Source: a bacterium (GTDB lineage: Bacteria > Patescibacteriota > Microgenomatia > Woykebacterales > RBG-16-39-9b). Taken from it: a DNA stretch of 64,000 nucleotides. The translations under genes were made by a program, and so were the position numbers. Where the stretch lies: assembly GCA_030704665.1 (NCBI GenBank), contig JAUYID010000009.1, positions 163-64,162 of the forward strand, written 5' to 3'. The notes beneath the pieces were generated by a model. That model saw nothing but the letters and a program-made list of their open reading frames with translations. It was not told the origin of the DNA and did no database searches. This document shows positions 1 to 64,000 of the stretch, one piece after another; within the stretch, counting starts at the first letter, position 1; every line of letters begins with the position of its first letter.

Positions 1-201
1 CAAGTCTGGTGCAACCAAGGCAACGTTAAAAGCGTCAACTGAAACCCCGGCTCCAAAATAACGAGCTAGAAACCAGTTGCGAGCTAGTCCCAAAATTCGA
101 CTAGCCAGCATCAAAACCATCATGATCCCTGCTGCAGAGAGTATTGTAGTTTGGCGTCTGAATAGTAGGGAGGTTCCGTTTCGTAATATACTTTTGACCA
201 T
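1..201 (-). CDS. N-terminal part of a MurJ/MviN-like lipid II flippase; the gene continues leftward out of the window
   Basis: Minus-strand translation reads MVKSILRNGTSLLFRRQTTILSAAGIMMVLMLASRILGLARNWFLARYFGAG..DAF. This matches the conserved MurJ N-terminus pattern (LG..R......A..FG.....DAF). Confidence 0.4.
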   Translation of the reverse strand, partial: MVKSILRNGTSLLFRRQTTILSAAGIMMVLMLASRILGLARNWFLARYFGAGVSVDAFNVALVAPDL

Positions 202-306
202 TTGATCTTAGGGTAGTAACAAGTATATCAGGCTCACTTGCTAGTCTCAATAGCTCTCACACTTGCATCAACCTCTTCCAATCTGCTATAGTGCCTTTTT
301 TGAAAA

Positions 307-603
307 ATGCCATTAATCAAGGGTGCGATAAAAAAACTACGTCAAGATCAAGCCAGGACCGAAAAAAATCGGGCCTCTCGTGCTGGTCTGCGCACCACTT
401 TGAAGCGGACTGAGGCCAACCTGACTTCAGAAGCTCTTTCTGAGGCTTTTTCAGTTTTGGACAAGGCTGTAAAACGAGGTTTGATAAAAAAGGGCAAAGC
501 CGATCGTGTCAAGTCACGCCTCAGCAAAAAGGTGAAACCAACAGCTACAAAAGCCAAAACTGTTAAACCGTCGAGTAAAAAATCCCCATCTAAAACAAAA
601 TAA
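307..603 (+). CDS. rpsT: 30S ribosomal protein S20
   Basis: 98-aa basic protein. Motifs KKLRQDQARTEKNRASRAGLRT and KGLIKKGKADRVKSRLSKK are typical of S20. Confidence 0.8.
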   Translation: MPLIKGAIKKLRQDQARTEKNRASRAGLRTTLKRTEANLTSEALSEAFSVLDKAVKRGLIKKGKADRVKSRLSKKVKPTATKAKTVKPSSKKSPSKTK

Positions 604-652
604 TCAGGAACCTCGTTGCCAGCTAGTTTTCTCTTCTGTTATACTCTAACTG

Positions 653-1267
653 ATGGCTAAAGCTGCCCAAAAACCTCAAGAGTTAAATATCAATTTGTTA
701 CAAAAAGAAGAAGTAGGTGGTGTCACTGGCGATTTGATCAAGTGGGTTCTTACTATTGGTCGCTATCTAATCATCGTCACTGAAATCATCGCCCTTGCCA
801 CCTTCCTCTTTGGTATCAAACTTGCTGCTGACAAAAATGATTTAAAAGGTAAGGTGGCGGCAGCTAAAATCGATGTTGATACCAAAGCAAAATGTAACGA
901 AGCCGACCCAACTGCTTTTTGTGAAGACAATTTTTTGGCTCTTCAAGACAGAATTAACCAAGTAGGTTCGGGCAAAAATACCCAAATTCAAACTAGCGCA
1001 GTAGTCAAAGAGTTTCTCAGCTTGCTTCCCAACGAACTAAATTTAACTACTCTTTCCCTAGAAAGTGGGAAGATTTCTTTCAACGGCTATTTTCCTGACT
1101 CTGTCACCCTACAAACTTTGATCATCTCCCTGGGAAGTTCAAAAAGTATAACTGATTTGGACATTCAGGAATTAAACAGCCCTTCCAGCAAAAACACGAA
1201 TTTTACTTTTAAGGCTGAAGCTGTCATAGATACGCAGCAGTTCACAGCAATTAATACACGAGACTAA
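653..1267 (+). CDS. Type IV pilus assembly protein PilN-like (fimbrial assembly family)
   Basis: N-terminal INLL motif followed by a single TM helix, then a periplasmic domain. Sits immediately upstream of a PilO-like ORF. Confidence 0.55.
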   Translation: MAKAAQKPQELNINLLQKEEVGGVTGDLIKWVLTIGRYLIIVTEIIALATFLFGIKLAADKNDLKGKVAAAKIDVDTKAKCNEADPTAFCEDNFLALQDRINQVGSGKNTQIQTSAVVKEFLSLLPNELNLTTLSLESGKISFNGYFPDSVTLQTLIISLGSSKSITDLDIQELNSPSSKNTNFTFKAEAVIDTQQFTAINTRD

Positions 1268-1271
1268 TTTT

Positions 1272-1907
1272 ATGCGCTTAACTGATCAAGTTTACGAAAA
1301 ATACAATAGCTACAGCCAAAATCAGAAGCACTATCTGAACCTAGCTTTGACTTTGGGATTGTTGATTCTTCTCATCGCCCTGATTTACCCTGCTATCAAC
1401 CACATTCTGCAGCTACGACGGGAGTTAAAGGACGGTCGAGAGGTTCTCACCAAACTTCAAGAAAAATCAGTCCAACTTGATCAGGCCAAGGTTGAATACG
1501 ACAGTGTCCAGGACAAACTCGCGGTACTAGATGAGGCTTTACCGAAGGAAAGTGGTTTAAAGAATTATCTAAAACGACCTTTGGAGCTTTTGGCGAATAA
1601 ATATAGTCTGACAATCTCAGGCTTGCAGTTTAATGAAGTTCCTTTGTCCAAACCCCAATTCACTGAAACCCTGACTATCAAAAAGCTTCCTTACTCACTT
1701 GTAGTAGCGGGGAATTTCGCCGATTTCTCCAAATTCCTTTCTGATATCGAGCACTTCATTCGTACTACTCAAGTTGGTTCGGTCAGCATTGTTTCCACCA
1801 AAGGTGGTCATGTTACTGCTACCCTAAGAGCGCAAACGACCTTTCTTGGCTCGATGACTAGTCTTGAAATACCGCAAACTGGCCAAAGCGCAGGAGGTAA
1901 CAAATGA
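1272..1907 (+). CDS. Type IV pilus assembly protein PilO-like
   Basis: N-terminal TM helix followed by coiled-coil and periplasmic domain, adjacent to the PilN-like gene. Classic PilN-PilO pair. Confidence 0.45.
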   Translation: MRLTDQVYEKYNSYSQNQKHYLNLALTLGLLILLIALIYPAINHILQLRRELKDGREVLTKLQEKSVQLDQAKVEYDSVQDKLAVLDEALPKESGLKNYLKRPLELLANKYSLTISGLQFNEVPLSKPQFTETLTIKKLPYSLVVAGNFADFSKFLSDIEHFIRTTQVGSVSIVSTKGGHVTATLRAQTTFLGSMTSLEIPQTGQSAGGNK

Positions 1908-2101
1908 TATCGAAAAATCTCACCAATATTCTCGGTCTTACTCTGATCACTTTGTTGGTTTGGGTTGGTTTTCAAGTTTTTCAGATCTTTACCACAAGCA
2001 GTATTCCGCCGGCAACCCAAAAACAACTTCAGCCACTAAACCCGAATTTGGATACAGCTTTGCTTGAAGAATTGAACGACCCAGAAAAAACTTTGAAATA
2101 A
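1904..2101 (+). CDS. Small single-TM membrane protein in the pilus cluster
   Basis: 65 aa with a hydrophobic N-terminal helix. Overlaps the PilO-like stop by 4 nt (ATGA). Confidence 0.3.
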   Translation: MISKNLTNILGLTLITLLVWVGFQVFQIFTTSSIPPATQKQLQPLNPNLDTALLEELNDPEKTLK

Positions 2102-2129
2102 TTTAGTTAAAAAAGGAAAAACCTGCCCA

Positions 2130-2639
2130 ATGTTGATTCAAGGTCGAATCGAAAAATCGACAACTACTGGCCTTCCCCAGATACAAAAAAGGACGGTAGA
2201 AAAATTTCTCTTTCTGACTTCGGTTGGACTAGTTGGTTTCCTTTTGGTGATAGTTCTTCTTCAACTGTTCGGCTCTATAACTGGCTTTGGAGCGACCACT
2301 CGGCCCCATAGTTTGGTTGTCCAAAGTGTGACTGATGTCTCTTTCACCGTAACTTGGCAAACCAAGACTAAAAGTAGTGGTTATGTTTTGTACGGCGATC
2401 GTCCTGATCAGCTCACGAAAAAGGCTTTTGACAATCAAGCTAGCGGAAACATGTCTACTTTTCTTGCCAACGACCATAGAGTAACGCTAACCAATTTAGA
2501 TCCAAATACCTATTACTATTACCAAATTGTCTCGGATGGGAAAGATGTAGATAGTGTTGATAGCTCTCTTCTCAAACCAGTAAAAACTGCTCTTGAGTCT
2601 TATCTGACCAACCCTAGCTTGGGAGGAAATCCTCCCTAA
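2130..2639 (+). CDS. Membrane-anchored protein with a fibronectin-III/purple-acid-phosphatase-N-like beta domain
   Basis: TM helix, then SFTVTWQTKT...YYYYQIV, which is typical of FN3-like domains. Confidence 0.4.
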   Translation: MLIQGRIEKSTTTGLPQIQKRTVEKFLFLTSVGLVGFLLVIVLLQLFGSITGFGATTRPHSLVVQSVTDVSFTVTWQTKTKSSGYVLYGDRPDQLTKKAFDNQASGNMSTFLANDHRVTLTNLDPNTYYYYQIVSDGKDVDSVDSSLLKPVKTALESYLTNPSLGGNPP

Positions 2640-3271
2640 ATTTGGGTCTTGGCAAGTGCCAAGCTGATAGAAAACTTTGGCTCAAGTCCTGATTTGATCG
2701 CCAAATCTGCCTCGAGCAAACTACGAAAAGCCCTTTTTATCCCCTTTTCACTCCAAAGTTTGGCTTGATCTGTTATTTTTTGCTGAACAAAAGAAGAGTG
2801 GCTGACTTTCTTGGCTTCCCCACTTAAAGCCAAACTGATTTGTTTCAGTTGACGTGAAAGTAAGCTCAGGATTACCTCCGGAGGGTTTTTCTCTGACAAG
2901 GCCAGCTCGAGATACTCCTGGGAAAGCTTTGCTTGTCGCAGACCGAAAGCATCGGTTAATTTAAAGACACCAACACTTTTGATCGGGAAGAAGCTTGTTT
3001 TTCCCGCCCAAGAAGTATTAGTCAGCGTGGAAGAGGACCAAAAAACAATTTCCTGTTGCAGAGATTTAAAACCTTCAACAAAATGTTTTTCCTCAAACCA
3101 ATCGACAATCAAAAAATTTCCAAAAAGATTTTCTTGCTCCAAGGTTTCTAAGAATTTATGCTTGGGGATACTTCTTGCATCCAAAACCACCACCTGCGGA
3201 TTTTGCTCTCGCAAACGAAGAAGAAAGGTTCGTGAAGAAACTACATCAGGTCCATGGATGAGGCGGATCAT
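2636..3271 (-). CDS. DNA polymerase III delta subunit-like (short form)
   Basis: C-terminal LLEADLAIKSG resembles the HolA C-terminal domain. 211 aa is short for HolA, so confidence is low. Confidence 0.4.
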   Translation of the reverse strand: MIRLIHGPDVVSSRTFLLRLREQNPQVVVLDARSIPKHKFLETLEQENLFGNFLIVDWFEEKHFVEGFKSLQQEIVFWSSSTLTNTSWAGKTSFFPIKSVGVFKLTDAFGLRQAKLSQEYLELALSEKNPPEVILSLLSRQLKQISLALSGEAKKVSHSSFVQQKITDQAKLWSEKGIKRAFRSLLEADLAIKSGLEPKFSISLALAKTQI

Positions 3272-4419
3272 TGCTTTTGTTTTTTCCCTGCCTCAGTTGT
3301 AGCTTTAGCTTCTTCTTGGAAGATATTTTTGACTGCTTGCTGAATATTTGTCCAACTTCCACCTTTCGGTATTACAACATAGGCTCCCCCGTACTGGGAA
3401 GACGGTGGGTGGATCATGTAATTTGTCGTATCAAGCACTAAATTCTTTATGGTGGCAGCATTAATTTCTCGACTGTATTTGTAAAGTTTTGGTAGGGCAG
3501 CGAGATCAACATCAGTTGAAACCGTCTCTCCAAAGGCAGAAAAGAGTTTGTTTATTTTTAAGGGGTCAAAAATTGTAAAGAGTGACAAAGCTTTGTCTCG
3601 GGCGGCCAAAATCACTTTTTGTTGTCTCTTGGCACGGGCAAAGTCACTTCCTTCGCCATTCGTTCCTTTACGGCTGCGGACAAATTCCAATGCTCGACTC
3701 CCACTCATATGTTGTAAACCAGCGTTGAAATGAATGTGCTTGTAGCCACTGGCAGTTTTGGTCGAATCTGGGTAGCTCCAATCATCAAAAGCTTTGTCCA
3801 CTTTTACATCTACTCCACCCAAACTATCAATTCCTTTTTTAAAGCCGGCAAAATCAATTCTGGTCACATAATGAATTGGAATTCCCAGGCTTTGGCTGAT
3901 AACAGTTTTCGCCATTGCCGCACCCCCACCCGGATAGCCAAGACTTTCCCCATACGAATAGGAGGCGTTAATTTTTGTATACGCTGAGCCGTGACCCTCC
4001 CAAGAAGGAAGTTGGACCCAAGTATCCCGGGGAATTGAAATCATCGCCACCTTTTTGGTGTTTTGGTCAAGGGAAATTATCAGCATAGTATCGGAGAGAA
4101 AACCGTTGCGTTTAACTTCTCCGTTACCAAGATTGTAAGAGTAAGGAACGTTGTCTCTTTTATCAATTCCTAAAAGTAAGAAGTTTGTTCGGCCGTTGTC
4201 AGATTTTAATGTTCCCTCTGGATTTTTTACCAAAGAAAGGGCTGCTGAAGGGTTTTTGAGGATTTCCCGAAGCAAAGCTGCCGCCGGAAAATACAAAACA
4301 TAGCCAGCGTAAAGAACAATGGTTGTCAAAAACACCAGGGCTGACCATTTAACAATTTTTTTGGTTCTAGATCTCTCTTTCTTTTTCTGGGAGAGAACAC
4401 CCAAATCTACGTATTGCAT
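3268..4419 (-). CDS. LytR-CpsA-Psr (LCP) family cell-envelope phosphotransferase
   Basis: N-terminal TM helix, then LLLGIDKRD...SDTMLIISLD...ISIPRDTWV, which are typical LCP motifs. Confidence 0.8.
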   Translation of the reverse strand: MQYVDLGVLSQKKKERSRTKKIVKWSALVFLTTIVLYAGYVLYFPAAALLREILKNPSAALSLVKNPEGTLKSDNGRTNFLLLGIDKRDNVPYSYNLGNGEVKRNGFLSDTMLIISLDQNTKKVAMISIPRDTWVQLPSWEGHGSAYTKINASYSYGESLGYPGGGAAMAKTVISQSLGIPIHYVTRIDFAGFKKGIDSLGGVDVKVDKAFDDWSYPDSTKTASGYKHIHFNAGLQHMSGSRALEFVRSRKGTNGEGSDFARAKRQQKVILAARDKALSLFTIFDPLKINKLFSAFGETVSTDVDLAALPKLYKYSREINAATIKNLVLDTTNYMIHPPSSQYGGAYVVIPKGGSWTNIQQAVKNIFQEEAKATTEAGKKQKQ

Positions 4420-4477
4420 AATTGCCGTGGAAAAAAACGAAGCCTGCCAGGCCTCTAAGTTTTCATTTTACCACAGA

Positions 4478-5173
4478 TTACCTAGACGCGGTACTGACCA
4501 GGGCCGCAAAACCATCTACCGAGAGAGAGGCTTGGCCGACAAGAAAACCGTTGATTTGTCCTTGTTCAAGAAAACCCGTAATATTTTCAGAGTTGACACT
4601 TCCTCCGTACAGGACAACCACGTCCTGGCCGATTTTTTCTTTGATAGTCTTTACTTCCTCGTTAGCTCTCTCTGGCTCCTGAGGATGGTAATCTTTCCCC
4701 CCACTGATCGCTCCCGGTGGTTCATGAACAAAAATAATCTTTTCAACTGACTTTGCGATTGCTTCTGAAGATAGATAAGTTTCTAGTTGCCTTTGATCGC
4801 TAACACAAAGAATCGGAGTGATTCCATTGCTCAAGAGCTTTTCTACCTTTTGGGCCACCGTTTGAGCATTTTCTCCAAAAAACTTCCATCTTTCCGAGTG
4901 CCCTACAATACAGTGGCTCGCTATACCCTGCAGCATTTGAGCAGTTACCTCACCAGTGTAAGCTCCATTGTCATAGCGGGAAACGTTTTGTGCCCCCACT
5001 TTGAAATTGTACTCATCGGTCAATTCAAATAAAGTGTAGAGATAGGGAAAAGGAACACACAGGATGGCGGCAGAAGAAGAATTGGCTATTTCCTGACCAA
5101 ACTTCTGCGCAAAATCAACCGCTTCCTTGACAGTTTTATTTGCCTTCCAATTCGCAACAAACAAAGGTTTCAT
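4478..5173 (-). CDS. tpiA: Triosephosphate isomerase
   Basis: Motifs ANWKAN, HSERR-like HSERW, YGGSV. Confidence 0.9.
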   Translation of the reverse strand: MKPLFVANWKANKTVKEAVDFAQKFGQEIANSSSAAILCVPFPYLYTLFELTDEYNFKVGAQNVSRYDNGAYTGEVTAQMLQGIASHCIVGHSERWKFFGENAQTVAQKVEKLLSNGITPILCVSDQRQLETYLSSEAIAKSVEKIIFVHEPPGAISGGKDYHPQEPERANEEVKTIKEKIGQDVVVLYGGSVNSENITGFLEQGQINGFLVGQASLSVDGFAALVSTASR

Positions 5174-5176
5174 AGT

Positions 5177-6169
5177 TTAATCGTAGTAACCAATTGCTTC
5201 CAGTCCAGCTAGCTTCTTTCCAGCCAGAAAATCAAGCATGGCGCCCCCACCCATTGAAACATAGGCAATTTTTGAAAGCAAGCCAATCTTGCTCAAAGCA
5301 GCGGCCGTATCCCCACCACCGACAACACTGTAACAACCTGAAGCAACTACTGCTTGGGCAATTGCCTTCGTTCCGTTGAGATAGCGCTCGTCTTCATATT
5401 TGCCCATGGTTCCATTCCAAACTACAGTAGCTGCTTTGGCGATTTCGTCTTGAAAAGATTGAATTGAAACTGGCCCAATGTCGGCACCATCAACATCGTC
5501 ACTGGCAACAATGACGTTGGAAATTTTTTCTTTAAACTCAAACATAAGTTTACCAGCTACCAAAACTTTGTCTGCAATCTTACTCATGTTGGTAATTGCC
5601 GGCAGTTTTGTTTCCAGCTTTGCTCCTGCCAAAATTGCTACTAATGGTCGTTTCGGGTTTCTCATGACCGAAGCGAGTTCATGAACTTCTTCTTCTAAGG
5701 CTATTCCAATAAAGGGTGGTAAAAATTTAGGTAAAAAAAGCATGGTTGCACCGGCGTGGTGAGAAGTTGCAAAGCAATCATTAACGTAACACTCACCCAA
5801 AAGAGCAACTTGTTTTGCAAAATTTTCTTCCCTAGCTTCTTCTTCAGGCCAAAAACGAATGTTTTCCAAACACGCTAGATCAGAAGTTGGTTTTTGAACT
5901 TCTGAAAGTAATTCGATTGGTTTGCCCACGAGCTGGGAAAGACTTGCAACTACCGGTTTTAAGGAAAAATTTGGGTCTCGACCCTCCGGGCGCCCGAGAT
6001 GGCCGAGAAGAATGACTTTTGCTTTTTGCTCGAGAAGAAATTTAATGGTTTTGCTCGAAGAGAGCAAACGAGCCTTCTCGACAACTTGCCCATTCTCGAG
6101 AGGAACATCAAGATCAGTCCAAACTATGACTGTCTTGTCGATTAGATCGGCGTCGCGGACAGAATGCAT
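5177..6169 (-). CDS. pgk: Phosphoglycerate kinase (short form)
   Basis: GHLGRPEG motif, C-terminal GGGD/GGGA motifs, and adjacency to tpiA. Confidence 0.85.
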   Translation of the reverse strand: MHSVRDADLIDKTVIVWTDLDVPLENGQVVEKARLLSSSKTIKFLLEQKAKVILLGHLGRPEGRDPNFSLKPVVASLSQLVGKPIELLSEVQKPTSDLACLENIRFWPEEEAREENFAKQVALLGECYVNDCFATSHHAGATMLFLPKFLPPFIGIALEEEVHELASVMRNPKRPLVAILAGAKLETKLPAITNMSKIADKVLVAGKLMFEFKEKISNVIVASDDVDGADIGPVSIQSFQDEIAKAATVVWNGTMGKYEDERYLNGTKAIAQAVVASGCYSVVGGGDTAAALSKIGLLSKIAYVSMGGGAMLDFLAGKKLAGLEAIGYYD

Positions 6170-6196
6170 ACTTTCATATTAGCAGTAAAAAGGGGC

Positions 6197-6466
6197 TTAG
6201 GCGAGATGAGCTTCAATTTTTGTTTTTAGGATGTCCTTGCTGGTTGCTCCAACAAACCTCTCAACCTCCTGACCATCTTTAAGAACAATGTAGGTGGGAA
6301 TACTCATGACACCGTACTTCATTGAAGCTTCGCTTTCGGAATCGACGTCGATTTTAGTAATTTTTACCTTGTCCCCAAGCTCTTTTTCCAAGGCTTCTAG
6401 TGTCGGTTCCATCACCTTACAAGGCCCACACCAATCAGCATAAAAATCTAAAAATTCAACTTCCAC
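6197..6466 (-). CDS. trxA: Thioredoxin
   Basis: WCGPC active site; 89 aa. Confidence 0.9.
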   Translation of the reverse strand: MEVEFLDFYADWCGPCKVMEPTLEALEKELGDKVKITKIDVDSESEASMKYGVMSIPTYIVLKDGQEVERFVGATSKDILKTKIEAHLA

Positions 6467-6606
6467 AAAAACCTCCTCTTTGTTGATGAGAGTGTCGGAA
6501 ATAATTCTTCTATCTTAAGAATACCACTTTTGTAAAATAGAAAAAATGACACTCTTATCTTTTTTGACTGTAGCCAACAACCTGAAATCCTTGTTAAGAT
6601 ATTCGG

Positions 6607-8445
6607 GTGAAATCTCTTGAAGGTCTCAATCCAACTCAAAAACAGGCGGTTACCTACGAGGGCTCGGCGGCTTTAGTGCTTTCCGGACCTGGCAGCGGCA
6701 AAACTCGTGTTATCACCCACCGCATTGCTTATTTGATCAATGAACTTGGCGTTTCCCCCGATGAGATACTGGCGGTAACTTTTACCAACAAAGCCGCCAA
6801 TGAAATGAAGGAGAGGCTCAAAAAACTGGTTGCTAACTCTCCAACCTGGATGGGTACTTTTCACAGTTTATCAAGTCGTATTCTTCGGAAAGACGGTTTT
6901 GCAATCGGAATCAACCCCAATTTTGTTATTTATGATGAAGGTGATAGTTTGGATTTGATCAAGGATTGCATGAAAGAACTGAATATTAACCCCAAAAATT
7001 TTTCGCCGGGTTCAATCAAAGCTAGCATTGAGAGTGCCAAAAACGAGCTGATTGGCCCAAACGAATACAAAACTTTAGCACGAGGTTATTTTCAAGAGGT
7101 AGTGGAGAAAGTTTATTCCGCTTACCAAAAAGCTTTAAAGAAAAGCCAGGCTTTGGATTTTAATGATTTGCTCATGCAAGTGGTCGTTCTTTTCGAAAAA
7201 GATCAGACGACTTTAGAAAAATATCAAAAACGTTTTAAATATGTTCTAGTAGATGAATACCAAGATACGAACCGGGCTCAATATCTTTTTTCCAAAATGA
7301 TTGCGGCTGCCTCGCGCTCTCTTTTTGTAGTTGGCGATGCTTCTCAGGCGATTTACGGCTGGCGCGGAGCTGACTACCGCAATATTCTTAACTTTGAAAA
7401 GGATTTCCCAGAGTCAAAAGTTTTTAACCTTGAGCAGAACTACCGTTCCACCAAAAGAATTCTTGACGCCGCCAAAGCTGTCATCGGTCAAAACCGTTCC
7501 CACCCAATTCTTGATCTTTGGACTGAAAATGATGAAGGCATACCTTTGGTGACCTATGAAGCGAAGAATGAGATTGAAGAGGCTGCCTTTGTGACAAGAA
7601 CAATTAACAAGTTGTTGGCTAGCAATCAAGGCTTTAATTTAAACAGTTTTGCTGTTCTCTACCGAACCAATGCTCAAAGCCGGGTCCTAGAGGAAGCTTT
7701 TTTGGCGGATGGGACACCTTACCTTTTGATCGGCGGGACACGTTTTTACGAGCGGAGGGAAATCAAAGACGTTCTCGCCTATCTAAAATTGGTTTACAAC
7801 CCTGCTGATACGGTTAGTTTTAAAAGAGCGGTCAACACCCCACCCCGAGGTATTGGCCCTGCTAGTCTGGGGGATCCAAAAAATCCTAAACTAAACAAAT
7901 TTCACGATTTGCTTGAGGAAATCAGAAACAAAGCCAAAAACCTAGAAACTATTGATCTTGTTGATTTGGTTCTTGCCCAAAGCGCCTATTTATCTTACCT
8001 TGATGATGGAACTCTGGAAGGTGTTTCTAGAATCGAAAACGTCAAAGAACTGCGTAGTGTGGCTACCCAATTTCCCGTTCTCGAAGATTTTCTAGAAAAT
8101 GTTGCCTTGGTCGAGCAAGAATATTTTCCTGACAAGAAAAACCCCGGCACTAAAGATAATGCCGTGACTTTGATGACCTTGCACTCAGCTAAAGGGCTCG
8201 AGTTTCCGGTTGTTTTCATGGTTGGTATGGAGGAAGGTATTTTTCCTCACTCCCGAGCCATGGAAGAGCACTCCGAGCTTGAAGAGGAGAGGCGCCTCTG
8301 CTACGTCGGTATTACTCGAGCCCAAAAGCAGCTCTATTTAACTTTCACTCAATCACGGCTCTATTTTGGGGCTCGAACTGCGGGAATAGTCTCCCGCTTC
8401 ATTCTCGATATTCCCAGCGAACTCGTTATTCCGATCCGGGTTTAG
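6607..8445 (+). CDS. UvrD/PcrA/Rep-family ATP-dependent DNA helicase
   Basis: Walker A GSGKTRVITHRIAYLI, DEYQDTN, VGD..QAIYGWRGA and other SF1 helicase motifs. Confidence 0.9.
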   Translation: MKSLEGLNPTQKQAVTYEGSAALVLSGPGSGKTRVITHRIAYLINELGVSPDEILAVTFTNKAANEMKERLKKLVANSPTWMGTFHSLSSRILRKDGFAIGINPNFVIYDEGDSLDLIKDCMKELNINPKNFSPGSIKASIESAKNELIGPNEYKTLARGYFQEVVEKVYSAYQKALKKSQALDFNDLLMQVVVLFEKDQTTLEKYQKRFKYVLVDEYQDTNRAQYLFSKMIAAASRSLFVVGDASQAIYGWRGADYRNILNFEKDFPESKVFNLEQNYRSTKRILDAAKAVIGQNRSHPILDLWTENDEGIPLVTYEAKNEIEEAAFVTRTINKLLASNQGFNLNSFAVLYRTNAQSRVLEEAFLADGTPYLLIGGTRFYERREIKDVLAYLKLVYNPADTVSFKRAVNTPPRGIGPASLGDPKNPKLNKFHDLLEEIRNKAKNLETIDLVDLVLAQSAYLSYLDDGTLEGVSRIENVKELRSVATQFPVLEDFLENVALVEQEYFPDKKNPGTKDNAVTLMTLHSAKGLEFPVVFMVGMEEGIFPHSRAMEEHSELEEERRLCYVGITRAQKQLYLTFTQSRLYFGARTAGIVSRFILDIPSELVIPIRV

Positions 8446-8505
8446 AGGATCTAACACCCCTGTCAACTTTACATATGAGCAACTTTCCTGAGAAAATTTA
8501 GAATA

Positions 8506-9267
8506 ATGTCTACCGTGAAAGCCCTGGCAGGAGCTGGTCGGTCCTTTTTTGCAGTCCTAAAAAACTTCTTTCTTCTTTTCTTTGCCCGCTTGTCCTATAA
8601 ACTAATCGGAGTTTTTCTTTTTATTTTTTTGTCCCTCCTTGTTTTTGCCGAGGGTATTTTCCTAGAAAAAACGTCAGTTGAAGCGGCGAGTTTTGGTTTG
8701 CGGCTCAGCCCAATTGAAGAAAGGTTCTCCGTGGTCAGCAAAGAACTTGGCTTTGAAGAAAAGGAAGTTCCAGACAACAAACTAGCAGTTGGGGAAAGGA
8801 AGGTGGTTCAGAGCGGCAAAAAAGGTCTTCTCAAGACTAAAACTCGTTTGCTGCTTTTTGCCGGTAAGGCTTTTACCAAAGATGTAGTGGAAACAAAAAT
8901 CATTCCCCCAACTGACCGAGTTGTTGCCTTCGGGACGAAAAAAATTTACCAACAAGGTAGGGTTGACGATCAGAATTTACACTATTGGGCCAAACTAACT
9001 ATGTTTTCCACCTCTTACGACAGTAATTGCCCTGGCTGCAACGAGAGCACGGCCTTGGGTCTGAAAACTGGCTTTGGGGTCGTCGCGGTGGATCCAAAAG
9101 TGATTCCTCTTGGTACCAAGGTCTTCATCCCCAACTACGGCTTTGCTGTTGCTGGCGATACCGGTGGCTCGATCAAGGGCAACAAAATTGACCTCGGTTT
9201 TGACGATGTCAAAAAAGGCTGGTGGTCAGCTCGCTACACTGATGTTTATTTACTAACTGAGCCTTAG
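8506..9267 (+). CDS. 3D-domain (MltA/RlpA-like) cell-wall-binding protein, with a G5-like region
   Basis: C-terminal VAVDPKVIPLGTKVFIP...GDTGGSIKGNKIDL is the 3D-domain signature. N-terminal TM helix. Confidence 0.65.
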   Translation: MSTVKALAGAGRSFFAVLKNFFLLFFARLSYKLIGVFLFIFLSLLVFAEGIFLEKTSVEAASFGLRLSPIEERFSVVSKELGFEEKEVPDNKLAVGERKVVQSGKKGLLKTKTRLLLFAGKAFTKDVVETKIIPPTDRVVAFGTKKIYQQGRVDDQNLHYWAKLTMFSTSYDSNCPGCNESTALGLKTGFGVVAVDPKVIPLGTKVFIPNYGFAVAGDTGGSIKGNKIDLGFDDVKKGWWSARYTDVYLLTEP

Positions 9268-9303
9268 AATTCCCCTTTTCTCCAAAGCAGTTTAGAATAA
9301 AAA

Positions 9304-10182
9304 GTGATGGACATTCACCAAAGTAGTCTTTGGGCCAAGTACATGGAGGCGCTGGGTTGGCAAACAGTCGATCTCAAACCGGGCTATGCTTACATCAGAA
9401 AACTTCCTCTCCTCGGCTCGATAGTAAAAATTCCCAAGGCCAGTTCAGAAATAGATTTGGTTCTAGTTAACGAGGTTTCGGAAAAGAACAAAGCAATTTT
9501 TACCAAAATCGAACCGGTTGGTGAAGTTGGTGATCAAAAGCTTTCGAACTCTTTAGTTAAAGCTGGTTTTGAAGCTGACAACTGGAGCCTGCAACCAACC
9601 AAAACTTTGGTTGTGGATTTAAAGGCCCCCGAAGAAGAAATCCTTACTCGTATGGAAAAGGATACACGCTACAGTATCCGTAGTGCTGAAAAGAAAGGGG
9701 TAAGGGTAGAGAAAGCAGACGACTTTGAAACCTTCTGGTCACTACACTCCCAAACGGCGAAGCGAGGTAAATTCTGGACGATTCGAGCCGACGTCGAAAA
9801 GCTCTGGAAAGTTTTTTCTGAGGCAAAACAAGGGCTGATATTAGTTGCTAGTTTTAATGAGCAACCACTCGCAACCTCAATGGTTCTTTTTCAAAATAAA
9901 AAAGCTTACTACTATCATGCCGGTTCCAGTACGCAGCGTAGAGACCTTTTTGCCCCTTATTTGGTAGTTTGGGAAAGTATCAAAGAGGCTAAGAAAAAAG
10001 GTTGTACGAGCTTGGACTTGATGGGAATAGTTGACCCAAGAATAAAAGCAACCCGGTCTTGGGCTGGTTTTTCTCATTTCAAAAAAGGCTTTGGAGGCGA
10101 AGAAAAAACTTATCTAGGCTCTTACGCCAAATTCTACAACCCAATCTTCAAACTCATTTTTAAGTTAAACAAATTTTTCTAA
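9304..10182 (+). CDS. FemAB-family peptidoglycan interpeptide-bridge peptidyltransferase
   Basis: Overall FemX/FemAB-like layout, including a YYYHAGSS-type motif. Confidence 0.55.
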   Translation: MMDIHQSSLWAKYMEALGWQTVDLKPGYAYIRKLPLLGSIVKIPKASSEIDLVLVNEVSEKNKAIFTKIEPVGEVGDQKLSNSLVKAGFEADNWSLQPTKTLVVDLKAPEEEILTRMEKDTRYSIRSAEKKGVRVEKADDFETFWSLHSQTAKRGKFWTIRADVEKLWKVFSEAKQGLILVASFNEQPLATSMVLFQNKKAYYYHAGSSTQRRDLFAPYLVVWESIKEAKKKGCTSLDLMGIVDPRIKATRSWAGFSHFKKGFGGEEKTYLGSYAKFYNPIFKLIFKLNKFF

Positions 10183-10185
10183 AAG

Positions 10186-10225
10186 AAATGAAAAACGCCA
10201 GGGCATTTGTGGTGCTCTGGCGTTT
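10186..10225. terminator. Bidirectional intrinsic terminator
   Basis: Stem AACGCCAG-(15 nt loop)-CTGGCGTT flanked by T-runs on both strands. It lies between the FemAB gene (+) and the island small-ORF unit (-). Confidence 0.6.
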
Positions 10226-10255
10226 TCGGTAGTGTCGGTTCGACGCGGGTGTGCT

Positions 10256-10522
10256 TTAGGCGACCGCTGCGGCCTCTACACAGTGATTCGCACAGCGCGA
10301 GGTCTGCTCGTCGATGGGGCCGCCGTGGTTGCCGGGGTCGACGATGACGCACTGGCGTACCTTCTTCGAGAGCACAGGGCTGGTCCGGGACCTGGGTGGT
10401 GTCTGGCGCCGGTCGCGGTGCGACTGGCAGATCACCTTGTCGGGGTTCTCGGGATCCTGGAACATCTGACCCTTGTGGTCATACTTGTCCTTGATCCAGC
10501 AGTCATTCAGGTTGGCCTCCAC
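10256..10522 (-). CDS. Small (88 aa) cysteine-containing protein with strongly GC3-biased codon usage; unknown function
   Basis: GTG start 6 nt downstream of a perfect AGGAGG Shine-Dalgarno. Third codon positions are almost all G/C, unlike the surrounding genes. Five Cys (..DCW.., ..ICQSH.., ..RQCVIV.., ..RCANHC..). Confidence 0.55.
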   Translation of the reverse strand: MEANLNDCWIKDKYDHKGQMFQDPENPDKVICQSHRDRRQTPPRSRTSPVLSKKVRQCVIVDPGNHGGPIDEQTSRCANHCVEAAAVA

Positions 10523-10952
10523 GTTGATCCTCCTGTGAATTTCCCTTTGGGTAAAGGGAATCCTACCGATTTTTGGCCTTGAAAGCCAAAGATCTGGTTT
10601 CTCATCAAGGTGTTAGCCCTTTTTTGAGACGAAAAACCAGATCTCTGACTGCCAAAATATTTACTTTTTCCTAACAATCACAAATTTGGCCCTTAAGAAC
10701 CGGGGGAGTTTTGTATTCACCACCTTTCCTTTAAGTTCTGCCCCGTAATTGCTTACGGGCCAAGTTTGTGATTACTAGTGCGAGAGGGGAGGAACGGTGT
10801 AGACGCTTGCGTCCCATTCGTCCTCCCCTGCGCGCCGGCTCGCTATTCAGTTGTCGCTTCTGAGTGTCACGTCCAGGTCATGGTCGTAACTGCTCCTTTC
10901 GTGAACTGAGACTTCGTGACCTTGCGGTCGCGTCGTCGCCGGTCGGTTGGGT
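10523..10952 (-). ncRNA. About 430-nt GC-rich, multi-hairpin leader/spacer RNA between two small ORFs (possible riboswitch or cis-regulatory RNA)
   Basis: Nested perfect stems: AATCACAAATTTGGCCC/GGGCCAAGTTTGTGATT enclosing CCCGTAAttgcTTACGGG; GGGGAGGA...TCCTCCCC; CCCTTTgggtAAAGGG; CTTTGGCcttgaaaGCCAAAG; AGATCTGGTTT...AAACCAGATCT. Confidence 0.4.
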
Positions 10953-11123
10953 CTAGTCGTTGGTGTCGTACTCCCTGTCGCCGCTGCCTTCAGTGGCGAA
11001 GAGGACACCACGGAGAACCCGGGAGGAAGGCACGGACCTGACGTTTTCCGTCGGCCCCATGAACTTCCACTGTGTGCGAACGATGCCATCCGCACCACGC
11101 TCCGCTTTCATCTGCTGCATCAT
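10953..11123 (-). CDS. Candidate small ORF (56 aa, below the ORF-track cutoff) with GC3-rich codons
   Basis: ATGATG start with AGGAGG 13 nt upstream (long spacer). Codon usage is coding-like and GC3-rich. No homolog recognised. Confidence 0.3.
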   Translation of the reverse strand: MMQQMKAERGADGIVRTQWKFMGPTENVRSVPSSRVLRGVLFATEGSGDREYDTND

Positions 11124-11321
11124 TTGGCGGGTTTAACCTCCTGAACTAAGATCCTAACCGCGTTTGTCTCAAATTGCTCTGGGGCAAACGCCATAAAATC
11201 TAGTCCTATAGTTCTATATTTTCAAAGAACAAAAAGATCTCGCTCTTCTTCCCTGTATTCAACTTTTCTTGAATTATGTGTCTGTTTTCGCAAAGCTCAA
11301 CATCCACGTAATTACTTTGTA

Positions 11322-11350
11322 ATTATAGCACAAGACAGACCTATAGTCAA
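11322..11350 (-). promoter_or_regulatory. Near-perfect sigma70 promoter (TTGACT-N17-TATAAT) reading leftward into the GC-rich island
   Basis: Minus-strand reads cTTGACT-ataggtctgtcttgtgc-TATAAT, read from the sequence. It lies just downstream of the helicase-nuclease stop. Confidence 0.6.
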
Positions 11351-11375
11351 GTTGTGGGCTTTTGTTTTGTTTTGG

Positions 11376-14324
11376 TTACTTAGCAAGTGAAAAAGGACAA
11401 ATGGCGTTGTACGGACAATAAAAACAAGCTGGCTTTTGTCCAAAGTATTTGGGGTTAGCAGGAAAGTCATCTTTTTGTAAATTGGCACGAATTTCTTTAG
11501 CAACTTCAACTACCCTTTTCTCTGTTTGCTCGATGTCTTCCTCTTTCGGTGAGTAACCACCGACTAGTCCAGTTTCCAAATCGTAGATACCGACAAAATC
11601 TGGGACTTTTTTGTAATTTTTATAGTAGCCCAAAGTGTAAACCCTCAGCTGAATGCTTTCCTTGGCGTCTTTTTCCAGTTGCTCCTCACTACGATTTTCA
11701 GTGGATTTAAAATCGATGATTTTTACCTTGCCGTCTTTCTCGTCAACACGGTCGAAGCGGCCAGAGACCAAAACTTGTGTCTCCCCGTTTGTTAAGTTAA
11801 AACGGAACTCTTTCTCGACGAAACTTGGGGTGTCTTTTGTAGTCTTCTCTCGGGAGTAAAAACTAGTCAGTACGCGGCGGGCTTGCAAAAGACGTTTTTC
11901 CTCGTGCTCGGCAGTTAGAAAGCCCTCCGTCACCCAAGTGTTTTCTAAAACCTGCAAGCAAGAATCTAACTCAAGAAGTTTCCCGTTCATCTTCGAGCGG
12001 TAAAACTCCGCCACGGCGGCGTGGAGCGCAAAACCATAAACAATGGCGTGGTGGCGGAGTATCGGTAGACGCAGCACATGAGCGTAGCGGTATTTGTAGG
12101 CGCAAGTTTCATAGTCATCAATTGACCCCTGCGAAAGACGAATGATTTTGTTCTCCGCTGAGGGTAGTTTGTAGTTTTTCGGTTCGGAAAAAGCAAACTG
12201 CTCAATCTTTTCTTTTGGGTTTAGTTTCACAGCAACCGAGCCAGCACCAGGCAAGTCTAAGGCTTCAAGAATAAAGGGTGAAATTTTCTTGGCCCTGACT
12301 CCTCCAGTATCTTTCGACCAGGTGTAGTAGAGAAATCTTTTGGCGCGAGTGCTGCCAACATAAAAGAGCCGTCTTTCTTCTTGCAGGTGAAAATCTCCAG
12401 AAGGTAAAAGTTCCTTAATTAGCTCTTCTGGAATTGGAATGGCTTCTTTTCTTTCCCGGCTGGGAAAGCGGTCGGCAACCAAACCAACCATAAAAACCGC
12501 CTCAAACTCCAAACCTTTAGCCGAGTGCACCGTCATGACGTTGACTGCATCTTGATCGGGATCAAAGTCAGCAGTAGCCGGATCATCCCCGGCCAGGCGC
12601 ATTGCTTCGAGATAGTCCACGAAAACCCGGACTGATTCGTTTTGGGCCAGATCGATAAACTCAGCGATTTTGTCAAAAAACCTCGCAATATTCTGAATCT
12701 TTATTTCAGCTTCAACCCCACCTTCTCTTTCGAGACGCGTCAGGTAAGCAGTTTTCTGTAAATAAATATAGAGGACGCGGCCGACGTTTTCTTTTTGGGA
12801 AAGCTCGGCTGCCTCAGAGAGGTCTTTAATAAGTTTTTTGATGATTTCCCTTCCCTCAGCACTTATCTCAAGACCTTCCTCAGAATTGGCAACTACTATC
12901 TCGAAGACACTGCGCAGCGTTTTGTTTTTTCTCCTGGCCGTGTCCATACAGGCAATCGCATCCGGAACTGGAAGTTGATAAAGCTCACTGCTGACCAAAT
13001 TGTAAAGGTTAATACTGTCATCAAAGTTGGATATTGCTGTTAAAAACGAGATTAGCAGACGAATTTCTGGCTGGGTGTAAAGTCCAGAAGAACCAACGAA
13101 TTTGTGAGGGATTGCTTTTAAATTTAGGGCTCTCAAGAAAGAGTCTGCCTGGGAGTTAGCACGGACTAATATCGCAATGTCTTTGTAGTGAATTTTTTCC
13201 TTTTTAACCAGTTTTTGAATTTCTTTCACTACCTCTTCTGTTTCTTCAGTCAGAGTCGTACCACAAATTTCCTTCGGGCCTTCTCCTTTCTTCTCGGCAA
13301 CCGTTAAAAGTTTCTTGTCAATTTTGTTTTGCACTTCAAGCCGATCGGGATCGTTGTTTTTTATCAGCCGGTAGGAGGTGTCAAGAATTTCTTGGCTAGA
13401 ACGGTAGTTCTTGGTTAAAACCACTTGCTCTGCTTTTGCAAAATCCTCTTTAAACTTCATGATATTGGAAATTGCCGCTCCCCGAAATTTGTAAATACTC
13501 TGATCGTCATCACCAACAACACAAAGATTTTTGTGGGAGTTTGCTAGAAGCTTAACTAACTCGTTTTGTGAGTAGTTGGTGTCCTGATACTCATCAACAA
13601 GAATATATTTAAACTTTTCTTGATACTTTTGGAGAATTCTCGGCTTGGCTCTAAAAAGGTTGAGAGTCAGGCTGACTTGGTCACCGAAATCAAGCTTTCC
13701 CGCTTCCTTTTTAAACTGTTCGTACTTTTGATAAACTCGGACAAGCTCTTCCTGTCTTTTTATTTCTTGCAACCAGTCATCTTTTTCAAACTCCTCTGGT
13801 TGTTTCTTTTTCTTCAATTTCTCTACATAGACAGCAAAATCCTCAGCGCCGATGTCCTCATCTTTGCAACGACTGACGAATGTGAGAATTGCCTCAATAA
13901 ATTTCGTCGGATTCGAGAGTGGTCGGTAATAATCAAGATCAAAAGCGAAAAGATTCTGCTGGAAAAAAAGAACCTGTTGGGCTCGACTCAACACTTGGAA
14001 GTCGGGGGGTAAACCAAGATCCAAAGCATTTTCTCGCAAAACCCGGTCGCCGAAGGCGTGAAAAGTGCTGATCCAAGTATCCACATATCCATAAGGAACC
14101 AAGAGGTCGACTCTTTCTTCCATTTCGGAAGCAGCTTTTTCAGTAAAGGTAAGGGCGATAATTTCTGAAGGTTTAGCTAGTTTTTTTTCGATCAGGTAGG
14201 CGATGCGGCGGGTAATAACTGTGGTCTTGCCAGTACCAGCTCCGGCGATGATAAGCAGTGGGCCTTCTGTTGTTTCAACTGCTTGCTTCTGTTCTTTGTT
14301 TAATCCTTCGAGAATTGAGCTCAT
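11376..14324 (-). CDS. UvrD-like SF1 helicase fused to a C-terminal RecB/Cas4-like PD-(D/E)XK nuclease with a Cys cluster (AddA/AddB-like single polypeptide)
   Basis: N-terminal Walker A AGAGTGKTTVITRRIAYLI and DEYQDTN motifs. C-terminal CFYCPYNAICPF is typical of Fe-S-containing RecB-family nucleases. Confidence 0.75.
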   Translation of the reverse strand: MSSILEGLNKEQKQAVETTEGPLLIIAGAGTGKTTVITRRIAYLIEKKLAKPSEIIALTFTEKAASEMEERVDLLVPYGYVDTWISTFHAFGDRVLRENALDLGLPPDFQVLSRAQQVLFFQQNLFAFDLDYYRPLSNPTKFIEAILTFVSRCKDEDIGAEDFAVYVEKLKKKKQPEEFEKDDWLQEIKRQEELVRVYQKYEQFKKEAGKLDFGDQVSLTLNLFRAKPRILQKYQEKFKYILVDEYQDTNYSQNELVKLLANSHKNLCVVGDDDQSIYKFRGAAISNIMKFKEDFAKAEQVVLTKNYRSSQEILDTSYRLIKNNDPDRLEVQNKIDKKLLTVAEKKGEGPKEICGTTLTEETEEVVKEIQKLVKKEKIHYKDIAILVRANSQADSFLRALNLKAIPHKFVGSSGLYTQPEIRLLISFLTAISNFDDSINLYNLVSSELYQLPVPDAIACMDTARRKNKTLRSVFEIVVANSEEGLEISAEGREIIKKLIKDLSEAAELSQKENVGRVLYIYLQKTAYLTRLEREGGVEAEIKIQNIARFFDKIAEFIDLAQNESVRVFVDYLEAMRLAGDDPATADFDPDQDAVNVMTVHSAKGLEFEAVFMVGLVADRFPSRERKEAIPIPEELIKELLPSGDFHLQEERRLFYVGSTRAKRFLYYTWSKDTGGVRAKKISPFILEALDLPGAGSVAVKLNPKEKIEQFAFSEPKNYKLPSAENKIIRLSQGSIDDYETCAYKYRYAHVLRLPILRHHAIVYGFALHAAVAEFYRSKMNGKLLELDSCLQVLENTWVTEGFLTAEHEEKRLLQARRVLTSFYSREKTTKDTPSFVEKEFRFNLTNGETQVLVSGRFDRVDEKDGKVKIIDFKSTENRSEEQLEKDAKESIQLRVYTLGYYKNYKKVPDFVGIYDLETGLVGGYSPKEEDIEQTEKRVVEVAKEIRANLQKDDFPANPKYFGQKPACFYCPYNAICPFSLAK

Positions 14325-14384
14325 CGCTCAACCATTTTAGCACAGGACTACTCGTCTGTTGTTTTGGTCAAAGGGTAAGTTTAG

Positions 14385-15245
14385 TTAGCTTAAAAGCTTC
14401 AGGGTAGCGTGGTAGCTTTCTTTAATCACTTTTTCAGTTTTTTCGGGAGTGAAATCATAAGGGGAGAGCTCAAAACCACTCCTTGGTTCGATGGGGATGA
14501 TTTTTATTCTTGGGTAGAGTGCTTTTATTAATTCAACTTCATAACGCGTCGTCTGGTACTGGGCAATATCGCGACTGTCAATAATATTTTCCAAAAAGTT
14601 TTTTGGTTCTCTTTTTGTTTCGCCGGCATAGCCTGCGTTAACGGCATAAATTGTTCCGCACGTCTTTCGGGCCAGCTCGAAGAGAGGTAAATTGTCGGAA
14701 ACTCCTCCGTCAATATAAACTTTTTCTCCTATTCTAACTGGCTGAAAAATTCCCGGCGTGGCTGAGGAGGCAAGCAAGGCAGGAATGATCGGTCCTTGCC
14801 GAAACCAACTGTCGCTGCCAGTTTCAATGTTGGTAGCCCCGAGAGCTAAAGGAACCTTCAACTCAGAAAAATCTTTAAACGGTAGCCTTTCTTCCAAAAA
14901 TTTCTTGATTTTACCAGAGTCCCCTAAACTTTTTGTCCCAAAGCCGTGGGCCAAGAGCCTCGATAGCACCTGCCAAGGTGAAAGTCCAATGAAAGCGCGG
15001 TTGATAAAGGAAAAAATTACTTTTAAATCAGTAAAAGAGTTGTTCGTGAATGGGTCAAAAGCGTGGAAGGCAGCCACAAAAGCTCCGGCAGAAACCCCCA
15101 CGACGTGGGTTGGAGTTATTTTCTTTTCCAGAAAGGCGCGTAACACTCCAATGTGGACTACCCCACGGTTGCCTCCACCAGAATAAGAAATCCCGACAAT
15201 TTCTTCTCTGCAAAGGTTTTGATCAAGCTCGTGGATCTGCTTCAC
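14385..15245 (-). CDS. Patatin-like phospholipase
   Basis: GGGNRG oxyanion motif, GVSAGA (GxSxG) and DGGVSDNLP (catalytic Asp). Confidence 0.85.
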   Translation of the reverse strand: MKQIHELDQNLCREEIVGISYSGGGNRGVVHIGVLRAFLEKKITPTHVVGVSAGAFVAAFHAFDPFTNNSFTDLKVIFSFINRAFIGLSPWQVLSRLLAHGFGTKSLGDSGKIKKFLEERLPFKDFSELKVPLALGATNIETGSDSWFRQGPIIPALLASSATPGIFQPVRIGEKVYIDGGVSDNLPLFELARKTCGTIYAVNAGYAGETKREPKNFLENIIDSRDIAQYQTTRYEVELIKALYPRIKIIPIEPRSGFELSPYDFTPEKTEKVIKESYHATLKLLS

Positions 15246-15289
15246 CTTTTAATGGTAGAACTTTTTGCCAGTGGTTGGCAAACCGAAAA

Positions 15290-16348
15290 TTAAACCTCAG
15301 TAACTTCTTCGGCCTGGTCAAGGGGTAATGGTTCAGTTTCAAAGACGGCTTTTTTATCAGCAACTTTACCCGGCAAACCTTGCGCGTTTTCGATTTTGGA
15401 ATTCAGGGTCAGGAAACGGGAGTTCACCAAATCAGCAGTGTTTTTCGTATCATTAACGTGCTTGGTGAGAACTCGCAGTACATCCCCAAATTTTTCTGAA
15501 TCCCCTTTGATTGAACGTAAAGAGGCAAGTATGGTCCGCGCCCGCTCTTCAATCTTTTTGCCCTCAAAACTCATCAGAATCGCGCGCATGTACGCATAAA
15601 ACGTTGAGGGGGAAACTGGCAAAACTCTTTTGGTGTGGGCATACTCGGAAAGCTCCGGCATATTGGCCATGATTTCATAGTAAATTGGCTCGCTCGGTAC
15701 GTACATCAGAGCGTAATCAATCGTTCCTTCCTCAGGCAAGATATATTTTTTGGCAATATCGTCAATGTGTTTTTTTACATCCCGAGCGAAGTCTTTTTGA
15801 AACCCAGTTTTTTCTGCTTCAGTGTCGGCTCCCATCATCGCTTTGAAATTTTCCATCGGAAACTTTGAATCAATGGGGATGACACCGGAATCGGTTTTTA
15901 TGGCAGCGTCAACAATATCACCAGATCGAAACCGATACTGCAGATGAAAACTCTCTTTCGGCAGAAACTGTCCGAGTAGTTCGCGGAGAACTTGCTCCCC
16001 AATATTTCCCCGCAACTTCGGGCTGCGGAGAAAATCCTGCAAATCTTTCATGGAGCGACCAATTTCGCTCATCTGACCGACTTCTTTGCCGACCATACCG
16101 ATGATTTTGGCGGCGTTGTCGAGCCGCTCATTGATTGCTTTGTTGGTTGAGGTCAATTGCGACTGAAGGGTGTCAGTATTTTTGTCCAAAGAACTGCGCA
16201 TTTCTTTGAGCCACTCCATGAGGACCTTGGTACTTTCGTCATCGCTATCTTTACCTTTGAGTTCTTCGAGTTTTTTGAAGAAAAAGAAAAAGCCTGCAAC
16301 AATGACTCCACCAACAATAAGAATGAGGGTCTGGGTGTCCAAGTTCAT
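15290..16348 (-). CDS. rmuC: DNA recombination protein RmuC
   Basis: N-terminal TM helix, long coiled coil, and a conserved RmuC C-terminal region (PIDSKFP...YALMYVPSE). Confidence 0.7.
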   Translation of the reverse strand: MNLDTQTLILIVGGVIVAGFFFFFKKLEELKGKDSDDESTKVLMEWLKEMRSSLDKNTDTLQSQLTSTNKAINERLDNAAKIIGMVGKEVGQMSEIGRSMKDLQDFLRSPKLRGNIGEQVLRELLGQFLPKESFHLQYRFRSGDIVDAAIKTDSGVIPIDSKFPMENFKAMMGADTEAEKTGFQKDFARDVKKHIDDIAKKYILPEEGTIDYALMYVPSEPIYYEIMANMPELSEYAHTKRVLPVSPSTFYAYMRAILMSFEGKKIEERARTILASLRSIKGDSEKFGDVLRVLTKHVNDTKNTADLVNSRFLTLNSKIENAQGLPGKVADKKAVFETEPLPLDQAEEVTEV

Positions 16349-16395
16349 AATTAGGGCTATGTTAGCAGAACCACTTTACGTTGTAAAATAGTTTC

Positions 16396-16800
16396 ATGGG
16401 AGTTTTTCTTTTCGCTTTGCTGGTTGTCTTTTTGCTAGGCCTGTCAGCCTTGTGGTTTATTGGCAATAACCTTCCCCCCCTGGACTCTTCTGGCAATTTA
16501 CTGACCGCGAATCTGGTCTATTTTTTCCTAGCCCTTTTCGCTAGCCTTGCTGCAGGCTTGAGCTTGGTGCTATACTGCCTTAGCTTCGTTTTGGAGAGAA
16601 AAAAGGCTGAGACCCTGACGCGTTCTGAAAGAGCAAAATTCTTGATCAGAAAAGCACTACGTCGGGGTTTGGAACTAGCAGCCACTGGTTGCTTACTTTT
16701 CCTTCTGAAACTGTTGGGAATCTTTAACCCTGTGAACGCTGTGCTGATAGTTTTAATAATCAGCTTGATTGAAGTTTACTTTGTTAGCAACAAGAGTTGA
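16396..16800 (+). CDS. Polytopic membrane protein, unknown function
   Basis: Four predicted hydrophobic helices in 134 aa. Confidence 0.4.
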   Translation: MGVFLFALLVVFLLGLSALWFIGNNLPPLDSSGNLLTANLVYFFLALFASLAAGLSLVLYCLSFVLERKKAETLTRSERAKFLIRKALRRGLELAATGCLLFLLKLLGIFNPVNAVLIVLIISLIEVYFVSNKS

Positions 16801-18212
16801 AACAAATGACCAAAATAAAGAATTTTTTTCTGACAACTACCATCTATTATATCAACGACGTACCTCATATCGGGCACGCTTATACAACTATTGCTGCTGA
16901 TATTCTGGCCCGCTTCCATCGGCTTTTGGGTGAAAAAACCTTTTTTCTTACTGGTTTAGATGAGAACTCGCAAAAGACAGTTCTTGCTGCGGAAAAATCC
17001 GGCCAAGACTTGAGAACCTACACTGATGATTTGGCGAAAATCTGGGAAACAACTTGGAAAAAGCTTGGAATAACCAATGACGATTTCATCCGCACCACAC
17101 AGGTACGACACAAAAAGGTTGTCACTGATTTTTTTCAGAAAGTACTCGATAATGGGGACGTTTACAAGAGTAAGTATGAGGGTCTTTATTGCGTTGGTCA
17201 CGAAGCTTTTTTGAAAGAAAGTGATTTGGACGAAAACGGTTTTTGTCCGGATCACAAAACCAAGCCAGAACAAATCGCTGAAGAAAACTATTTTTTCCGT
17301 CTTTCCAAGTATCAAGAACAACTTTTGAAGTTTTATAAAGAAAATCCTGATTTTGTTTTACCCCACCAGCGTTTTAACGAAGTAGTGAAATTTGTTGAAT
17401 CTGGTCTGCAGGATATTTCGGTCACCCGAGCAAGTCAAAAATGGGGTATTCCGGCGCCAAACGACCCGAAACAGGTGATTTACGTTTGGTTTGACGCACT
17501 CATCAACTACCTTTCCGCTGAACCCCCCCTCTGGCCAGCTGATCTTCATCTTATAGGTAAAGACATCACTCGTTTTCACGCGGTTATTTGGCCGGCGATG
17601 CTACTCTCGGCTGGCTACCCACTGCCCAAGCAAATTTTTGCCCACGGTTTTTTTACTGTTGACGGAACGAAAATAAGTAAGTCTCTGGGCAACGCCATCG
17701 ACCCGGTCAAAATCTCGCAGGACTATGGCAACGACAGCCTCCGCTACTTTCTTTTTCATGAGTTTCCCTTTGGTAACGATGGTGATTTTTCTTTTGATCG
17801 TCTGAAAGAAGTTTACAATTCTGATCTTGCCAACGGCTTGGGAAATCTGGTTTCCCGAGTTGCGCGCTTGGCAGAAAATCTGTCTTTGCCCGGAGTAGAG
17901 TTTCCTGAAAAACCACTTCTCGACTCAGCTTTCCGAATTCACCTAGAAAATTTAGAGTTTTTGGAAGCTTTGGAATATGTTTGGGGGAAAATTCGCAAAA
18001 CTGACAAAGAGATTGAGAAAAGCAAGCCCTGGGAATTAGCTAAAGAAAACCCGGAGAAAGCAAAAGCCGCGGTAGAAAATTTAATTCGGCAAATTGTCGA
18101 AATTGACGAGCTTCTACTTTGTTTTCTTCCCGAAACAGCCGAAAAAATCAAAGACCAATTCTCCCAGGACAAAATAAAATCTTCCGCGCCGCTTTTTCCA
18201 AGGAGAGGCTAA
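16797..18212 (+). CDS. metG: Methionyl-tRNA synthetase
   Basis: HIGH-type motif PHIGHAYT and KMSKS-type KISKSLGN. Confidence 0.9.
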   Translation: MKQMTKIKNFFLTTTIYYINDVPHIGHAYTTIAADILARFHRLLGEKTFFLTGLDENSQKTVLAAEKSGQDLRTYTDDLAKIWETTWKKLGITNDDFIRTTQVRHKKVVTDFFQKVLDNGDVYKSKYEGLYCVGHEAFLKESDLDENGFCPDHKTKPEQIAEENYFFRLSKYQEQLLKFYKENPDFVLPHQRFNEVVKFVESGLQDISVTRASQKWGIPAPNDPKQVIYVWFDALINYLSAEPPLWPADLHLIGKDITRFHAVIWPAMLLSAGYPLPKQIFAHGFFTVDGTKISKSLGNAIDPVKISQDYGNDSLRYFLFHEFPFGNDGDFSFDRLKEVYNSDLANGLGNLVSRVARLAENLSLPGVEFPEKPLLDSAFRIHLENLEFLEALEYVWGKIRKTDKEIEKSKPWELAKENPEKAKAAVENLIRQIVEIDELLLCFLPETAEKIKDQFSQDKIKSSAPLFPRRG

Positions 18213-18985
18213 TGAAGCTGGTCGATACCCACGCTCACTTTCAATTCGAAGCTTACAAAGAAGATCGCGATCAAGTGATCAAAGAGAACCTGAAAGAACT
18301 TTCAGCCATCATGACCGTTGGTGCCAGTTTAGAGTCTTCGAAAAATGGGGTTAGTCTCGTCCAAAACTACGACGGCCTCTTCGCCGCGGTTGGAGTTCAT
18401 CCCCACCACGTTGATCAATTTAGCCCTGAGACAATGAAAGAGTTGGAGCAGTTAATCATTCAACCCAAAGTCGTTGCGGTTGGGGAAATTGGCTTGGACA
18501 AGCATCTCTATCAGGGCTATCCGGAACCAAATATTAAAGACCAAATCAAAATCTTGGAACCCCAAATTAACCTGGCTTTAAAAAGCAAAAGACCAATTCT
18601 TTTTCATTGTCGCGACGCCTACGACGAACTTTTCGATTTGCTAAAAACTCTACCTCAGCCTTTGCTTGGACTGATGCATTGCTTCATGGGTGATGTCAGC
18701 TTTGCTAAAAAATTTCTTGACCTCGGCTTGTTTATCTCCTTCAGTGGCAACCTTACTTACAAAGGTAATGACTACATTCGGCAGGCGGCCAAATTTGTTC
18801 CTCTGGATCGGCTCTTGCTTGAAACTGATTCTCCCTACTTGACCCCACACCCTTTTCGTGGCCAGCGTAATGAACCTAAATATGTTAAAATAATAGCGGA
18901 AACTGTTTCTCTCCTCAAAAGCCTGAGCCTAGAGACAGTCGCACAGGCAACTACCACCAACGCAAAAAAATTACTATCCATTTGA
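18211..18985 (+). CDS. tatD: TatD-family metal-dependent DNase/hydrolase
   Basis: MKLVDTHAHF start motif, GEIGLD, and histidine ladder. The true start is taken at the ATG of MKLVDT. Confidence 0.85.
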
Positions 18986-18989
18986 GGAG

Positions 18990-20474
18990 ATGTTCAACTC
19001 ACGTTTCTCAATCCGTTTATTAGAAATTTCTTCCGGCCTAATTTCCTGGGCACTTTTAACTAGCCCTTTCTGGGCTTCTTTTCTTATTCCGGAAGTAGTT
19101 GCCTATTTTATCATTCTTTTTGATTTCTACTTTTTCTATAAGGCCTCATCGCTAAGTTTCAACTCGGTTCGTAGTTACCTAAAAATTAAGCGAACTGGCT
19201 TTACAAATTGGGTGGAAAAAATGGATCAAGAAAACCTTGATTATTCAAAAATTCGCCATCTAGTTTTCATCCCAACCTACAAGGAGCCAAAAGAGATTCT
19301 AGAAAGAACGCTGACCTTTCTAGCTGCTCAGGAGTTTCCCGCCAAGCAGCTTGATGTTGTCTTGGCAATGGAAGATAGAGACAATTCTGCACCCGAAAAG
19401 GTGGAGGCCTTGAAGAAAGCTTTTTCGACTCACTTCGGCAACTTCTGGGTAACTAGCCATACTCTTTCTCCTGGGGAAGTCATCGGAAAATCCTCAAACT
19501 TGGCTTTTTCGGCTCAGAGAGTGAGAAGTCTGATCGAGGAGGCAGGATACGACAAAAACTTTTTGACCGTCACCTCCTGTGATGCCGATGTTGCCTTTCA
19601 CCCCAAGTATTTTTCCAATCTTACTTATCAGTTTTTAACTGACGCAGAACGGCATTTTCATTTTTGGCAAGCGGCTTTGGTTTTCTACAACAATATTTGG
19701 CGAGTTCCAATTTTTGTGCGTGTCGTGCACACGATTTACTCGATCAGTGGAATTGCCGAATTGATGCGGCCAAAATCAAATTTTAACTATTCCAGCTATT
19801 CTTTAAGTTGGAAACTTCTGGAGGAAACTGGTTTTTGGGACGTTGATGTTGTTGCTGAAGACTGGCATTTATTTTTCAAAGCTTTCTTTTCGCACCAGGG
19901 AAAGGTGGAGCTTGAATCAATCTTTTTGCCTCTCTATGCCGATGCTGTTGAAGGTCAAAACTACTGGCAATCAGCGGTTGCCCAATACACACAAAACCGT
20001 CGTTGGGCTTGGGGAGTAACTGATATCGCCTACGCAGTCAGACAATTTTGGTCCAAGCGGCGTGAGATACCAGTCGGAAATTTCGTCTTTCGCTTCGTTG
20101 CGGCCCTACAACAACACTTACTTTGGCCAGTTACCTGGTGGATTCTTACTTTAGGTGCTACCATTCCTCCGCTGATCAATGAGCAGTTTGCCCACACTGC
20201 CTTGGGTTTTTACCTCCCGAAAGTTTCTGGTTTGATTCTGACTACAACGACAGTCTTCATAATCTCGGTAATAATCATTGATTGGCAACTTCGCCCACCC
20301 AAACCAGCTGATTATAAAAACCGTTTCCTCCTCTTCAACTTACTCCAATACCTGCTTCTTCCGATCACCGGTTTCTTTTTTGGCTCTCTGCCTGGAATGG
20401 ATGCTCACACGCGCTTGATTTTCGGCAAAAGAATTGAGTACAAAGCAACTGAGAAATTCGTTGAAAAAAATTAG
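18990..20474 (+). CDS. Family 2 glycosyltransferase, membrane-integrated (cellulose/PNAG-synthase-like)
   Basis: VFIPTYKEP...D.D...QxxRW-like motifs, plus multiple C-terminal TM helices. Confidence 0.55.
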   Translation: MFNSRFSIRLLEISSGLISWALLTSPFWASFLIPEVVAYFIILFDFYFFYKASSLSFNSVRSYLKIKRTGFTNWVEKMDQENLDYSKIRHLVFIPTYKEPKEILERTLTFLAAQEFPAKQLDVVLAMEDRDNSAPEKVEALKKAFSTHFGNFWVTSHTLSPGEVIGKSSNLAFSAQRVRSLIEEAGYDKNFLTVTSCDADVAFHPKYFSNLTYQFLTDAERHFHFWQAALVFYNNIWRVPIFVRVVHTIYSISGIAELMRPKSNFNYSSYSLSWKLLEETGFWDVDVVAEDWHLFFKAFFSHQGKVELESIFLPLYADAVEGQNYWQSAVAQYTQNRRWAWGVTDIAYAVRQFWSKRREIPVGNFVFRFVAALQQHLLWPVTWWILTLGATIPPLINEQFAHTALGFYLPKVSGLILTTTTVFIISVIIIDWQLRPPKPADYKNRFLLFNLLQYLLLPITGFFFGSLPGMDAHTRLIFGKRIEYKATEKFVEKN

Positions 20475-20499
20475 TGTATAATTTATCTCGAGGCTGCCT

Positions 20500-22047
20500 A
20501 TGACTAATTTTTTGGCAAAGCTAGCTAACTTCACTACTAAAAATAGGTTTATCCTTGTTCTTCTTGTTATCACTTTTTTTGTTCGCCTCCCCTCTCTTTT
20601 CGAGCCTTTCTGGTACGGAGATGAGGCAATCTACGCTGTGATCGGGCAAAAGATTTTGCGGGGAGGTCTGCTCTATGTCGACATTTTTGACCACAAAACC
20701 CCTGGAATCTACTACCTGACTGCTCTCAGTCTGAAGGTTTTTGGCCAAACTATTTGGTCCTTACGGTTTGTGTTGATGGGCTTTTCCCTTGCTAGTTTGG
20801 TTGTTTTTTTTCAAGTTGGTAAAAAGCTTTTTGACGAACGGGTAGCAAAACTAGCCAGTATCATTCTTGCAGCTTTGATAGCCACCCCTTTGATTGAGGG
20901 TAATATTTTCAACAGTGAAATTTTGATGATTCTGCCTTTGTCTCTAGGGGTACTTCTTGGATTAAACAAAAGATATTTCTGGTCTGGTTTCTTTTTCTCC
21001 CTTGGCTTTTTACTTAAATTCCCAGCTGTCTTTGACTTCGGGGCCTTTTTTGTTTTTCTGGCTTTGGCAACAACTAGAAAAACCTTCTTGGAAAACCTAA
21101 AATCTCTCTTCTTATTAACTTTAGGTTACAGTCTGCCGATTGTTTTGACAGTTGTTTACTTCGCCCTCCAAAACGCCCTTGGCGACTACCTTTTTTCAGC
21201 CCTTCTCTTTAACTTTTCTTATACCAACTACGGCAATCAGCTAGTTTTGGCCGGACGAACAATCCCCAATGGCCTAATCATGCTGAAAGGGCTACCTCTT
21301 CTATCTTTAGTCATTTATTTCCTCTGGAAACTTTATCAGCCTTTGGTCAAAGGTAAGGAAACTAAGAACCCAGTCTCCAGTCTTGAGTTTGTCATCATTT
21401 GGCTTGGTTTTGCCTTTTACGGGGCGGTTTTCGGGGGAAGAGCTTATCCTCATTATTTAATTCAAGCAACACCAGCTTTTGCTCTTTTACTTGGCGCTGG
21501 GCTTGGAATGGCTGCATTTAAAAAAATAACCTTCATGATCGCGGCCCTGGTCGTCAGCTTGGCACTTCTACTTGGTTTCCGTTCCTGGACAACAACCACT
21601 TACTACAGTACCTTTTTCAGGTTTGTCACCAACCAAATCACTGAAGAAACGTATATGAACAGCTTTGACAAAAAAACAGCGCGCAACTACTCAATTGCCA
21701 GTTTTCTCGACGGTTGTGTTGTTTTCAGCGGCGAGAAATGTCTCAAAACGCGTACTAGTCAGACCGACAGCATTTATATTTGGGGGAACTCTCCGGTCAT
21801 TTACTTCCTTTCTCAAAGAGACCCAAGCGCAAAATACATTACTGCTTTTCACGTCACTGGCAACAACGTTTTCAAAAAAGAGGTTCTTTCTTCAATCAGG
21901 GAGCGACTGCCAGTTTACATCCTACGAGAAAGCTCGGCTCCTGACTTCCCTGAGTTGGACAATATTTTAACTAAACAGTATAATTTCTTCGCCCAAACTG
22001 ATGACATCAAAATTTATCAACGCTTTGGAGGCCTTGAGGCCGACTAG
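20500..22047 (+). CDS. Family 39/ArnT-like (PMT-type) membrane glycosyltransferase
   Basis: N-terminal FEPFWYGDEAIYA...DHKTPGIYYL motif typical of dolichyl-phosphate-mannose/ArnT-type transferases. About 11 TM helices. Confidence 0.65.
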   Translation: MTNFLAKLANFTTKNRFILVLLVITFFVRLPSLFEPFWYGDEAIYAVIGQKILRGGLLYVDIFDHKTPGIYYLTALSLKVFGQTIWSLRFVLMGFSLASLVVFFQVGKKLFDERVAKLASIILAALIATPLIEGNIFNSEILMILPLSLGVLLGLNKRYFWSGFFFSLGFLLKFPAVFDFGAFFVFLALATTRKTFLENLKSLFLLTLGYSLPIVLTVVYFALQNALGDYLFSALLFNFSYTNYGNQLVLAGRTIPNGLIMLKGLPLLSLVIYFLWKLYQPLVKGKETKNPVSSLEFVIIWLGFAFYGAVFGGRAYPHYLIQATPAFALLLGAGLGMAAFKKITFMIAALVVSLALLLGFRSWTTTTYYSTFFRFVTNQITEETYMNSFDKKTARNYSIASFLDGCVVFSGEKCLKTRTSQTDSIYIWGNSPVIYFLSQRDPSAKYITAFHVTGNNVFKKEVLSSIRERLPVYILRESSAPDFPELDNILTKQYNFFAQTDDIKIYQRFGGLEAD

Positions 22048-22357
22048 CATCACTGCTCTTTCAATTAATTTTCTAATCACCCTGCTTAGCTATTGGCTTC
22101 TGTTTTATAAATACAGTAGCTTAGCACCGGCTGTACCTCTCTGGTTTTCCCGAGAATGGGGGGAGGCTCGACTCGCCAACCCGTCTTGGCTTTGGGTACT
22201 ACCTTTCAGTAGTTTGGGGATACTTTTGCTAAACAATATTTTCGCCAGCCTGATCAGAAAACCCCGCGTCGTCGTCGCGATGTTGGTCTGGTTTTCTACT
22301 TTCTTCTCTCTCTTGGTTTTTTATACCCTGTACCGTCTTTTGGTACTAACTAGCTAA
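22001..22357 (+). CDS. Small membrane protein (4 TM), unknown
   Basis: Hydrophobic profile only. Confidence 0.3.
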   Translation: MTSKFINALEALRPTSITALSINFLITLLSYWLLFYKYSSLAPAVPLWFSREWGEARLANPSWLWVLPFSSLGILLLNNIFASLIRKPRVVVAMLVWFSTFFSLLVFYTLYRLLVLTS

Positions 22358-22358
22358 A

Positions 22359-23456
22359 ATGTTTTTAATCAGTCTTTTTCTTTTTTCGGCGCTAATTACT
22401 TTTTCGGTCACCCCACTGGTGATCAAACTGGCACGGCAGCACGGGTTTCTTGATTATCCCAACCGCCCGCACCCAGCTATTATTCACACCAAACCTTTGC
22501 CGAGGGGGGGAGGACTAGCAGTTCTGGTCGGTTTGATAGGTTGTCTGACTCTCATCAGTTTTGTACAACCAAGCTTTGATAAGCGTCTCTTAGCTATCTT
22601 TATTGCTAGTTTCTTGATTGTCCTGGTTGGTCTAGCTGACGATAAATACGATTTGAATCCTTACTTACGACTCTTGGCGAACTTCTTTACGGTTCTGATT
22701 GTGGTCGGCTTTGGAATTGGGATAACAAGCTTTCACAACCCTCTCGGGGGAAACATCAACTTAGATATTTGGAGAATCTCCTTTAGCATTCCTGAGTTTC
22801 TTCCCTTTGCCGGACTGCACTCGATTCTGGTTCTGGCCGATATCTTTGCCCTGATTTGGATCGTCTGGATCATGAATGCAATCAATTGGTCCAGTGGGGT
22901 CGATGGCCAACTTTCGGGCATTGCTTTCATCAGCCTGTCTTTCATTGGTTTTGTCGCCCTGCGCAATTTACAAACTGATCCCAATCAACTCATTGTCGCG
23001 AGTCTAGCCTTCGGAGCTGCCGGGGCTTTTCTTGGCTTTTTGCCTTGGAGCTTTTACCCGCAAAGAATTATGCCTGGGTACGGTGGTTCAGCCCTGGCTG
23101 GGTTTTTGATTGCTACCCTCGCGATCCTCTCTGGGGCGAAGCTCGCCACTGCCTTCTTAGTACTGGCTGTGCCTTTGGTTGACAGTCTCTGGGCAATAGT
23201 ACGCCGGCTCTACCAGCACCGCTCCCCAGTTTGGGGAGATCGGCAACACCTCCACCACCAACTCTTAAAAAGAGGTTGGAGCATCCCAAAAATCGCCTTT
23301 CTCTACTACGCTCTGACTGCCTTTTTTGGTTTGGCTTCTCTGAGTTTGGACAGTCGTGGTAAGCTTTTTGCAATTGCGATGGTAGTTGTTGTTCTTCTCT
23401 CTTTTATCATTAGCGTGGGTTATTTAGGAAGAAAAGTTAGGAATGAAACAACTTAG
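22359..23456 (+). CDS. Glycosyltransferase family 4 (MraY/WecA-like polyprenyl-phosphate sugar-phosphate transferase)
   Basis: LVGLADDKYDL (DD motif), VDGQ, polytopic membrane topology. Confidence 0.7.
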   Translation: MFLISLFLFSALITFSVTPLVIKLARQHGFLDYPNRPHPAIIHTKPLPRGGGLAVLVGLIGCLTLISFVQPSFDKRLLAIFIASFLIVLVGLADDKYDLNPYLRLLANFFTVLIVVGFGIGITSFHNPLGGNINLDIWRISFSIPEFLPFAGLHSILVLADIFALIWIVWIMNAINWSSGVDGQLSGIAFISLSFIGFVALRNLQTDPNQLIVASLAFGAAGAFLGFLPWSFYPQRIMPGYGGSALAGFLIATLAILSGAKLATAFLVLAVPLVDSLWAIVRRLYQHRSPVWGDRQHLHHQLLKRGWSIPKIAFLYYALTAFFGLASLSLDSRGKLFAIAMVVVVLLSFIISVGYLGRKVRNETT

Positions 23457-24366
23457 CAGTTTACTTATTTCCTTACGGCCAGCCCAGTGGGTGAAAAATC
23501 TAGCGGTTTTTGTCGCTATTTTTTTTGGTGGCAATCTCTTTAACGAATCCAAACTCATTGCCGCTCTTTTCTCCTTTGTCGCTTTTTGTTTGATTGCCTC
23601 GAGCACTTATCTCATCAATGATTTGGTTGATGCCAAGGTAGACAAAATCCATTACGCGAAGAAAAACCGTCCCATTGCCGCGGGCAAACTGAGCATACAA
23701 ACTGCTTTTACCGCTGCGGCTACTCTGGCTCTGCTGGCTCTTTTTCTCGGTTCCTTTGTCTCCAAGGGAGTTTTGGTAGCAATCGGTCTCTATTTGCTAA
23801 CCCAAATTGCCTACAATTTTTACTTAAAGAGAGTTTTACTCTTAGAACTTCTAGTTATTGCTTTTGGTTTTATGCTCCGAGTTTTCGCTGGCTCTTTTGC
23901 AACTCAAACCTCTCTTTCCTCCTGGTTGATTCTGACGGTGATGATGATTTCTCTGTTTTTGGCAATCGGCAAAAGACGTTCGGAAGTGACTCTACTGGGA
24001 GAAACAGCTGCCCAACACCGTCCCACTCTTTCAGGTTATCCCTTGACTCTATTGGATGGTTTGGTTTTTCTCAGTGCCACAGCAAGTTTACTTACCTACA
24101 GCCTCTTTACCTTTAATACTAGCCGGCCAACTGTTACTAACTTTTTGGCACAATATCTACCCCAAACCCTAGTCAATGCCAAATGGTTGATGGTGACTAT
24201 ACCGATAGTTGTTTATGGGATTTTCCGCTATCTCTATTTAATTTTTGAGAAAAAGGAAGGCGATTCACCTGAAAAAATATTACTTAACGACAAAGCCATC
24301 TTGTTCACTTTACTTCTTTGGCTAGCAATCTCCGGACTGGTCATCTACCTTCTACCTGCGGCCTAA
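23443..24366 (+). CDS. UbiA-family prenyl/phosphoribosyl transferase (decaprenyl-phosphate phosphoribosyltransferase-like)
   Basis: NDLVDAKVDKIHYAKKNRPIAAGK and a second Asp-rich region. 8-9 TM helices. Confidence 0.7.
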   Translation: MKQLSSLLISLRPAQWVKNLAVFVAIFFGGNLFNESKLIAALFSFVAFCLIASSTYLINDLVDAKVDKIHYAKKNRPIAAGKLSIQTAFTAAATLALLALFLGSFVSKGVLVAIGLYLLTQIAYNFYLKRVLLLELLVIAFGFMLRVFAGSFATQTSLSSWLILTVMMISLFLAIGKRRSEVTLLGETAAQHRPTLSGYPLTLLDGLVFLSATASLLTYSLFTFNTSRPTVTNFLAQYLPQTLVNAKWLMVTIPIVVYGIFRYLYLIFEKKEGDSPEKILLNDKAILFTLLLWLAISGLVIYLLPAA

Positions 24367-24925
24367 AACTTTCAACTTCCCTGGCCAAATCATCAAAAAG
24401 CAAGTAAACGAAACTGATCGCGGTTCCAATCTCAAGGGAAAGGATAAAAAGAGAAATGTTGCCGCTGAGAAAATTTAAACACCCCTCAATGGAAAGATAA
24501 ATCAGCAAAACAAGCCAAACTACCGCTTGGTGGTAAAGTTCATGGCTATCAATGAAAAGCCCGTCCAAATTCTTGACTGTCAGTCTTTTGGCTTTGTTGG
24601 GATGGAGGTGGGTCAGGTGAAACTCATGAGCTCGAAACAAAGCCCAACCGAAGCAAACTCCAAGAACTAGAAAAGTCAGCAGACTAGAAGCAGTAGTAGC
24701 AAAAGCTAAGGCCCCTGGGTCTGTAAAACGCAGGAATGGGGTTGCGAGAGAAAACTCCTGAAAGCTAAATTCCCAGCCAGAAGGAAGAAAGAGGCTCGTC
24801 AAAAGTAAACCAGCCCACTTTGAACCAAAAACTAGGACAACTGGGAGGAAGGCTTCGTCAATTAATTTTGTGGCCGAAACTTTAGGCATTAATCTAATTA
24901 AATACTTTTTGCTTTTCCTGCGCAA
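24341..24925 (-). CDS. Polytopic membrane protein, unknown
   Basis: Hydrophobic profile. Convergent with the glycosyltransferase block. Confidence 0.35.
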   Translation of the reverse strand: MRRKSKKYLIRLMPKVSATKLIDEAFLPVVLVFGSKWAGLLLTSLFLPSGWEFSFQEFSLATPFLRFTDPGALAFATTASSLLTFLVLGVCFGWALFRAHEFHLTHLHPNKAKRLTVKNLDGLFIDSHELYHQAVVWLVLLIYLSIEGCLNFLSGNISLFILSLEIGTAISFVYLLFDDLAREVESFRPQVEGR

Positions 24926-24963
24926 GTTCTAGCACAGGTATGGTAAGATTTTAATTAAAGACC

Positions 24964-26073
24964 ATGAAGAAATATTTAACTGCCGCTGCCACTGCCATTA
25001 CTCTAGTTGTTGCCTTGTTCCTTCTCTCACGTTTAGTCTTACCCCTATTTACTCCAAAAAACGGTTTTTTACAGGTTTCTACTTCTTTACCCGCAAAAAT
25101 TTCCCTTGACAACAAGAACCTGGGGGAAAGCCCCTTCCGCGGCGAGAATCTGAAAACCGGCACACACCGTTTGCAACTTGAAGCGAAATTTTCAACCGCC
25201 AGTTCGAAAGTTGTTGGTGGTAGAAAGGTAAGCTGGACGGGAAATATCAGTCTCTATAGCAATGTTTTATCAGTCGTGAACTTTGACTTTGGCCCGACCG
25301 CGGCTTTCAATGCCTCAGAAATTCTCACCTTGCGTAAGGGCTCCACCTCAATCTCAGTTGTCAGCCAACCGGAAAACACCGAAGTTAGTTTGGATGGTTC
25401 AAGTCTAGGAGCAACTCCGCTCGTCAAAAGCATAAAATCAGGGGTACATCGACTCAAACTCAGCAAGGAAAACTACTTGGAGCGCCAAATCGATATCAAC
25501 GTAGCCGACGGTTTCCAAACTGTCATTCAGGTTGATCTCGCCCTAAACCCGTTACCAAAAGCTATCTCCAAACTCTCAACCAAGGAAAGTACCACTTTTT
25601 ACGACCTGTCTACCCTGGAGTCGTCTCTCTTCGAAAAACCTGATCAGTGGGCAGAGGCAGCCTGGTTTTTTCAAGAAAAGACTAATTCTCTAGAAACAAA
25701 GTTCGACGCCTTCATCGATCGGGCTGGGACGGTTTATTACTATGATCAGGCCAGTTTCAAGGCTAGTTTAAAAGCGAAAAAGAGTCTGAACGTAGGTTAC
25801 TTGGGAAATAAGGCGGACAAGGTTTTGTCCAGTCAAGCCAAAGCTAACTGGGAAAAACTCTTTCCGACAACGAAGGTTGCTCAAATTCAGGTTCTTAGCA
25901 CACCAACCGGAATTCTGAACGTGCGTTCTGGGCCCAGCCAAAGCGAGCGGATTCTGACAAAAATTAAACCTGGAGAAAAATACCCCTTACTTGGTGAGCA
26001 AGAGGGCTGGTACAAAATTAAAGTCGGCTCAATTACTGGTTGGGTCTCGGCCCAATACGCTAAAAAACTTTGA
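24964..26073 (+). CDS. Secreted/anchored protein with PEGA-like beta domains and a C-terminal bacterial SH3 domain
   Basis: ISVVSQPENTEVSLDGSSLGATP (PEGA-like) and GWYKIKVGSITGWVSAQY (SH3b). Confidence 0.45.
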   Translation: MKKYLTAAATAITLVVALFLLSRLVLPLFTPKNGFLQVSTSLPAKISLDNKNLGESPFRGENLKTGTHRLQLEAKFSTASSKVVGGRKVSWTGNISLYSNVLSVVNFDFGPTAAFNASEILTLRKGSTSISVVSQPENTEVSLDGSSLGATPLVKSIKSGVHRLKLSKENYLERQIDINVADGFQTVIQVDLALNPLPKAISKLSTKESTTFYDLSTLESSLFEKPDQWAEAAWFFQEKTNSLETKFDAFIDRAGTVYYYDQASFKASLKAKKSLNVGYLGNKADKVLSSQAKANWEKLFPTTKVAQIQVLSTPTGILNVRSGPSQSERILTKIKPGEKYPLLGEQEGWYKIKVGSITGWVSAQYAKKL

Positions 26074-26605
26074 GAAATTTTTTAAACTCCTCCAAGGCTT
26101 GGCGGCGGTGGGAAACTTGGTTTTTTGCTTCTGGACCCATTTCAGCGTAAGTCAGCTCCCCTCCCTCTGGAATAAAAACTGGATCCCAACCCCAGCCACC
26201 AGGTTTTTCTTCTTTGGCTAGCCTACCTGCCACTTTACCCAAAAAGGTGTGAATTTTTTGCCCATCATGAAAAGCAAAGACAGCTTGAGCGCTGGCAGCT
26301 CGATTCTCCACTCCTTCCATCATTTGAAGAAGCAGCTGGTTGCCACCAGCGGCCAAAACGTGTTTGACCAAAGGACCGGGGAAGCCTTTCCACTGATCTA
26401 GAAAAAGCCCAGCGTCTTCAACAATGAGGGGTTTTCCTGTCTGCTCAAAGGCTAATTTTGCTTTTTTCTGCGCAATTTCAACTAAATCTAAACTTTGAAC
26501 TTCGTCAATTTCTAGGCTTACACTCTCAACCGGAATTCCCAAAATCATCGCTACTTCTTTAGCTTTGTTGGGATTCCCAGTAACAAAAAAAAGTTTGTTC
26601 AACAT
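26060..26605 (-). CDS. rdgB: Non-canonical purine NTP pyrophosphatase (RdgB/HAM1)
   Basis: FVTGNPNKAKE N-terminal motif and overall ITPase pattern. Confidence 0.85.
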   Translation of the reverse strand: MLNKLFFVTGNPNKAKEVAMILGIPVESVSLEIDEVQSLDLVEIAQKKAKLAFEQTGKPLIVEDAGLFLDQWKGFPGPLVKHVLAAGGNQLLLQMMEGVENRAASAQAVFAFHDGQKIHTFLGKVAGRLAKEEKPGGWGWDPVFIPEGGELTYAEMGPEAKNQVSHRRQALEEFKKFLKVF

Positions 26606-26679
26606 TTATTGTAATTTACCAGCTTTCAAAAACTTGTGCTAGGGACTAGCATCGGATATAATCTGAGCCTAAGTTCCAA

Positions 26680-26754
26680 GGCGAGGTAGCCAAGTGGTAA
26701 GGCAAAGGTCTGCAAAACCTTTATACGCCGGTTCGAATCCGGTCCTCGCCTCCA
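26680..26754 (+). tRNA. tRNA-Cys (GCA), CCA encoded
   Basis: Cloverleaf read by eye: acceptor GGCGAGG/CCTCGCC, anticodon stem AAGGT/ACCTT with loop CTGCAAA (anticodon GCA), T-arm GCCGGTTCGAATCCGGT, 3-prime TCCA. Upstream TTGTGC-N17-TATAAT promoter. Confidence 0.8.
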
Positions 26755-26756
26755 AA

Positions 26757-26895
26757 GTAAGGGTTCGTTTTCCCGAAGGGAAACAATGTTTTAACATTCT
26801 TCCCGCTCGCGCCTCCATGTCCGGTTCGTTCCCGCGAAGTTTTAACGAAGCGGGACTGGATGCTTTAGCATCCGCCTCCGGTCCTCGCCTCCAAA
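26757..26895 (+). repeat. GC-rich structured segment ending in a 16-nt direct repeat of the tRNA-Cys 3-prime end (ccggtcctcgcctcca)
   Basis: Exact 16-nt repeat at 26739-26754 and 26880-26895. Intervening hairpins TTCCCgaaGGGAA and GGATGCtttaGCATCC. Confidence 0.5.
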
Positions 26896-26990
26896 AACTT
26901 GACTTAAGCAAGCTTTTTTGCTAGAATTAGTTTGTAATTCTCTCAACGCCGAGAGAATTTTTCTTTTTTGGCCCCGATTATCGGGGTTTT

Positions 26991-27701
26991 ATGTTGGGAA
27001 CTATTGTTCGTACTTCTCTGGTCAGTGCCAGAGAAAGACAACTTCATAGTCTGCCCCGACTCAATTCTCACCCTTACGTCCTCTCTACCACTGGCTATGA
27101 GACTTTAGCGGTGGTCGTGGACGCAGCAGCGGTGATCCTCCTTCTTTCAAGGCTGGGCCGCGCTGTGGGAAAAATTGCCAGCCAAGCGCTTCCGGCCATC
27201 CTTCTCACGGTTTTTACTGTTCTAGGCATGATCTTTCTTAAAACTGACTCGCCAGTCAGTCCAAGTATTGCTGCTCAAAGCAAAGACCTTCCGAAAATTG
27301 AACAGTTTGTTAGCGCAGTCGCCACCAACAATTTCCAAAAGCCTCTTGCCGGCTTGGTTTCGCAACACTATTGGTGGGGCCACCCGGGAACTGATATCCG
27401 TGCTCCTTATAGTACAAAAATTCGTCCAATCGAATCAGGGACAGTCATCGAAACCTCTTTTGAGGCCGGGGGCTATGGTTTCCAAATTCTTGTCCGACAT
27501 AAAGATGGCTTTGTTTCCCGTTATGCCCATTTGTCCAAAATCCTTGTCAAAGTTGGGGACAAAATAACAAAATTTAAGGTAATCGGTACTGTCGGTACTT
27601 CCGGAGACGCTACCGGACCACACCTTCATTTGGAACTCACACGCAAAGGAGAGACTCTTGACGCTGAGAAATACCTGCCTAACTACCAATTTAGCCCCTA
27701 A
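26991..27701 (+). CDS. M23-family (LytM-like) peptidoglycan endopeptidase with N-terminal membrane anchor
   Basis: HYWWGHPGTDI, GTVGTSGDATGPHLHLE (HxH), which are M23 zinc-ligand motifs. Confidence 0.8.
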   Translation: MLGTIVRTSLVSARERQLHSLPRLNSHPYVLSTTGYETLAVVVDAAAVILLLSRLGRAVGKIASQALPAILLTVFTVLGMIFLKTDSPVSPSIAAQSKDLPKIEQFVSAVATNNFQKPLAGLVSQHYWWGHPGTDIRAPYSTKIRPIESGTVIETSFEAGGYGFQILVRHKDGFVSRYAHLSKILVKVGDKITKFKVIGTVGTSGDATGPHLHLELTRKGETLDAEKYLPNYQFSP

Positions 27702-27714
27702 ACGAACAAGGCGA

Positions 27715-27738
27715 ACTTTTCGTGTGCACGAAAAAGTC
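27715..27738. terminator. Bidirectional terminator hairpin between the M23 peptidase and the RT gene
   Basis: Perfect inverted repeat ACTTTTCGTG-tg-CACGAAAAAGT. Confidence 0.5.
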
Positions 27739-27746
27739 CGCCCCGA

Positions 27747-28847
27747 TCAACTCTCCCACAACCTCAGCTGGTGACCTTCTGGGTAGATGGTTTCCAACTG
27801 TTTCTCAATTGTTTCTCCTTCCCCCAACTTTCCAATGATCTGGCGAGGTAGGTCCTCACCATAAATCTGTCTCGGCAAGGAAAGCAGCCCGGCTGCTCTG
27901 GCGACATCGCCTTTGGTCAAAGCAGTGTGAAGCGCTCCTCGCAGCCGACGTCTTGTCCGCTTCGGCAATCTCAACTCACCGTCGCGAATACTCACCCCCA
28001 AAACCTGGAGATTGGTATGGCCACTGATCTCCATAAGCTTGGTTTTGCGCTCGTTCAACTCGAAGGGAGTCTTCTCGTTGACGATTCGGCAGAGGGTGCG
28101 AACTTCAAGCTCAGTAATGGGACCATCTGCCGAGATCGCAATATTGTCCGCATAGCGGGTGTAGATCGCTCCCATCTTGTCAGCAAAGATCGCCAGACGC
28201 CGGTCCAGGTCACGGCAAACGAAATTGAAGAGAACCGGCGAGCTTGGTGCTCCCTGGGGCAAACGTGGCTCTAGTCCCAAACCTGGCACTAGAGTGGTGC
28301 AAAGGCGAGTGATCGCCAAAGCAAGCCACTTACCGATCTTGACTGCTCCAACCTCCTGCTCCAAGAGCTCTTCGAGCAACCACTTTCTGGTTACACTGCT
28401 GAAAGCGTCTTTGAGATCCAAGCTGAGCAGGTAGCGTGAGTGTCGGTGAGCCTCCACTGCGGTCAGCATTTTTCGATCCCGTACAAAACCGTGACACGCC
28501 CTGTGCACCGGCAGACCGGAGAGCAGGTTGCGTAGCATTCGTCGCTGCAGCCAGCGCAGCCGGGGGTCGGGAATCATCAGGATCCGAAAGTCCCCTGACC
28601 TCTTCCTGATCAGTCGCATGTCGTAGGACTCATCAATTCCACTTTCAACAATTGCCTGCAGTTGAGCCGGCCAAACGTGAAAGAGCAGGGCGAGGTAGCG
28701 GTAGGGGTTAAAGGACCGCCGAATCCGAAAAGGATCCAGCTGTGTCCATTCCCGCCAATTTCCAACCCCGTAAGAATCGTAAACGTCATCCTCAAGTTCG
28801 CCGAAACGAAACTCTTCTCCCGCCTCTTCCCAGGCAATATCAAGCAT
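27747..28847 (-). CDS. Retron-type reverse transcriptase (366 aa), GC-rich
   Basis: RT domains: RILMIPDP (domain 1), HRACHGFVRDRK (domain 2), LDLKDAFSSV (domain 3), LPQGAPSSPVLFN (domain 4, QGxxxSP, not the DGR variant), YTRYADNIAIS (domain 5; YADN rather than YADD), NERKTKLM (domain 7), and a VTG-like LQVLGVSI. AAGGAG SD 6 nt upstream of the ATG. Confidence 0.7.
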   Translation of the reverse strand: MLDIAWEEAGEEFRFGELEDDVYDSYGVGNWREWTQLDPFRIRRSFNPYRYLALLFHVWPAQLQAIVESGIDESYDMRLIRKRSGDFRILMIPDPRLRWLQRRMLRNLLSGLPVHRACHGFVRDRKMLTAVEAHRHSRYLLSLDLKDAFSSVTRKWLLEELLEQEVGAVKIGKWLALAITRLCTTLVPGLGLEPRLPQGAPSSPVLFNFVCRDLDRRLAIFADKMGAIYTRYADNIAISADGPITELEVRTLCRIVNEKTPFELNERKTKLMEISGHTNLQVLGVSIRDGELRLPKRTRRRLRGALHTALTKGDVARAAGLLSLPRQIYGEDLPRQIIGKLGEGETIEKQLETIYPEGHQLRLWES

Positions 28848-28859
28848 GATCGTCTCCTT

Positions 28860-29050
28860 ATTGGGTCAGGGGAGGTTCAGTAAGAGCTTCACTAAACCTC
28901 CCCTTCTTCCGGCAGCTGGGTTATCTCTGCTTCTGGGCTCCGTACTCGGCGAGCCGGGCCCCCACTAATCACCTCTCACCAGGCAGCTACTGCCGGTGCG
29001 GGTCAGCCCTGAGATCAGGAGTCAAACCCTTTAAATTAACCCAGCTATGA
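28860..29050 (-). ncRNA. Candidate retron msr-msd non-coding RNA upstream of the RT
   Basis: 10-bp inverted repeats AGCTGGGTTA (29046-29037 on minus) and TAACCCAGCT (28923-28914), as in retron a1/a2. Internal stems GGGGAGGTT-17nt-AACCTCCCC, GGCTCgccgagtacgGAGCC, CCGGCAGtagCTGCCtGG. TGgTATATA extended -10 upstream. Confidence 0.5.
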
Positions 29051-29077
29051 CCTATATACCAGTTTCCCGGCAAAAGA

Positions 29078-29102
29078 AAAAGGGCCCGAAAGCCCTTTTC
29101 TC
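29078..29102. terminator. Intrinsic terminator downstream of groEL
   Basis: aaaAAGGGCccgaaaGCCCTTttct, palindromic with T/A runs either side. Confidence 0.6.
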
Positions 29103-29128
29103 TTTATCTTTAATCTGTTGATCTTAGT

Positions 29129-31077
<1,949 letters not shown>

Positions 31078-31252
31078 TTTTTTATTTACCTCCTAATTTA
31101 ACTAACGAGTAATTGTTGACTTAGAAAATGAAGGAAATCAAGGAGCAGGAAATTGGTAACTCCCTCAAGACCCGTCACTTTCTTTATCACTCGGGCAATT
31201 GTGCTGCTAAATTTTAGGGAAGTTGGCTTGGTTTGTCAAGCGCTAGATCAAG

Positions 31253-32614
31253 TTAATTCGACTGGGGAACTCCGGGCGGGGCTAAAGCAGACGAAAGGCC
31301 GAATTTTTCAAGGGTCGGTTCAATTTCTTTGGCAATCGTAATGATACTTCCCAACTGGTCGTCTGAGGTGGCACTCAGATCAAGCCATTTCCGAAAGCTT
31401 TCGACAATCTTTCCATTGAGAAGATCCTCGCCTGTATCCGAATTCAAATACCAAGTTTTGGCAAAAGGTGCTTGTTTTACGTAAGGGGCTAAAAGAGGGT
31501 CGCCGGTCAGCTCGGCAGCCATCGCCACCCGAGGGTAAGCTCGACCAAGACCACGAATTTTTGTTTCAAGAATAAAGATTTTTTTTAGTGCACTCTCTTC
31601 AGAAAGAAACTTAGCGAATTTCCAAGCCTCAAGCTGATTCTCACCCGCGGCGTTGACGGCGTTGGCCCAATAACTTCCCCAGCTGACCGGATCAGACTCA
31701 ACTACTTGGGGGACCGGGGCAACACCAAAACTAAGTTTGACACCTTTATCTTTGGCAATTTCGGAAATTTCGGCTAGTTTGTAGGCTGGAAAAAAGGCCA
31801 TGGCGACCTTACCCTGCGCAAAAGCTTCAAGCGAAGGTGGTAAGATCGCTTCCCAAACCTTGTATTTGGAAGCAAAGTTTAAATAAACCAGAAGAGCGTC
31901 TGCTCCTAAATTCCTACCATCGAGGGAGGAGTTGGAAGCAAGGAAGTTCTTTTTATCTTTGATGAAGCTAACTTTATTCTGCAAAAGCAACTGTCCAACA
32001 ATCTCAGAGAAATAGTCAACATTTTTACTACTTCCCAGAGCGACTCCGGCGGTTTTGATTTTGCCGCGATCATCGTAATTGGTAATGACAGAGGCCATGT
32101 TAACCAGGGAATCAAGGTCTTTTGGAGGAGAGTCAAAACCTTTGGCTTTGAGTAAAGTTTTGTTGTAAACCAAGGCCAGACCATCAATTTCCAAAGGGAT
32201 TCCTCGATAAGAACCGTTTGACTTTAAACTTTCTTTGACGAGAGGGTAAAAGGTTTTTTCAAACTCAGAGCTCGAATAAATTTCATCAGGAAGACTGGCC
32301 AGGTGACTGCCTAGCACAGGCAGCCAACCGCTGTGGGACCAAAAGAGATCTGGCCCATTCTTTTCGCCCAGGGCTTTGTTTAGGAAAGAAAAATAGCTGC
32401 TTGCATTTTTCTGCTCGTATTCGATGATGATGTTGGGGTTTTTCTTTTGGTACTCTTCCTTGAGAGGGTTAATCGCTTCCGGATCCCAAAGACCGAGATA
32501 GTGAAGAACGACCGGTCCGGGAGCCTTTTTTCGGGAGAAAAACAGGACTAAGACAATACTGAGAACCAGAAAAAGAACAAGTCCAACAATGATGAAAGGC
32601 AGAAAGCGCTTCAT
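31253..32614 (-). CDS. ABC transporter extracellular solute-binding protein (family 1, sugar-type), membrane-anchored
   Basis: N-terminal TM anchor and general SBP_bac_1 composition. No permease genes seen nearby. Confidence 0.5.
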   Translation of the reverse strand: MKRFLPFIIVGLVLFLVLSIVLVLFFSRKKAPGPVVLHYLGLWDPEAINPLKEEYQKKNPNIIIEYEQKNASSYFSFLNKALGEKNGPDLFWSHSGWLPVLGSHLASLPDEIYSSSEFEKTFYPLVKESLKSNGSYRGIPLEIDGLALVYNKTLLKAKGFDSPPKDLDSLVNMASVITNYDDRGKIKTAGVALGSSKNVDYFSEIVGQLLLQNKVSFIKDKKNFLASNSSLDGRNLGADALLVYLNFASKYKVWEAILPPSLEAFAQGKVAMAFFPAYKLAEISEIAKDKGVKLSFGVAPVPQVVESDPVSWGSYWANAVNAAGENQLEAWKFAKFLSEESALKKIFILETKIRGLGRAYPRVAMAAELTGDPLLAPYVKQAPFAKTWYLNSDTGEDLLNGKIVESFRKWLDLSATSDDQLGSIITIAKEIEPTLEKFGLSSALAPPGVPQSN

Positions 32615-33486
32615 TCCGCAATTTTTTCTTTAAGATATTTTTTAACTTCGTCACCGAAATCAGGATGCTCAAGGCCAATATCGATCAGGGCCTTTAAATA
32701 ACCAAACTTATCCCCAGTGTCGTAATAAACACCGTTTTTGATCTCAATTGTATAAACATCCTGAATTTTCAACAAATGGTTCAGCGCGTCCACGTAAACC
32801 AACTCTTGACCTTCTTCCACCTCGACTGCTTCGATAGCGTCGAAAATTTCCGGGGTGAAAAGAAATCCAGAGACAATTGCTAAATCAGAAGGGACTTTGT
32901 CTTGCCCAGGTTTTTCGATGACCCTGTCTACTTTAACCACTCCATCAGCAATTTCTTTGCCTGCGGCAAAACCGTATTTTTTTGTGTCCTCTGGTTTGCT
33001 AGTTTTGTAACCTGAAAGTATCGATGAACCATACTTTTCGTAAGCTGCAACCAGCTGTTGGGAACGAGTTGGGTTTGACTTGATAAAATCATCCCCCCAA
33101 AGGACGAGAAAAGGTTCGTTGCCAACAATGTGGCGAGCATTGAGTATTGGAGTAGCGTTGCCGAGGTGGCCCTTTTGACGGATGTAGATAAAGTTGGCGA
33201 GGTTGGCGATTTCGCGAATCTCAGCTAGTTCTTTTTCTTTACCCGAAGCTTCCAATCTTTTTTCAAGTTCGAAGGGGTAGTCAAAGTGATCCTCAATACT
33301 TTTTTTGTGCCAACCAGTGACGATGATCACATCCTCAATACCAGCTGAAACTGCGTCCTCAACCACGTATTGGATGATTGGCTTGTCGATCAGGGGGAGC
33401 ATTTCCTTCGGCATCGCCTTGGTAGCGGGGAGAAAACGGGTTCCGAAACCGGCTGCCGGAATAATACACTTACGAATCTTTTTCAT
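32611..33486 (-). CDS. galU: UTP--glucose-1-phosphate uridylyltransferase
   Basis: KCIIPAAGFGTRFLPATKAMPKEMLP nucleotidyltransferase signature; 291 aa. Confidence 0.9.
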   Translation of the reverse strand: MKKIRKCIIPAAGFGTRFLPATKAMPKEMLPLIDKPIIQYVVEDAVSAGIEDVIIVTGWHKKSIEDHFDYPFELEKRLEASGKEKELAEIREIANLANFIYIRQKGHLGNATPILNARHIVGNEPFLVLWGDDFIKSNPTRSQQLVAAYEKYGSSILSGYKTSKPEDTKKYGFAAGKEIADGVVKVDRVIEKPGQDKVPSDLAIVSGFLFTPEIFDAIEAVEVEEGQELVYVDALNHLLKIQDVYTIEIKNGVYYDTGDKFGYLKALIDIGLEHPDFGDEVKKYLKEKIAE

Positions 33487-33573
33487 TGTTTTGAACCTAA
33501 GTGAATTAATGGTATCATAGGTATGAGAAGAGAGGCAAATTAATCTCCAGAGAAAGGTGGTGAATAAAAATTT

Positions 33574-34152
33574 ATGTTAAAGAAAAATCCCAACCAACGT
33601 GTTGGTGTTTTCGTTGATGTCCAAAATATGTACTACTCGGCCAAAAACCTTTATGAAGGTCAGCGGGTCAATTTCAGCCAGATTTTGGAAAAGGCCACCG
33701 CTGGTCGACAAATGATTCGTGCTTTTGCTTACGTCATTAAAGCTTCAATGCCTGAGGAGCAGACCTTTTTTGATGCTCTCGAAAAGGCCGGTTTTGAAGT
33801 CAAAAGTAAAGATGTTCAAATTTTCCCGGGTGGGGTAAAAAAAGGTGATTGGGACGTCGGAATTGCGATCGATATGATTCGCCTCGCCCCAAGACTAGAT
33901 GTTCTAGTTTTGGTCTCTGGTGATGGGGACTACATTAACCTAGTCGAATATCTCCAAAACCAAGGCTACCGAGTCGAGTCGATGAGTTTTGGCAAATCTA
34001 CTTCTGGGAAACTGATCGAGCAAATCGATGAGTTCACGGATATGGATGAAAATTATCAACAGTATCTTTTCCCGATGAAAAGCTCAAAAGTCAGACGCAG
34101 TTTCCGACCCAAGTCTGATCCTGGCTCAACTCCGATCTTGCCCGAACTTTAG
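33574..34152 (+). CDS. NYN/LabA-like domain protein (predicted RNase/limkain-type)
   Basis: VGVFVDVQN...LVLVSGDGDY motif. Confidence 0.65.
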   Translation: MLKKNPNQRVGVFVDVQNMYYSAKNLYEGQRVNFSQILEKATAGRQMIRAFAYVIKASMPEEQTFFDALEKAGFEVKSKDVQIFPGGVKKGDWDVGIAIDMIRLAPRLDVLVLVSGDGDYINLVEYLQNQGYRVESMSFGKSTSGKLIEQIDEFTDMDENYQQYLFPMKSSKVRRSFRPKSDPGSTPILPEL

Positions 34153-34154
34153 GT

Positions 34155-35075
34155 CTCTAAAAACGAGAAAGCCACCCTAGGTCAAGTCAACCTGTGAAAG
34201 GTCTTCCTGATCTGGGTGGCCCTCTCTCCAATCAGATGTAATTCGGTTTTGTCGACATTACAGGCCGGTCTTTCCCAAGTTAGGTCTGATCAGCCTTGTC
34301 GGCGCCGGGACGGTCGCTTAGAGCTTCTTCAGGGTGAGGTCACTTCGCATGAAGTTGTCCTTTCCATGCGCTACTCGCTCTACCTGAGCGGATCCGGCAG
34401 TGGAGAAACACTCCACTTACTAGTCACTCTCGTTTCCAAGCCAACGTCTCGAAGTTAAAGCGTCCTTTGATCGGTTACGATGAGCCGGCGGCCCTCGACA
34501 CCGTAGCGGACGCAGACTCACCCGGTGTTCTCGCCCTTCGCGAGGCGCGACGACGACGCGCAGATTTCGTCAAACAACGTCACCAGAGCGAGGGCCGGGC
34601 CGTTCTTGTTGTGGAACATCTTCACTTCCTTTCTGTTCCACTCGTGTCGGCACACCGTGTGTCGATCACACCTTTCTTCCCAGAAAAGTGCCGCGATTAT
34701 AGCGCAGTCGATCTAGGTCTTGGTTAGACCTCCATGACGTTTGTCATGGGCCGACACCTGTTTCGCTCGTCAGTACACTACGTAGGAGCGGACCAGGATA
34801 AATGAAGCCCAGGTTTTAGTCGACATGCCTCGGCTCTACGAAAGGGTTGGTAGTGGGGTTCGTCACGTGTCCGGTTTGAGCATATGCTCAGAGTCCTTTC
34901 TACTGGAGACGTTGCCACGACCCTACTACGCTGCCTAATGGTGCTGTTCTTTATCGTCGTATGACGCCGACTTGAGGTGAACATCCTCACAATTTTCCCA
35001 GAAGCCATAGCACATGGTCTTATACGGGTAAGAGTCGGTTGAACACAGCACGCTCGAACAGCGGAGTATTCTCTC
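34155..35075 (-). ncRNA. Candidate ~0.9 kb GC-rich non-coding RNA (no credible ORF in six frames)
   Basis: Perfect consensus promoter immediately upstream on the minus strand. Many perfect hairpins/palindromes (TGAGCATATGCTCA, CATGACgtttGTCATG, GGTCTtggttAGACC). Terminal stem GCCACCC...GGGTGGC followed by a T-run at the far end. Confidence 0.4.
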
Positions 35076-35088
35076 TTTAATCGCCGTT

Positions 35089-35117
35089 ATTATAGTTAAG
35101 ACTTGCTTGCTTGTCAA
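35089..35117 (-). promoter_or_regulatory. Perfect consensus sigma70 promoter TTGACA-N17-TATAAT directed leftward into the GC-rich ORF-less island
   Basis: Minus strand reads TTGACA-agcaagcaagtcttaac-TATAAT (plus 35112-35117 tgtcaa; 35089-35094 attata). Overlaps the divergent tsaD promoter region. Confidence 0.6.
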
Positions 35118-35144
35118 GTTTCTCCCCACTGGTACAATCAAACT

Positions 35145-36128
35145 ATGAAAATTTTGGGGATTGAAACTTCTTGTGATGAAACTGCTCTGGCAGTGGTTGA
35201 AGACGGACAAAGAATTTTAAGTAATGTCATTTCTTCTTCTTTACCCTTGCACACCGAGACTGGGGGAATCATTCCCGAGAGAGCTGCACGCGAACAAACA
35301 AAAGCGATCATCCCTACCTTGCAAGCAGCTTTGGACGAAGCGAGTCTAAAACTTGAACAGCTCGATGCGGTCGCGGTCACAGCCGGTCCCGGCCTGATTG
35401 GCTCTTTATTAGTTGGGGTGGAAACTGCCAAAACTCTTGCTTATTTATCCAGTCTACCTCTAGTTCCCATTAACCACTTGATCGGACACGTCTACGCCAA
35501 CTGGCTCGAAAGAGAGGTTGAACCAACTTTTCCCAATCTGGCTTTAATAGTTTCTGGGGGACACACCGAAATTTTTTTGATGTACGGACACGGAAAATTT
35601 GAACGCCTCGGGGGAACCCGTGATGACGCCGCTGGTGAGGCTTTTGACAAAGGGGCCCGCCTACTTGGTCTTCCGTATCCGGGCGGACCTTCAATTCAGA
35701 AAAAGGCGGACTTAACCAAAACAGCTCTTTATAAACTCCCCCGACCAATGCTTGGTAGCCTTGATTTTGATTTTTCTTTTTCTGGGCTAAAAACTGCTTT
35801 AGCAACTTTGATCGAAAAAGAAAACATCCGCGCTAAAGATATTCCCGCCCTTGCAGCCAGTTTCCAAGAAGCGATTGTTGATACCTTGGTAACCAAAACC
35901 TTGAAAGCTACCGAAAAGTACAGGGTAAAAACAATTCTTCTTTCTGGTGGAGTTGCGGCCAACCAAAGGTTGCGGAACAAGTTCCAAGAAAGTTTCGATG
36001 GGGAAATAATTGTTTCTCGACCTGACTTGTCCGTCGACAACGGGGCGATGATTGCCGCCGCCGCTTTTTACAATTTTAAGAAAACGGGTTGGGACACAGT
36101 ACAAACCGATCCTGGCTTACTGCTTTAA
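35145..36128 (+). CDS. tsaD: tRNA N6-adenosine threonylcarbamoyltransferase TsaD (Kae1/Gcp)
   Basis: MKILGIETSCDETALAV, HxxGH metal site (NHLIGHVYANW), GGVAAN. Confidence 0.9.
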   Translation: MKILGIETSCDETALAVVEDGQRILSNVISSSLPLHTETGGIIPERAAREQTKAIIPTLQAALDEASLKLEQLDAVAVTAGPGLIGSLLVGVETAKTLAYLSSLPLVPINHLIGHVYANWLEREVEPTFPNLALIVSGGHTEIFLMYGHGKFERLGGTRDDAAGEAFDKGARLLGLPYPGGPSIQKKADLTKTALYKLPRPMLGSLDFDFSFSGLKTALATLIEKENIRAKDIPALAASFQEAIVDTLVTKTLKATEKYRVKTILLSGGVAANQRLRNKFQESFDGEIIVSRPDLSVDNGAMIAAAAFYNFKKTGWDTVQTDPGLLL

Positions 36129-36725
36129 CTTTCCTTCAACCTGCTCCTTGAGCAGTTCATAGTTTTGGCCACTTGAATCAAAAACTAGGGCTTGTTCTTC
36201 TGGCAAAGGCATTTGAGTCGAGGAAACTTCATACTGAAAAAGGTCTTTATCGAGAATAAAGCCTTTCTTCTCCCCTCTGGAAACTGCAAAGTTGGCTTTG
36301 CTGACTCTCTCAAAAGCGAGCTCTTCCTCAACTTGAAGGTTGATGAGAAGGAATTTACCACCCGAGCCGGCGACCAAATCCCGAATCACCTCTCTGTCGG
36401 TTCTATTTTTAACATTCGAGTCATAAACACAACTGTAACCTTGCTGAACAAGTTTCTCAATTGTTTTGCTTGCCAGCTCGAGAGACTCTTTTTGGGAATG
36501 CTCAAGCAGAGTCGATTTAGTGGTAAAAAGAAAGTGGGCCATTTGCTCATCGCTAATTAAAGCTAAGGGGAAGTCCTCACTCAACTTTGTTGCTAAGGTG
36601 CTTTTTCCTGAGCCCGGAATTCCGACAAAAAGGATTGCGACCGAAGGAGAAATTTTCTTATCTGGCAGTTTTAAAAGCCGAATGTTGTCAGCGGCTAGTT
36701 TGTCGATATTTCCCAAAACGCTCAT
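36117..36725 (-). CDS. P-loop kinase/NTPase (AAA_33/zeta-toxin-like fold)
   Basis: Walker A GIPGSGKST; about 200 aa. Confidence 0.5.
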   Translation of the reverse strand: MSVLGNIDKLAADNIRLLKLPDKKISPSVAILFVGIPGSGKSTLATKLSEDFPLALISDEQMAHFLFTTKSTLLEHSQKESLELASKTIEKLVQQGYSCVYDSNVKNRTDREVIRDLVAGSGGKFLLINLQVEEELAFERVSKANFAVSRGEKKGFILDKDLFQYEVSSTQMPLPEEQALVFDSSGQNYELLKEQVEGKLKQ

Positions 36726-36776
36726 TCAGTTAAATTGTACCACTTCAGCAGCACTCGCTAACAAAGGTCTTCTAGC

Positions 36777-39272
36777 TTGAGCTTGAACAAAGCTCACGCT
36801 ATAATAAGCCGAATGGAAAAGGTTTACGAACACCAAGAAGTGGAAAAGCGTTGGTACGACTTCTGGGAAAAGAAAGGTTACTTTCAACCCAGAGAAAGCA
36901 AAAAACACTTTTCAATAATCTTGCCCCCACCCAATGCCAACGGCAGACTGCACATTGGGCATGCCATGTATGTCATTGAAGATATTATGGTTCGTTACCA
37001 CCGTCTGCTCGGCGACTCAACTCTTTGGCTGCCCGGAGCTGATCACGCCGGGATTCTGACTCAAGTGGTTTACGAGCGCGAACTAGAAAAGAGCGGTAAA
37101 ACGCGCCAGGATTTGGGTCGAGAGGAATTCTTCAAACAAACTTACGCTTTTTCTCAGGAAAACAAAAAGCAGATGTATGAACAACTGCGGGCCATGGGTT
37201 TCTCTCTGGACTGGTCACGTGAAAAATTCACCTTGGATCCTGAAATAACCAAAGTTGTCTACCAAACTTTCAAAGCTCTCTACGATGACGGCCTGATTTA
37301 CCGCGGGACGCGGATGATCAACTGGTGTCCGCGCTGTGCCACGGTTCTTTCGGATCTCGAAGTGGTTCACCAAGAAAAAGAAAGTAACCTTTGGTTTATC
37401 CGCTATCCAATTAAGAATTCCAAAGAATTTGTCACTGTTGCTACCACTCGACCCGAAACGATGCTCGGCGACACTGCGGTGGCGGTACATCCGCAGGACA
37501 AGCGCTATAAAGATTTAGTCGGGAAAACGGCCATTTTACCACTCATGAACCGAGAAATCCTGATCATCGCTGATTCCTATGTCAACTCAGAGTTTGGGAC
37601 CGGTGCTGTCAAGATCACCCCAGCGCACGACCCCAATGACTACGAAATTGGCCAAAAACACAACTTAAGTCAGATCCAAGTCGTTGGCTTGGATGACAAA
37701 ATGACTGATTTATCGGGTAGTTATACTGGTCTTGATAAATATGCAGCCCGCAAACAAGTCGTTGCTGATTTGGAAAAACTCAGTTTAATTGAAAAAACCG
37801 ATCGCCTAAAAAACAACGTCGGGGTTTGTGAGCGCTGTGCTACCGTGGTGGAACCACAAGTTTCGCTGCAATGGTTTGTCGCCGTCAACAAAACCGGTAA
37901 AAGCGGGAAGAATCTGGCCAAGGACGCTCTAGCAGCTGTTAAATCTAAAAAAATTAAGATCATTCCAGCTCGTTTTGAAAAAATTTATTACAACTGGATG
38001 GAAAACATTCATGATTGGTGTATTAGCCGGCAACTGTGGTGGGGCCACCAAATTCCGGTTTGGTATTGTGGTGAGCCGAATCAAAAAAGAATGGGCTTTG
38101 CCGAAAGCATTGTTTCTCAGGTTTTAGAAAGTAAAACCAAAACTTACCGTCTACGTGATCACAGTTTTCAAGTCGGTGACAAGGTAGTTTTCGAAAATAG
38201 TGGTACGAAGAGAGTCTTTGGTCACGGAAGGATTAACGAAGTAACAAGAACAACAGTCGGTGAGCTGCCTTTAGCCGACAAAGCTCATGGCGCCGTTTAC
38301 CAGAACGTCGACGAGCTTATCGCCGCTTTCAAAAAACACAACCCAGACAAAGAAGTAACTTCCGAAACAGCCGCCTTTATTTATGGTTATGAATTCATCC
38401 CAGCAGAAAAACTGGCCAAAATTTGTGGTGAATTAATTGTTTCGTCTGAAAAACCAAAGCAATGTCCTGTTTGTGGCAACGAAAAGTTGACCCAGGATCC
38501 TGATACCCTGGACACCTGGTTTTCCTCAGGCCAGTGGCCGTTTACGACTCTTGGCTATGGACAAAAAGATGACTCTGACTTTAAAAATTTCTATCCAACC
38601 AGTGTCATGGAGACTGGCTATGACATTTTGTTCTTCTGGGTGGCGCGGATGATCATGCTTGGTTTGTACGTGACTGAAGATGTTCCTTTTCAGACAGTTT
38701 ACCTACACGGCCTGGTTCGGGATGAAAGGGGCCAAAAGATGAGTAAAAGCAAGAATAACGCCATTGATCCGCTGACCGTAGCTGAACAGTACGGTGCTGA
38801 CGCAGTGAGAATGGCCTTAGTTTTTGGAACTGGTCCTGGAAACGATGCCAACCTGGGTGAAGCTAAAATCAAAGGCATGCGCAACTTTACCAACAAACTC
38901 TGGAATATTGCCCGCTATATCATTGATATGGCCCCGGAAAAGACTGCTGAGCGTGTTGAAGAAACTGAAGATGACAAATGGATTCTAGCCGAGCTAGACA
39001 AAACTAAAACTAGTGTTACCAAGGCTCTTGATGACTATAGGTTTTCTCAGGCGGCGGAAGAGCTCTACGACTTCGTTTGGCGCCGACTGGCCGATAGGTA
39101 TATTGAAAGTACTAAGTCTCGTCGTAGTGAAGCACAGGCGGTCCTAGAGAAGGTTCTTGAGGACTCACTTCGCCTCCTCCACCCCTTCATGCCTTTCATA
39201 ACTGAGGAGATATGGCAACGCTTGCCCAACAAAAAAGGCACCTCGATAATGGTGTCCGAATGGCCAGTCTAA
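36777..39272 (+). CDS. valS: Valyl-tRNA synthetase (with a lineage-specific zinc-ribbon insertion)
   Basis: PPPNANGRLHIGHAMY (HIGH), KMSKSKNN (KMSKS), DTWFSSGQWPF. About 140-aa insertion between WYCGEP and DTLDTWF containing CPVCGNEKL. Confidence 0.9.
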   Translation: MSLNKAHAIISRMEKVYEHQEVEKRWYDFWEKKGYFQPRESKKHFSIILPPPNANGRLHIGHAMYVIEDIMVRYHRLLGDSTLWLPGADHAGILTQVVYERELEKSGKTRQDLGREEFFKQTYAFSQENKKQMYEQLRAMGFSLDWSREKFTLDPEITKVVYQTFKALYDDGLIYRGTRMINWCPRCATVLSDLEVVHQEKESNLWFIRYPIKNSKEFVTVATTRPETMLGDTAVAVHPQDKRYKDLVGKTAILPLMNREILIIADSYVNSEFGTGAVKITPAHDPNDYEIGQKHNLSQIQVVGLDDKMTDLSGSYTGLDKYAARKQVVADLEKLSLIEKTDRLKNNVGVCERCATVVEPQVSLQWFVAVNKTGKSGKNLAKDALAAVKSKKIKIIPARFEKIYYNWMENIHDWCISRQLWWGHQIPVWYCGEPNQKRMGFAESIVSQVLESKTKTYRLRDHSFQVGDKVVFENSGTKRVFGHGRINEVTRTTVGELPLADKAHGAVYQNVDELIAAFKKHNPDKEVTSETAAFIYGYEFIPAEKLAKICGELIVSSEKPKQCPVCGNEKLTQDPDTLDTWFSSGQWPFTTLGYGQKDDSDFKNFYPTSVMETGYDILFFWVARMIMLGLYVTEDVPFQTVYLHGLVRDERGQKMSKSKNNAIDPLTVAEQYGADAVRMALVFGTGPGNDANLGEAKIKGMRNFTNKLWNIARYIIDMAPEKTAERVEETEDDKWILAELDKTKTSVTKALDDYRFSQAAEELYDFVWRRLADRYIESTKSRRSEAQAVLEKVLEDSLRLLHPFMPFITEEIWQRLPNKKGTSIMVSEWPV

Positions 39273-39430
39273 TGTCATTCTCAGTTTGACTGAGAATCTA
39301 GATTCTCGATTTCTCGAGAATGACCCCTACTTTAGGCATGAAAAAACGGCCGGCCTGCGAAATGCACATCGTGCCTCGCAGTTGTGGATTTAACCACAGC
39401 CGACCGTCTTCGCTCTTCTCCAATTTCCGA

Positions 39431-39931
39431 TCAGGACACCGACGCTGGTTCACCAGTCTCGATAGCGCCAGGTTCTACCAGACCGTCTCCCTCGAGGCGA
39501 TGAACCACCAAGCCAAAGACGATAACCCGATCCAGCTCCATAGCAGCCAGACGCGCCGCCTCCGCGACTCTAATAGTCGGCTCGAGACCTAAACCCAGAA
39601 GTAACCTATCCGCAACTTCAACGAGCAGATCGACACTCCCAGTCCCAGACCAGGGGTAACCCTTGAAGATCGCCACTGCTTCCTTGAGCTCACTACGAAC
39701 AATGGCAGGGTGGTTCTGGAAGAACATCATCCGGAAGGTCAGCTCAACCAGAAACTGGTTGATCACTGTGGCCCTGCGCAGCATCAGACTCAGCTTGTCG
39801 AACTGCTGCTCGTCGAGCTGGCCAGCGAGATGGGCGTTGATCAGGGTTGGCCCCACCCACTCTGGAAGGAGCTTACCGCTGATCACTCGGTAAACCAGGT
39901 CTTGCATCTGCCGAAAGTTGTCTGTAATCAC
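39431..39931 (-). CDS. Island gene 4: 166-aa all-alpha protein, unknown function (GTG start)
   Basis: GTG start preceded by AAGGAG 8 nt upstream. GC-rich codon usage. No recognisable motif. Confidence 0.5.
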   Translation of the reverse strand: MITDNFRQMQDLVYRVISGKLLPEWVGPTLINAHLAGQLDEQQFDKLSLMLRRATVINQFLVELTFRMMFFQNHPAIVRSELKEAVAIFKGYPWSGTGSVDLLVEVADRLLLGLGLEPTIRVAEAARLAAMELDRVIVFGLVVHRLEGDGLVEPGAIETGEPASVS

Positions 39932-39996
39932 AGTACGTTCTCCTTCTAGCTTTCCTCAAGTCTCCAGCTTCCACCAGGCTTGTCGTCTGAGTGCGA

Positions 39997-40389
39997 CTAA
40001 TAGTCGAGTGGGTTGCACTCGTAGCAGTCGCGCTCGTCGCCAGTGTGGATTTTCCCCGCAGCGATGTGAAATGCGTCTCGGTCATCGTCCTCGACCGGAT
40101 ACATCTCATCGAACACATCGTCGTCGCTGACGCCGTGCTCGATCGACTGAAGCTCAGCGATAATCGCTCTCCTGACGGACGGTGGTGTATCGGAGGCCGT
40201 CAGCCTGGCAGTGTTGTAGTCCCCTTCTTCAGGAACCCTACCACCAGTAATCTGATCCAGCCGCTCCCAGTAAGTTGCCAAAACGTTTCCCCTCTCACTC
40301 TCATGCGAGACTCTGGCTTTCCGCCAGGCTACTCGGTGTAGGTGACGATTGCAGTCAGGAAGATTGCTCGCCCGCCGCTTTGGAGCCAC
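39997..40389 (-). CDS. Island gene 3: acidic small protein (95-130 aa depending on start; a TTG at 40281 avoids overlap), unknown function
   Basis: C-terminal acidic stretch DDDVFDEMYPVEDDDRD and CYECNPLDY. Start is ambiguous: GTG at 40389 overlaps gene 2 by 61 nt, while TTG at 40281 follows the conserved intergenic motif. Confidence 0.4.
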   Translation of the reverse strand: MAPKRRASNLPDCNRHLHRVAWRKARVSHESERGNVLATYWERLDQITGGRVPEEGDYNTARLTASDTPPSVRRAIIAELQSIEHGVSDDDVFDEMYPVEDDDRDAFHIAAGKIHTGDERDCYECNPLDY

Positions 40390-40547
40390 TGAACAGAGGC
40401 CCCCGGATGCTCAGCAACGAAGTTGTTCACTTCGTCCTGCAGCGTCTTCAAACGCTCTTCGTACTGACCCGCGTAACCATAGGTCGGACGACTAAACACT
40501 TGGAACATTTCCACCTTTCCCTTCTGGCTGTCGGTCTGAGTGACCAT
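40329..40547 (-). CDS. Island gene 2: 72-aa soluble protein with a DUF4177-like pattern (weak resemblance)
   Basis: ATG with GGAGGA 4 nt upstream. Pattern: beta-strand (VEMFQVF), GY.G, helix, GG, terminal strand (AIFLTAIVTY). Confidence 0.5.
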   Translation of the reverse strand: MVTQTDSQKGKVEMFQVFSRPTYGYAGQYEERLKTLQDEVNNFVAEHPGASVQWLQSGGRAIFLTAIVTYTE

Positions 40548-40581
40548 TCTTTCCTCCGCGTGTCTCTGGCTTCACGCCAGG

Positions 40582-40812
40582 CTAATCGGCAAAGATTCGG
40601 TCCGCTCGCACCAGGAATAGCACAAGGGCTGCGAAGCCCAGTGCATAGGTACCAGCGGCGAGCGTGACGATCCGATCCTTGTTGCCTATCGTGTCTGAAG
40701 GCCAGCCCAGAAGGCCAAAGACGGCGTTCACCACAAGGGCCAGTCCGGCTACGACGACTATGAGCATGACTGTAGACACGTACTTCTGCAAGAAGTTGCT
40801 GGTGATTACCAT
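40582..40812 (-). CDS. Island gene 1: 76-aa two-TM membrane protein
   Basis: ATG start. Two hydrophobic helices (VMLIVVVAGLALVVNAVFGLL and LAAGTYALGFAALVLFLV). First gene after the consensus promoter. Confidence 0.5.
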   Translation of the reverse strand: MVITSNFLQKYVSTVMLIVVVAGLALVVNAVFGLLGWPSDTIGNKDRIVTLAAGTYALGFAALVLFLVRADRIFAD

Positions 40813-41239
40813 TGCCTGGCCTCTCGTCCTCTGACCTTGCGATCAAGCTACTGCTTGCCGTTGCCGCGTCGCCTTCGGTCCTGAGTTACAAGTCGCTCGA
40901 GGCGTGCTTGCACCTTGGGCGTGGCGTTCCTGCGTATCTGCGCATCCGAACGCGCCGCCGGTTTCTTGGACCGAGAAAACACAAGTCTCATAGGTTTGCC
41001 GAAATCCTTTTGATTTCAAAGAGCTGGGTGGATACAAGAGCGCAAAGCTTGTGCTCCTGCTTAAGCAAACCAACCTTGCGGCTGACTTTCTTAAGAAAAT
41101 CAAAAAAGGCACCTGGTAACTGGTATCGATCTGTCCAAGACTTCAGGGCGGTTTTCGCAATGACAGTTCTACTTAAACATTCAATTCCAGTTACTAGATG
41201 CCTTATCTAAGTAACTACTATTCAGTTTTTAATAAAAGG

Positions 41240-41268
41240 ATTATAACAAAGTGTAAAAGAAAAGTCAA
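41240..41268 (-). promoter_or_regulatory. Near-perfect sigma70 promoter TTGACT-N17-TATAAT reading leftward into the four-gene GC-rich island
   Basis: Minus strand reads TTGACT-tttcttttacactttgt-TATAAT. The -35 overlaps the rplY terminator hairpin GTAACTAC...GTAGTTgAC. Confidence 0.6.
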
Positions 41269-41284
41269 CTACTATGGGTCGTAG

Positions 41285-41983
41285 TTACTCTTTGGGGGTT
41301 TCTTCAGTACTCTCAGTGGCTTTCTCTTCTCCACCTTCGGCTGCTTCACCTTCTTCACCTTCACCTTTTTCGGCAATAGCCTCAACCGCTTCTGGGGAGA
41401 CCACTTCCTCTTCAACTTCTTCTTTCATTTCCGCGGTTTGGACGGAAACAATCACTTCTTCAGGATCGTTTTGAATAGCGACTTTTTCTTTGTCGGCTTT
41501 CAAATCCTTGACGTGAATTGCTTGTCCCACCTCTTCAAGTTTATCCACCGAAACTTCAAAATTGTGGGGAATGTCAGCTGGCAAACACTCAACTTCAACT
41601 TCGTTCAGGGTTTGTAGAATCAAACCGACACCGGATTTTTCCGCTGGTGACTCACCTGCCAAAACAACTGGAACGTTGGTGACAATTTTTTCCTTGAGGT
41701 TCACTTCGTGGAAGTCAATGTGAATAACCGAGTCACTCTTGGGATCACGCTGAACACGGTGAACCAGTACTGGGTGTGTCTTTGAACCAACCGCAAGTTC
41801 GACTAGGCCGGTTTCCCCGACCTGACGGAAAGTTTTCTGAAATTCCTTTTTATCAACCTGAAGAGCCTCAGACTTAATTTCTTTACCAAAGAGGTTGGCT
41901 GGAATAATTCCGCTAGCACGCAGCCTCTTTACTTTTTTACCCAGATCGGTTCTTTCTTGAACGGTTAGTTTTATTTTATCCAT
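41285..41983 (-). CDS. rplY: 50S ribosomal protein L25/general stress protein Ctc, with a long acidic C-terminal extension
   Basis: MDKIKLTVQERTDLGKKVKRLRASGIIPANLFGK. C-terminal EEVEEEVV...GEGEEGE tail. Confidence 0.8.
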   Translation of the reverse strand: MDKIKLTVQERTDLGKKVKRLRASGIIPANLFGKEIKSEALQVDKKEFQKTFRQVGETGLVELAVGSKTHPVLVHRVQRDPKSDSVIHIDFHEVNLKEKIVTNVPVVLAGESPAEKSGVGLILQTLNEVEVECLPADIPHNFEVSVDKLEEVGQAIHVKDLKADKEKVAIQNDPEEVIVSVQTAEMKEEVEEEVVSPEAVEAIAEKGEGEEGEAAEGGEEKATESTEETPKE

Positions 41984-42059
41984 AGAAGAGTACTTATTAT
42001 CAACTATAAAAGGAGATCTTGCTAGAAGCAATTATATCCGGCTTGTCAATTGGTTGGTT

Positions 42060-42461
42060 TTAGTTAACTGAATCTGAGCCAAGGGAAACTCCTAGGTCAG
42101 TTTGGGCTTGGCGCGAGAAGCGCAGCGAGCGGTCCAGTCCGCGAATCGCGCTGGTTTTGAGTTTTTTTAACTCTTCTTTGATGTCCAGAACATCATCAGC
42201 GGTAATCGTTGAGTGCGGCAAATTTATTCGTGGGTTTTTAGCCTCCTGCTTCCTTTCGACCCCGTTGTGGCGAACCGCAGCCGCCAGCATCTGCTCCCGC
42301 TGACAATTGGGACAAACATAATGGGCAATCAGTGAATTTTTGTTTTCTGAGATGATCTCCAAAGACTTTGGGTCAAACGGAGCAGAACAAGTACAAACCC
42401 ATTCCTTACCAAACTGTTCCTCAAATTGTTTAACTAAACTTTTTTTCATTGCTAGCTTCAA
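42060..42461 (-). CDS. Hypothetical protein with CxC...CPNC zinc-ribbon-like motif
   Basis: CTCS and CPNCQ pairs; no family recognised. Confidence 0.35.
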   Translation of the reverse strand: MKLAMKKSLVKQFEEQFGKEWVCTCSAPFDPKSLEIISENKNSLIAHYVCPNCQREQMLAAAVRHNGVERKQEAKNPRINLPHSTITADDVLDIKEELKKLKTSAIRGLDRSLRFSRQAQTDLGVSLGSDSVN

Positions 42462-42480
42462 TTTAAGTATAGCACGGGCC

Positions 42481-44166
42481 TCAAGGAGCTGTCGAGGCAG
42501 AGGCCTCGATACTCTCTAAACTTGTTTTTAGTGCTTCAGACACAGAGCTAGCAAGAGCTGCAATTTTCTGATTGAGACTTTTTAATTTAACTGCCTCAAC
42601 CCCAAGACTGGGAGCCAGTTTGGAAGTTTTAACTTGATCCAAATTTGCCTCGGACAAATCCAAGTTCTGCTGGACCTCAACTAGAACTTGGCTTGTTTCA
42701 CTGAGCTTTTCTCGGCCTTTTTCTACTTCTCCACTCTTGGTCAGCTCGTCAGCATCGATAATATTTTTTACTGCTTGAGCGGTCAATTCAACCGCCGTGG
42801 CAGAATTTTCAGTCGCCAAAAGATACTGCTCGTTGGCTCGATAAGTAGTTGCCTGACCGCTAATTTGGAAAAGCCAACGAATATTGGTCAAGTTTTGGTC
42901 CGCCGCGCGAGTTTTCTCCTGAACTGTCTTGATCAGGTCAATCGTCGTGGTAGTCTTGTCCTGATCCAAATTCTCACTTGCTTTAAGGAGATTTTTGCTC
43001 GCTTCCCGACTGTTCCAAACAAAGCTAATGAAGGGAACAGCGGTCGTCAAAAGGACTAGTGCTAGCGAAGAGGAGAAAATCAGTAAGCGCAAATGAGACC
43101 GGTTTTTTCCCTTCTCTTCCTTTTTGTAGATTTTTTCAGCTGGGCTCGTTGGCGCAAGAGCCAAATCGACCATCTTGGCTGGTACACCACGGAAGGCTTG
43201 GAAAGTACTACTCAAACCTTCGGCTAAATTGACACGCGGGTGCCACTTCAGTTTTTCTTTACTCCCCTCAAGATCGATTGGAGCCGGTGGCAGTTCAACA
43301 CTGCTTGAAGCTTTGCTATGCTCAATTTCTAAATCCCCTGCTACCAAGCGCAAAGTCTCGGCCAAACCTAAGGCGGTTGTTTTTTCCGGATCGATGAGGT
43401 TAAAAATCTCCCCTTTAAAGTCTCCGGTAGCAATTTTGATCAAACCAAAAACCACGTCAGAAACGAAAGTTGGGTTTAAAGTGGTCAGCCCATCTCCCAC
43501 GATGAGCAGCTTCTCACCCTCTTTGGCCGAAGCAATCAAGCTGGTCAGCTCCCCTTCTCCTTCCAAATTCATCCGTGGACCATAAACATCAAGGACACGA
43601 GCGATAGATGCTTCCAAAGAATAGTTTTTATAAAATTCGACCGTCAGAGCTTCGGCAAAGCGCTTGGCTTCGTGTTGGCTCATAATTGCTTCTTGCTTGC
43701 CCTCGCCAAAATAAATTTTTAGTGAACTAGAAGAAAAACTGCCTTGGTAAATATCGGCCGAGGAAACCAAGATAAACTTAGCTTTGTATTTTTTGGCTGT
43801 TTCCAGGAGATTGCGGGTGCCACTGGAGTTAACGAGCAGAGTTTCCAGAGAAAACTTTTGGTTTTGGCTTTGAGCTTCAAGGGAAGCCAAGTGGAAAATG
43901 ACGTCCAAACCCTCTACCCCTTCGAGAAAATCCAAGGGGTGGGTGATATCAGCTTCGATGAAATGGAAGTTCGGGTTGACCAGAAGGTCCTTGATGGTTT
44001 CTTTACTTCCCGTACTGAGATTGTCAGCGCAAAAAACTCGCCAGTTTTGATTTAACAAAGCTTCGCAGAGATGCGAGCCAATGAAACCGGCTCCCCCTGC
44101 CACCAGAGCAGTTTGAGTGTTTTCTTTTGAGAATTCTGGTTTTTCTTTTTTGGGTTCGGCAGTCAT
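42481..44166 (-). CDS. NAD-dependent sugar-nucleotide epimerase/dehydratase (UDP-glucuronate decarboxylase-like) fused to a C-terminal TM and coiled-coil region
   Basis: N-terminal Rossmann motif VAGGAGFIGSHL and a YxxxK-type region. A TM helix near residue 350, then a coiled-coil tail. Confidence 0.65.
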   Translation of the reverse strand: MTAEPKKEKPEFSKENTQTALVAGGAGFIGSHLCEALLNQNWRVFCADNLSTGSKETIKDLLVNPNFHFIEADITHPLDFLEGVEGLDVIFHLASLEAQSQNQKFSLETLLVNSSGTRNLLETAKKYKAKFILVSSADIYQGSFSSSSLKIYFGEGKQEAIMSQHEAKRFAEALTVEFYKNYSLEASIARVLDVYGPRMNLEGEGELTSLIASAKEGEKLLIVGDGLTTLNPTFVSDVVFGLIKIATGDFKGEIFNLIDPEKTTALGLAETLRLVAGDLEIEHSKASSSVELPPAPIDLEGSKEKLKWHPRVNLAEGLSSTFQAFRGVPAKMVDLALAPTSPAEKIYKKEEKGKNRSHLRLLIFSSSLALVLLTTAVPFISFVWNSREASKNLLKASENLDQDKTTTTIDLIKTVQEKTRAADQNLTNIRWLFQISGQATTYRANEQYLLATENSATAVELTAQAVKNIIDADELTKSGEVEKGREKLSETSQVLVEVQQNLDLSEANLDQVKTSKLAPSLGVEAVKLKSLNQKIAALASSVSEALKTSLESIEASASTAP

Positions 44167-44224
44167 TTTTTTGTTGCTAACTTCAGGCCATTTTAGTGAA
44201 AAACTTTTTTCTGCGCAACAACTA

Positions 44225-44671
44225 TTATTCTATCTCTTTAGAGAAGTCTTGTCTTGAGTCCAAGGTGAGGTTTACTGCCCGATCAGCCTGGTAGTTTTTC
44301 TCTCTCGGTACGTGAGTATACGAAACCTGTGTAAATTTTCCTTCCAGTTCTCGTATTTGCTCGACCAAAGGACCTAGATTGGGGGCCTTGATTTTGAAGA
44401 GCCCATTCAACTGCTGAACCACTAGATTCGAATCTAAAAAGAACTCAACCTGAGCTCTTCCTGGTTCAGCAAAGTTAAGGGCCTGTTTCAAACCCAAAAT
44501 CACACCTTGATATTCGGCGTAATTGTTGGTATTAATCCCTAAATATTTACCGCACAATAACCGCAGTTTTTCCGCAGGAATTTCCAAAAAAACTCCGGCT
44601 GCAGCTGGGCCCGGGTTACCCCGTGCACCCCCGTCGGAAAATATCGTTATCCTTTTGGGACTGACAACCAT
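44225..44671 (-). CDS. rnhA: Ribonuclease HI
   Basis: IFSDGGARGNPGPAA and DEDD-type catalytic pattern. Confidence 0.85.
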   Translation of the reverse strand: MVVSPKRITIFSDGGARGNPGPAAAGVFLEIPAEKLRLLCGKYLGINTNNYAEYQGVILGLKQALNFAEPGRAQVEFFLDSNLVVQQLNGLFKIKAPNLGPLVEQIRELEGKFTQVSYTHVPREKNYQADRAVNLTLDSRQDFSKEIE

Positions 44672-45235
44672 TTAATTCTTGGTGGTAATGACAATATGGC
44701 GCTCTGCGCCTTCGTCCTGGGAAACTGCTTCCAAATCAGAGTCTTCTGAAAAGAGAAGGTGGACAAAGCGTCTTTGTGAAGCTGGCATTGGTGGTAAACT
44801 GGCGGGTTGGCCAGTTTCTTTTACTTTAGTAGTGGCCTGCTCTACCAAACTACGCAGAGCTTCCTCTCTTTCGCCCTTCCAACCCCCAACGTCAAGGTCC
44901 ACATGCAGCCACTCTTCGGGCGCTAGTTTTTTATTGACCACTAAACTAAGGAGCAGCTGTAGTGATTCCAGCGTTTCACCGTGAAAGCCAATGAGAATTC
45001 CTAAATTTTCCCCGAGAATTTTTACAACAACCCGATCGCTTTGCTTCTCTACCTCCAAATCGGCTTGGATACCGAGGTTACCAACAAATTCAGAGGCGAT
45101 GTCTTTTATTTTTTGTTCCAAACTATCCATGACTTTAGGCCTCCCCATCCGGCAATATAGTATTGCTGGAATATACCAAAAACCGTACTGACAAGCCAGT
45201 AGAGAAAGATTCCCGCTGGTAAAACGTTGGCCCAC
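44672..45235 (-). CDS. jag: Jag/SpoIIIJ-associated KH-R3H RNA-binding protein
   Basis: R3H-type GENLGILIGFHGETLESLQ. Position downstream of yidC. The true start is probably the internal MDSLEQ. Confidence 0.65.
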   Translation of the reverse strand: MGQRFTSGNLSLLACQYGFWYIPAILYCRMGRPKVMDSLEQKIKDIASEFVGNLGIQADLEVEKQSDRVVVKILGENLGILIGFHGETLESLQLLLSLVVNKKLAPEEWLHVDLDVGGWKGEREEALRSLVEQATTKVKETGQPASLPPMPASQRRFVHLLFSEDSDLEAVSQDEGAERHIVITTKN

Positions 45236-45834
45236 AAAAGTAAGAAGGCGGGGAAAAGATAGACGAGCTGACCCTGACTCGCCTGCAAGGCTTCAGCAAA
45301 ATCCTTTTTTTCTGCCTTTTCTTCCTTAGAGTCTTCTTTGTGGGTTTTGACTGGCTCGGGCAAAGTCATTTTTGCTTGCAGCAAAGTTGCCACCGCGGTC
45401 AGAGCTACCAACAAGCCGGGCAATTTAAAGGGAACGCCTTGCACGGTCCAAGTATCAAAGCGGGCTAAATCAAAATAGAGAAAGTGGGTTTCGACCCCAG
45501 CTTTGAGGATATGTTGCAAACTTGTAAAAAGCAGAAAGGCGATGGCAATTTGAACTAAAGGAGCCAGACAACCAGTAGCGGGGTTGAGCCCGGCCTCACG
45601 GTAGAGTTTAGTTTGCTCTTCCATGTGTTTAGCTTTGTTGTGACCATGTTTTTTCTTAATCTCATCAAGTTTGGGCTTAAGATCCCGCATTTTTTGGGTA
45701 TAGCTCAAACTACTTTTCAAAAAAGGGTGGAAAACAGCTCTCGAAACAATACCAATGAAAATGATCGTCAAGCCGAGGTTGTTAAAAAGAATTTTGTTTA
45801 TTGCTAGTAGTAAATCTACAAAAAGATTAATCAT
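45106..45834 (-). CDS. yidC: Membrane protein insertase YidC/Oxa1 (short form)
   Basis: Five TM helices, conserved [14 protein letters not shown] region, and rpmH-rnpA-yidD-yidC synteny. Confidence 0.8.
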
Positions 45835-46133
45835 TTGACTGGGTCAAAACCCCCTTTCGAAAATGGGTTACAAGAAAGAATTCTTTTTGAACCCAAAAAA
45901 GTTCCTCTTATGATACCATACTTATCAATTGCTTCATAAGTATACTGGGAGCAACTTGGGTAATAGCGGCAAACTTTCTTTCCCCCCATCAAAACTTTCA
46001 GCATTCCAGTATCAAAGGAGAGATATTTTTGGTAAAACCTGATGCAAACTAGTGCGAATTTCCTCATAACTAGACTCAATAATAGTCGGATAGCCAATAA
46101 AAATAAAGTCAAAACCAGAAGGAAGGTCTCCAA
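45831..46133 (-). CDS. yidD: Membrane protein insertion efficiency factor YidD
   Basis: [10 protein letters not shown]...[11 protein letters not shown] signature. The real start is probably the internal MLKVLM. Confidence 0.8.
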
Positions 46134-46347
46134 TTTTTTCCTGGACCGCCTCGGTCAGTCTCCTCTTGGCGAGATTCCTTTTGCTCGCCTTACCCAGCTT
46201 GCCGGTCAACAAAAAACCAAATCGAGAGGCGGCCAATTTGTTCTTTTTGACGAGAATTTTGAACAGCTTGGTCGAAAACTCCCGATCAGAATAGCGGTAA
46301 CGCCATTTGGCCTGCGCTAAATTTAGTCTTTGTTCTGAAGGCAACAT
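46012..46347 (-). CDS. rnpA: RNase P protein component
   Basis: RL..RxxF....G basic pattern, KRNLAKRRL, and position after rpmH. Confidence 0.85.
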
Positions 46348-46348
46348 T

Positions 46349-46486
46349 TTAGAGGGAAAGCTTTTTTCTCTTTGAGGAGCGACGTGCCTTGATGATGGCT
46401 CGACCAGTGCGCGTGGCCATGCGGGCCAAAAAGCCGTGCTTGCGAGCTCTTTTTACTTTTTTGGGTTGATAAGTTCTTTTTGGCAT
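46349..46486 (-). CDS. rpmH: 50S ribosomal protein L34 (45 aa, below the ORF-track cutoff)
   Basis: Manual minus-strand translation gives [45 protein letters not shown], the classic L34 sequence. Confidence 0.85.
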
Positions 46487-46685
46487 TTCGGGGCTTAGTA
46501 TACTGAGAGAAAGAATTAGTGTCAACTTTGCTTAAATTTTCTGAGACAAAAATTATATAGAAAGCAATAGTTTTATTGTCTTGCCAACCTTTGTTTCCGG
46601 CGCCTATGATAGTAGAACTTTTGAGGGCTTCCCTTTCTTAGGGTGAATTTCAAAATTTAAATCTAGCCTCTGCCTAAAGGAACTA

Positions 46686-48059
46686 ATGGATCAACACCGT
46701 GTTTGGGAATCAGTTCTCGCCGAACTGAGGATAAATCTTTCTAGTGCCAACTATCAAACTTGGTTCAGGGGGAAGACGCAAATTCTTGCCATCAATGAGC
46801 GCCTAGTAGAAATTGGCTGCCAAAGCTCTTTCGTTCGGGACTGGCTTGAACAGAGATATTACGAGCAAATCAAGGTTTCCCTGGAAAGATTACTCGAGAA
46901 AAACGTCAATTTAGTTTTCAGTGTCAGCCCTCTGACTGATGTGGTGGCAGTCAAAGGCAAAGCAAAACTTTCTGATTCTGAACCGCCTCTTTTTACCTCG
47001 AACAAAAACTTGGACAAAGAAGAGCAGGAACGGGTAGCTCAGGCTGGGCTCAACCCCAATTATACTTTTGCAAACTTCGTCGTGGGCGGCAGCAACCAGC
47101 TTGCCTATGCAGTGGCGGAGGCGATCAGCAAAAAACCAGGGTCGGAATACAACCCTTATTTTATCTACGGCGGGGTCGGGGTCGGCAAGACCCACTTGAT
47201 GCAGGCAATCGGTGGTGCAGTTTTGGCAACCAAGCCTGGCCTTAGAGTTTTTTACTGCACAGCAGAACGATTCACCAACGAGTTGATTGAGTCGATTCAA
47301 ATGCGGAAAACCGCCGCTTTCCGAAATCGTTATCGCAGTATTGACCTTTTGATGATTGATGATGTCCAGTTCATCGCGGGAAGAGAAAGCACTCAGGAAG
47401 AGTTTTTCCACACCTTTAACGCGCTCTATTCAAACGGCAAGCAAGTCGTTCTGACTTCTGACCGACCTCCCGCGGAAATAAAAAAGCTTGAAGAGCGGCT
47501 GCGCAGCCGCTTTGAAGGGGGAATGATTTCTGACATCCAAAGCCCTGATGTTGACTTGAAAGAAGCGATTCTGCTCTCCAAGTGCCGCCTCCAAAACCAG
47601 GAGATTCCCGCAGAAGTCCTCCACTTTCTGGCGTTGGCCAGCGCGGGTAGTGTTCGGGATCTTGAGGGTTGTTTGGTCCGGCTAATTACCCGCTCAAAAA
47701 TGAGCGGGGAAGCTTACAGTCTCGAACTAGCGAAAAAAATTGTTGGCGACAAGATTGTTGAGCGCCGCCCCAACTCGGCGCGGAAGGTAGTCGAGCTGGT
47801 AGCTAGCTTCTTCGACGTCAAACAAGGGGATCTCAAAGGCTCAAGCCGGCAAGCACGTTTTGTTTTACCGCGACAGATTGCCATGTATCTTCTGCGCAAG
47901 GATCTAGGGTTGCCTTTAGAAAAGGTTGCTGAAATCCTAGGGAAAAAAGACCACACGACCGTAATTCACGGTGTGGACAAAGTAGAAAAGAATGTGGTTA
48001 ACTCAGAGATGTTAGCTTCTTGGCTGCGCCAGCTCCGCGAACAACTCTCTGACGGCTAA
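46686..48059 (+). CDS. dnaA: Chromosomal replication initiator DnaA
   Basis: Walker A GGVGVGKTHL, box VII, C-terminal DNA-binding helix HTTVIHG. Confidence 0.95.
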   Translation: MDQHRVWESVLAELRINLSSANYQTWFRGKTQILAINERLVEIGCQSSFVRDWLEQRYYEQIKVSLERLLEKNVNLVFSVSPLTDVVAVKGKAKLSDSEPPLFTSNKNLDKEEQERVAQAGLNPNYTFANFVVGGSNQLAYAVAEAISKKPGSEYNPYFIYGGVGVGKTHLMQAIGGAVLATKPGLRVFYCTAERFTNELIESIQMRKTAAFRNRYRSIDLLMIDDVQFIAGRESTQEEFFHTFNALYSNGKQVVLTSDRPPAEIKKLEERLRSRFEGGMISDIQSPDVDLKEAILLSKCRLQNQEIPAEVLHFLALASAGSVRDLEGCLVRLITRSKMSGEAYSLELAKKIVGDKIVERRPNSARKVVELVASFFDVKQGDLKGSSRQARFVLPRQIAMYLLRKDLGLPLEKVAEILGKKDHTTVIHGVDKVEKNVVNSEMLASWLRQLREQLSDG

Positions 48060-48238
48060 GAGACTTTTGTACTGTTTCTGTCCACAAAACTGTTCACAAA
48101 AAGCGTCTTTGTTTTGCACACCAATCCGGCTAAGGCTAGCAAGCGTCTGGTAGCACGCCTGCTTGCTGGGTTTTTTCAACAAAACCACACTAACTAATAT
48201 AACTACTAATTAAGTTGTTTAATAATTATTAATAGTAG
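48060..48238. promoter_or_regulatory. Candidate oriC (DnaA-box-like motifs plus AT-rich unwinding element) between dnaA and dnaN
   Basis: TGTCCACAA and TGTTCACAA (near TTATCCACA consensus) at about 48080-48100. Very AT-rich taactaatataactactaattaagttgtttaataattattaatag. Confidence 0.4.
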
Positions 48239-49345
48239 ATGAAAACCACCATTTTAAAAGAAGATTTGGCAAAAGCGCTCAACTTGGTTTCTCGAATTGT
48301 TTCTCCCAGACCAAGCTTGCCAGTGTTAAATAACGTTTTGCTCTCAGTAACCAAAGAGGGTGTTACTTTATCAGCCACCAACCTAGAAACCTCAATAAAA
48401 GTTAAAGCTCCGGCCAAAACAAGTTTGGAGGGATCAACCACAGTTCCGGCCAAGGTCTTCGGAGAGTTTATCAATAGTCTAAAGGAAGAAAAGCTGGACC
48501 TGGTTTTGGAAAAGGAGAACCTTGAGGTAGTCGGTGAAGCCACCAAAGCACAACTGGCGACAATTAATCCTTTGGAGTTTCCCGCCTTGCCGGAAATAAG
48601 GAAAGAAGAAACCGAAGTGTTGGAAAGCGCCGAGTTGGTTGAGGCAATTAACCAGGTGGTTTTTGCTGCCTCTGTTGATGAAGCCAGACCGATCCTGACT
48701 GGTGTTTTGCTCCGAGAAGAAAAGGGAGGCTTACTTTTTGTTGCCACCGATGGCTATCGGTTAGCAAAAAAGGAAACGAAAATTAAAACTAACTTAAAGG
48801 AGATGGTCGTACCGGCTAAGTCTTTACTAGAAGTTGCCAAGCTCATTACCGAGATGGGTGAGGAGGAAATCAGGTTGGGGCTTTTGGGAGAGAAAAACCA
48901 AGTGGTCTTTGTGGGCAACAACTTCGAGCTCTCTACCCGAGTTTTGGATGGGGCTTTTCCCAACTTCGAGCAAATTGTTCCCAAAAAGCTTATTCTGGAA
49001 ACAAAGCTGGACCGGGAGGGCCTCAGCGAGGCGGTCCGCCAAACAGCGGTTCTAGCCAAGGATTTAGGTAGTGTAGTCCAGATCGAAGCAAAACCGGGTA
49101 AGGAAATAGTCTTGAGCGCCAAGACCGCACAGCTTGGTCAAGCTACTACCAGACTGAGCGGCGAGGTCAGCGGGGAGGCAGTAAGCGTGGCCTTAAACTC
49201 AAGGTTTTTGTTGGAGGGTCTGTCCAACTTTAAAGCAAAGGAGATAAGCTTTGACCTTAGTGGAGCAACTAGCCCGGCGCTGCTTTCCGACAAAAAAGAC
49301 CCAAGCTTTATCTACATTGTCATGCCGGTTCGGGTCCAAGGTTAA
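48239..49345 (+). CDS. dnaN: DNA polymerase III beta sliding clamp
   Basis: 368 aa, position after dnaA, typical three-domain beta-clamp pattern. Confidence 0.9.
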   Translation: MKTTILKEDLAKALNLVSRIVSPRPSLPVLNNVLLSVTKEGVTLSATNLETSIKVKAPAKTSLEGSTTVPAKVFGEFINSLKEEKLDLVLEKENLEVVGEATKAQLATINPLEFPALPEIRKEETEVLESAELVEAINQVVFAASVDEARPILTGVLLREEKGGLLFVATDGYRLAKKETKIKTNLKEMVVPAKSLLEVAKLITEMGEEEIRLGLLGEKNQVVFVGNNFELSTRVLDGAFPNFEQIVPKKLILETKLDREGLSEAVRQTAVLAKDLGSVVQIEAKPGKEIVLSAKTAQLGQATTRLSGEVSGEAVSVALNSRFLLEGLSNFKAKEISFDLSGATSPALLSDKKDPSFIYIVMPVRVQG

Positions 49346-50439
49346 TGTTGGCCAGTCTTGAAATAACCAACTTCCGTAATCTCAAAAACTCTAAACTGGA
49401 GTTTGCCAAAACCTTAAACATTTTTTATGGGGACAACGCTCAGGGAAAAACCAATCTCCTCGAGGCGATTTTCCTAATTAGCACGGGTAAGTCCTTCAAA
49501 TCCGAAGTTGATCGGGAACTGATCGCCTGGGGACAAACCTCAGCCCGAGTCGTTGCTCAAGCACCACCTCTAGAGATAGAACTAACGATAAATGAGACAA
49601 ACAAAAGACTGCTCGTCAACCGCCAGAGCCGGCGTCTGATTGAGCTAGTGGGCGAGTTTTTAGTGGTTTTGTTTGCTCCCGAGGATTTAAGTCTGGTCTA
49701 CGGCGCCCCAAGTCAGAGAAGAGCTTGGATCAACAGCCTGATCTCTCGTGTCGATCGCAAGTACCTCTTTAATTTAGGTAAGTTTAACCAGGTAATCAAA
49801 AACCGCAATCGGGTCCTTCTCTCGCTAAACCAAGGAGGCAGCCCGGATCTAGGAGTTTGGGATGAACAGTTTATCAAACTCTCAGTCGATCTTTGGGTCA
49901 GCCGGCAAGAATATCTCGCTAAGGTGAACAGCTTTTTAAAACAAATTGCCCCGAAGCTCGGAGTCAGCAAAATTACCGTTGAGTACCATCCGCAACTTGC
50001 AGTCAAAGACGCAAAATCGTTAAAGGCAGTTTTGACCAAAGAGCTCGAAAAACGAAGAAGAGAGGAGGTAGCCCGCGCGCAGACTGTTTTGGGTCCCCAC
50101 CGCGACGACTTTAAACTCATTTTTGAACAAATTGAGAGCGAGAAGGTTTTGACCAAGGATGTTTCTGTCTTTGGTTCCCGCGGTGAGCAGAGAACCGGAG
50201 TGCTCAGCCTGAAACTAGCAGAAATTGAGCTGATTGAAATGATCAAAGGTAAAAGACCGACGTTACTTTTGGATGACGTTTTAAGTGAATTTGACAAAAA
50301 ACACCGAGAAATGATTCAAGGGTTGCTTTATCGCCAGCAAAGTTTTATTACCACTACCGCGACCGACCTGCTCGATAAAAAACTTTTGAGCAAGGCAAAA
50401 CTCTTTCAGCTTAAAACTGGGCAAGTTGAGGCTGGCTAA
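49345..50439 (+). CDS. recF: DNA replication and repair protein RecF
   Basis: Walker A GDNAQGKTNLLEAI, signature motif and Walker B LLLDDV. Confidence 0.9.
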   Translation: MLASLEITNFRNLKNSKLEFAKTLNIFYGDNAQGKTNLLEAIFLISTGKSFKSEVDRELIAWGQTSARVVAQAPPLEIELTINETNKRLLVNRQSRRLIELVGEFLVVLFAPEDLSLVYGAPSQRRAWINSLISRVDRKYLFNLGKFNQVIKNRNRVLLSLNQGGSPDLGVWDEQFIKLSVDLWVSRQEYLAKVNSFLKQIAPKLGVSKITVEYHPQLAVKDAKSLKAVLTKELEKRRREEVARAQTVLGPHRDDFKLIFEQIESEKVLTKDVSVFGSRGEQRTGVLSLKLAEIELIEMIKGKRPTLLLDDVLSEFDKKHREMIQGLLYRQQSFITTTATDLLDKKLLSKAKLFQLKTGQVEAG

Positions 50440-52508
50440 CGCTCCAGGGGGTGGTAGGGCACCTTTTGTTTGGTGTTGAGGCTGACCTGGGTGGTCGTCT
50501 CTGATTTGAGTTCGACCGGAGCTGGTTTGGCCTCTTCCGGTTTTGGTTCTCGGGCCGGTGGCGCCTCAACTTCCTTTGGAGCCAAGGGTGTTTCTTGCCT
50601 CTCCTCCGCTTTGACTGGGAGCGCTGGTCCCGTTTCTCTAGCCAGTTTGGGGGCGGGGGGTATCTCCCCGCGTTCCAGTTTTTCCAGCAGGGCTGGGTCC
50701 TCTCGTCCCAGACGACGCAGTTTTTCTAGCTCCTTTGGGTTGGAGGTGATCAGAACGTGCTCGTGTTCGGCAGCCTGGACGCGGATAGCGACATGGTTTG
50801 CGCCAGCAAAGAAAAGACCCTCCCCGATATCAGCGCTGAGAAGCAGATTCTTCTCCCCCTCGGAAAGGTAGAAAACGGCCGAGACTTCGTTTATCGAAGC
50901 CGGTGACTGTTTGAGAAGAATTTGGATTGAGGAGTTGGTTACGATCGCCTTACCGTAATCAGTGTTGAGGAAATCTTCCACGTCTTGGGTGATGGTTGTC
51001 AAACCAAGGAAATACTTACGGGCTCTTTTAGCAATCGAGTACATGAAAGAAGCAGAATCAGGATGTTTCATCAGGTACCAAGCTTCATCAACGACGAGAA
51101 TTCTGCGCTTGCGGTCCTTTTTGATCCGAGTCCAAATGTAGTCAAGAATGATAAACATGGCAATCGGCCGCAGTTCGTCCTCCAGATCCCGTATCGAGAA
51201 GACCGTGAAAGTGTTTTTAATATCAACTGTGCTTTGTTGATCAAAAATTCCAGAAAGAGAACCTTTGATGAATTTTTCGAGCCTTTCCGCCATGGATTTG
51301 GCTTCGGGTTCGGCCATGTTTTGCAGAACCGAGTAAAGGTCTTCCATGACCGGAGATTCACTTGTTTGGGTGGTTGGATCTGGAGTGATTCCTTTCTGTT
51401 TGTAAGTAAGAATCAAGGCCCGGTCAAGGACAGCGTCTTCGGTTGAAGTGAGTTTCCCCAGAATGACCCGAAAAAGGGAATGCAGGGAAAGAATCTTAAG
51501 CCCTAGTTCGTTTTCGCCTTCCTCGTAAACTCCGGAGAGGTCGAAGGGGTTAATTTTAGCCTCAGTTTCTGTAGCAAACTTGATGTACTCCCCACCAATG
51601 GCTTTACAGAGCTCGCCATACTCTTCTTCTGGGTCGATAACGATGACTTCAGTGCCAAACATTAAACTGCGCAGAGTTTCCAGCTTGACCATGTAGCTTT
51701 TCCCCGCCCCAGACTTGGCAAAAACGACGCTATTAGCGTTTTCCAAAGTGAAACGATCAAAAATAATTAAAGAGCCGTTGTGCTCATTGATACCGTACAT
51801 GATTCCTTCGTTGGCAGTTAGCTCTGAAGAAGTAAAGGGAAAGGTTGTTGCCAAGCTCGTGGTGTCCATGTTGCGGGTAACAAAAAGCTTGTCACTAAAA
51901 GTGGGTAAGGTAGCCCGAAAGCCATCTTCTTGTTGAAGAGTAGCGTGTTTGGTGACCACCAGCAAAGAGCCTAGGGTCGACTCGACCTGCTTGGTGATGG
52001 AGTTGAGCTCCTCCAGAGATTCAGCTGGGATGGTGATATAAAAAGACATTTGAAAAAAGCGTTCAATACCCGCCGCTAGTTGCTCCTGCAGAGATTGGGC
52101 GTCTTCCAAGGCAACACGAACAGCCGGATCAACCACCCGACCAGCTTCCAGGTCACTTTGAACAGTTGCCTCCATCTCGGCAATTTTGTGGCGCAGGTCG
52201 TCAAGGATCCCCTTTGATTCTACGGGGTAGCAGTAAAAACAAAGGTCCAGGGTGTGGTCAAAGTTAATAATTGGGGCAAGCCAATTAGCCCCGACAAAAC
52301 GAGGGTAGCCGGAAACAAAGAGAGTTCGAAAGTAAAGATCCCCTAGTTTAAGGTTGTCAAAATCAACTTCAAGCGCCGGTGGAGCGATAATATCTTTAAC
52401 ATCGACCATCCCCGCTCCCAAAGTCTTAGAAATTTTGTTCCTCGTTTTCGCAAGCTCTATTTCCTGAGGAGAAGGAGTTTTTTTCTTCGGGAGGAGAGAA
52501 AATTTCAT
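50436..52508 (-). CDS. virB4: VirB4/TrbE/CagE-type type IV secretion ATPase (ATPase portion)
   Basis: Walker A FAKSGAGKS, Walker B ILVVDEAW, overall VirB4 C-terminal organisation. Confidence 0.75.
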   Translation of the reverse strand: MKFSLLPKKKTPSPQEIELAKTRNKISKTLGAGMVDVKDIIAPPALEVDFDNLKLGDLYFRTLFVSGYPRFVGANWLAPIINFDHTLDLCFYCYPVESKGILDDLRHKIAEMEATVQSDLEAGRVVDPAVRVALEDAQSLQEQLAAGIERFFQMSFYITIPAESLEELNSITKQVESTLGSLLVVTKHATLQQEDGFRATLPTFSDKLFVTRNMDTTSLATTFPFTSSELTANEGIMYGINEHNGSLIIFDRFTLENANSVVFAKSGAGKSYMVKLETLRSLMFGTEVIVIDPEEEYGELCKAIGGEYIKFATETEAKINPFDLSGVYEEGENELGLKILSLHSLFRVILGKLTSTEDAVLDRALILTYKQKGITPDPTTQTSESPVMEDLYSVLQNMAEPEAKSMAERLEKFIKGSLSGIFDQQSTVDIKNTFTVFSIRDLEDELRPIAMFIILDYIWTRIKKDRKRRILVVDEAWYLMKHPDSASFMYSIAKRARKYFLGLTTITQDVEDFLNTDYGKAIVTNSSIQILLKQSPASINEVSAVFYLSEGEKNLLLSADIGEGLFFAGANHVAIRVQAAEHEHVLITSNPKELEKLRRLGREDPALLEKLERGEIPPAPKLARETGPALPVKAEERQETPLAPKEVEAPPAREPKPEEAKPAPVELKSETTTQVSLNTKQKVPYHPLER

Positions 52509-53236
52509 TGCTGCTCCCCCCCTTTTGCTTGGTTGATGACCGGTTCGAGAGCGGGTTGAACAATGGGGGTGGTGTATTCTTGGGTTGAAAGAGCTGCTTT
52601 TTGTTCTCGAGCCACTTCTGGGTTGTAAAGATCGTAGAAAAGCTCGACCAGCTCTTCCGTCGCGAGCTGTTTGCCTTTGATCCCAATACGGTTGAGTTGT
52701 TTGACGAGATGAGCGATTTTTGGGGCTAAGTTTATCTTAGCTTTTTCGAGAGTACTCCACTTGTTCCCCACCACAGTTTTTTTTGGGAAAAGAGCTGGTG
52801 GTTTGATTTGCGATAAATCTCCTGAGAAATAGGGGACTACTACATAAAAACGCTTGTCGAGAACTTGATTGCGAGAAACCAGATCGCGGACAAACCGAGA
52901 GTAAAGGTCAATCTGTCCCGCCAAACGCTCATTTTTGGTTTCTGCTTTGGCTCCATCCAAGAGTTTGAGGTAGTTGGAAATATCCATCCTTTTGGACCGC
53001 ACAATGATCTGAATTGGAAAGGTCAGTGAGTTCAAAAGAGCTGCATAAGCAAAGATCATTGCGTCTTGCTCGGATTCGCTTAAAAGGTCAAAATTGACCG
53101 CGTTGGTCTGAAGGATAGCCGCTGCTCCTCCGTTTTTCAAAATGATCAGATCATCGCGAATGTCTTCGACATCGAGGTGTTCTTGAGTTGTCGGAAGTCT
53201 TTTTGCTTTGGACATTTTAAATTGCCTTGATTTCAA
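52505..53236 (-). CDS. VirB4 N-terminal-domain-like protein (possible split VirB4 or separate T4SS component)
   Basis: ATGA start/stop overlap with the downstream ATPase ORF. Combined length about 930 aa, matching full-length VirB4. Confidence 0.4.
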   Translation of the reverse strand: MKSRQFKMSKAKRLPTTQEHLDVEDIRDDLIILKNGGAAAILQTNAVNFDLLSESEQDAMIFAYAALLNSLTFPIQIIVRSKRMDISNYLKLLDGAKAETKNERLAGQIDLYSRFVRDLVSRNQVLDKRFYVVVPYFSGDLSQIKPPALFPKKTVVGNKWSTLEKAKINLAPKIAHLVKQLNRIGIKGKQLATEELVELFYDLYNPEVAREQKAALSTQEYTTPIVQPALEPVINQAKGGEQQ

Positions 53237-55334
53237 TTGGCTTCATGATTTCCCCGCCTAATTGAACTTGGGTAATGTCGAATTCCAAACTATCTTTTTC
53301 AAGCTCAATATTGTAAGTCCCGTTGGGTAGAGGAGTGGAGATCACAAATTGACCAATTTTGTTGGATTTTAGAGCCCGAACCGGCTCCCCCTTCTCATCT
53401 TTGATAATCATGACTGCTCCAGAAACGAGTAAACCCCCCTTGTCGCGAACAATCCCATTGACGACATTGGGGAAGGAAACTTTGGGCGGAATCATTTTTC
53501 CAAAAGCCGGCTGGGCAGCTACAACATTCCTCCCCCGCGCTTTCTTGGCCCTTTCCTTCTCGGCGAGAGCCTTTACTTCCTCTGCAATTTTGGCTTTCTG
53601 AACTACCAATTCTTTTTGTCTTTCGGTCGCCGCTTCCCCTTCGTTTCTGGCCTTTAGCTCACTTTCCCGAATTTTTTTGTCGATCTGCTCGTTGAGAAGG
53701 TGAACTTCGGCCGCAATTCTCTGTTTTTCACCTTGATATTGAAGCCCCTCGTATTGAACCATGATATCTGCTTGGTGCTCCAAATTTTTTAAAGTATCAG
53801 ACAACTTGTCCCGCTCCCCTTCGGAGAGCTGCTCTCGGCCCAGTTTGGCAAGTTTGCCTTCTGCCACAATGGTATCTTTTTGAATTTCTTGGCGATCGGC
53901 GCGGTGGGCCAAAACTTTCGGATCGACCGGAGTTTTAACGGGTTCGGCAATTTGGGCCGCCTGTTTTTCTGAAATTATTACCGGGTTGTTGATGACAAGA
54001 GGTGGCTGGGTGGGGCCCATTTTACTCATATCGAGGTTCTTGGATGTTTCTTCCAGGTTGCCCGGGAGTTTGATTACTTCTTGACCAGTCTTTTCTTCAG
54101 AAGCCTCGAGTTTAACTTCTTTTGGCTCGGTTTGTTTTTCTTCAACCACTTTAGGAGGGCTTGGAGGTACTAGTTGCGGGTTTTCCCCGCTTGGTTTTTC
54201 GACAGCCTCAGTTTCTAGGGCCGTTTTGGTAGGTTGTGGGCTTTCGGGGGCTTTAACGGCGGGTTCTTTGACCGCCTCAACACTTGTACTAGCTAGCGCG
54301 CTTACTGGGTTCTGTTCAGCTACTTCGGGAAGTAATTCTTTTTGAGCCGGGATATTTATTGGGGTATAAGAAGCCTTGGTCAGCTCAGAGGGTTTTTTTG
54401 AAAGCTCAATCAGTTTCTCGGCCAAAGGCGGTAGTTTGGCTAGGGACTCAAGTGGCGAGCCCTTGGTTTCGGTCGAGGGCCCGAGCGGACGCACTTCAGA
54501 GACCACAACCTCCTTGGGCTCAAATTTAATTTTTTGACTTGGAGGGGTCGGCTCTGCCTTGAGAGTTGGCGGCAGGCTAATTTGTTTGTTAGGTTGGGGC
54601 AACTCGCGCCCTTCTTCTTTGGGGGGTGCTGCTGGGAGAGGGTTTGGTGTCTTGGTTTCGGGTTGAGCGGAAGCGCCCAGCCCCGCAGTTGGGTTTTTGG
54701 TCTCCTCGAGCCGTGGTTCAGGCGTTTTTGTTGCCGGCAAGCTACCAACAACTGGCTTGGGAGCTGGCTGGTTGACGGCGACGGTCTTGGCGGAAACAGG
54801 AAGAGCCTGAGAAGCTGCTTGAGCCACGGCCTGTTTTTGGTTTCGTTGACTCAAAAGACTGCGGGCAGCCTGGGTAGTTTTGGTTAGCTCGGAAAGCAGT
54901 TTGCTGCGGTCAGCCAAAGGGGAAATCTGACTTTTGAAGCTTGGGGCCGGGACGCCCAAGTAGATAGGAGCTGTTTGCGGCTCGAGTAGGGGCCTGGCAG
55001 CGGCCTGAACTTGGGAACCAATTCCAGCCTGCAAGCTCTCCGGAAACTCAAAGACACGCTCACCGCGAACGGGCAAAATTGCTTGGCCATTAAGAGCAAC
55101 AGGACGAAGGTAACGAGGTTGGCTATTGTTGACACCTCTGACATAGACTAGCTTCCGACCCATCTTGACGGTGGCGACGGGGTTGAAGCCAACTTCGGAG
55201 GCAATTTTTGGTTTATCCTCTTTAGTCTCACTGATAGTCCGCGCCTTTTCGGTCGGTGAAAAACGATGCAGGGTGGGGATGTGAACAAAGGTACGCAGCT
55301 TTGCCGCAGCTTTGGTCAGAACCTCATTGCTCAT
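53217..55334 (-). CDS. Pro/Thr/Lys-rich T4SS-associated protein with coiled coil and a C-terminal carboxypeptidase-regulatory-like beta domain
   Basis: Long low-complexity P/T/K-rich spacer, coiled-coil KERAKKARG region, and C-terminal VISTPLPNGTYNIELEKD beta-sandwich-like end. Confidence 0.4.
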   Translation of the reverse strand: MSNEVLTKAAAKLRTFVHIPTLHRFSPTEKARTISETKEDKPKIASEVGFNPVATVKMGRKLVYVRGVNNSQPRYLRPVALNGQAILPVRGERVFEFPESLQAGIGSQVQAAARPLLEPQTAPIYLGVPAPSFKSQISPLADRSKLLSELTKTTQAARSLLSQRNQKQAVAQAASQALPVSAKTVAVNQPAPKPVVGSLPATKTPEPRLEETKNPTAGLGASAQPETKTPNPLPAAPPKEEGRELPQPNKQISLPPTLKAEPTPPSQKIKFEPKEVVVSEVRPLGPSTETKGSPLESLAKLPPLAEKLIELSKKPSELTKASYTPINIPAQKELLPEVAEQNPVSALASTSVEAVKEPAVKAPESPQPTKTALETEAVEKPSGENPQLVPPSPPKVVEEKQTEPKEVKLEASEEKTGQEVIKLPGNLEETSKNLDMSKMGPTQPPLVINNPVIISEKQAAQIAEPVKTPVDPKVLAHRADRQEIQKDTIVAEGKLAKLGREQLSEGERDKLSDTLKNLEHQADIMVQYEGLQYQGEKQRIAAEVHLLNEQIDKKIRESELKARNEGEAATERQKELVVQKAKIAEEVKALAEKERAKKARGRNVVAAQPAFGKMIPPKVSFPNVVNGIVRDKGGLLVSGAVMIIKDEKGEPVRALKSNKIGQFVISTPLPNGTYNIELEKDSLEFDITQVQLGGEIMKPIEIKAI

Positions 55335-55939
55335 TTAGAAGCCTCCAAATCATCTGCGCCAAGAGGGGGTAAAACTTGTCCTGGTGGGGAAGATTTAATT
55401 TCTGAGGTCATCTGGGCGACTTGTTGGCTGAGCTGCCCTAGTCTTTTTTCCTCTTCCACATCAAGAGCCGATTTGGCTCCGAGGTGGTGGTGAGAAACCA
55501 AATACTGGTTAAGTTTGGCCCTGTCGGAGTGGGCAATTGGCTTTGGTCCTTGCTGATGTTGGAGATAGATGGAAAACTCAGGAGCTAAGAAGCCGAGCTC
55601 AACTGGCTCTTTGCGCCAAACTCGCTGGGTTGGAGTATAGACGGAGCGGACAAAAGCAACAAGCCAACGATCGAAAGGAATGTCGTTTATCGGCAAAAAA
55701 GCAAGCGCCAAGCCCAGAGGACCGATTAGAAAGATGAGTAAAAAGCGAACTATTATATACAGAGGTATGAGATAAATAACAAAGCAGAGAATACCCGCAG
55801 CCGCCAAATAACCAAACTGACGAATGGTCAGAAAACCAACTAATTTAAATTCAAACCCAGTTATGTTCTGCGGGACAGGATGAGACTGCATACTTTTTTG
55901 TTTAAAACTCGGGAAGCGAGTTTTTCCTTGCTTTGTCAC
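55331..55939 (-). CDS. VirB3/PrgI-like small membrane T4SS protein
   Basis: Two adjacent TM helices (FGYLAAAGILCFVIYLIPLYIIVRFLLIFLIGPLGLALAF). Immediately upstream of the other T4SS genes. Confidence 0.4.
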   Translation of the reverse strand: MTKQGKTRFPSFKQKSMQSHPVPQNITGFEFKLVGFLTIRQFGYLAAAGILCFVIYLIPLYIIVRFLLIFLIGPLGLALAFLPINDIPFDRWLVAFVRSVYTPTQRVWRKEPVELGFLAPEFSIYLQHQQGPKPIAHSDRAKLNQYLVSHHHLGAKSALDVEEEKRLGQLSQQVAQMTSEIKSSPPGQVLPPLGADDLEASK

Positions 55940-56168
55940 TTCTTTCGGCGAAAAAATCTCGATAAATCAGGCCAAAAGAGACATTAAGTAAGTTAATTGC
56001 TTCTCTCTTCTTTTGATCGCAAGCATAATTATGCTGTTCTTTAGCCTCAAAAGCAAGTGCTTCAAAGTAGTTCTAACTAGCTATAAAGATAACCCTGATT
56101 CGGGCCTTTTCCGCAGCAAAATTAGCGAAGAAAGTCTTTAGGCCTTCGAGGTCCCAAGCTCGAAGAGC

Positions 56169-56202
56169 GCAAGCTTTTCTTGATTTAGCTCTCAAGAAAA
56201 GC
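56169..56202. promoter_or_regulatory. Perfect 13-bp palindrome (AAGCTTTTCTTGA-N8-TCAAGAAAAGCTT) abutting the -35 of a consensus promoter: candidate operator
   Basis: Read directly from the sequence; ends 6 nt before the -35 TTGACT. Confidence 0.45.
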
Positions 56203-56208
56203 TTATAG

Positions 56209-56237
56209 TCTTGACTTTTAGCTTCAGTCGAGTTATA
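56209..56237 (+). promoter_or_regulatory. Near-perfect sigma70 promoter TTGACT-N17-TATAAT
   Basis: TTGACT-tttagcttcagtcgagt-TATAAT on the plus strand. Confidence 0.6.
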
Positions 56238-56243
56238 ATAGCT

Positions 56244-56418
56244 CAAACTAAAAACCGGCTAAGGTAGACCCCGGAAAAATAGTCTGACAGAAATGAAAAA
56301 GACATTTAAGCTTCAGAAACAGAAAGCTAGAGCCAATCCCCAGCAATGGGGTCTTTCGGCATAAGGCTGAAAGAACGGGCTCTGGCAATCAGCAATGATC
56401 ACCAGAGCCCGTTTTTTG
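56244..56418 (+). ncRNA. About 170-nt promoter-to-terminator unit (small RNA, or a 34-aa Lys-rich peptide MKKTFKLQKQKARANPSNGVFRHKAERTGSGNQQ)
   Basis: Consensus promoter upstream. Intrinsic terminator GGGCTCTGG-15nt-CCAGAGCCC plus TTTTTT at 56375-56418. Internal hairpin CCCCAgcaaTGGGG. The ORF lacks a convincing SD and runs into the terminator stem. Confidence 0.4.
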
Positions 56419-56710
56419 TTGAGTAGCCCTTTTACAATTAAAGAGTTAGAAAATTGTTCACCTCAAAGTGCGCGAGAGCCTTGGGGGAAAGATGGAAGCT
56501 GAGCTTAGAAAATGGCCTCTAGTAGCGAAAAAAGAGCTAAACTAGTTGTAATAGGCAGCCTAGAGCTTGCTTTTATCTTCCCCCCAATGCGCTGTTGCTT
56601 TTATGCACTCGCTTGGGGATCAACTTCACTTACACGTCTGGCTTTCAGGCTAGTACGTTTTGATCCACAACAACGAGTTGCATAGCAACAAGAGCAGCAC
56701 TGGGAGGTGC

Positions 56711-59700
56711 AAAATGACAGACGGTATCGATGACGCAACTCCTGATGAGGGACTAACACCTCAGGAAGAAGCGATTCTCCGTGGAAAGGAAGCTGCTTGG
56801 CTGACTGACTACGGCTATCTAGCTGGCGAGGGGACCCCCTACGCCAACGACAATCAGCATCTGCTTCACCTCGGGTGGAGGGACAGCAGTAATAACTACG
56901 ATCGAGTCATGAGTATGGAAATGATTCAGCGTCGGTACCACTCGAAGCTGGTCTTTTTCGCAGTAACTCGAGAAGCCAAGTTCTCAGTACAGCAGCAGTT
57001 TCGTACTACTGAAGGGGGAATCCAACGCCCCTTGTATGTCTCGTCCGAGTGGTATGTCTGGGAGTACAAGAAAACTGACGGACCCACACATGACGAAAAG
57101 GGTTGGCCTCTCAAAAGAGAAAGCAGACGGGTTCCAGCACAGGCAACGGATCAAGGGGCTTTTAGGGAGCCTAGTACTACTTTGGACATTCAGAAGGCCG
57201 ATAGGGACCGTGATGGCACTCCGATAGTCGCCACCGGTTCTGTATTCATGGGGTGGAAGTACAACTTCCAGCCTGTGGGCGACGCCGACATTCGGGCCGA
57301 AGACAGCAAGGTCTACGCACGAGTTCAGAGGATCTGGAACAATACCGGCAAGCTACCGAGTGTACTTCAGACGGGTGAGGAGAAGACGATTAAGAACGAC
57401 CTTCTCCAGCTTCTGAAGGACCTTAAAGAATTGACCGGTGAGGACTGGAGTACCAAGGGCAATCCCAACGAGGCCAATCGCCGTGTCATTATGGAGCGGC
57501 GCTGGATACTCGGCCGGAACCACCCCGAGACTTACCAACAGCATCTTCGGGTGCTGGGTGGCAAGATCCCAGAGGAGTACTTCTTCGCTGAGTACAACGA
57601 GCTCCGCCGGCAGAAGGCCCGCAATATGGACCGCCCGCTGGAAGAGCAGGATCGTGTTCGCGATCCCTACTCGGCCAGCCTGAAACACCTGCTCGACAAG
57701 CGGGTCGACGGACGGATCGTTTACGCGGGAACTCCAGAGTATGATGAGGCTCGCGGTAGACTGATTCCCGAGATCAGGATCACTCTGCTCAATGACCACG
57801 GCCTCTCAACCTTGGCCGAGTACAATATCACGCAGAAGTACCTGATCAACGGCTACACTTTCGAAAGAACCTGGGAGTGGCAGCAGAACATGCGGGCGAA
57901 GGCTCTTCAACGAGCTAGCCTCAGGGTTAAGCTGCCGAAGAGTCACCCACTCCACTTGTCCCCGAACGCAGTGGGGGATTTTGTGGACGATTATCCTGAA
58001 GGTCGAACCTTCTGGATAACTCCATCCTGCAGCGACGCTTTTGTACGTTCCTTGGCAAATCAGATTCGCACCGATTACCGGGAAGAGCTTCCGGAAGGTG
58101 TCGAATTCACTCGGGACGAAGGCGGTCGTGAAGTGATGCGTCGGCTCCCGTCATTGCGAAACCAAGGCGGGGAAGAGGAGAAGCAGTTCTCCGATGAGTT
58201 GAACGCAGATATCCTCACCGCCACGTCAATAACGACCCTGGCGGATAAGAAGTGCCGTAACGTCAACGCCTTCGCGCATATTGTGAAGAGCTGTCGTATC
58301 ACTCGGGACGGTCAAGCTGACTTTACCGAGGCGAAAGAGGTACGTCTCACGATCGAGGAGGATCGTGATAAGCAGAGGCGTAATGAAGATCAAGTACAAA
58401 CTCGAACTCTAACCATGGCTTATGATGCTGGTCAGCTCGACCAGAATCGCCCTGGCCAGGCACGAGATCGAGGAATTGGTGGTCCGCGCAGCGCAGAGCC
58501 GTGGATTGCTGATCCAAAGTTCCGCCTCAATTGGTGTCTCTTGTACAAGCAGAGGCGAGACCCGAGAACAGGCAAGATTCTGCGCAACGATCTAGGCAAC
58601 CCTCTTTGGGAGCCACGCTACAGCTCAGAGGATGGGGCTCGTGCCTCGGTAATGATACAGAGAGCACTTGCGAACCCAGCCACAGATGTTGTGGTACCGA
58701 CTCAAGAAGAGGCCGTCAAGAAGGCCTGGAAGAAGCGCTGCGACGAGAACCTCTTCGTGGCCCAGTTCGTTCAGGATCCCTACTACGACCGGCGGCCCGC
58801 GGACACGGCCATCGCTACCAACCTGATCGGTCGCAAGACCAGTATCACGGGTGGGGTGAAGCTAAATATTACGGGGGCCACCAAGGCTGCCAACGGCAAG
58901 GGCTACACCTTCGACGATCTTCTCAAGGATCTGCCGGGGCTACGTAACTACTTGCCGAACGACTACGATCAGAACGGAGCCTTCGATGGCAAGCTCGATG
59001 AGGAATTTTACATCCTTCAACTCGAGCTCATGTTCTACATCGACCCTCGCTATGTTGCCAAGATTCACAAGGGTTCGTGGAGTTGGTATCTCTTCCACGA
59101 GCAGAACATGCGTGTCACACGCATCAGCGAGGACCTGCGTGCCACCCGAGCCAATTTCCTGCGTCAGCAGGACGTTGCCTGGGGGATGTGGGCTGGACAA
59201 TCGCCGAAGGGGATGGTGCTACACTGTGACGAGACGCTTAGCACCGACATCCACAACGGGATTTTCAACCCGTTGCCGGACTTGCAGAAGGCTGCCAACG
59301 GCTACCCCGGCATTCACATGCCGAACGTAATCATGGTGGCTCCAGATGGGCAGAAGTGGAACCTTCAGGACCGGCCCAGGAAAGACTTCGAAGATGCTTA
59401 CACACCGCTCAACTGGAGAGCTCACGAGCATATCGGCAGAGGAGAGGCAGACGACACCTTCATTGGTTACGCGACTGCTTTCTCGACCAGTACCTTCACC
59501 GGACTAGCTCACTCTGGCCTGGGGCGGCGTCTGGGTGATACAGAGGCGGAAACCTATCTCGTTCGTGCTCAGGGTAGGCAGTCTTGGGTGAATGGAGTAG
59601 TTCCGGCTCTCAAGTCCCACGCTGAGGCAGTCTCAGCCTTTGGGACCGGTGACCTGAACGAGAATGATTGGATGAGGTCTGCTCTTGATAGCGGTAAGGT

Positions 59701-60085
59701 GACTGGCGAGTGGTTTAAGTCCACAGGACAGTTGTTCTGGAAGGGCGAGAAGGTTCAGGAGGTCAAGATCCTCCACACTGCCGAATACATCAAGGACCAC
59801 TCCTACCCAGACAATCCTCGCGATGCTCACGAGCTGGCGAAGATGATCTGGGAACGCCGTATTGACGGGAAAGGTTACCGCTATGGTTGGGAAGAGGTTG
59901 AGGCGGAAGCAATACGGATTCTCTTTGGTGGTCAGCGACCGGCTCAGTTGAACCCGCATGGCCGCTGGAGGCTGAACGCGATCTACTGGGCTTACCGAAC
60001 TACCCGCCATTTCCGTGCGGTCTCACTGACCAGCGAGGAGGAGAGGAGTCACGAACGGCCGGTAATCCATTTAGCAGCGGCTTAG
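56711..60085 (+). CDS. Large (1124 aa) GC-rich orphan protein of no recognisable family, inserted inside the T4SS locus
   Basis: ATG with GGGAGGTG 4 nt upstream (the ORF-track start at 56660 is 17 codons earlier, without an RBS). Consistent GC-rich codon usage over 3.4 kb. No P-loop, HExxH, TM or signal peptide seen. Trp/Tyr/Arg/Asp-rich. Confidence 0.6.
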   Translation, partial: KMTDGIDDATPDEGLTPQEEAILRGKEAAWLTDYGYLAGEGTPYANDNQHLLHLGWRDSSNNYDRVMSMEMIQRRYHSKLVFFAVTREAKFSVQQQFRTTEGGIQRPLYVSSEWYVWEYKKTDGPTHDEKGWPLKRESRRVPAQATDQGAFREPSTTLDIQKADRDRDGTPIVATGSVFMGWKYNFQPVGDADIRAEDSKVYARVQRIWNNTGKLPSVLQTGEEKTIKNDLLQLLKDLKELTGEDWSTKGNPNEANRRVIMERRWILGRNHPETYQQHLRVLGGKIPEEYFFAEYNELRRQKARNMDRPLEEQDRVRDPYSASLKHLLDKRVDGRIVYAGTPEYDEARGRLIPEIRITLLNDHGLSTLAEYNITQKYLINGYTFERTWEWQQNMRAKALQRASLRVKLPKSHPLHLSPNAVGDFVDDYPEGRTFWITPSCSDAFVRSLANQIRTDYREELPEGVEFTRDEGGREVMRRLPSLRNQGGEEEKQFSDELNADILTATSITTLADKKCRNVNAFAHIVKSCRITRDGQADFTEAKEVRLTIEEDRDKQRRNEDQVQTRTLTMAYDAGQLDQNRPGQARDRGIGGPRSAEPWIADPKFRLNWCLLYKQRRDPRTGKILRNDLGNPLWEPRYSSEDGARASVMIQRALANPATDVVVPTQEEAVKKAWKKRCDENLFVAQFVQDPYYDRRPADTAIATNLIGRKTSITGGVKLNITGATKAANGKGYTFDDLLKDLPGLRNYLPNDYDQNGAFDGKLDEEFYILQLELMFYIDPRYVAKIHKGSWSWYLFHEQNMRVTRISEDLRATRANFLRQQDVAWGMWAGQSPKGMVLHCDETLSTDIHNGIFNPLPDLQKAANGYPGIHMPNVIMVAPDGQKWNLQDRPRKDFEDAYTPLNWRAHEHIGRGEADDTFIGYATAFSTSTFTGLAHSGLGRRLGDTEAETYLVRAQGRQSWVNGVVPALKSHAEAVSAFGTGDLNENDWMRSALDSGKVTGEWFKSTGQLFWKGEKVQEVKILHTAEYIKDHSYPDNPRDAHELAKMIWERRIDGKGYRYGWEEVEAEAIRILFGGQRPAQLNPHGRWRLNAIYWAYRTTRHFRAVSLTSEEERSHERPVIHLAAA

Positions 60086-60175
60086 GTTAGAAGGGAAGAG
60101 TATGTAAGGAGAGAGAAGGGTCCTCGGACAAAAGCACACTACAAGTGCGTCCGGGGGCCTTTTTCTTTGGCTAAA

Positions 60176-62203
60176 TTAGGTGTTTTCGTTGTCAGGCGGA
60201 GTGTTATTAGGTGGGTTTTGGCGAAGAGTACGACCAATACTTCTTAGGTGTTCTGCAGCTTCACGAGCAGCAGCGTTCAGATCATGAATTCCCTCCACGT
60301 CGCCCATATTGACAGGGGGTCTAGAAGTATCACCTTGACCTCCACCTGCAGCGGCGCCCGCTCCCTGAGCCCCCTGTTCACGGTCAGCTGCCGGAACTGC
60401 CGCACCTGCGTTTGCCTCTGATCTAGATTTCCAGCGTTTAGTTGGGTCTTGGAAGACTGTGTTGCCGACACTAGTTACAAGATTATCCAATTTCCCCGCT
60501 CCGGGGATGCCTATTCCAGCTTTATTAGCACCCAGCCGCCCTGCAGTAAAAGGTATCTTGAAATTGCTGATTCTTTCAGTAATAGGTTTAATTGAGTTTA
60601 TCGGACTTGTCCTTGGGTTGGTAAGGTTAGTGTAAGCACTCACTGGAGCAAAGATCAGAGGGCCGGCGGAGAGACCACCGCGAGTAGTGTCTTTGACACC
60701 AAAGAGATCTTGAAGAGCATTGGGGACTTTGGTAGCAAAGAAAAGAATCCCGATCCCAATCAAATAGGGTAGATTTAAAATATTGGAACCAATTGGAGGC
60801 GGAACCTTGATGGGATCATTGCCCGGACCTATTTGTACCCACCAAGAGGAAAACCACATGAAACTGAGAGCTAGGTGCATGAGGAGCACAACTGCCGGAA
60901 AGGCTAGGGCGGCCGCCGCCATACGTTTGAACCAATTACTGATGATGCTTTCATAGCCGGGGAGAGCTCCGGCCAGGAAAAAGAAAGGGCTGAAGATGAT
61001 GAGGAGAAGCATGCTGGCATAAGTAGTCAGCAGTTTCCAAAAAAGCCAGACCGCGACTGCAAAAGCTGAGAGGCGGATCAGTATATCAATCAGGGGGATG
61101 ACGATAGTCAGCAGAATAGAGGCTGAGATGCCAATAGCGGCAACTCCACCTAAAACTGGTATATGACCGCCAATGGCGTTGTAATCAATGAAACTGTTAG
61201 TACTAAAAAGAGTAAAGACCGGAATCCAGATCAGTTCACCACCGGCTTTGGTCGAAAGGACATTGAAGACCCCGTTGAGGACACCATTGGAGTAATAGTC
61301 ACGGACTATATTGACGGAAAGAAAAATAAAATCAAGAAAGAGCCCGGAGATTGCAAAGCTAAAGACAATCAGAAAAAGAGCAAGGACGACTCGGGGTAGC
61401 GAGTTGAGAACAGAAACCACGTTTTTGTCTGGCAGGCGACGGCGGAAGATGATCATGACGCTGATAGCGAGCATGACTAGAACCATGAAGATGAGAGCCA
61501 GTTGGCGCGCCTTGGCCCAAGTATCTTTGACGATAGCGGTATCAATTGAGTCCGGACCGACGCCGCCTTGGGCATTGGCCGAGCCGATTCCCAGAAGATT
61601 ATCTTTGAGCGCGTCAGCCACATAAGAGCCCGGGCTTTGGTAAGGAATAGCTTTGTAGACTCCACCAATGGCTATATCAGCCACCATGAAAACGTTGTAT
61701 TCATCTGGGGAGTTCAGAAAAGCATTGTTGTTACAGAAAGGCAGGTCGATTAGGGGAATTGTGCAAACAGATTTGCCCATAATTTTTAATGCCACGGCAA
61801 TCCCACCCTGAACTGCTAGGTAAAATAGATCAACTATGTTTCCCTTCAGCCAACCGAAAATAGTTCCCGGCAAATCAGTTACTCCGTTGTAGGCATCTTG
61901 AACTGCTCCGCAGGCCTTACCAATTCCTGGAGCCTTACAGGGATTGAGAATTCCTGGAAGTTCCGCTCTTTGGTCGCTGGGAGCTAGGGCGGTTGAGCTG
62001 TCCGTCAGCGAAGAAGAGGAATTCGTCTCGTCATTCGTATTTTGGTAGGAAGGAAGCGCTTGATTTGAGGTTTTCGTCTGAGTGGATAAGTTTAGTTGAG
62101 TAGGATCTGCTTCGACTGCAAGAGCAGGGACAGCAGAAACCAGACTAAAAAATACCAAGAGATAGCCAAAGAGAAGTTTTTGCAGTAAACCTTTTTTGAA
62201 CAT
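60176..62203 (-). CDS. TrbL/VirB6-like polytopic membrane T4SS protein
   Basis: Signal peptide, about 200-aa extracytoplasmic domain, at least 6 TM helices, Gly/Ala-rich C-terminal tail (GAQGAGAAAGGGQG). Confidence 0.5.
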   Translation of the reverse strand: MFKKGLLQKLLFGYLLVFFSLVSAVPALAVEADPTQLNLSTQTKTSNQALPSYQNTNDETNSSSSLTDSSTALAPSDQRAELPGILNPCKAPGIGKACGAVQDAYNGVTDLPGTIFGWLKGNIVDLFYLAVQGGIAVALKIMGKSVCTIPLIDLPFCNNNAFLNSPDEYNVFMVADIAIGGVYKAIPYQSPGSYVADALKDNLLGIGSANAQGGVGPDSIDTAIVKDTWAKARQLALIFMVLVMLAISVMIIFRRRLPDKNVVSVLNSLPRVVLALFLIVFSFAISGLFLDFIFLSVNIVRDYYSNGVLNGVFNVLSTKAGGELIWIPVFTLFSTNSFIDYNAIGGHIPVLGGVAAIGISASILLTIVIPLIDILIRLSAFAVAVWLFWKLLTTYASMLLLIIFSPFFFLAGALPGYESIISNWFKRMAAAALAFPAVVLLMHLALSFMWFSSWWVQIGPGNDPIKVPPPIGSNILNLPYLIGIGILFFATKVPNALQDLFGVKDTTRGGLSAGPLIFAPVSAYTNLTNPRTSPINSIKPITERISNFKIPFTAGRLGANKAGIGIPGAGKLDNLVTSVGNTVFQDPTKRWKSRSEANAGAAVPAADREQGAQGAGAAAGGGQGDTSRPPVNMGDVEGIHDLNAAAREAAEHLRSIGRTLRQNPPNNTPPDNENT

Positions 62204-62308
62204 AGGCAGTGACTAAAGTATAAAACACTTTTGCTCTTGTTTGCAACCAAGGCCTTGGTTGTAAATCAGGGAAAAGAGCCCTAAAATGGAAGAAGGTAAG
62301 ATACTGCC

Positions 62309-63766
62309 ATGAGCCATTTTTTTGACGACCCAGAAGAACAAGCCCAAAATGAGCAAAGAGAACAGCTTGGTGAAGAAGCCCTTGATCGCGGTGTTGAAAA
62401 AGCCGCCAAAGGCCTAGAAAAAAAAGCCGCTGCCGGTCGTGCTACTACTGCTGCTGGTAAGGCCGGGGTTGAGGCAGGTGAAGCTGCCGGAGAGCGGGGA
62501 GCCCTCACCGCCGGCGGAAAAGCAGGTGCTGAGGCAGTCGGTAGGACTGGTGCGGCGGTGGCCGAAACAGCCGCAATTGAGGCAGCCGAAGAAGGAGTTG
62601 CCGCGGCGGCTACTCCTGAAACCTTTGGTATAAGTGAAGCAATCATGCTCGCCTATCTGGCAGCGAAAAAACTGCCGGTGCTTGGAAGTCTGATCAAAGG
62701 CGGAGAAAGAGCGCTTGCTAAGATCCTTGAGGTAGTAGTTTGGCCAATTGCGGGTTTTTGTATTACTTGCTGCGGAGCCTGCCTTGTTTGTTGTCTAGCT
62801 CCGGCTGCACTTGTGGCGGCTGTAATAGCTTTGCTTGTTTTCGGAGTGATGAATTTGTATGACGCTGTCCGTCCTTCGGCATCTGAAGCAGGGGGTGGTA
62901 CCTATACCCCCCCGACGATAAGTGTCTCCAAAACCGCGAGTCCGGTTTTCATTGTGAAATGTGCTTCTGGCACGGCCGCTGATGTCGAGTACCGGATTAC
63001 GGTTCAAAACAACTCAGATTCTGATCAGACGGTTTCCATTACAGACTCTTTTGATGATGAGCCGAGTTTGGGAACAGTGAGAACCTTTAGCGGAGTCGAT
63101 ATCGCCCAAGGAGAGACTTGGGTTTCCCCGGTTATTAAGGTGAGGATGCCGAGTACTTGTGATGAAAGAGTTGTTGTTAACACCGTCCGAGTCAATGGGG
63201 GTGGTAGCCTAGCCAGCACGGTAGCTTTTGTTACCATTGGAAACCCCGTCAATGCTCCACCTCAAGGCTGTCCAATCGTAGGAACAATTTTTACTCCTTT
63301 GGGAATAAATATTCCCGGCTACACTTACTTCGGCGGAACCCACTACGGTATGGATATTTCTGACACTGCCGGTACTGCTCTTGGTTCACCGGTGCATAGT
63401 ACTTTGACCGGCAGTGCAGTTGCTTCAGTTGGGAGGGCGGGAAATCAAATTGTCACCGTGACCAGCCCGGACGGGGTCTGGCAAGTGAAGTTTTTGCATC
63501 TCGCCGTTGGAACTACGGTCAGTGGTCCAGTAGTGGTAGGCCAGGTGATCGGAACTGAAGATAACACCGGGGTTTCGGGCGGAACTCATGTTCACTACGA
63601 AATTTACAAAAATGGTGCTATCCAAAACCCTTTCAACTACACTCCTTCGACCAACGCTTTGGGTTACATTCCAGATATCGACCCGGGCACGGGCTTGCCA
63701 GACTACGCCGGTGTCAGCGACCCTGGTACTTGGGGAACTTGTAACGCTCTACCACCGGGGTCGTAA
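62309..63766 (+). CDS. Membrane-anchored M23-family peptidoglycan hydrolase (T4SS-associated lytic enzyme candidate)
   Basis: C-terminal GGTHYGMDIS...GGTHVHYEIY M23 zinc motifs. Ala/Gly-rich N-terminal region, then a TM segment with a CCGAC cluster. Confidence 0.65.
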   Translation: MSHFFDDPEEQAQNEQREQLGEEALDRGVEKAAKGLEKKAAAGRATTAAGKAGVEAGEAAGERGALTAGGKAGAEAVGRTGAAVAETAAIEAAEEGVAAAATPETFGISEAIMLAYLAAKKLPVLGSLIKGGERALAKILEVVVWPIAGFCITCCGACLVCCLAPAALVAAVIALLVFGVMNLYDAVRPSASEAGGGTYTPPTISVSKTASPVFIVKCASGTAADVEYRITVQNNSDSDQTVSITDSFDDEPSLGTVRTFSGVDIAQGETWVSPVIKVRMPSTCDERVVVNTVRVNGGGSLASTVAFVTIGNPVNAPPQGCPIVGTIFTPLGINIPGYTYFGGTHYGMDISDTAGTALGSPVHSTLTGSAVASVGRAGNQIVTVTSPDGVWQVKFLHLAVGTTVSGPVVVGQVIGTEDNTGVSGGTHVHYEIYKNGAIQNPFNYTPSTNALGYIPDIDPGTGLPDYAGVSDPGTWGTCNALPPGS

Positions 63767-63816
63767 TGAATTGTTGAAGAGTTTTTGAAGGAGTACTATT
63801 AAAGTTAGCAAACTAT

Positions 63817-64000
63817 GAATTTGGATAAATTGCGACAACTTATTTTGGAAAACCAAAAGCGAGTCTTGTTACTTTTGGTTGTGGTTGGCTCGATCATTAT
63901 TACCTTCAGTCTGATCAATTGGTGGTTTACACGAATTAACACTGTTTTTGGAAAACTCGAGCGACCGAAGCTGGTTAGTACGATCGAGGGCCAACCAATT
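63817..64000 (+). CDS. 5-prime part of an ORF running out of the window (TM-anchored, unknown)
   Basis: MNLDKLRQLILENQKRVLLLLVVVGSIIITFSL...; open to the end of the window. Confidence 0.3.

Follow-up and report, generated by a model that had tools for sequence, protein, structure and literature searches.

What lies in the 992-nt gap (34153-35144) that separates the NYN gene (33574-34152, plus strand) from tsaD (ATG at 35145, plus strand) in an uncultivated, Patescibacteria-like bacterium of a reduced-genome lineage? Within the window, by which we mean the whole 64-kb stretch of DNA that was analysed, no other gap between ORFs of 100 aa or more is as long or has as high a GC content as this one (0.52, compared to 0.46 for the window), in agreement with the GC-rich insert of about 0.9 kb that an earlier sequence-only reading had pointed out between the two genes. 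That reading proposed a large structured non-coding RNA. We find that the spacer is best explained as a lineage-specific two-module RNA locus that appears to be strongly transcribed. Because its best-conserved core consists of two overlapping mini-ORFs, one of which carries an Arg-Gly-Pro-Pro stalling motif, the locus looks like a translation-sensing leader-type RNA and not like a giant ornate ncRNA.

A conserved spacer with its own predicted promoter and terminator

On the minus strand, the spacer is headed by P1 (Table 1), the sole perfect TTGACA-N17-TATAAT promoter in the 64-kb window, which bears out the textbook promoter described by the sequence-only reading. The -35 and -10 hexamers of P1 show no change in six close relatives, and transcription would start near 35082. 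At the other end of the spacer, the GCCACCC...GGGTGGC pair (34171-34177 and 34214-34220) and the T-run that had been read as closing a long-range stem are indeed present; however, they belong to a 70-nt terminator hairpin and not to a long-range stem. Read on the minus strand, they form GGCCACCC-loop-GGGTGGCTTTCTCGTTTTT with the shape of an intrinsic terminator (T2). Between the window and the related loci L083, L084 and L087, T2 shows no difference in its 3' arm and U-run (GGGTGGCTTTCTCGTTT). From its sequence features, the spacer looks transcribed from the minus strand and is, as far as these features tell, a real conserved unit with its own strong promoter and terminator that annotation has overlooked.

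There are 12-16 stops per frame in all six frames of the spacer, and a search of its six-frame translations against Pfam gave no match, so the spacer holds no decayed long protein gene, the finding that the sequence-only reading had named as speaking against itself. About 80% of the spacer is non-coding, and it is GC-enriched and folds more stably than shuffled sequence: the minus-strand RNA has a minimum free energy of -350 kcal/mol (z = -6.4 relative to dinucleotide shuffles), and the plus-strand fold has z = -5.2 by the same measure.

The neighbours across all loci are NYN, TsaD, an AAA_33 kinase, ValS, a GalU-like protein, an SBP and GroES/EL. TnpB/IscB-like genes, which had been suggested as possible neighbours in homologs, were present in none of the loci. 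There is a retron-like RT at 27747-28847, 5.3 kb from the spacer and with four genes between. We considered a link between the two, with the spacer as the msr/msd ncRNA, and rejected it: the RT is not adjacent and is missing in relatives that retain the spacer.

Two tandem units in related genomes

Long GC-enriched spacers of 0.5-1.4 kb between NYN and tsaD were found in 11 distinct syntenic related loci, and the order galU(-) / NYN(+) / spacer / tsaD(+) is kept in all relatives. Among genomes with 72-79% identical TsaD, the spacer diverges fast and in a modular way, and close relatives differ by large indels and by alternative 3' forms of the spacer. In TsaD-anchored loci of 80 reference genomes (TsaD 47-57% identical), we found no homologous DNA. 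Pattern scans of viral contigs returned 0 matches and 1 chance match, and a metagenome scan with the P2 motif listed at least 120 matches that were mostly unrelated promoters, with one true homolog (L121) among them.

In relatives, the spacer consists of two tandem promoter-to-terminator units, A (P1 to T1) and B. Unit A is non-coding, measures ~350-700 nt and is entirely missing in L090 and L213. The internal terminator T1, which in relatives reads GAGAGAG-stem-loop-stem-CTTTCCGTTT, and T2 are built to one shared design. The internal promoter P2 is conserved in relatives as CCYATAG and TTGACA-N17/18-TGTATAAT. Both T1 and the P2 -35 have decayed in the window, which makes a single ~920-nt transcript from P1 plausible; the window genome probably produces the two modules as one such RNA. 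The idea that modules A and B are tandem paralogs was rejected, as their similarity is limited to the promoters.

Table 1. Positions of the spacer features in the window.
Feature	Position	Strand	Description
tsaD promoter	35111..35138	+	TTGTCA-N16-TACAAT; conserved ATTGTA/ATTTTA block
P1	35089..35117	-	TTGACA (35117-35112)-N17-TATAAT (35094-35089); sigma-70-type, 12/12 consensus positions
Module A	34750..35082	-	Non-coding RNA segment; separate P1-to-T1 unit in relatives
T1 remnant (internal terminator)	34757..34794	-	Hairpin retained, U-run gone in the window
P2 remnant (internal promoter)	34696..34701	-	-10 TATAAT alone left in the window
5' UTR hairpin upstream of sORF1	34657..34671	-	Read directly from the sequences
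Shine-Dalgarno-like AAGGAAG	34625..34631	-	7 nt upstream of the sORF1 ATG
sORF1	34518..34619	-	ATG, 33 codons, MFHNKNGPALALVTLFDEICASSSRLAKGENTG; TGA stop overlaps the sORF-R GTG start
sORF-R	34420..34521	-	GTG, 33 codons, MSLRPLRCRGPPAHRNRSKDALTSRRWLGNESD
RGPP codons of sORF-R	34497-34486	-	Putative stall; Pro codon 34491-34489 in the P-site, 34488-34486 in the A-site
Hairpins H1, H2	34376..34416	-	3' non-coding part; H1 34400-34416, GTGGAG-TGTTT-CTCCAC; H2 34376-34390, CGCTC-AGGTA-GAGCG; common to window, L083, L087
Possible third mini-ORF	34318..34350	-	MRSDLTLKKL behind weak GAAAGGA; synonymous fraction 0.23
GC palindrome	34300..34307	-	CGGCGCCG; conserved in window, L083, L087, L088, L084
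T2 terminator	34159..34228	-	GAGAGAGGGCCACCC-loop-GGGTGGCTTTCTCGTTTTT; convergent with NYN; ends ~6 nt from the NYN stop

Overlapping mini-ORFs in module B

The sequence-only reading had seen no credible coding frame in the spacer, only TTG-initiated ORFs without a ribosome-binding site. This does not hold for module B, where the ATG-initiated sORF1 with its AAGGAAG and the overlapping sORF-R keep their positions in relatives. All relatives have a strong SD (AAGGAGG or AGGAGG, 5-8 nt) and an ATG downstream of P2, and the 5' UTR hairpin upstream of sORF1 appears in them as CACGAC/GTCGTG or as the compensated CACCGA/TCGGTG. The length of sORF1 varies from 9 to 33 codons, with ~8 residues conserved. 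In eight distinct sequences, the stop of sORF1 and the start of the next mini-ORF overlap as UGAUG, UAAUG or, in the window, GUGA; the distance from the sORF1 ATG to that start is 2 mod 3 in 8/8, at seven different lengths (29-98 nt). Codon differences in sORF1 (51:141 in frame compared to 45:146 in the +1 frame) do not discriminate between frames.

The coding pattern is found in sORF-R, where we counted 69 synonymous and 57 non-synonymous differences in frame, compared to 18:100 and 12:99 in the shifted frames, and where Arg codons alternate between CGN and AGR among sequences. When we scanned the whole alignment without bias, sORF-R was the only coding-type peak (0.59 synonymous, compared to a median of 0.10). 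Its start in seven sequences reads M-x-L-R-P-x-R-[I/C]-R-[G/D]-P-P and is followed by an unconserved tail. The motif, carried by seven sequences that share ancestry, sits at the same aligned codons as RGPP in the window, L083, L084, L085, L087 and L088/L121 and as RDPP in L091. RGPP occupies residues 9-12 of a 20-33-aa peptide, with 8-21 unconserved residues behind it; within these tails, the reading frame changes between sequences across one conserved DNA block. Both observations are expected where only the part up to a stall site matters. There is no RGPP or RAPP in the real proteins of the window. In a sister clade (L090, L215, L213), the peptides are different, with RDPV or KDPA and no RGPP.

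RGPP is the strongest known RAPP-type motif, and the arrest that it causes is the most robust and is refractory to EF-P; RGPP is also the most excluded tetrapeptide in bacterial proteomes, and RDPP is partially permissive (PMC12992588). The mechanism of RAP/P arrest is established, with ~7 N-terminal residues acting as modulator (PMC10951233).

Downstream of sORF-R, a stretch with counterparts in L087 (MRMPFTLKNF) and L083 (MRFLVDEIF) may be a third mini-ORF, although it is a weak candidate. In the window there is no co-directional gene between sORF-R and T2, and hence nothing that could serve as a classical arrest-peptide target. When we placed a ribosome footprint at the stall site in six genomes (constrained partition function), only local pairing changed; we found no consistent effect on a downstream SD or on T2 in these genomes and no conserved anti-terminator.

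A possible leader-type RNA with programmed stalling

Conservation, promoter/terminator anatomy, ORF overlap, the sORF-R coding pattern and local hairpin covariation are seen in the sequences. The reading we favour, at about even confidence, is a leader-type RNA in which translationally coupled mini-ORFs and programmed stalling would have structured non-coding RNA on either side. The steps from transcription and translation to coupling, arrest and a regulatory output are inferred, and would run as follows. Module A (P1 to ~34750) would be a non-coding RNA. Ribosomes would load at the SD of module B and translate sORF1, and termination at the sORF1 stop that overlaps the sORF-R start would lead to re-initiation on sORF-R. 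After the eight conserved residues, Arg-Gly-Pro-Pro would arrest the ribosome, and the stalled ribosome would set the fate of the ~330-nt structured 3' RNA, which includes H1/H2, the GC palindrome and T2. In some relatives, the stall could also govern translation of a downstream 40-46-aa ORF, sORF2. The window copy itself could be decaying, since its SD is weaker and the P2 -35 is lost.

A further-reaching reading, quite unlikely as it stands, is an orphan arrest-peptide riboregulator: a two-step leader, with a mini-ORF coupled through the stop/start overlap to the RGPP mini-ORF, in which stalling would serve as a sensor of translational state and the output would be RNA, not a downstream protein gene. 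What is sensed might, for instance, be the capacity for EF-P or ABCF rescue, the supply of Pro-tRNA or the availability of ribosomes. As outputs, the stall might change how stable the 3' RNA is or how it is processed or terminated, or might let antisense transcripts read through into NYN, the convergent ribonuclease-like gene. Module A would then be an independent neighbouring ncRNA.

Alternative explanations

The peptides themselves might matter (the sORF1/sORF2 family, perhaps sORF-R), with a signalling, antimicrobial or RiPP-like role. The folds in the RNA would then be those of any UTR and terminator, and RGPP a tolerated or just slowly translated sequence. We consider this unlikely. In its favour, L084 and L085 have sORF2, a 40-46-aa ORF with its own SD 73-78 nt downstream, and these two and the JGI protein P0121 are 55-59% identical over 40-46 aa, sharing RSGPSFA, IVGTGVVA and a C-terminal Cys. 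The sORF1/sORF2 family follows the pattern M-x-[L/H]-N-R-S-G-P-S-F-A, ending in sORF2 with the C-terminal Cys; the sORF1 peptides of the window and L085 resemble each other over ~19 residues, a 44-aa ORF in L213 likewise ends in Thr-Cys, and the SDs are strong. Against it stand the short conserved stretch of sORF1, its range of lengths and the unconserved, frame-shifting tails of sORF-R. Neither Pfam nor NCBIfam has a family that matches the mini-ORF peptides, and a peptide profile search of 5.8 billion proteins returned a single match, P0121. Maturation and export genes are absent nearby, sORF2 is missing in the window, L083, L087 and L088, and the codon statistics of the sORF2 pair, like those of sORF1, do not discriminate between frames. 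RGPP is also strongly selected against in ordinary proteins (PMC12992588).

It is distinctly unlikely that the spacer makes one large structured ncRNA of ~900 nt whose function lies in its fold, with the mini-ORFs incidental or acting as ribosome loaders. Part of the sequence-only reading is supported: the spacer is conserved, GC-enriched, mostly non-coding, stably folded and bounded by a strong predicted promoter and a terminator, and the decay of T1 and P2 in the window makes a single transcript plausible. Most modules beat their shuffles (sense-strand z of about -3 to -9), and the sense fold is more stable than the antisense fold in 8/9 B modules. H1 and H2 have 11 pairs that are 100% paired in three sequences, and 3 of these pairs have compensatory changes. 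Module A gives no coding-type signal (synonymous fraction at most 13%), and a peptide HMM run against every spacer, translated in six frames, turned up no hidden peptide copies in it; a long reading frame across its conserved blocks, open in the window and L085, was rejected because it contains stops in L083 and L084. At its 5' end, GAGAGnnTACTCCGCTG (35059-35068) can pair with CAGCGTAGTA (34924-34933), both conserved, and a GAGG/CCTC hairpin (34973-34990) and AACCGGACACGTGA (34863-34876) are conserved as well.

A single large RNA of the OLE, GOLLD, ROOL, HEARO or intron type, in contrast, is not supported by these data. Rfam searches of both strands of 34050-35250 gave nothing at E<=10; at gathering scores, the whole window gave only one tRNA and the nine homologous loci nothing beyond tRNA. 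The Rfam families without a match include group II intron, RNase P, tmRNA and 6S RNA, and ARAGORN found tRNA-Cys only; the sequence-only reading had likewise seen no group II domain V, RNase P or tmRNA signature by eye. Covariation among the 5-7 homologs available is local, as in H1/H2. In module A, the stem that closes the 5' domain and the GAGG/CCTC hairpin are mostly invariant, and the module A consensus fold has a covariation term of just +0.52 (5 sequences), essentially no covariation support. Relatives have two units with an internal terminator and promoter, L090 and L213 do without module A, large indels and alternative 3' forms separate close relatives, and the best-conserved block is coding.

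The minus-strand promoters might instead act as a transcriptional-interference or antisense device that modulates the neighbours, with the RNA content secondary, a reading that we regard as very unlikely. P1 would compete with the overlapping tsaD promoter, and read-through at T2 would run antisense to NYN and then into the co-directional galU-like operon. Consistent with this, P1 and the tsaD promoter overlap back to back in their -35 hexamers (35111-35117), T2 ends next to the convergent NYN stop, the galU-like, SBP and groES/EL genes beyond NYN are on the minus strand, the same as the spacer RNA, and the gene order is kept in all relatives. The tsaD -10 ends 6 nt before the ATG, so the tsaD mRNA is probably leaderless. 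Against it, the -35 elements are 5-9 nt further apart in relatives, T2 is well formed and conserved in sequence, there is no conserved anti-terminator, and the footprint model brings no change at T2; interference also leaves the conserved mini-ORFs, SDs, hairpins and two terminators unexplained.

Finally, a decaying functionless remnant, such as one left by a GC-rich insert of mobile or foreign origin, would fit the GC above genome level, the rapid turnover between relatives and the loss of T1 and the P2 -35, the weaker SD and the GTG start in the window, but it is highly improbable, since the position is kept in the 11 related loci, the promoters do not vary, sORF-R has a purifying-selection signature and hairpin changes are compensated, and the spacer has no similarity to phage and plasmid collections (blastn) and no further copies elsewhere in the window.

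Comparison with known systems

The large ornate bacterial ncRNAs OLE, GOLLD, ROOL, HEARO/omega RNA and raiA are like the spacer RNA in their 0.5-1 kb size, GC enrichment, strong promoter and stable fold. In contrast to these RNAs, the spacer has no covariance-model match, no conserved multi-helix architecture is seen among the 5-7 homologs, its modules turn over quickly and its core is coding, and the partner genes (OapA, IscB/TnpB, phage context) are not near it. GC-rich 'ORF-free' spacers with strong promoters can conceal conserved mini-ORFs that gene callers and the eye miss, and large-ncRNA calls on such spacers require a frame-aware comparative test.

The dual-function RNAs RNAIII/hld, SgrS/SgrT and SR1/SR1P are, like the spacer RNA, stand-alone promoter-terminator transcripts that combine a small ORF with structured non-coding sequence; however, the spacer RNA has no homology to them and no known pairing target, and its ORFs look regulatory and not effector-like. 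The translational-attenuation leader peptides of ermC/ermB, cat and cmlA share with the spacer very short ORFs (9-33 codons) with a strong SD and hairpins after them, and conservation that is limited to the first few residues. The spacer differs from these leaders in having two coupled leader ORFs, not one, and no regulated downstream gene, and we found no alternative pairing between stall site and downstream SD in its RNA.

RAPP/RGPP arrest peptides are known as sensors by which a protein gene downstream of them is tuned, mostly in protein localisation and in cultivated phyla, and to our knowledge a RAPP/RGPP-type arrest system has not been reported in Patescibacteria. With these peptides (ApdA, ApdP, ApcA and the Streptomyces RGPP uORFs, with the RAGP of SecM related), sORF-R shares the R-G-P-P core, once as RDPP. 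It likewise has a short conserved N-terminal stretch, comparable to their 'regulator module', and is likewise small, unannotated and unconserved after the motif, which is absent from the other proteins of the window. In the characterised RAPP/RGPP arrest peptides, the motif lies near the C-terminus of small secretory or membrane proteins, whose localisation signal allows release from arrest (PMC12992588), and which are 50-300 aa long; in sORF-R, it lies close to the start of a far shorter peptide, and we found no signal, membrane or hydrophobic segment in the sORF-R peptides. Without an SD of its own, sORF-R would start by termination-reinitiation, and in the window genome it is followed by structured RNA (~330 nt) and a terminator, not by a co-directional gene.

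What is distinct here is a very short RGPP ORF, apparently fed by coupling from another mini-ORF, inside an RNA that has a strong promoter and no gene downstream, in an uncultivated reduced-genome host. If the orphan riboregulator were true, RAPP-type arrest peptides would gain a new class of output and their first such system in Patescibacteria. If the stall is real, it would broaden the architecture and outputs of programmed stalling, with a compact motif of 8 residues and RGPP that lends itself to direct tests in the assays available for E. coli and B. subtilis.

A two-module RNA locus between the NYN-domain gene and tsaD

The spacer between the NYN-domain gene (33574-34152, plus strand) and tsaD (ATG at 35145, plus strand) is 992 nt long, with 12-16 stop codons per frame in all six frames and no Pfam match to its six-frame translations. 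When ORFs of 100 aa or more are counted, no other gap in the window is as long or as GC-rich (0.52 vs 0.46 for the window). Across both strands of the 64 kb, no promoter other than P1, on its minus strand, matches the consensus perfectly. Relative to dinucleotide shuffles, predicted folding gives z = –6.4 for the minus-strand RNA and z = –5.2 for the plus strand. These measurements bear out the sequence-only reading insofar as it described a long, ORF-poor, GC-rich region with a perfect promoter, a stable fold and a terminal hairpin. Its proposal of a large structured ncRNA calls for revision. No known class matches: an Rfam 15 search of 34050-35250 gave zero matches even at E ≤ 10, and known-RNA searches of the whole window and of nine homologous loci recovered tRNA alone. 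No TnpB/IscB genes are nearby, and phage and plasmid collections hold no similar DNA.

TsaD comparison assigns the organism to Patescibacteria. The best-matching TsaD proteins from reference genomes (Woesebacteria, Chisholmbacteria and similar groups) are ~55% identical, and we found no homologous DNA at their loci. Metagenomic TsaD relatives are 63-79% identical, and all keep the order galU-like (minus), NYN (plus), spacer, tsaD (plus). Their spacers span 0.5-1.4 kb with GC of 0.45-0.54, vs 0.41-0.47 for their loci, and the spacers resemble one another in collinear patches (70-85% over 50-280 nt).

In the alignment, P1 is unchanged in six relatives, and all six have an internal terminator, T1 (GAGAGAG-stem-loop-stem-CTTTCCGTTT), followed directly by an internal promoter, P2 (CCYATAG plus TTGACA-N17/18-TGTATAAT). 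With T1 and P2 inside the spacer, the locus consists of two tandem units, modules A and B, an anatomy that argues against a single ornate RNA in the relatives. The modules resemble each other only in their promoters and are not paralogs. The window copy has lost the T1 U-run and the P2 –35, so that both modules plausibly form one RNA of ~920 nt from P1. In L087, module A (3056-3719) is rearranged and ~250 nt longer than in other relatives; its predicted fold is unusually stable for sense (z = –9.3) and antisense (z = –11.3) alike. In L088 (2497-2781, minus strand) and L121, a ThiS-family gene (94 aa) lies between tsaD and P1, so minus-strand P1 comes after that gene and does not abut the tsaD promoter.

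Features of the NYN-tsaD spacer and its relatives (window coordinates unless a locus is named)
Feature	Position	Strand	Detail
P1	35117-35112 (–35), 35094-35089 (–10)	-	TTGACA-N17-TATAAT; 12/12 consensus match
Module A	P1 to T1		350-700 nt; missing from L090, L213
T1 remnant	34794-34757	-	hairpin
P2 remnant	34701-34696	-	–10
Module B	P2 to T2		450-600 nt in close relatives, shorter in distant ones
sORF1	34619-34518	-	reads MFHNKNGPALALVTLFDEICASSSRLAKGENTG, behind AAGGAAG
sORF-R	34521-34420	-	start overlaps sORF1 stop
H1	34416-34400	-	hairpin, module B 3' part; window, L083, L087
H2	34390-34376	-	hairpin, module B 3' part; window, L083, L087
T2	34228-34159	-	terminator GAGAGAGGGCCACCC-loop-GGGTGGCTTTCTCGTTTTT, ~6 nt past NYN stop
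tsaD –35	35111-35116	+	TTGTCA; overlaps P1 –35 (35112-35117)
tsaD –10	35133-35138	+	TACAAT; ends 6 nt ahead of ATG, spacing kept in relatives
sORF2	L084 3801-3679; L085 7108-6968	-	strong SD
Sister-clade mini-ORF	L090 5516-5410	-	MHMKRDPV...
Sister-clade mini-ORF	L215 4387-4298	-	MSRIRDPV...
Sister-clade mini-ORF	L213 4868-4839	-	MRQRNKDPA

Two overlapping mini-ORFs and an RGPP motif in module B

Behind P2, all relatives carry a strong Shine-Dalgarno (SD) sequence (AAGGAGG or AGGAGG, 5-8 nt ahead of the ATG) and the ATG of a mini-ORF, sORF1, of 9, 16, 19, 22, 23, 30, 30 or 33 codons. In eight distinct sequences, the sORF1 stop codon and the start codon of the next ORF, sORF-R, overlap (UGAUG or UAAUG; GUGA in the window), and for each of the eight the ATG-to-second-start distance equals 2 mod 3, over seven different lengths. 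Codon differences gave no clear coding signature at the sORF1 N-terminus (M-L-H-N-R-S-G-P; 51:141 in frame vs 45:146 in the +1 frame); the case for sORF1 translation comes from the SD, the ATG and frame-keeping.

The sORF-R N-terminus reads M-x-L-R-P-x-R-[I/C]-R-[G/D]-P-P in 7/8 sequences, its Arg codons alternating between CGN and AGR, and the tail past the motif (8-21 residues) is not conserved. Across the codons of this N-terminus, in-frame differences are 69 synonymous to 57 non-synonymous, compared with 18:100 and 12:99 in the other two frames. An unbiased scan, sliding over the entire six-sequence alignment, gave one coding-type peak, at sORF-R (0.59 synonymous vs a median of 0.10), and nowhere exceeded 0.13 in module A. 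The conserved sORF1 and sORF-R thus contradict the earlier claim of no credible coding frame.

Arrest by RGPP is the most robust among RAPP-like motifs and EF-P-refractory; in 10 major bacterial groups, no tetrapeptide among all 160,000 is more under-represented than RGPP, and RDPP, the motif in L091, is partially permissive, as is RSPP (Fujiwara et al. 2025, PMC12992588). RxPP by itself can arrest translation, and the residues that immediately precede the motif, seven of them in a swap experiment cited there, are described as a regulator module (Morici et al., PMC10951233). Neither RGPP nor RAPP occurs in real proteins of the window. An invariant RGPP with eight conserved residues before it and drifting sequence after it has the appearance expected of a programmed stall site.

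One frame of the T2 5' arm AGAGGGCCACCC (34214-34225, minus strand), an arm similar in sequence to the RGPP-coding block (CGAGGGCCGCCG, 34497-34486), also reads Arg-Gly-Pro-Pro, likewise in L087; this is probably a by-product, because an upstream start codon is absent. By hand alignment, pairing between the T2 3' arm and the RGPP block is conceivable over ~10 bp, G-U pairs included.

The sister clade (L090, L215 and L213; TsaD 63-64% identical) retains the P2 promoter, SD and mini-ORF, with conserved peptides that differ from those of close relatives. The UGAUG overlap persists in L090, where the second peptide is a different one; in L215, both mini-ORFs seem joined in one frame.

Local RNA structure and an apparently rare small-protein family

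Most A and B modules fold more stably than shuffles (z of about –3 to –9), with sense more stable than antisense in 8/9 B modules. In hairpins H1 and H2, each variable stem position has a compensating change: 100% of the 11 pairs can form and 3 of them are compensated, a level that 16/500 shuffles reached. At this place, L084 and L085 instead carry the ORF sORF2 (40-46 aa, own SD, MILNRSGPSFATE...IVxxGxVAL...C). A profile search of 5.8 billion proteins found one relative, the 42-aa JGI protein P0121. These three members share MxLxRSGPSFA...IVGTGVVA...C-terminal Cys and apparently form a tiny, very rare small-protein family, to which a 44-aa, also Thr-Cys-terminated ORF in L213 (4770-4636, minus strand) may be related. 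In the 5' domain of module A, 35068-35059 may pair with 34933-34924 as a closing stem, and there is a GAGG/CCTC hairpin; five sequences gave no covariation support, because stem and hairpin are mostly invariant.

Other loci in the window

The second-largest ORF-free gap (10583-11375; 793 nt, GC 0.49) shares the topology of the NYN-tsaD spacer. Just past the stop of a 982-aa minus-strand gene, TTGACT-N17-TATAAT (–35 at 11350) forms a near-perfect promoter on the minus strand that faces hairpin-rich ORF-free sequence convergent with a plus-strand gene (10232-10582). The gap has no Rfam match, RGPP mini-ORF or similarity to 34153-35144, and is possibly another unannotated RNA.

A retron-like reverse transcriptase (27747-28847, minus strand) lies between Peptidase_M23 and groEL. 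It matches PADLOC RT_other and RT_outgroup best (~1e-52) and scores below the cutoff of the NCBIfam retron St85 family. The 281-nt gap directly upstream (28848-29128, GC 0.52) would be the expected site for a retron msr/msd RNA. A retron link to the spacer was rejected: the gene is 5.3 kb off and missing from that position in relatives retaining the spacer.

A leader-type RNA as the best-supported reading

A leader-type RNA is the best-supported reading of the locus. Ribosomes would load at sORF1, terminate at its stop, resume translation at the sORF-R start and stall at R-G-P|P, where the stalled ribosome would act on the attached structured RNA, or on sORF2 where present; we infer both expression and stalling. 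We assign no output to the stall, because the window has no co-directional gene ahead of T2, a 31-nt ribosome footprint fixed at the stall site in six genomes altered pairing only locally, and no conserved anti-terminator was found. Two other outputs are possible. One is competition with the tsaD promoter, whose –35 overlaps that of divergent P1, so that the two may compete for RNA polymerase; the tsaD mRNA looks leaderless. The other is read-through that yields antisense RNA to NYN, the convergent gene.

Taken together, these data describe a conserved, fast-evolving two-module RNA locus whose selected core is two overlapping mini-ORFs, probably coupled in translation and one of them with an RGPP-type arrest motif, amid non-coding, locally structured RNA. 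The locus resembles RAPP/RGPP arrest peptides in its motif but differs from them in its unusual architecture and lineage.

Follow-up and report, generated by a model that had tools for sequence, protein, structure and literature searches.

The convergent core genes valS and rplY of a Woykebacteria-related CPR bacterium are separated, in the 64-kb window analysed here (the whole stretch of DNA under study), by a block of small, GC-rich genes. In the initial annotation these genes were read as a toxin-antitoxin, abortive-infection or other defence islet of four proteins driven by a perfect consensus promoter. The locus thus raises the question of whether its genes belong together as one system with a promoter of its own, or whether they are separable genes that share an insertion site.

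The rplY/valS island measures about 1.7 kb, and its GC content, calculated in 400-nt windows, is 0.53-0.58 across positions 39200-40999 as compared to 0.42-0.48 on either flank (53-58% against the 42-48% of the surrounding genome). The genes of the island and those that flank it are the following:

36777-39272, plus strand: valS, core flanking gene, convergent with rplY
39431-39931, minus strand: g4, 166 aa, GTG start, all-alpha
39997-40281, minus strand: g3, 94 aa from a TTG start, acidic (pI 4.2), ending CYECNPLDY
40329-40547, minus strand: g2, 72 aa, soluble beta-alpha-beta-beta protein
40582-40812, minus strand: g1, 76 aa, two hydrophobic segments, GRAVY 1.16
40848-40991, minus strand: g0, possible Arg-rich ORF of 47 aa in the island leader
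41285-42031, minus strand: rplY (L25/Ctc), core flanking gene

An independent gene caller predicts the same four minus-strand open reading frames g1 to g4, which GenBank lists as hypothetical proteins (Q8P13_00365-00380), and a GGAGG-type Shine-Dalgarno site lies 5-8 nt upstream of each of their starts. The GC content of g1-g4 at the three codon positions is about 0.6, 0.38 and 0.67, a coding-like pattern that differs from the host genes, where GC3 is 0.37-0.49, and from the overlapping alternative frames of the island. The foreign composition of the block, on which GC windows and codon-position GC agree, and the presence in it of four small minus-strand genes with strong Shine-Dalgarno sites were thus both borne out. 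Another GC-rich patch of the window codes for a retron-type reverse transcriptase, so at least one other such patch carries an accessory-type gene; no DGR-type repeats were found near this reverse transcriptase.

HMM scans of g0-g4 against Pfam, PHROGs, PADLOC and NCBIfam returned no match, with no Pfam family and zero PADLOC-DB 2.0 families reported for the island proteins at E <= 1, and g1-g4 matched no toxin, antitoxin or defence HMM. The Pfam, NCBIfam and PADLOC scans do recognise RHH, PIN and YafQ proteins in the cargo that relatives carry at this site. PDB sequences, compared with the g2 profile and with g3, gave no match either, in agreement with the earlier statement that the proteins carry no motif of a known family, and at 90% identity each of g1-g4 forms a singleton cluster among about 15 billion proteins. 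The two hydrophobic segments of g1 fit the two-TM membrane protein originally described; no homolog of g1 was found among the fetched loci of relatives. For g2, a DUF4177-like pattern had been proposed, but neither PF13783 nor any other Pfam family matches it at E <= 1; its fold is a generic beta-alpha-beta-beta arrangement, and its profile retrieved nothing above noise from PDB sequences. Its dN/dS of 0.16 indicates purifying selection, and since the conserved core begins at residue 14, the true start may be the GTG at 40514 or the ATG at 40508. The acidic protein g3 was found as described, although an alternative reading of 130 aa is possible; comparison with PDB sequences gave noise only, and no homolog was detected in the fetched loci of relatives or, by tblastn, in phage and plasmid records. 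The AlphaFold2 model of g4 consists of six helices (pLDDT 59). An exhaustive HMMER search of 1.84 billion representative proteins returned a sole homolog (P0002, 36% identity, E = 6e-12), and a word-index search returned g4 itself only. It is codon composition and Shine-Dalgarno sites that mark g1 and g3 as probable genes. With a weak Shine-Dalgarno site in the window, g0 is an uncertain fifth gene of the island. Its product would be strongly basic (pI 12, with 15 Lys and Arg residues among 47), and in two related loci, L124 and L125, the same position is taken by Arg-rich ORFs of 45-48 aa with good Shine-Dalgarno sites, the identity between loci being 21-38%.

In order to place the island in context we compared the rplY-valS interval across relatives, in which the gene order epimerase-up133-rplY / valS-AAA_33 is kept at about 30 loci. 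The two core genes do stand side by side with no insert in relatives: the gap is 0-52 nt in 17 of them, about 27 nt in L155-L158, and 172 nt in L122 and L123 (rplY 81% identical). A scan of genome contigs for valS added distant phyla only (best 62% identical), valS being too conserved. At other loci the interval is filled, and the filling varies. Toxin-antitoxin modules occupy it in L087, L111, L128 and L159, where the cargo types are RHH with PIN_3, HicB/HicA, YafQ-type, and TetR with RHH/PIN and a weak YoeB-type match; L116, L126 and L128 carry other orphan genes. Five genes are found in L082, the g4 homolog being the sole one in common with the window, whereas L124 contains a g0-type Arg-rich mini-ORF and g2 only, and L125 an Arg-rich mini-ORF, g2 and at least one further gene cut by the contig end. 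On a JGI contig that includes P0004 (rplY 82% identical), genes of 69 and 103 aa occupy the interval. Judged from these loci, the rplY-valS interval is a variable insertion hotspot and the island of the window is one of its fillings. The location suggests a conflict or accessory role for the island, the genuine toxin-antitoxin modules of relatives making a conflict-type islet a fair guess.

Insertion hotspots and accessory or defence islets between conserved core genes have been described for bacterial pan-genomes. A recent example with HicAB modules comes from uncultured archaea (PMC13385816). The rplY-valS site resembles such hotspots in its fixed position between syntenic core genes, its emptiness in many relatives, its strain-varying cargo of atypical composition and the toxin-antitoxin modules among that cargo. 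It differs in that the island of the window is very small (1.7 kb), has no recombinase and is anchored to a conserved small-RNA hairpin, in that cargo of the window type consists almost entirely of orphan small proteins, and in that related islets share their non-coding ends and a junction motif.

The promoter credited to the island lies at its rplY side, next to the hairpin:

41099-41238, minus strand: small RNA or long hairpin terminator, with AU-rich 5' part, hairpin of ~30 bp and U-run
41240-41268, minus strand: sigma-70-type promoter TTGACT-N17-TATAAT with TG extension, 11/12 positions matching

The hairpin (~110 nt with its U-run) folds at -48 kcal/mol (z = -6.3). A covariance model built for it gives scores of 82-153 bits at 16 loci, which hold 12 distinct sequences, and the opposite strand reaches only 26-47 bits; in an alignment of 10 sequences, 97% of the cells are paired and compensatory changes occur at 6 pairs. 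Each hairpin-bearing locus has exactly one copy, in a strand-specific manner, and Rfam contains no family for the hairpin or for any part of the island. Several assemblies (L084/L120, L121) end precisely at the hairpin. An equivalent promoter is present in L082, L116, L087, L122, L124, L125 and L126. In L122 and L123 the 172-nt gap is made up of promoter and hairpin alone, and there the U-run and the valS stop overlap. Because it is present in a relative that has no island, the pair is best regarded as a resident small-RNA/terminator element of the host, outside the island, which begins directly 3' of the hairpin U-run; the hairpin probably also terminates rplY. The consensus promoter claimed for the island is consequently real as a sequence but belongs to the resident element, and rather than overlapping the rplY terminator it lies 5' of the hairpin. 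As the hairpin stands between promoter and island, expression "driven by" this promoter would require read-through of a terminator. No promoter-like sites were seen within the island, and given the resemblance of the hairpin to an efficient terminator, the operon may be silent or use an unrecognised promoter.

Further non-coding elements close the island at its valS side and separate genes within it:

39274-39324, no strand assigned: nested palindrome GTCATTCTC...GAGAATGAC, one base from the valS stop, at the valS-proximal island end
39341-39408, minus strand: intrinsic terminator of the island, 3' half CAGGCCGGCCGTTTTTTCATG
40311-40329, minus strand: junction motif copy 2, TAG + CUGGC-GGAAA-GCCAG + AG
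40564-40582, minus strand: junction motif copy 1, stop TAG + CUGGC-GUGAA-GCCAG hairpin + AG, then GGAGG and the g2 start

The junction motif, TAGCCTGGCG-loop-GCCAGAG, has two copies in the island and none elsewhere in the 64 kb (0.09 expected). It recurs in L082, L124 and L125, where it separates unrelated genes, which brings the loci with the motif to four including the window; its hairpins have 5-bp stems and loops of GAAA, GCAA, GUGAA or GGAAA. The 3' half of the terminator is identical in three islands of differing gene content, and between L082 and the window the terminator region is 78% identical over 82 nt. The nested palindrome, which lies after the valS stop as originally reported, comprises four units, alternately ATTCTC and GAGAAT, that surround a perfect palindrome of 16 bp, GAGAATCTAGATTCTC; in L124 the same architecture is found with every unit altered in concert (ATTCTGG/CCAGAAT), while L082 lacks it. 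In all, the ends of the island are better conserved than its contents. Scans of viral contigs with three of the non-coding elements (junction motif, hairpin core, terminator) produced chance matches in coding DNA or no match.

The gene content does not behave as a unit. The four-gene set is absent from every fetched locus of relatives, and pairings among g1-g4 are not kept: L124 has g2 without g1, g3 and g4, and the g4 homolog of L082 stands with different partners, among four unrelated genes. For g2 and g4, the two genes with homologs, the pattern is thus largely one of scattered rather than joint occurrence, contrary to the four-gene unit proposed at the outset. The one recurrent association is that of g0 and g2, which co-occur in three loci and in the window have g1 between them. 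Based on few genomes (four loci with the junction motif, two to three loci per shared gene), this modularity indicates that the island is built of interchangeable genes and is not a fixed four-protein system.

We consider it probable, at roughly 70%, that the island is a strain-variable accessory islet of swappable small genes at a lineage-specific rplY/valS hotspot. The insertion point would lie exactly between the U-run of the resident hairpin and the valS stop codon, and the islet would be an operon that has no promoter of its own, with four or five small genes able to occur independently. Most of these genes have a short stem-loop of GNRA type and a strong Shine-Dalgarno site ahead of them, with the conserved intrinsic terminator closing the operon. 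Transcription may come about by read-through of the hairpin terminator, from the small-RNA promoter or from rplY. Genes would be gained, lost and swapped among related islets, probably via recombination at the conserved ends and the junction hairpins, and their products may work singly or a few together, in accessory or conflict-type roles (a membrane-active peptide, small binders), and presumably not as one four-part machine.

Of the other readings, it is very improbable that the ORFs, all or in part, are spurious long frames opened by chance in a GC-rich insert. Overlapping ORFs of 116-132 aa do exist in other frames of the region and g1 and g3 lack homologs, but the combination of low GC2 (0.37-0.41) and high GC3 (0.65-0.68) is confined to the four proposed frames, a Shine-Dalgarno site precedes each start, homologs of both g2 and g4 are read in the same frame, and dN/dS is 0.16 for g2. 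The proposal that g1-g4 work together as a single new system of toxin-antitoxin, abortive-infection or defence type, in which g1 would be the effector and the other three its soluble partners or regulators, also appears unlikely. Compact co-directional genes with short spacers, a membrane peptide together with an acidic protein, and the real toxin-antitoxin modules at the hotspot in relatives would suit it; yet g2 and g4 are found elsewhere without the other island genes, PADLOC, Pfam and NCBIfam give no match, and the set does not recur, be it among the singleton clusters, with the one distant g4 homolog or in the fetched relatives. Type II toxin-antitoxin systems (HicAB, RHH-PIN, YafQ/YoeB-type) share with the island the chromosomal site, small genes and operon layout, but g0-g4 match no toxin or antitoxin family, the modules of relatives are AT-rich like the host whereas the island cargo is GC-rich, and the island shows no conserved two-gene pairing, except possibly that of g0 and g2. 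Alternatively, the island could be the decayed remnant of a larger mobile element with the 3' end of valS as its target (prophage, satellite or integrative element), the surviving moron-like genes now drifting, which we regard as quite unlikely. In its favour, the composition is foreign, in L087 a tandem pseudo-copy of the 3' end of valS adjoins the genuine one, and the island of the window is flanked by an imperfect direct repeat of 27 nt (39230-39256 and 41101-41127), 14 nt of which form an exact core. As an att-like scar this repeat is doubtful: L122 lacks the same similarity between hairpin end and valS, so the repeat may reflect chance or microhomology. Integrase, capsid and PHROG matches are all absent (no PHROG below E = 0.1), phage and plasmid records show no similarity to the island DNA or to g3 and viral contigs none either, and a search that included the genes within about 7 kb, which have housekeeping Pfam domains only, found no recombinase, transposase or clear target duplication. 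Purifying selection on g2 likewise speaks against a remnant, and ends that are better conserved than the contents point to a maintained structure and not to decay.

Two further readings concern the junction hairpins. Rather tentatively, the site may be a cassette platform that is recombinase-independent or served in trans, with the promoter/hairpin as anchor, junctions of a ~20-nt GNRA hairpin plus Shine-Dalgarno site and the terminator as end, integron-like but lacking IntI and attC and possibly endowed with an Arg-rich reader of the junction hairpins; we hold this to be doubtful. Integron cassette arrays and CALINs (attC clusters lacking an integrase) are similar in layout only, with promoterless, unrelated small ORFs near a promoter that vary between close relatives and a repeated structured element at the gene junctions. 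Unlike these, the island has no IntI within about 7 kb, its junction element is a hairpin of 14-21 nt as opposed to the 57-141 nt of attC, and no RYYYAAC...GTTRRRY attC core pair was found on either of its strands. In phage lambda, the Arg-rich peptide N acts with the boxB hairpin in antitermination, and g0 together with the junction hairpins brings this device to mind; g0 would bind the hairpins and so permit terminator read-through or exert per-cistron control of translation or stability. The likeness is one of form: an Arg-rich peptide encoded just past a terminator, as the first ORF after it, and, on the same predicted transcript, hairpins of 5 bp whose tetra- or pentaloops are GNRA-like. 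Both components are found together in the window and in L124 and L125. Such a device is nonetheless improbable here, as L082 has the hairpins without an Arg-rich ORF, g0 has a weak Shine-Dalgarno site in the window and diverges strongly between loci, and the hairpins are found at every gene junction instead of in a nut site. They could equally be passive mRNA stabilisers or insulators that expose the Shine-Dalgarno site. Intercistronic stabiliser hairpins, REP-like elements and phage start-associated sequences are comparable in being short conserved stem-loops directly 5' of a Shine-Dalgarno site, but the island motif is confined to the islet family and is not a genome-wide repeat.

The main result, a swappable islet at a hotspot, is corrective: the block does not represent a new defence system of four proteins, and the "perfect promoter" does not belong to it. 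The genomes of CPR/Patescibacteria are very small and consist mostly of genes of no known function, so how accessory functions are acquired and shuffled in them is poorly understood. The rplY-valS locus offers a concrete, alignable hotspot next to a conserved small RNA, with cargo of either toxin-antitoxin pairs or very small GC-rich orphans, and with non-coding junctions and ends that related islets share. Should the junction hairpins serve in exchange or regulation, they would represent a new mode of organisation for small accessory genes; if they do neither, the islets would still provide a useful catalogue of fast-evolving small proteins, amongst which g2 is clearly under selection.

The stretch between rplY (41285..42031, minus strand) and valS (36777..39272, plus strand) has a GC content of 0.53-0.58 from ~39200 to ~41000, as compared to 0.42-0.48 outside (400-nt profile), and contains the following features:

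40848-40991, minus strand: g0, possible Arg-rich 47-aa ORF (pI 12) in the island leader, comparable to the Arg-rich ORFs of the related loci L124 and L125
40582-40812, minus strand: g1, 76 aa, two hydrophobic segments, ATG start
40329-40547, minus strand: g2, 72 aa, ATG start
39997-40281, minus strand: g3, 94 aa, TTG start
39431-39931, minus strand: g4, 166 aa, GTG start
39274-39324: nested palindrome, also present in L124, where the four arms have all changed together

The tightly spaced genes g1-g4 all lie on the minus strand, and a GGAGG-like site can be read from the sequence 5-8 nt 5' of every start. Their codon-position GC of ~0.6 / 0.38 / 0.67 is not seen in overlapping ORFs in other frames (flanking host genes have a GC3 of 0.37-0.49) and is the pattern of real genes out of a ~56% GC gene pool. 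The same four genes were predicted by an independent gene caller (Logan contig, identical junctions) and GenBank annotates them on a 938-kb MAG contig (Q8P13_00365-00380, hypothetical proteins). Judged by GC profile, ORFs, Shine-Dalgarno sites and codon GC, the GC-rich four-gene block, the promoter sequence and the nested palindrome described in the initial annotation are physically real. That annotation had assigned no motif of the island proteins to a known toxin, antitoxin, nuclease or ATPase family, and our profile scans of g1-g4 gave no HMM family match; neither the g2 profile nor g3 has a sequence relative in the PDB. The g1 protein is hydrophobic (GRAVY 1.16), the acidic g3 (pI 4.2) carries CxxC at its C-terminus, and the model of g4 is all-helical but poor (pLDDT 59).

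The TTGACT-N17-TATAAT promoter at 41268-41240, which matches at 11/12 positions and carries a TG extension, had been taken as a perfect promoter driving the island. Directly 3' of its -10 box, at 41099-41238, lies a ~110-nt hairpin followed by U6 (-48 kcal/mol, z = -6.3), and promoter and hairpin are kept in relatives. A covariance model built from eight copies and run on the window and 16 loci (12 distinct sequences) detected one copy per locus, with 82-153 bits on the rplY-sense strand versus 26-47 on the opposite strand, and no second copy in the window. Over ten sequences, pairing holds in 97% of cells; six pairs show compensatory changes of both partners, and several invariant G-U pairs could form on the rplY-sense strand only; the hairpin has no match in Rfam. 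In two loci with 81% identical rplY (L122, L123) the entire rplY-valS gap consists of 172 nt holding promoter and hairpin only, the U-run overlapping the valS stop codon. As the two are conserved and stand alone in these loci, they are a resident element and not the island's: a small-RNA gene combined with a shared terminator. The GC-rich island is located past this terminator, and no other promoter-like site was found within it. The assignment of the promoter to the island thus does not hold, since the promoter is resident, is separated from the island by the hairpin terminator and is present in relatives without the island. Island expression, if any, would need terminator read-through, either from the small-RNA promoter or from rplY. 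Promoter and ~140-nt small RNA together span 41099-41268 (minus strand), with an AU-rich 5' part, a 30-bp hairpin and the U-run; this may be a CPR sRNA not described so far that also serves as a terminator in both directions. Among relatives, insertions occur on either side of it.

An exhaustive HMMER search of 1.84 billion representative proteins with g4 returned only g4 itself and P0002, a 146-aa protein with 36% identity (E = 6e-12). P0002 is encoded at the rplY-valS site of the relative L082 (rplY 83-85% identical). The GC-rich island there is 2.3 kb long, and none of the four remaining genes (182, 138, 96 and 73 aa) is similar to g1-g3. Homologs of g2 occur in L125 (77-80% identity) and L124 (56-60%), and a dN/dS of 0.16 versus L125 argues that g2 is a real, constrained gene. 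The L124 island comprises an Arg-rich 45-aa ORF, the g2 homolog, terminator and palindrome and nothing else, while that of L125 holds an Arg-rich ORF, the g2 homolog, a junction motif and the start of a further gene, where the contig ends; in the window, g1 is interposed between g0 and g2. Each of g1-g4 is a singleton cluster at 90% identity among ~15 billion proteins. Homologs of g2 (L124) and g4 (L082) therefore occur without the rest of g1-g4, which argues against the proposal of one four-protein system; these two genes are largely scattered rather than co-localised, and for g1 and g3 no homolog was detected (the large-database profile search used g4 alone).

The flanks of the window and L082 can be aligned on the rplY side as far as 41103 and on the valS side as far as 39410, and the variable part therefore covers ~39411-41102. 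A strong terminator of the island's own lies at 39341-39408, and window, L082 and L124 share its 3' half (CAGGCCGGCCGTTTTTTCATG) without any difference; the nested palindrome is absent from L082. A junction motif (stop codon, CUGGC, a GNRA or five-nt loop, GCCAG, AG, GGAGG, start codon) is found in two exact copies at 40564-40582 and 40311-40329, with 0.09 expected; the remainder of the 64 kb holds no exact copy. The g0/g1 and g3/g4 boundaries carry degenerate forms of it, and the motif also separates unrelated genes in L082 (two copies), L124 and L125. Half a junction hairpin (GCCAGAAGG...) sits inside the annotated g2 N-terminus, at the position of the L124 junction, and is preceded by a complete copy after g1. 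This arrangement suggests that g1 may have entered by recombination at the junction element and that g2 may begin later than annotated, at codon 12 or 14. The island is flanked by an imperfect 27-nt direct repeat (39230-39256 and 41101-41127) with 81% identity and an exact 14-nt core, CAAAAAAGGCACCT. The first copy is within the coding sequence at the 3' end of valS, and the second consists of the 3' arm and U-run of the hairpin; the repeat may reflect an insertion scar, microhomology or chance.

Judging by how the rplY homologs are named, the host is a Patescibacteria/CPR bacterium close to Candidatus Woykebacteria. The gene order epimerase-up133-rplY followed by convergent valS-AAA_33 is kept in ~30 related contigs, in 17 of which 0-52 nt separate the stop codons of rplY and valS; L155-L158 have a gap of ~27 nt. 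The rplY-valS site is an insertion hotspot, in which the following fillings were found:

Contents of the rplY-valS site in related loci (rplY identity in brackets)
L087-L089 (62%): RHH_1 + PIN_3 pair, plus tandem pseudo-copy of the valS 3' end
L111 (55%): 4.3 kb with YafQ-type toxin pair and GC-rich orphans
L128 (66%): HicB/HicA ahead of the hairpin and three orphans behind it
L159-L161 (65%): TetR and RHH/PIN ahead of the hairpin, with orphans and a weak YoeB-type pair behind it
L126, complete genome OZ246414.1 (69%): 62-aa ORF and 69-aa two-TM ORF
L116 (70%): other GC-rich ORFs
P0004 contig (82%): two genes, 69 and 103 aa

Three contigs break off no more than 75 nt from the end of rplY, at or next to the hairpin (L084/L120, end 7776; L121, end 2474), as heterogeneous downstream cargo in the population would produce in independent assemblies of close relatives. 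The pseudo-copy in L087 (8655-8726) repeats the last ~23 valS codons just outside the functional valS stop and abuts the PIN toxin gene, evidence of a past rearrangement at the valS 3' end. In L155 (4135-4528) and L156 (4021-4447) a DUF4258/DUF2283 pair lies between the epimerase gene and up133 while the rplY-valS site is empty, hinting that several small hotspots exist in this conserved region near the origin; the window also contains dnaA, dnaN and recF. Small Cys-rich, zinc-ribbon-like orphans recur as cargo (L116 1096-1404, 102 aa; L128 8822-9145, 107 aa; 36% identity), and an acidic 145-aa protein with CPECPKCEIC...CRECD (L128 9346-9783) loosely recalls the acidic g3 with its C-terminal CYEC.

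Further GC-rich patches and other features were observed in the window:

27747-28847, minus strand: 366-aa reverse transcriptase, 54% GC (RVT_1, E = 1e-22; best NCBIfam retron St85 family, E = 4e-44, under the curated cutoff), adjoining an M23 peptidase gene and tRNA-Cys (26680-26754), with DGR-type repeats looked for in the vicinity and not found; possibly a retron-type defence gene
34153-35100: ~950 nt between an NYN-domain gene and tsaD, GC 0.50-0.57, no convincing ORF or Rfam match; in L122 and L124 this gap is ~1.1 kb with GC 0.50-0.53 and is conserved in patches only (166 nt at 74%); possibly a variable islet or structured RNA
10200-11375: GC ~0.52, only overlapping unconvincing ORFs, one of 116 aa without Pfam match
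38076-38432, plus strand: ~110-aa insertion in valS (residues ~434-552), missing in most relatives (valS 693-737 aa), present in L122 (819 aa as called), weak ASCH match (E = 5.6e-4, just under the Pfam cutoff)
56660-60085, plus strand: 1141-aa ORF, 55% GC, GC3 0.64, a compositionally foreign orphan without Pfam or NCBIfam match

We favor, with a probability of about 0.7, a variable accessory islet at a hotspot, with genes able to occur independently; any expression would rely on read-through that starts at the small-RNA promoter or at rplY. Hints at a conflict- or envelope-related role come only from the toxin-antitoxin modules that relatives carry at the site and from the retron-type reverse transcriptase encoded by another GC-rich patch of the window. 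A recombinase-less cassette platform seems unlikely. A single four-gene toxin-antitoxin or defence system is also unlikely; the tight spacing and shared orientation of the genes would fit it, whereas g2 and g4 have homologs apart from the rest. A decayed integrative element might account for the foreign composition; no similarity was found to phage records, plasmid records or viral contigs, and we consider it improbable. Equally improbable, and compatible with the accessory islet, is a regulatory device of Arg-rich peptide and hairpin, both of which recur in relatives. That the ORFs are non-genes is hardly credible given their codon pattern.

Chromosomal hotspot islets are well known, and the rplY-valS islet is of the same kind. 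In layout it is also like an integron array, but without the two defining features of one, IntI and attC; attC-type cores, integrase and transposase are all absent. Variable hotspots with HicAB modules were reported in uncultured archaea (PMC13385816). What is unusual in the islet described here is that it is anchored to a conserved small-RNA hairpin, that junction hairpin and terminator are conserved and common to islets with differing genes, and that its cargo is all orphan and GC-rich in an AT-rich CPR genome.

Follow-up and report, generated by a model that had tools for sequence, protein, structure and literature searches.

Why should three successive intergenic gaps of one small gene island carry nearly the same short element? 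The window analyzed here, that is, the whole 64-kb stretch of DNA from an uncultured bacterium with a small genome, probably of CPR type, contains an island of small genes with a GC content of 55–58%, against about 45% in the flanks; in composition, the island is foreign. On the minus strand, a module of about 33 nt recurs in three related copies that occupy three successive gaps between the island genes (Table 1). The original prediction drew attention to this repeat, which is borne out as real, intergenic, and confined to one strand.

Table 1. Genes, motif copies, and other elements of the island, with positions in the window
Feature	Position	Strand	Characteristics
Promoter	41240..41268	-	Sigma-70-type, TTGACT-17-TATAAT, 11/12 matches, with TG; directly after L25 stop
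Long hairpin	41101..41209	-	~105 nt, U-run at end; between promoter and island genes; -48.4 kcal/mol, z = -6.3
ORF0	40848..40991	-	47 aa, Arg/Lys-rich, pI 12, TAG stop; uncertain gene
Look-alike hairpin	40831..40846	-	UUGAUC-GCAA-GGUCAG, one base after ORF0 TAG; -5.2 kcal/mol
Gene 1	40582..40812	-	76 aa, hydrophobic, GRAVY 1.16, TAG stop
Motif copy 1	40556..40588	-	CGAUUAG-C-CUGGC-GUGAA-GCCAG-AGACACGCGG; takes in final codons and stop of gene 1; covariance model 47.1 bits
Copy 1 core	40581..40562	-	CCTGGCGTGAAGCCAGAGAC, element as first quoted, located in the window
Gene 2	40329..40547	-	72 aa, TAG stop
Motif copy 2	40303..40335	-	CGAGUAG-C-CUGGC-GGAAA-GCCAG-AGUCUCGCAU; takes in gene 2 stop; covariance model 44.5 bits
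Copy 2 core	40328..40309	-	CCTGGCGGAAAGCCAGAGTC, element as first quoted, located in the window
Gene 3	39997..40281	-	94 aa, TTG start, acidic, TAG stop; conserved block ITGGxAPEEGDFNT/SA
Motif copy 3	39954..39985	-	CGACAAG-C-CUGGU-GGAA-GCUGG-AGACUUGAGG; degenerate; covariance model 39.3 bits
Copy 3 core	39978..39960	-	CCTGGTGGAAGCTGGAGAC, element as first quoted, located in the window
Gene 4	39431..39931	-	166 aa, TGA stop; no motif downstream
27-nt direct repeat	39230..39256	+	81% identity with 41101-41127; the pair brackets the GC-rich island

Chance is excluded as the origin of all three copies by mismatch and edit scans combined with shuffling. With copy 2 as the query and up to three mismatches allowed, only copies 1 and 2 were matched in the 64-kb window, and none of the shuffled sequences yielded a match (0/100); with up to four edits, the 20-mer of copy 1 matched exactly the three copies in 128 kb (both strands). 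The string AGCCTGGYG occurs three times in the window, every time at this motif. Copies 1 and 2 are 84% identical across 32 nt, a match that takes in the last two codons and the TAG; their stems are identical at 10/10 positions and their loops differ at two of the five. Neither the scan with up to four edits nor the covariance model found further copies in the remaining 62 kb. A coding repeat on the opposite strand was considered and rejected: the two strong copies sit in different frames of the plus-strand ORF 40275..40667 and, because neither of the spacings, 253 and 350 nt, is divisible by 3, no peptide is repeated. An assembly chimera was rejected as well, given that the independent Logan assembly of SRR13727534, possibly from the same sample, has the same arrangement. 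Beyond the window, an exact-pattern scan of one genome per species (185,579 species) gave nine single matches, which is the chance level, with no genome matched more than once, and the 24 matches obtained in IMG/VR by an exact-pattern scan, likewise due to chance, are each single and lie in in-frame PG.KPE coding sequence. The motif is a modest local feature, with three copies and no relatives in what could be searched.

The island lies among the genes for yidC, jag, RNase H, an epimerase, L25, valS, and tsaD, and its transcript has a probable start at the sigma-70-type promoter. The block CCATAGTAGTTGACTTT upstream of this promoter also precedes homologs of gene 3 in three metagenome loci (L036, L037, and L040). 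The long hairpin is a candidate small RNA, attenuator, or MITE-like element; L036 has the same element with a different middle section (z = -4.6). All seven IMG/VR matches to the hairpin arm CCAGTTACCAGGTGCC are chance matches in coding sequence, and Rfam produced no match in the island, neither at gathering scores nor at E<=5. The 27-nt direct repeat has one copy within valS, at the 3' end of the gene, and its second copy forms the 3' arm of the long hairpin. Elsewhere in the window, a structured region of about 900 nt devoid of ORFs spans positions 34160-35060.

The proteins of the island gave no matches in sequence searches of Pfam, PHROGs, PADLOC, NCBIfam, and PDB. Genes 1, 2, and 4 are orphans that matched only themselves among 5.8 billion proteins; the product of gene 1 is probably a membrane protein, and that of gene 4 is all-helical in a low-confidence AlphaFold model (pLDDT 58.6). 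The genes that flank the motif copies are unrelated to one another, that is, are not paralogs. Gene 3 is the only island gene with homologs, found at 51 related metagenome loci, and hence the only one through which conservation of the motif could be checked. The original prediction took TTG 40281 as the start of this gene; indeed, the N-termini of the homologs, M-[AEV]-T-Y, begin at exactly that position, a separate gene call gave the same 94 aa, and the 36-codon extension to GTG lacks coding GC periodicity. By sequence, gene 3 belongs to a widespread family of small proteins (ITGGxAPEEGDFN) whose members are GC-rich single genes within AT-rich contigs; a tblastn search with gene 3 against 50,697 phage records yielded no match. 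Most of the homologs are preceded by a leader RNA supported by covariation; the protein encoded behind it is a Zn-ribbon protein. This RNA is apparently new to description and looks like a riboswitch with an expression platform that would sequester the Shine-Dalgarno sequence; it is absent from the present island, the best match to its model (R1) in the window scoring 11 bits and being located elsewhere. The conservation expected for the motif itself in homologous operons did not materialize, none of 47 gene 3-related loci (0/47) carrying it, including the closest one (L040, 69% identity).

The motif was claimed to follow each of three stop codons immediately. This holds for genes 1 and 2, where it starts 0 nt after the TAG, and fails for gene 3, where it lies 18 nt after the TAG; copy 3 has AAG in place of TAG, in frame with gene 3, and its core as first quoted reaches 39960, one base beyond the start coordinate first given. 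The distance to the next ribosome-binding site, originally put at 10-30 nt, is 6, 12, and 14 nt for copies 1, 2, and 3, respectively: for copy 1, this site is the GGAGG of gene 2, copy 2 is followed by a second small hairpin and then by the ribosome-binding site of gene 3, and for copy 3, the site is the AAGGAG of gene 4. From the end of each hairpin to the next start codon, there are 18, 31, and 32 nt.

On the basis of folding predictions, the motif is best read as an RNA hairpin on the mRNA strand. The 5-bp stem with a 5-nt loop that was proposed for copies 1 and 2 is confirmed, with a predicted energy of -9.0 kcal/mol; no hairpin after a stop codon elsewhere in the window is as stable, and none of the other 57 long ORFs (0/57) is followed by one that reaches this value. 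The predicted pair probability in the operon context is 0.99 for copy 1 and about 0.6 for copy 2. The hairpin of copy 3 is weak (-3.2 kcal/mol, pair probability 0.01-0.6), is missing from the minimum-free-energy fold of its gap, and cannot pair on the plus strand. Taken over all three copies, every one of the 15 stem positions (15/15) can pair in the sense RNA; in copy 3, three substitutions produce G·U pairs in the sense RNA and C·A mismatches on the antisense strand, so the stem is kept through G·U, and the pairing therefore exists only in the sense RNA. Three of three changes being transitions to G·U has a p value of about 0.125, and a stem count over four rows is equaled in 135/500 shuffles; because only three copies exist, covariation is statistically meaningless here. 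In sequence, all three loops (GUGAA, GGAAA, and GGAA) fall into the stable GNRA or GNRNA class. Beyond the 5-bp stem, an outer pairing of 3-4 bp is not common to the copies. The stems are followed by AGAC, AGUC, and AGAC, without a U-tract, and therefore are not full intrinsic terminators; a terminator scan of the island found none.

The look-alike hairpin downstream of ORF0 presents a TAG-C, a 6-bp stem with one GC-to-AU compensatory change, and a GCAA loop. It was rejected as a fourth copy: a search at E<=10 with model R3, for which copies 1-3 served as the basis, misses it, and in context it is predicted to pair with a probability of only about 0.01.

We tentatively favor, as a possible rather than a probable explanation, the view that the module is a duplicated intercistronic linker that, at the level of the mRNA, insulates cistrons from one another or forms a barrier at their 3' ends. 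Such a linker would consist, in order, of the last codons and UAG, a C, a G+C-rich stem of 5 bp capped by a GNRA-like loop, AG(A/U)C, a short spacer, and the Shine-Dalgarno sequence, and would serve a small, horizontally acquired or phage-like operon built of unrelated orphan genes. Acting in the sense mRNA, the hairpin would refold at the extreme end of the finished cistron once the ribosome has terminated at UAG, and as a local barrier it may shield the upstream cistron from 3'-to-5' decay and may keep the next ribosome-binding site, 6-14 nt further on, free of base pairing with neighboring coding regions. That the hairpin forms in vivo and affects stability or translation is something we infer. 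Because the genes between the copies are not paralogs, it is the linker itself that has been duplicated or is being maintained. Against such a role, a 5-bp hairpin is a modest barrier to exonucleases, copy 3 is both weak and displaced from the stop codon, and the homologs of gene 3 lack the motif.

The same juxtaposition of a copied element with unrelated orphan genes is also what would be seen if the module were a scar of the assembly of the island, a joint without present function where recombination stacked unrelated small genes and whose copies are recent and not yet diverged; the mechanism would be akin to the shuffling at short conserved intergenic sequences in the accessory regions of phages. 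The repeat takes in the stop and the two codons before it, which is what a joint that supplied the gene ends would leave behind, and copy 3 appears to be decaying, with its AAG, the equivalent of the TAG, still in frame with gene 3. Furthermore, two homologs of gene 3 (L035 and L036) end with the flanks GAC-TAG-C ... GAGAC without the hairpin, and other loci of the family (L059, L063, L073, and L081) have local repeats of their own. A scar would not, however, readily account for the differences between copies 1 and 2 sparing the stem and landing in the loop, for every change in the stem of copy 3 preserving the pairing in the sense RNA, or for the hairpins being unusually stable for this genome. 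We consider this explanation unlikely but still worth serious attention.

It is quite doubtful that the copies are sites for a trans-acting factor, either a boxB-like RNA bound by an arginine-rich peptide, such as that of ORF0, or by a Csr-type regulator, or a stoperator-like DNA site at which elongation could be blocked in one orientation. Copies 1 and 2 have the architecture of boxB, in which a GNRNA loop closes a stem of 5 bp, and ORF0 (47 aa, pI 12, GC1/2/3 of 0.62/0.52/0.65) contains SDAQIRR, which resembles the lambda N sequence MDAQTRRRERR. However, homology of ORF0 to N proteins is not detectable, searches of Pfam, PHROGs, and PDB gave it neither a family nor a structure match, and it is uncalled as a gene in the Logan assembly, with a poor ribosome-binding site. 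BoxA-like GCTCTT(T) strings are present in the leader, only near 41000-41040, but adjoin no copy, and no boxA similar to CGCUCUUA stands beside any of the three. CsrA/RsmA sites present GGA in a short hairpin loop and usually come in twos or more, with one overlapping the Shine-Dalgarno sequence. The GGA predicted for one of the loops is present in copy 2 and additionally in copy 3; the proposal of a CsrA-type site is nevertheless weakened by copy 1, which has no GGA, and by the Shine-Dalgarno sequences, none of which is overlapped by a copy. As for a DNA site, CTGGC-N5-GCCAG is also a palindrome in DNA, and all copies have the same orientation relative to transcription, as in stoperators (PMC9283540); on the other side, copy 3 breaks the palindrome and alters its spacing, the promoter is without any copy, and the island encodes no recognizable DNA- or RNA-binding domain. 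An RNA circuit of the island's own, in which the ORF0 peptide would bind the boxB-like hairpins behind each cistron and cause RNA polymerase or ribosomes to read past the long leader hairpin with its U-run and along the operon, is suggested by analogy and seems to us highly improbable; if true, every gene would have its own site in a switch of the N/nut type, acting by antitermination or on translation, in a bacterium of small genome and probably CPR type or in its phage.

There is a slim chance that the module is a REP- or MITE-like mobile palindrome, brought from or spread within a donor genome and inserting at gene ends. Short palindromes directly after stop codons in a compositionally foreign island fit this description, and in copy 2 the palindrome is immediately preceded by GTAG, as in REPs, although copies 1 and 3 have TTAG and CAAG at this place; in REPs, a conserved tetranucleotide of the GTAG type stands before an imperfect palindrome of about 20-35 nt, and a RAYT transposase is associated with the element. 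The 5-bp stem, however, is far below REP length, no transposase domain occurs within 6 kb of the island, and the dispersal expected of a mobile element is contradicted by the absence of copies from the other 62 kb of the window, by the single matches in the 185,579-species scan, and by the single, coding matches in IMG/VR.

A recoding signal, in which the hairpin behind UAG would favor read-through of the amber codon or insertion of an amino acid there, is almost certainly the wrong reading even though TAG is the stop of ORF0 and of each of genes 1-3, compared with 10/45 host ORFs, and in two cases the hairpin begins 1 nt past the stop: read-through of genes 1 and 2 goes out of frame over the next gene into more stops, with no in-frame coding continuation of the kind that a recoded unit would call for, copy 3 is away from any stop, and the recurrence of TAG is explained because TAG belongs to the copied module. 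The processing or cleavage site that was also proposed is not supported either: sites for RNase III, of the type found in the T7 early operon, comprise (interrupted) double-stranded RNA of at least about 20 bp, a length that the stem, at 5 bp, falls well short of, and the island encodes no recognizable nuclease or toxin. TGGC-N-GC was rejected as a sigma-54 promoter given the wrong spacing, as judged by eye.

If the hairpins of the linker set cistron stability or translation, they would represent a natural insulator for operons, compact in size and originating in a lineage in which RNA metabolism has hardly been studied. As a local feature with three copies and, on present evidence, no relatives, the motif itself carries little weight. 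The broader yield of the analysis consists in the firm start codon of gene 3, the placement of this gene in a family, and the leader RNA of that family; this leader RNA and the 34160-35060 region look more interesting than the motif itself.

An intercistronic stabilizing hairpin, or REP, is reportedly found between malE and malF (Newbury et al. in 1987), and such elements have been proposed to block 3'-to-5' exonucleases and to set the relative levels of cistrons. The motif resembles them as a G+C-rich stem-loop directly downstream of a cistron in a polycistronic mRNA, without a U-tract; unlike the enterobacterial REPs, which are about 35 nt long, with 12-14-bp stems and hundreds of copies genome-wide, it has a 5-bp stem and is found in the island only. 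Lambda boxB, a 5-bp stem capped by a GNRNA pentaloop, is matched by CUGGC-GUGAA-GCCAG and CUGGC-GGAAA-GCCAG in copies 1 and 2, with an arginine-rich small ORF just upstream, whereas copy 3 has a GGAA tetraloop and, in contrast to the lambda nut site, of which there is one per operon, one copy of the motif occupies each intergenic gap. An integron attC site or gene cassette was rejected: attC is an imperfect inverted repeat of 57-141 nt with R'', L'', L', and R' boxes, a GTTRRRY core, and intI nearby, and the module spans 20-33 nt, has no GTTRRRY or RYYYAAC, and has no integrase among its neighbors.

Two types of repeats in mycobacteriophages bear comparison as well. Stoperators of Cluster A are asymmetric DNA 13-mers that bind a monomeric repressor and are also present at the early promoter (PMC9283540). 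Like stoperators, the copies are short repeated sites in short intergenic spaces, in an orientation that follows transcription; unlike stoperators, they have a palindromic or hairpin core, copy 3 pairs as RNA only, and none lies near the promoter at 41240-41268, nor is an HTH protein or repressor recognizable in the island. In Cluster K phages, ESAS are repeated intergenic inverted repeats by the start codons of small non-structural genes, with 17-bp arms and a 4-13 bp spacer, located 3-7 bp from the start through the SAS, present in dozens per genome, conserved across phages, and presumed to function post-transcriptionally (PMC3203893). The motif differs from ESAS in its unrelated sequence, in the absence of the SAS sequence GGGATAGGAGCCC that stands 3-7 bp before the start in SAS/ESAS, and in having three copies in a single island, 18-32 nt before the next start, with two of them abutting the previous stop. 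The likeness is one of organization only: short repeats of one orientation in the gaps between small, unrelated genes, with an inverted repeat that shortly precedes the ribosome-binding site.

The window contains a stretch of 55-58% G+C (roughly 39300-41000), between valS and the L25 gene, in a source genome of about 45% G+C (locus tags Q8P13_, 938-kb contig). Four small genes of this island, g1 to g4, have good ribosome-binding sites and clear coding GC periodicity (GC1/2/3 about 0.62/0.38/0.66) and were called identically in an independent assembly of run SRR13727534. In a search among 5.8 billion proteins, g1, g2, and g4 matched only themselves. The island proteins show no match in Pfam, PHROGs, PADLOC, NCBIfam, or PDB sequences and, when compared with one another, are not paralogues.

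Features of the island and related regions (window positions unless a locus is named)
Feature	Coordinates	Strand	Description	Stop codon to motif (nt)	Stem end to next start codon (nt)
valS	36777..39272	+	island flank		
g4	39431..39931	-	166 aa		
g3	39997..40281	-	94 aa, TTG start		
g2	40329..40547	-	72 aa		
g1	40582..40812	-	76 aa, hydrophobic		
ORF0	40848..40991	-	doubtful, uncalled; 47 aa, arginine-rich, upstream of g1		
Motif copy 1	40556-40588	-	33-nt module	0	18
Motif copy 2	40303-40335	-	33-nt module	0	31
Motif copy 3	39954-39985	-	33-nt module	18	32
Long hairpin	41101-41209	-	~105 nt, U-run at end; downstream of promoter		
Promoter TTGACT-17-TATAAT	41268..41240	-	strong; after L25 stop		
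L25 gene	41285..42031	-	island flank		
27-nt direct repeat	39230-39256, 41101-41127		81% identity		
Structured region	34160-35060		~900 nt, 52-60% G+C		
g3-family leader, examples	L055:3788-3915, L073:3800-3933, L061:3033-3166, L088:951-1082, L065:3747-3879		among 23 loci		

All three motif sequences originally quoted from the gaps after g1, g2, and g3 are present, and chance is excluded as the origin of this three-copy repeat. With up to four edits, the copy 1 20-mer matches exactly the three copies on both strands of the window; with at most three mismatches, copy 2 matches copies 1 and 2 only (0 of 100 shuffles match); the window's three occurrences of AGCCTGGYG each fall within a motif copy. 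Copies 1 and 2 are 84% identical over 32 nt, a span that takes in the final two codons and the TAG, and the covariance-model alignment spans 33 nt; thus, the motif is longer than first described. In the downstream linkers, the ribosome-binding-site-proximal GAGGAAAG is common to copies 1 and 3, and AACGT precedes the starts of g3 and g4. The original prediction placed every copy directly after a stop codon, which holds for copies 1 and 2 but not for copy 3. In the latter, an AAG in frame with g3 stands where the TAG would be, which suggests that g3 may formerly have ended there.

Folding reproduces the 5-bp stem with a 5-nt loop proposed for copies 1 and 2, C-CUGGC-(GUGAA or GGAAA)-GCCAG, at -9.0 kcal/mol, an energy that none of the regions after the window's 57 other long ORFs reaches (the best, -8.1, is the valS terminator). 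The predicted stem probability in the operon transcript is 0.99 for copy 1 and about 0.6 for copy 2. Copy 3 is substituted at three stem positions and lacks one base in the loop, and its hairpin is weak (-3.2 kcal/mol; probability 0.01-0.6 according to flank length). In the sense RNA, each of the three substitutions leaves a G·U pair, and the opposite strand acquires C·A mismatches, so that the DNA-level palindrome is lost; for three pair-preserving transitions, p is about 0.125, and shuffles often equal the count. The loops are of the GNRA or GNRNA types, and none of the three copies is followed by a U-tract. Taken together, the fold energies, pair probabilities, G·U-only pairing in copy 3, loop types, and lack of a U-tract in these three sequences are suggestive of a hairpin in the sense-strand RNA.

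None of the related g3 loci searched, the homologous operons in which conservation of the motif was originally to be checked, carries it. They include L035-L038 and the two-gene mini-operon of L040, which encodes the closest g3 homologue (69% identity); neither approximate matching in all g3-family loci nor the covariance model in 47 of the family's loci found a copy, and in L035 and L036 nothing but the flanks GAC-TAG-C ... GAGAC is shared. Scans for the exact pattern yielded 24 single matches in IMG/VR, all in in-frame PG.KPE coding sequence, and 9 single matches among 185,579 species (one genome per species), both at chance level. Given the related loci lacking the motif and these chance-level counts, the motif does not belong to any dispersed repeat family represented in either collection.

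Members of the g3 family, found in 51 metagenome loci and in one IMG/VR contig that also has phage structural genes, are small and acidic; the block ITGGxAPEEGDFNT/SA is invariant in them, and most have a CxxC...CxxC ribbon (Zn-ribbon) at the N-terminus. None of the INPHARED phages carries a member of the family. The short-form homologues begin with M-[AEV]-T-Y exactly at the position of the TTG, which settles the start codon of g3 as originally proposed. Short-form mini-operons from different genomes (L035, L036, L037, L038, L040, and window 39330-39430) have common framing sequences, namely, a promoter block CCTATAGTnnTTGACTTT, a leader whose inverted repeat TTGCCA/TGGCAA covaries (TTGCTGCC/GGCAGCAA in L038), and a 3' tail ...CTGGTTAATCTCAAG...AGGTTT..TTAGG. 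Such framing around variable gene content suggests that the locus could be mobile or hypervariable, in a cassette-like manner. The terminator GCTAGC-GAAA-GGCTAG-T6 is found in L035, L036, L037, and L040 and is absent from L038 and the window. About 1.5 kb from the closest g3 homologue lies a 344-aa reverse-transcriptase ORF (L040:346-2034, Ga0209323_10002355), with a sub-threshold RT-16 RNA match upstream (34.5 bits vs the gathering score of 50).

Most long-form g3 homologues are directly preceded by a conserved structured leader of ~130 nt, absent from the window, which consists of a P1 hairpin with the loop GUUCGGGCUAUCAGG, a helix around UUUGCCCC-(GNRA hairpin)-AAGCGG, and, last, a hairpin sequestering AGGAG. 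Besides this AGGAG-pairing hairpin, there are three covarying helices, and the blocks GGGYWAUCAGG, CCUUYGCCC, and AAGCGG are invariant. RNAalifold yields 21 pairs, 14 of them with compensatory changes; 15 of the 21 covary, a level reached in 0 of 500 shuffles, and 93% of stem positions are paired across sequences vs 32-44% in slid controls. The covariance model recovers 23 loci (37-122 bits); a search of Rfam 15 yields no family, even with the cutoff relaxed to E<=1. The leader looks like a candidate for an undescribed riboswitch-type RNA.

Other structured elements occur in the window. The long hairpin has perfect arms (-48 kcal/mol, z = -6.3) and no match in an Rfam search; it recurs in L036, in a promoter and hairpin block (L036:~40-215), with its arms preserved around an altered middle. 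Candidate identities for it are a small RNA gene, an attenuator ahead of the island genes, and a MITE-like element. The 3' arm of the long hairpin is one copy of the 27-nt direct repeat that brackets the island (13-nt exact core AAAAAAGGCACCT); the other lies within the last valS codons. Integration into the valS 3' end could have produced this repeat as an att-like duplication, but no integrase is present. Between the NYN-domain gene and tsaD, the structured region contains no convincing ORF and no gene calls in the independent assembly, has a predicted fold much more stable than those of 20 shuffled sequences on either strand (z = -5.7 and -6.4), and has no Rfam match at gathering scores or E<=5; it may be either a decayed island or a large structured RNA that is so far unclassified.

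The most economical reading of the motif, which we put forward tentatively, is a duplicated intercistronic linker whose hairpin acts in mRNA, positioned at the 3' terminus of every completed cistron, with the following Shine-Dalgarno sequence a few nucleotides further on. From established ribosome geometry, the terminating ribosome would cover and melt the hairpin, which would refold after release. By the paradigm of REP and intercistronic hairpins, a stable G+C stem capped by a GNRA-type loop could stall 3'-to-5' exonucleases and, by separating folding domains, could keep the next ribosome-binding site accessible. The main rival, which we consider unlikely, is that the linker is a mere joint where unrelated genes were stacked. 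In keeping with this, the repeat takes in terminal codons, copy 3 has decayed, and other local repeats abound in g3-family loci.

Distinctly less probable is a binding site for a regulator, boxB/N-like, Csr-like, or stoperator-like. ORF0 (pI 12, SDAQIRR...RRRRG, TAG stop), with GCTCTT(T) boxA-like strings just upstream (near 41000-41040) and a look-alike GCAA-loop hairpin downstream (UAG-C-UUGAUC-GCAA-GGUCAG-AGGAC), is reminiscent of the N/nut arrangement, without statistical support. That hairpin was rejected as a motif copy: the model from copies 1-3 does not recover it, and it is not predicted to form in context. Against regulator binding, ORF0 is doubtful, no boxA adjoins the motif, the promoter has no motif copy, and copy 1 lacks GGA. 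The chances of a REP-like element are slimmer still, no copies having been found elsewhere (related loci, IMG/VR, or the 185,579-species scan), and a recoding signal is highly improbable given that read-through frames cross the next gene out of frame. The repeat is genuine and strand-specific, and the best reading of it is an mRNA hairpin linker of putative function, with three copies in a single island and no relatives found in the searched collections.

Among known systems, the definitions of an integron attC, an intrinsic terminator, an RNase III site, and a recoding element all fail when tested on the motif. Stoperators share its intergenic position and orientation rule but are asymmetric DNA sites in use at the promoter too (PMC9283540), unlike the motif. 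The closest described system in organization is ESAS/SAS of Cluster K mycobacteriophages, one-orientation intergenic inverted repeats that adjoin the ribosome-binding sites of unrelated small genes and whose function is not established (PMC3203893). Given the differences in sequence, spacing, and arm length, this likeness is an analogy rather than membership, and the putative mRNA hairpin linker would be a further example of an already known feature type.

Follow-up and report, generated by a model that had tools for sequence, protein, structure and literature searches.

A conserved mRNA leader with a candidate transcription attenuator upstream of a T4SS-neighbour gene in CPR/Patescibacteria

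We analyzed a unit located between a T4SS-like operon and a large gene in a 64-kb stretch of DNA, hereafter the window. As judged from the comparison of homologous loci, this unit is a real, conserved cis-regulatory leader. The reading that we favour, with moderate confidence, is that the region specifies a conserved ~470-nt mRNA leader in which a ribosome-dependent attenuator governs transcription of the T4SS-neighbour gene, which encodes a protein of 1123 amino acids (aa). An earlier, sequence-only reading had offered a choice between a small RNA and a leader-peptide or attenuator arrangement. The attenuator option stood, with a conserved promoter, open reading frame (ORF), terminator, anti-terminator, and downstream gene and no intervening promoter found, while several details of that reading had to be changed.

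The window lies within a ~0.94-Mb contig of an uncultured, ultrasmall CPR/Patescibacteria bacterium. The plus-strand genes dnaA, dnaN, and recF (46686–50439) precede the T4SS-like operon in the coordinates of the window. The operon is encoded on the minus strand and contains genes for a VirB4/TraG P-loop ATPase (50436–52508), a TrsD/TraC-like protein (52505–53236), a 705-aa protein (53217–55334), and a PrgI-family protein (55331–55891). The PrgI gene flanks the leader unit, and its family assignment agrees with the earlier description of this gene as VirB3-like. The unit occupies an 822-bp gap between the PrgI gene and the 1123-aa ORF (56714–60085, plus strand), and the layout that had been pointed out, with a divergent VirB3-like gene on one side and a large ORF on the other, recurs in homologous loci. 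Chromosomal T4SS clusters next to dnaA are reported to be widespread in CPR/Patescibacteria, and in Saccharimonadia, T4SS genes have been identified as essential for epibiotic growth (PMC12102498). A position next to the replication origin has thus already been published for the T4SS of Patescibacteria, and the gene order of the window agrees with it; promoters, RNA elements, and RNA control of this T4SS are not treated in that work (PMC12102498).

Homologous loci were fetched from genomes and metagenomes through relatives of PrgI, and the unit was found in them by nhmmer, a covariance model, and inspection. It is present in 23 non-identical CPR loci from Woykebacteria-like genomes and metagenomes. 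The loci are mostly labelled Woykebacteria or Patescibacteria, their PrgI proteins are 43 to 66% identical to that of the window, and the unit and PrgI are divergent in every locus. A large ORF is located on the same strand 225 to 440 nt past the terminator in all 18 loci with enough downstream sequence (19 were examined; the sequence of L097 ends too soon to show it). A covariance-model search of 166 loci revealed no distant members beyond the nhmmer set. At the Rfam 15 gathering threshold, the window contained only a tRNA. At E ≤ 10, the 55900–56750 region gave only noise, with weak small RNA (sRNA) matches that correspond to the terminator on the minus strand. Nine homologous loci had no match in Rfam, and a BLASTN search against plasmids also returned none. 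By these searches, the leader is a new RNA family, absent from Rfam, of an already known mechanism type.

The near-consensus promoter claimed for the unit is well supported. Its −35 (TTGACT, 56211–56216) and −10 (TATAAT, 56234–56239) boxes, separated by a 17-nt spacer on the plus strand, match the consensus at 11 of 12 positions and constitute the top site between 54000 and 59000 in a consensus scan. With the TATAG box at 56204–56208, they form part of a composite signature, CTATAGG(A/G)TTGAC-N17/18-(TG)nTAnAAT, whose conservation extends to every family member. The window contains a single copy; in one clade, a second copy precedes a gene for a Cys-rich protein in the same neighbourhood. Two other explanations of the CTATAGG box were considered and rejected. 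A T7/SP6-like promoter fits only the CTATA core, and the neighbouring genes revealed no domain of a single-subunit polymerase. A reading as a −10 element, divergent or tandem, fails since no T is conserved at the sixth base. The suggestion that the unit might control the T4SS operon was not supported: a separate candidate promoter for the operon is located on the minus strand, at a distance of ~150 bp (TTGCTT, 56056–56051; N17; CATAAT, 56033–56028), and its boxes appear by inspection to be kept in relatives.

The predicted terminated transcript is ~172 nt long (56246–56418) and has a minimum free energy of −59.5 kcal/mol (fold z score of −5.6 compared to shuffled sequences). The covariance model matches the window at 56313–56419 with E = 5e-26. 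Near the 5′ end, the RNA is predicted to form a CCGG...CCGG stem-loop (56255–56274); counterpart hairpins of different sequence were recognized by eye in L003 and L165. The CCCC/GGGG hairpin noted earlier was found at 56338–56351 (CCCCAGCAATGGGG; CCCC AGCAAT GGGG) and is referred to as P2; in L165, its position is occupied by another hairpin (CCACCTGC..GCAGGTTGG). The next hairpin, P3 (TCTTTCGGC ATAAG GCTGAAAGA, 56352–56374), contains the leader stop codon in its loop, and at this position L003 and L001 retain a 9-bp hairpin of other sequence.

The strong intrinsic terminator recognized in the sequence-only reading was likewise recovered; it is long and rich in G+C, with a hairpin energy of −21.8 kcal/mol. 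Its 5′ arm, motif B (GGGCTCTGG, 56377–56385), pairs with motif C (CCAGAGCCC, 56402–56410) in the 3′ arm, around an apical part ATCA GCAA TGAT with a GNRA-type loop (56386–56401), and C is followed by a G-T6 tract that ends at 56418. Across the family, the 16 pairs of the terminator are 92.3% paired, with compensatory changes in 7 pairs (6/7 for the apical pairs); none of 500 shuffles reached the observed pairing score, and the consensus structure that RNAalifold predicted for the full-length RNAs was the terminator.

The same transcript contains a predicted competitor of the terminator. Motif A (CTAGAGCC, 56327–56334; family consensus CCAGAGCC) nearly duplicates the 3′ arm C of the terminator and is therefore complementary to B, so that B is a strand common to the terminator and to an anti-terminator helix whose 5′ strand is A. 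The nascent transcript was mimicked by cutting each RNA just before C and calculating the minimum-energy fold. In all 19 folds, B paired with A around one or two clade-specific hairpins, which in the window are P2 and P3. When the C-less RNAs were aligned with MAFFT, blindly to structure, RNAalifold predicted exactly the A:B helix, whose outer pair covaries in this alignment (GC in four sequences, AU in four, and CG in one). Whole-family MAFFT alignments misplace motif A in one clade; a covariance-model alignment and register-anchored counts were used instead. In the covariance-model alignment of 14 sequences, pairing in A:B reached 96.4%, and one pair was compensatory. Together, A:B and the apical hairpin were 89.8% paired, compared to 23 to 46% in slid controls, which refer to this whole counted structure and not to A:B alone. 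The energy of the A:B duplex was better than that of dinucleotide shuffles (p ≤ 0.05) in 12 of the 19 sequences. At one position, A, B, and C covary: one group has G/C/G, another has A/U/A, and wobble intermediates occur.

The A:B helix excludes the terminator, as in an attenuator, and covariation within it is confined to one or two compensatory pairs. Since this covariation is thin and half of the pairs (four of eight) are invariant, the helix is supported mainly by conserved complementarity and by thermodynamics. The search for covarying RNA homologs that had been recommended gave the 23 loci, recovered with nhmmer, the covariance model, and inspection, and compensatory changes in 7 of 16 terminator pairs. 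We also scanned 951 kb on both strands for triples in which A equals C, B is their complement, and a T-run follows. Triples of the leader motif were present only in family members; the single other triple, CTTGGTG, is located in the second leader domain of L012 (duplicate locus, L104).

The terminator state is favoured over the anti-terminator by 4.6 to 20.8 kcal/mol (11.3 kcal/mol in the window), which leaves A:B able to win only by kinetics or with assistance. With such a difference, termination might become constitutive through strand displacement if nothing stabilizes A:B. A protein, sRNA, or ligand acting at the three-way junction of A:B, P2, and P3 could set the same switch, with the ORF being secondary. 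Such a stabilizing factor would make the switch work despite the far greater stability of the terminator, and a helix that closes a junction and has its 3′ strand in common with a terminator is the standard layout of an ON riboswitch. The initiation signals of the leader ORF are, in addition, weak. However, P2 and P3 vary among clades in number, length, and sequence, which is unlike a ligand-binding aptamer, conserved junction nucleotides were not seen, and even the permissive Rfam search gave no match, whereas the ORF is conserved far beyond chance and traverses A. We consider this explanation unlikely. T-box and riboswitch readings were rejected since conserved cores are lacking; with inner hairpins that are clade-specific, the members have no common aptamer core of the kind expected for a metabolite riboswitch. 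Inspection by eye revealed no anti-anti-terminator partner for A.

The ribosome-dependent attenuator that we favour rests on the leader ORF. From the ATG at 56293, this ORF contains 23 codons and a TAA (MKKTFKLQKQKARANPQQWGLSA, 56293–56364), not the 34 codons proposed earlier, and its stop codon (56362–56364), previously placed inside the terminator stem, lies within the P3 loop, 12 nt 5′ of that stem. The earlier remark on the absence of a good Shine-Dalgarno (SD) sequence was correct, as none is clear before the ORF in the window. Of 19 homologs, 18 have an AUG-initiated ORF that crosses motif A and ends before B, compared to 3.6 expected from dinucleotide shuffles of the upstream sequence; the homolog without an intact ORF is L011. 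The ORFs are 13 to 29 codons long and stop 11 to 38 nt before B. In L101, a 36-nt insertion within the ORF keeps the frame. An SD-like sequence precedes the ORF in 9 of 18 homologs, and four ORFs are nearly leaderless, with start codons no more than 5 nt away from where transcription is predicted to begin.

Motif A is read in three frames depending on the clade (P-E-P, Q-S-P, and R-A), which indicates that A itself is conserved at the nucleic acid level and that an ORF is maintained across it. Differences between leader ORFs are distributed over the three codon positions as 35/34/45, without third-position excess, and changed codons comprise 53 non-synonymous and 9 synonymous cases; purifying selection on the peptide at the amino acid level is thus not visible in the codon-position and synonymous-change test. 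The peptides are basic and hydrophilic, with a loose Lys/Ile/Leu-rich pattern. They contain no signal-peptide-like hydrophobic stretch and no run of one regulatory codon or one amino acid that would point to a sensed metabolite. An arrest-peptide or signalling-peptide reading is unsupported, as the ORF has no coding signature. Preservation of an ORF but not of its peptide sequence is the pattern expected if ribosome occupancy, and not the peptide, matters; the leader ORF is presumably translated.

The unit thus combines a leader terminator upstream of a gene, with no promoter-like site detected between them, and a short ORF over the competing strand. We propose the following sequence of events. 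A strong sigma-70-type promoter would start transcription near 56246, and in the nascent RNA, the short ORF would traverse motif A. The A:B helix would form first, enclosing P2 and P3 and occupying the 5′ arm of the terminator, and would thereby act as the anti-terminator. As C emerges, it can take B to form the far more stable terminator, and transcription would end at the T-tract with an RNA of ~172 nt. A ribosome on the leader ORF would unwind or sterically block A:B, leaving B free for C. Efficient, closely coupled translation of the leader would then lead to termination (OFF), while absent or slow translation, or stalling upstream of A, would let A:B persist and allow read-through into a second leader domain and the large gene (ON).

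This direction of the switch, with translation as OFF, is what we infer from the arrangement; the sensed signal, for which we can offer only a guess, may be general translational capacity or nutrient status. In the clade of the window, a ribosome at the leader stop codon leaves A uncovered, so blocking of A:B would need a steric effect or unwinding. In two clades, the peptide has a Pro-rich end (PPP or PPG-stop), and such ends are ribosome-stalling contexts. The window peptide does not end in this way, and stalling is therefore treated only as a lead.

Past the terminator, a second conserved and structured part of the leader extends from 56419 to 56713. It contains a conserved box CTTTTACAA (CTTTAACAA-type, 56428–56436), a long-range helix (56475–56499/56569–56593) with some compensatory changes in the closest clade, a conserved A-rich box TAGTAGCGAAAAAAGAGCTAAAC (56520–56542), and a hairpin at ~56584–56622. 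The SD sequence of the large gene, GGGAGG, is located at 56702–56707, before the ATG at 56714. In ~14 of 18 sequences, the SD region of the large gene finds its best complement in the C-rich 5′ arm of the hairpin, and most of these sequences have z scores of −2 to −5. In the window, this complement is weaker (z = −0.5), and the best anti-SD sequence is CACCTC at ~56458–56463. By complementarity, the C-rich strand of the second domain can sequester the SD of the large gene, which would add a translational layer to the proposed switch. A consensus scan detected no sigma-70-like site (at least 9 of 12 matches) in 18 of the 19 spacers between the terminator and the large ORF, nor any such site in the window at 56419–56713. 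A spacer that is conserved, structured, and free of promoter-like sites implies that the unit is the first domain of a two-part leader. The short self-terminating unit of ~170 nt described earlier thus agrees in length with the predicted transcript but is not a free-standing gene: it is the first domain of a leader of ~470 nt.

The same observations bear on a reading in which the unit is an independent small gene. In this case, an always-terminating ~172-nt RNA would be a trans-acting sRNA, an mRNA for a basic peptide of 17 to 29 aa, or both, and the large gene would have its own, unrecognized promoter. A strong promoter, a strong terminator, a highly structured RNA, a conserved ORF, and the loose Lys/Ile/Leu-rich pattern of the peptides agree with a small gene, and on pCF10, the small peptide gene prgQ heads the leader of a T4SS operon (PMC8265641). 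However, a plain terminator leaves unexplained both the complementarity of A to B and their covariation with the terminator. The scarcity of promoter-like sites in a spacer that is conserved and structured up to the SD, the lack of visible selection or a signal-peptide-like stretch in the peptide, and the lack of an evident conserved single-stranded seed region also argue against it. We therefore regard an independent small gene as quite improbable.

The gene downstream of the leader had been described as an orphan. It has relatives: the large ORFs that follow the leader are mutually homologous (E = 1e-109 for L001 and 1e-99 for L091 against the window protein, others being weaker), and an exhaustive HMMER profile search of 1.84 billion proteins recovered 16 representatives, compared to a single relative in a word-index search. 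The product is a soluble protein of 1123 aa with no sequence match in Pfam, NCBIfam, or PDB and no recognizable domain. AlphaFold2, run on a two-sequence alignment, yielded a mean pLDDT of 29.7 and no usable structure. Judging by these matches, the supposed orphan is a member of a small, fast-evolving family with a conserved position.

Two inverted repeats are located upstream of the leader promoter, within a ~150-bp untranscribed stretch that separates it from the divergent PrgI promoter. The 7-bp repeat CTTCGAG N8 CTCGAAG, reported near 56140, is present at 56144–56150/56159–56165 and together with a conserved box, AGCGCAAG, spans 56144–56172. The 13-bp repeat AAGCTTTTCTTGA/TCAAGAAAAGCTT is perfect, has an 8-nt gap (56171–56183/56192–56204), and is located at approximately −75 to −42 relative to the predicted start. 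Besides the terminator, no other perfect inverted repeat in the window reaches 11 bp with a loop of at most 16 nt, and none of 200 shuffles of the local region reached 13 bp, so the 13-bp repeat is non-random. It is possible, though rather doubtful, that this palindrome, and perhaps the 7-bp one, are DNA operators for the leader promoter, the divergent PrgI promoter, or both. The statistically exceptional 13-bp repeat and its position between divergent promoters point to such a role, as does the neighbouring CTATAGG box, a strictly conserved element peculiar to promoters of this type. Unrelated inverted repeats of at least 6 bp are found in ~9 of 22 loci (including L005). In eight of these, the offset is roughly the same. 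The upstream repeat reaches p ≤ 0.05 in 6 of the 22.

Conservation of the repeats argues in the opposite direction. Even the closest relative, L165, retains only the outer AAGCTT..AAGCTT of the 13-bp palindrome, along with the box GCGCAAG. At the position of the first repeat, many homologs have a hairpin of unrelated sequence followed by GCGCAG or GCGCAAG. The remaining loci of the 22 contain no upstream inverted repeat of at least 6 bp, and more than half of the 22 have no significant one. Across loci, arms vary from 4 to 13 bp and loops from 3 to 16 nt, unlike a fixed operator; neither half-site sequence nor spacing is kept among the 22 orthologous promoters. Arms of 13 bp with an 8-bp spacer are, moreover, atypical of a repressor site, and no regulator gene was identified. 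Thus, the operator-like palindrome of the sequence-only reading exists and is not a chance feature, but its sequence is not conserved, nor is that of the 7-bp repeat offered as a further protein-binding candidate. Since sequence conservation is lacking, an operator role is unproven, and a regulator site is possible for either.

A broader version of the attenuator model can be formulated, which we consider speculative and quite unlikely to be correct in full. The ~470-nt leader would be a CPR-specific two-tier sensor in which the attenuator and the SD-sequestering domain with the A-rich box tie a T4SS-associated protein to the translational state of the cell. Ribosome pausing at Pro-rich peptide ends, dependent on EF-P or on proline supply, is one possibility for the first tier, and the translational state would reflect what an episymbiont obtains from its host. 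If this is true, the leader would represent the first family of cis-regulatory RNAs known from a Patescibacteria T4SS locus.

To our knowledge, very little has been learned of how genes are regulated in CPR/Patescibacteria. The conserved, well-delimited unit of promoter, leader, and attenuator provides a concrete, testable handle on the switching of a T4SS-linked gene, and the family is an addition to RNA databases that lack it. Because the combination of a terminator, an anti-terminator, and a leader ORF is textbook, the value of the finding lies in the organism and the target and not in a new mechanism.

Classical leader-peptide attenuators include those of trp, his, leu, thr, and pheA in Enterobacteria and the ermK and bmrB-bmrCD types in Bacillus. 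The CPR leader resembles them in the succession of a promoter, a short ORF, mutually exclusive anti-terminator and terminator, and a regulated gene. As in these systems, the leader ORF overlaps a competing strand, so the position of the ribosome can decide the fold, and the terminator is thermodynamically favoured, with an anti-terminator that wins only kinetically. In contrast to them, the CPR leader has three competing segments (A, B, and C) instead of four and no regulatory codon run, and neither the peptide sequence nor even the frame across A is conserved. It also has ~295 nt of additional conserved, structured leader with an SD-sequestering strand past the terminator. The host is a CPR bacterium, the target is a T4SS neighbour, and there is no sequence or Rfam relationship. 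The pbuE/ydhL adenine riboswitch, an ON-type transcriptional riboswitch, is similar in that a P1-type helix at the base of a three-way junction provides, with its 3′ strand, the 5′ arm of the terminator. The CPR leader differs from it in having no conserved aptamer core, in its clade-specific P2 and P3, and in the conserved ORF that runs through the 5′ strand of the P1-type helix.

In the T4SS context, the comparison is with the prgQ leader of plasmid pCF10 of Enterococcus faecalis, which comprises the PQ promoter, the prgQ small ORF, the IRS1 and IRS2 terminators of the intergenic region, anti-Q RNA, and PrgU (PMC8265641); the T4SS of CPR is reported to be related to the MPF_FATA class, which is monoderm and pCF10-like (PMC12102498). 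On pCF10, the antisense RNA anti-Q decides the outcome at IRS1, and the small ORF encodes a pheromone precursor that is hydrophobic and secreted (PMC8265641). In the CPR leader, a consensus scan, which a weak antisense promoter could escape, detected no minus-strand promoter-like site within 56246–56720 from which an antisense countertranscript would start, and the peptides are basic, hydrophilic, and not conserved in sequence, in contrast to a hydrophobic pheromone precursor. Both systems have a small ORF directly after the promoter, a conditional terminator in a long structured leader, and, past it, genes associated with a T4SS cluster, and short terminated and long read-through transcripts are expected in both. 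The prgQ leader of pCF10 is the closest analogue of the CPR leader in a T4SS context, with a resemblance that is one of architecture only.

In all family members, a CTATAGG(A/G) box, often with TTACGGAG on its 5′ side, lies directly beside the −35 element of the leader promoter. The box occurs only once within the window, at 56204–56216, and sites of this promoter type in the homologous loci fetched via PrgI relatives are found at ~2675 in L009, ~2447 in L011, ~1649 in L097, and ~2563 in L107. In one clade, a CTATAGG-type promoter also precedes a gene for a Cys-rich (CxxC) protein located between PrgI and the leader unit. Since the same promoter type thus serves both, a shared regulator or promoter class is suggested for the leader unit and the Cys-rich gene.

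A module composed of a short hairpin, GCGCAG, N5, and GAGAGTAC was found repeatedly 5′ of the leader promoter. At several loci, a second copy is present immediately 3′ of the terminator and is followed by CTTAACAA. In the window, the module is seen at 56144–56172 and just past the terminator, at about 56419–56436; it is also found in L001, L010, L011, L090, and other loci.

The leader ORF itself varies among homologs. In L101 (~1040–1075), a 36-nt insertion within the ORF, located past motif A and ahead of the terminal Pro-Gly-stop, makes two extra hairpins while keeping the reading frame. In the clade comprising L009, L090, L101, and L108, the leader AUG is only 2 to 5 nt from the predicted transcription start, which implies that translation of the leader ORF would be leaderless or nearly leaderless there.

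From the terminator to the large ORF (56419–56713) runs a conserved, structured spacer. It contains a long-range helix (56475–56499/56569–56593), an A-rich box, TAGTAGCGAAAAAAGAGCTAAAC (56520–56542), and a hairpin (about 56584–56622). Judging by complementarity, C-rich spacer strands could pair with the large gene's Shine-Dalgarno (SD) sequence; the 5′ arm of the hairpin corresponding to 56584–56622 is the strand that best complements the SD region in ~14 of 18 homologs.

The 1123-aa ORF downstream (56714–60085), an “orphan” in the sequence-only reading, has syntenic homologs at most family loci, and 16 representatives emerged when 1.84 billion proteins were searched exhaustively. The protein is predicted to be soluble, with an acidic N terminus; it contains no known domain, and AlphaFold2 yielded no usable model (pLDDT of 29.7).

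On the minus strand, a candidate promoter of the PrgI operon (TTGCTT-N17-CATAAT, 56028–56056) has boxes that, on inspection by eye, are apparently conserved among relatives. The PrgI 5′ region also carries a TTCGCCGAAAAA-like motif (window 55943–55956), which in one clade is present in the spacer 3′ of the terminator as well. Within 46686–55891, the T4SS-like operon directly adjoins dnaA-dnaN-recF, matching the published origin-proximal placement of the T4SS in Patescibacteria (PMC12102498).
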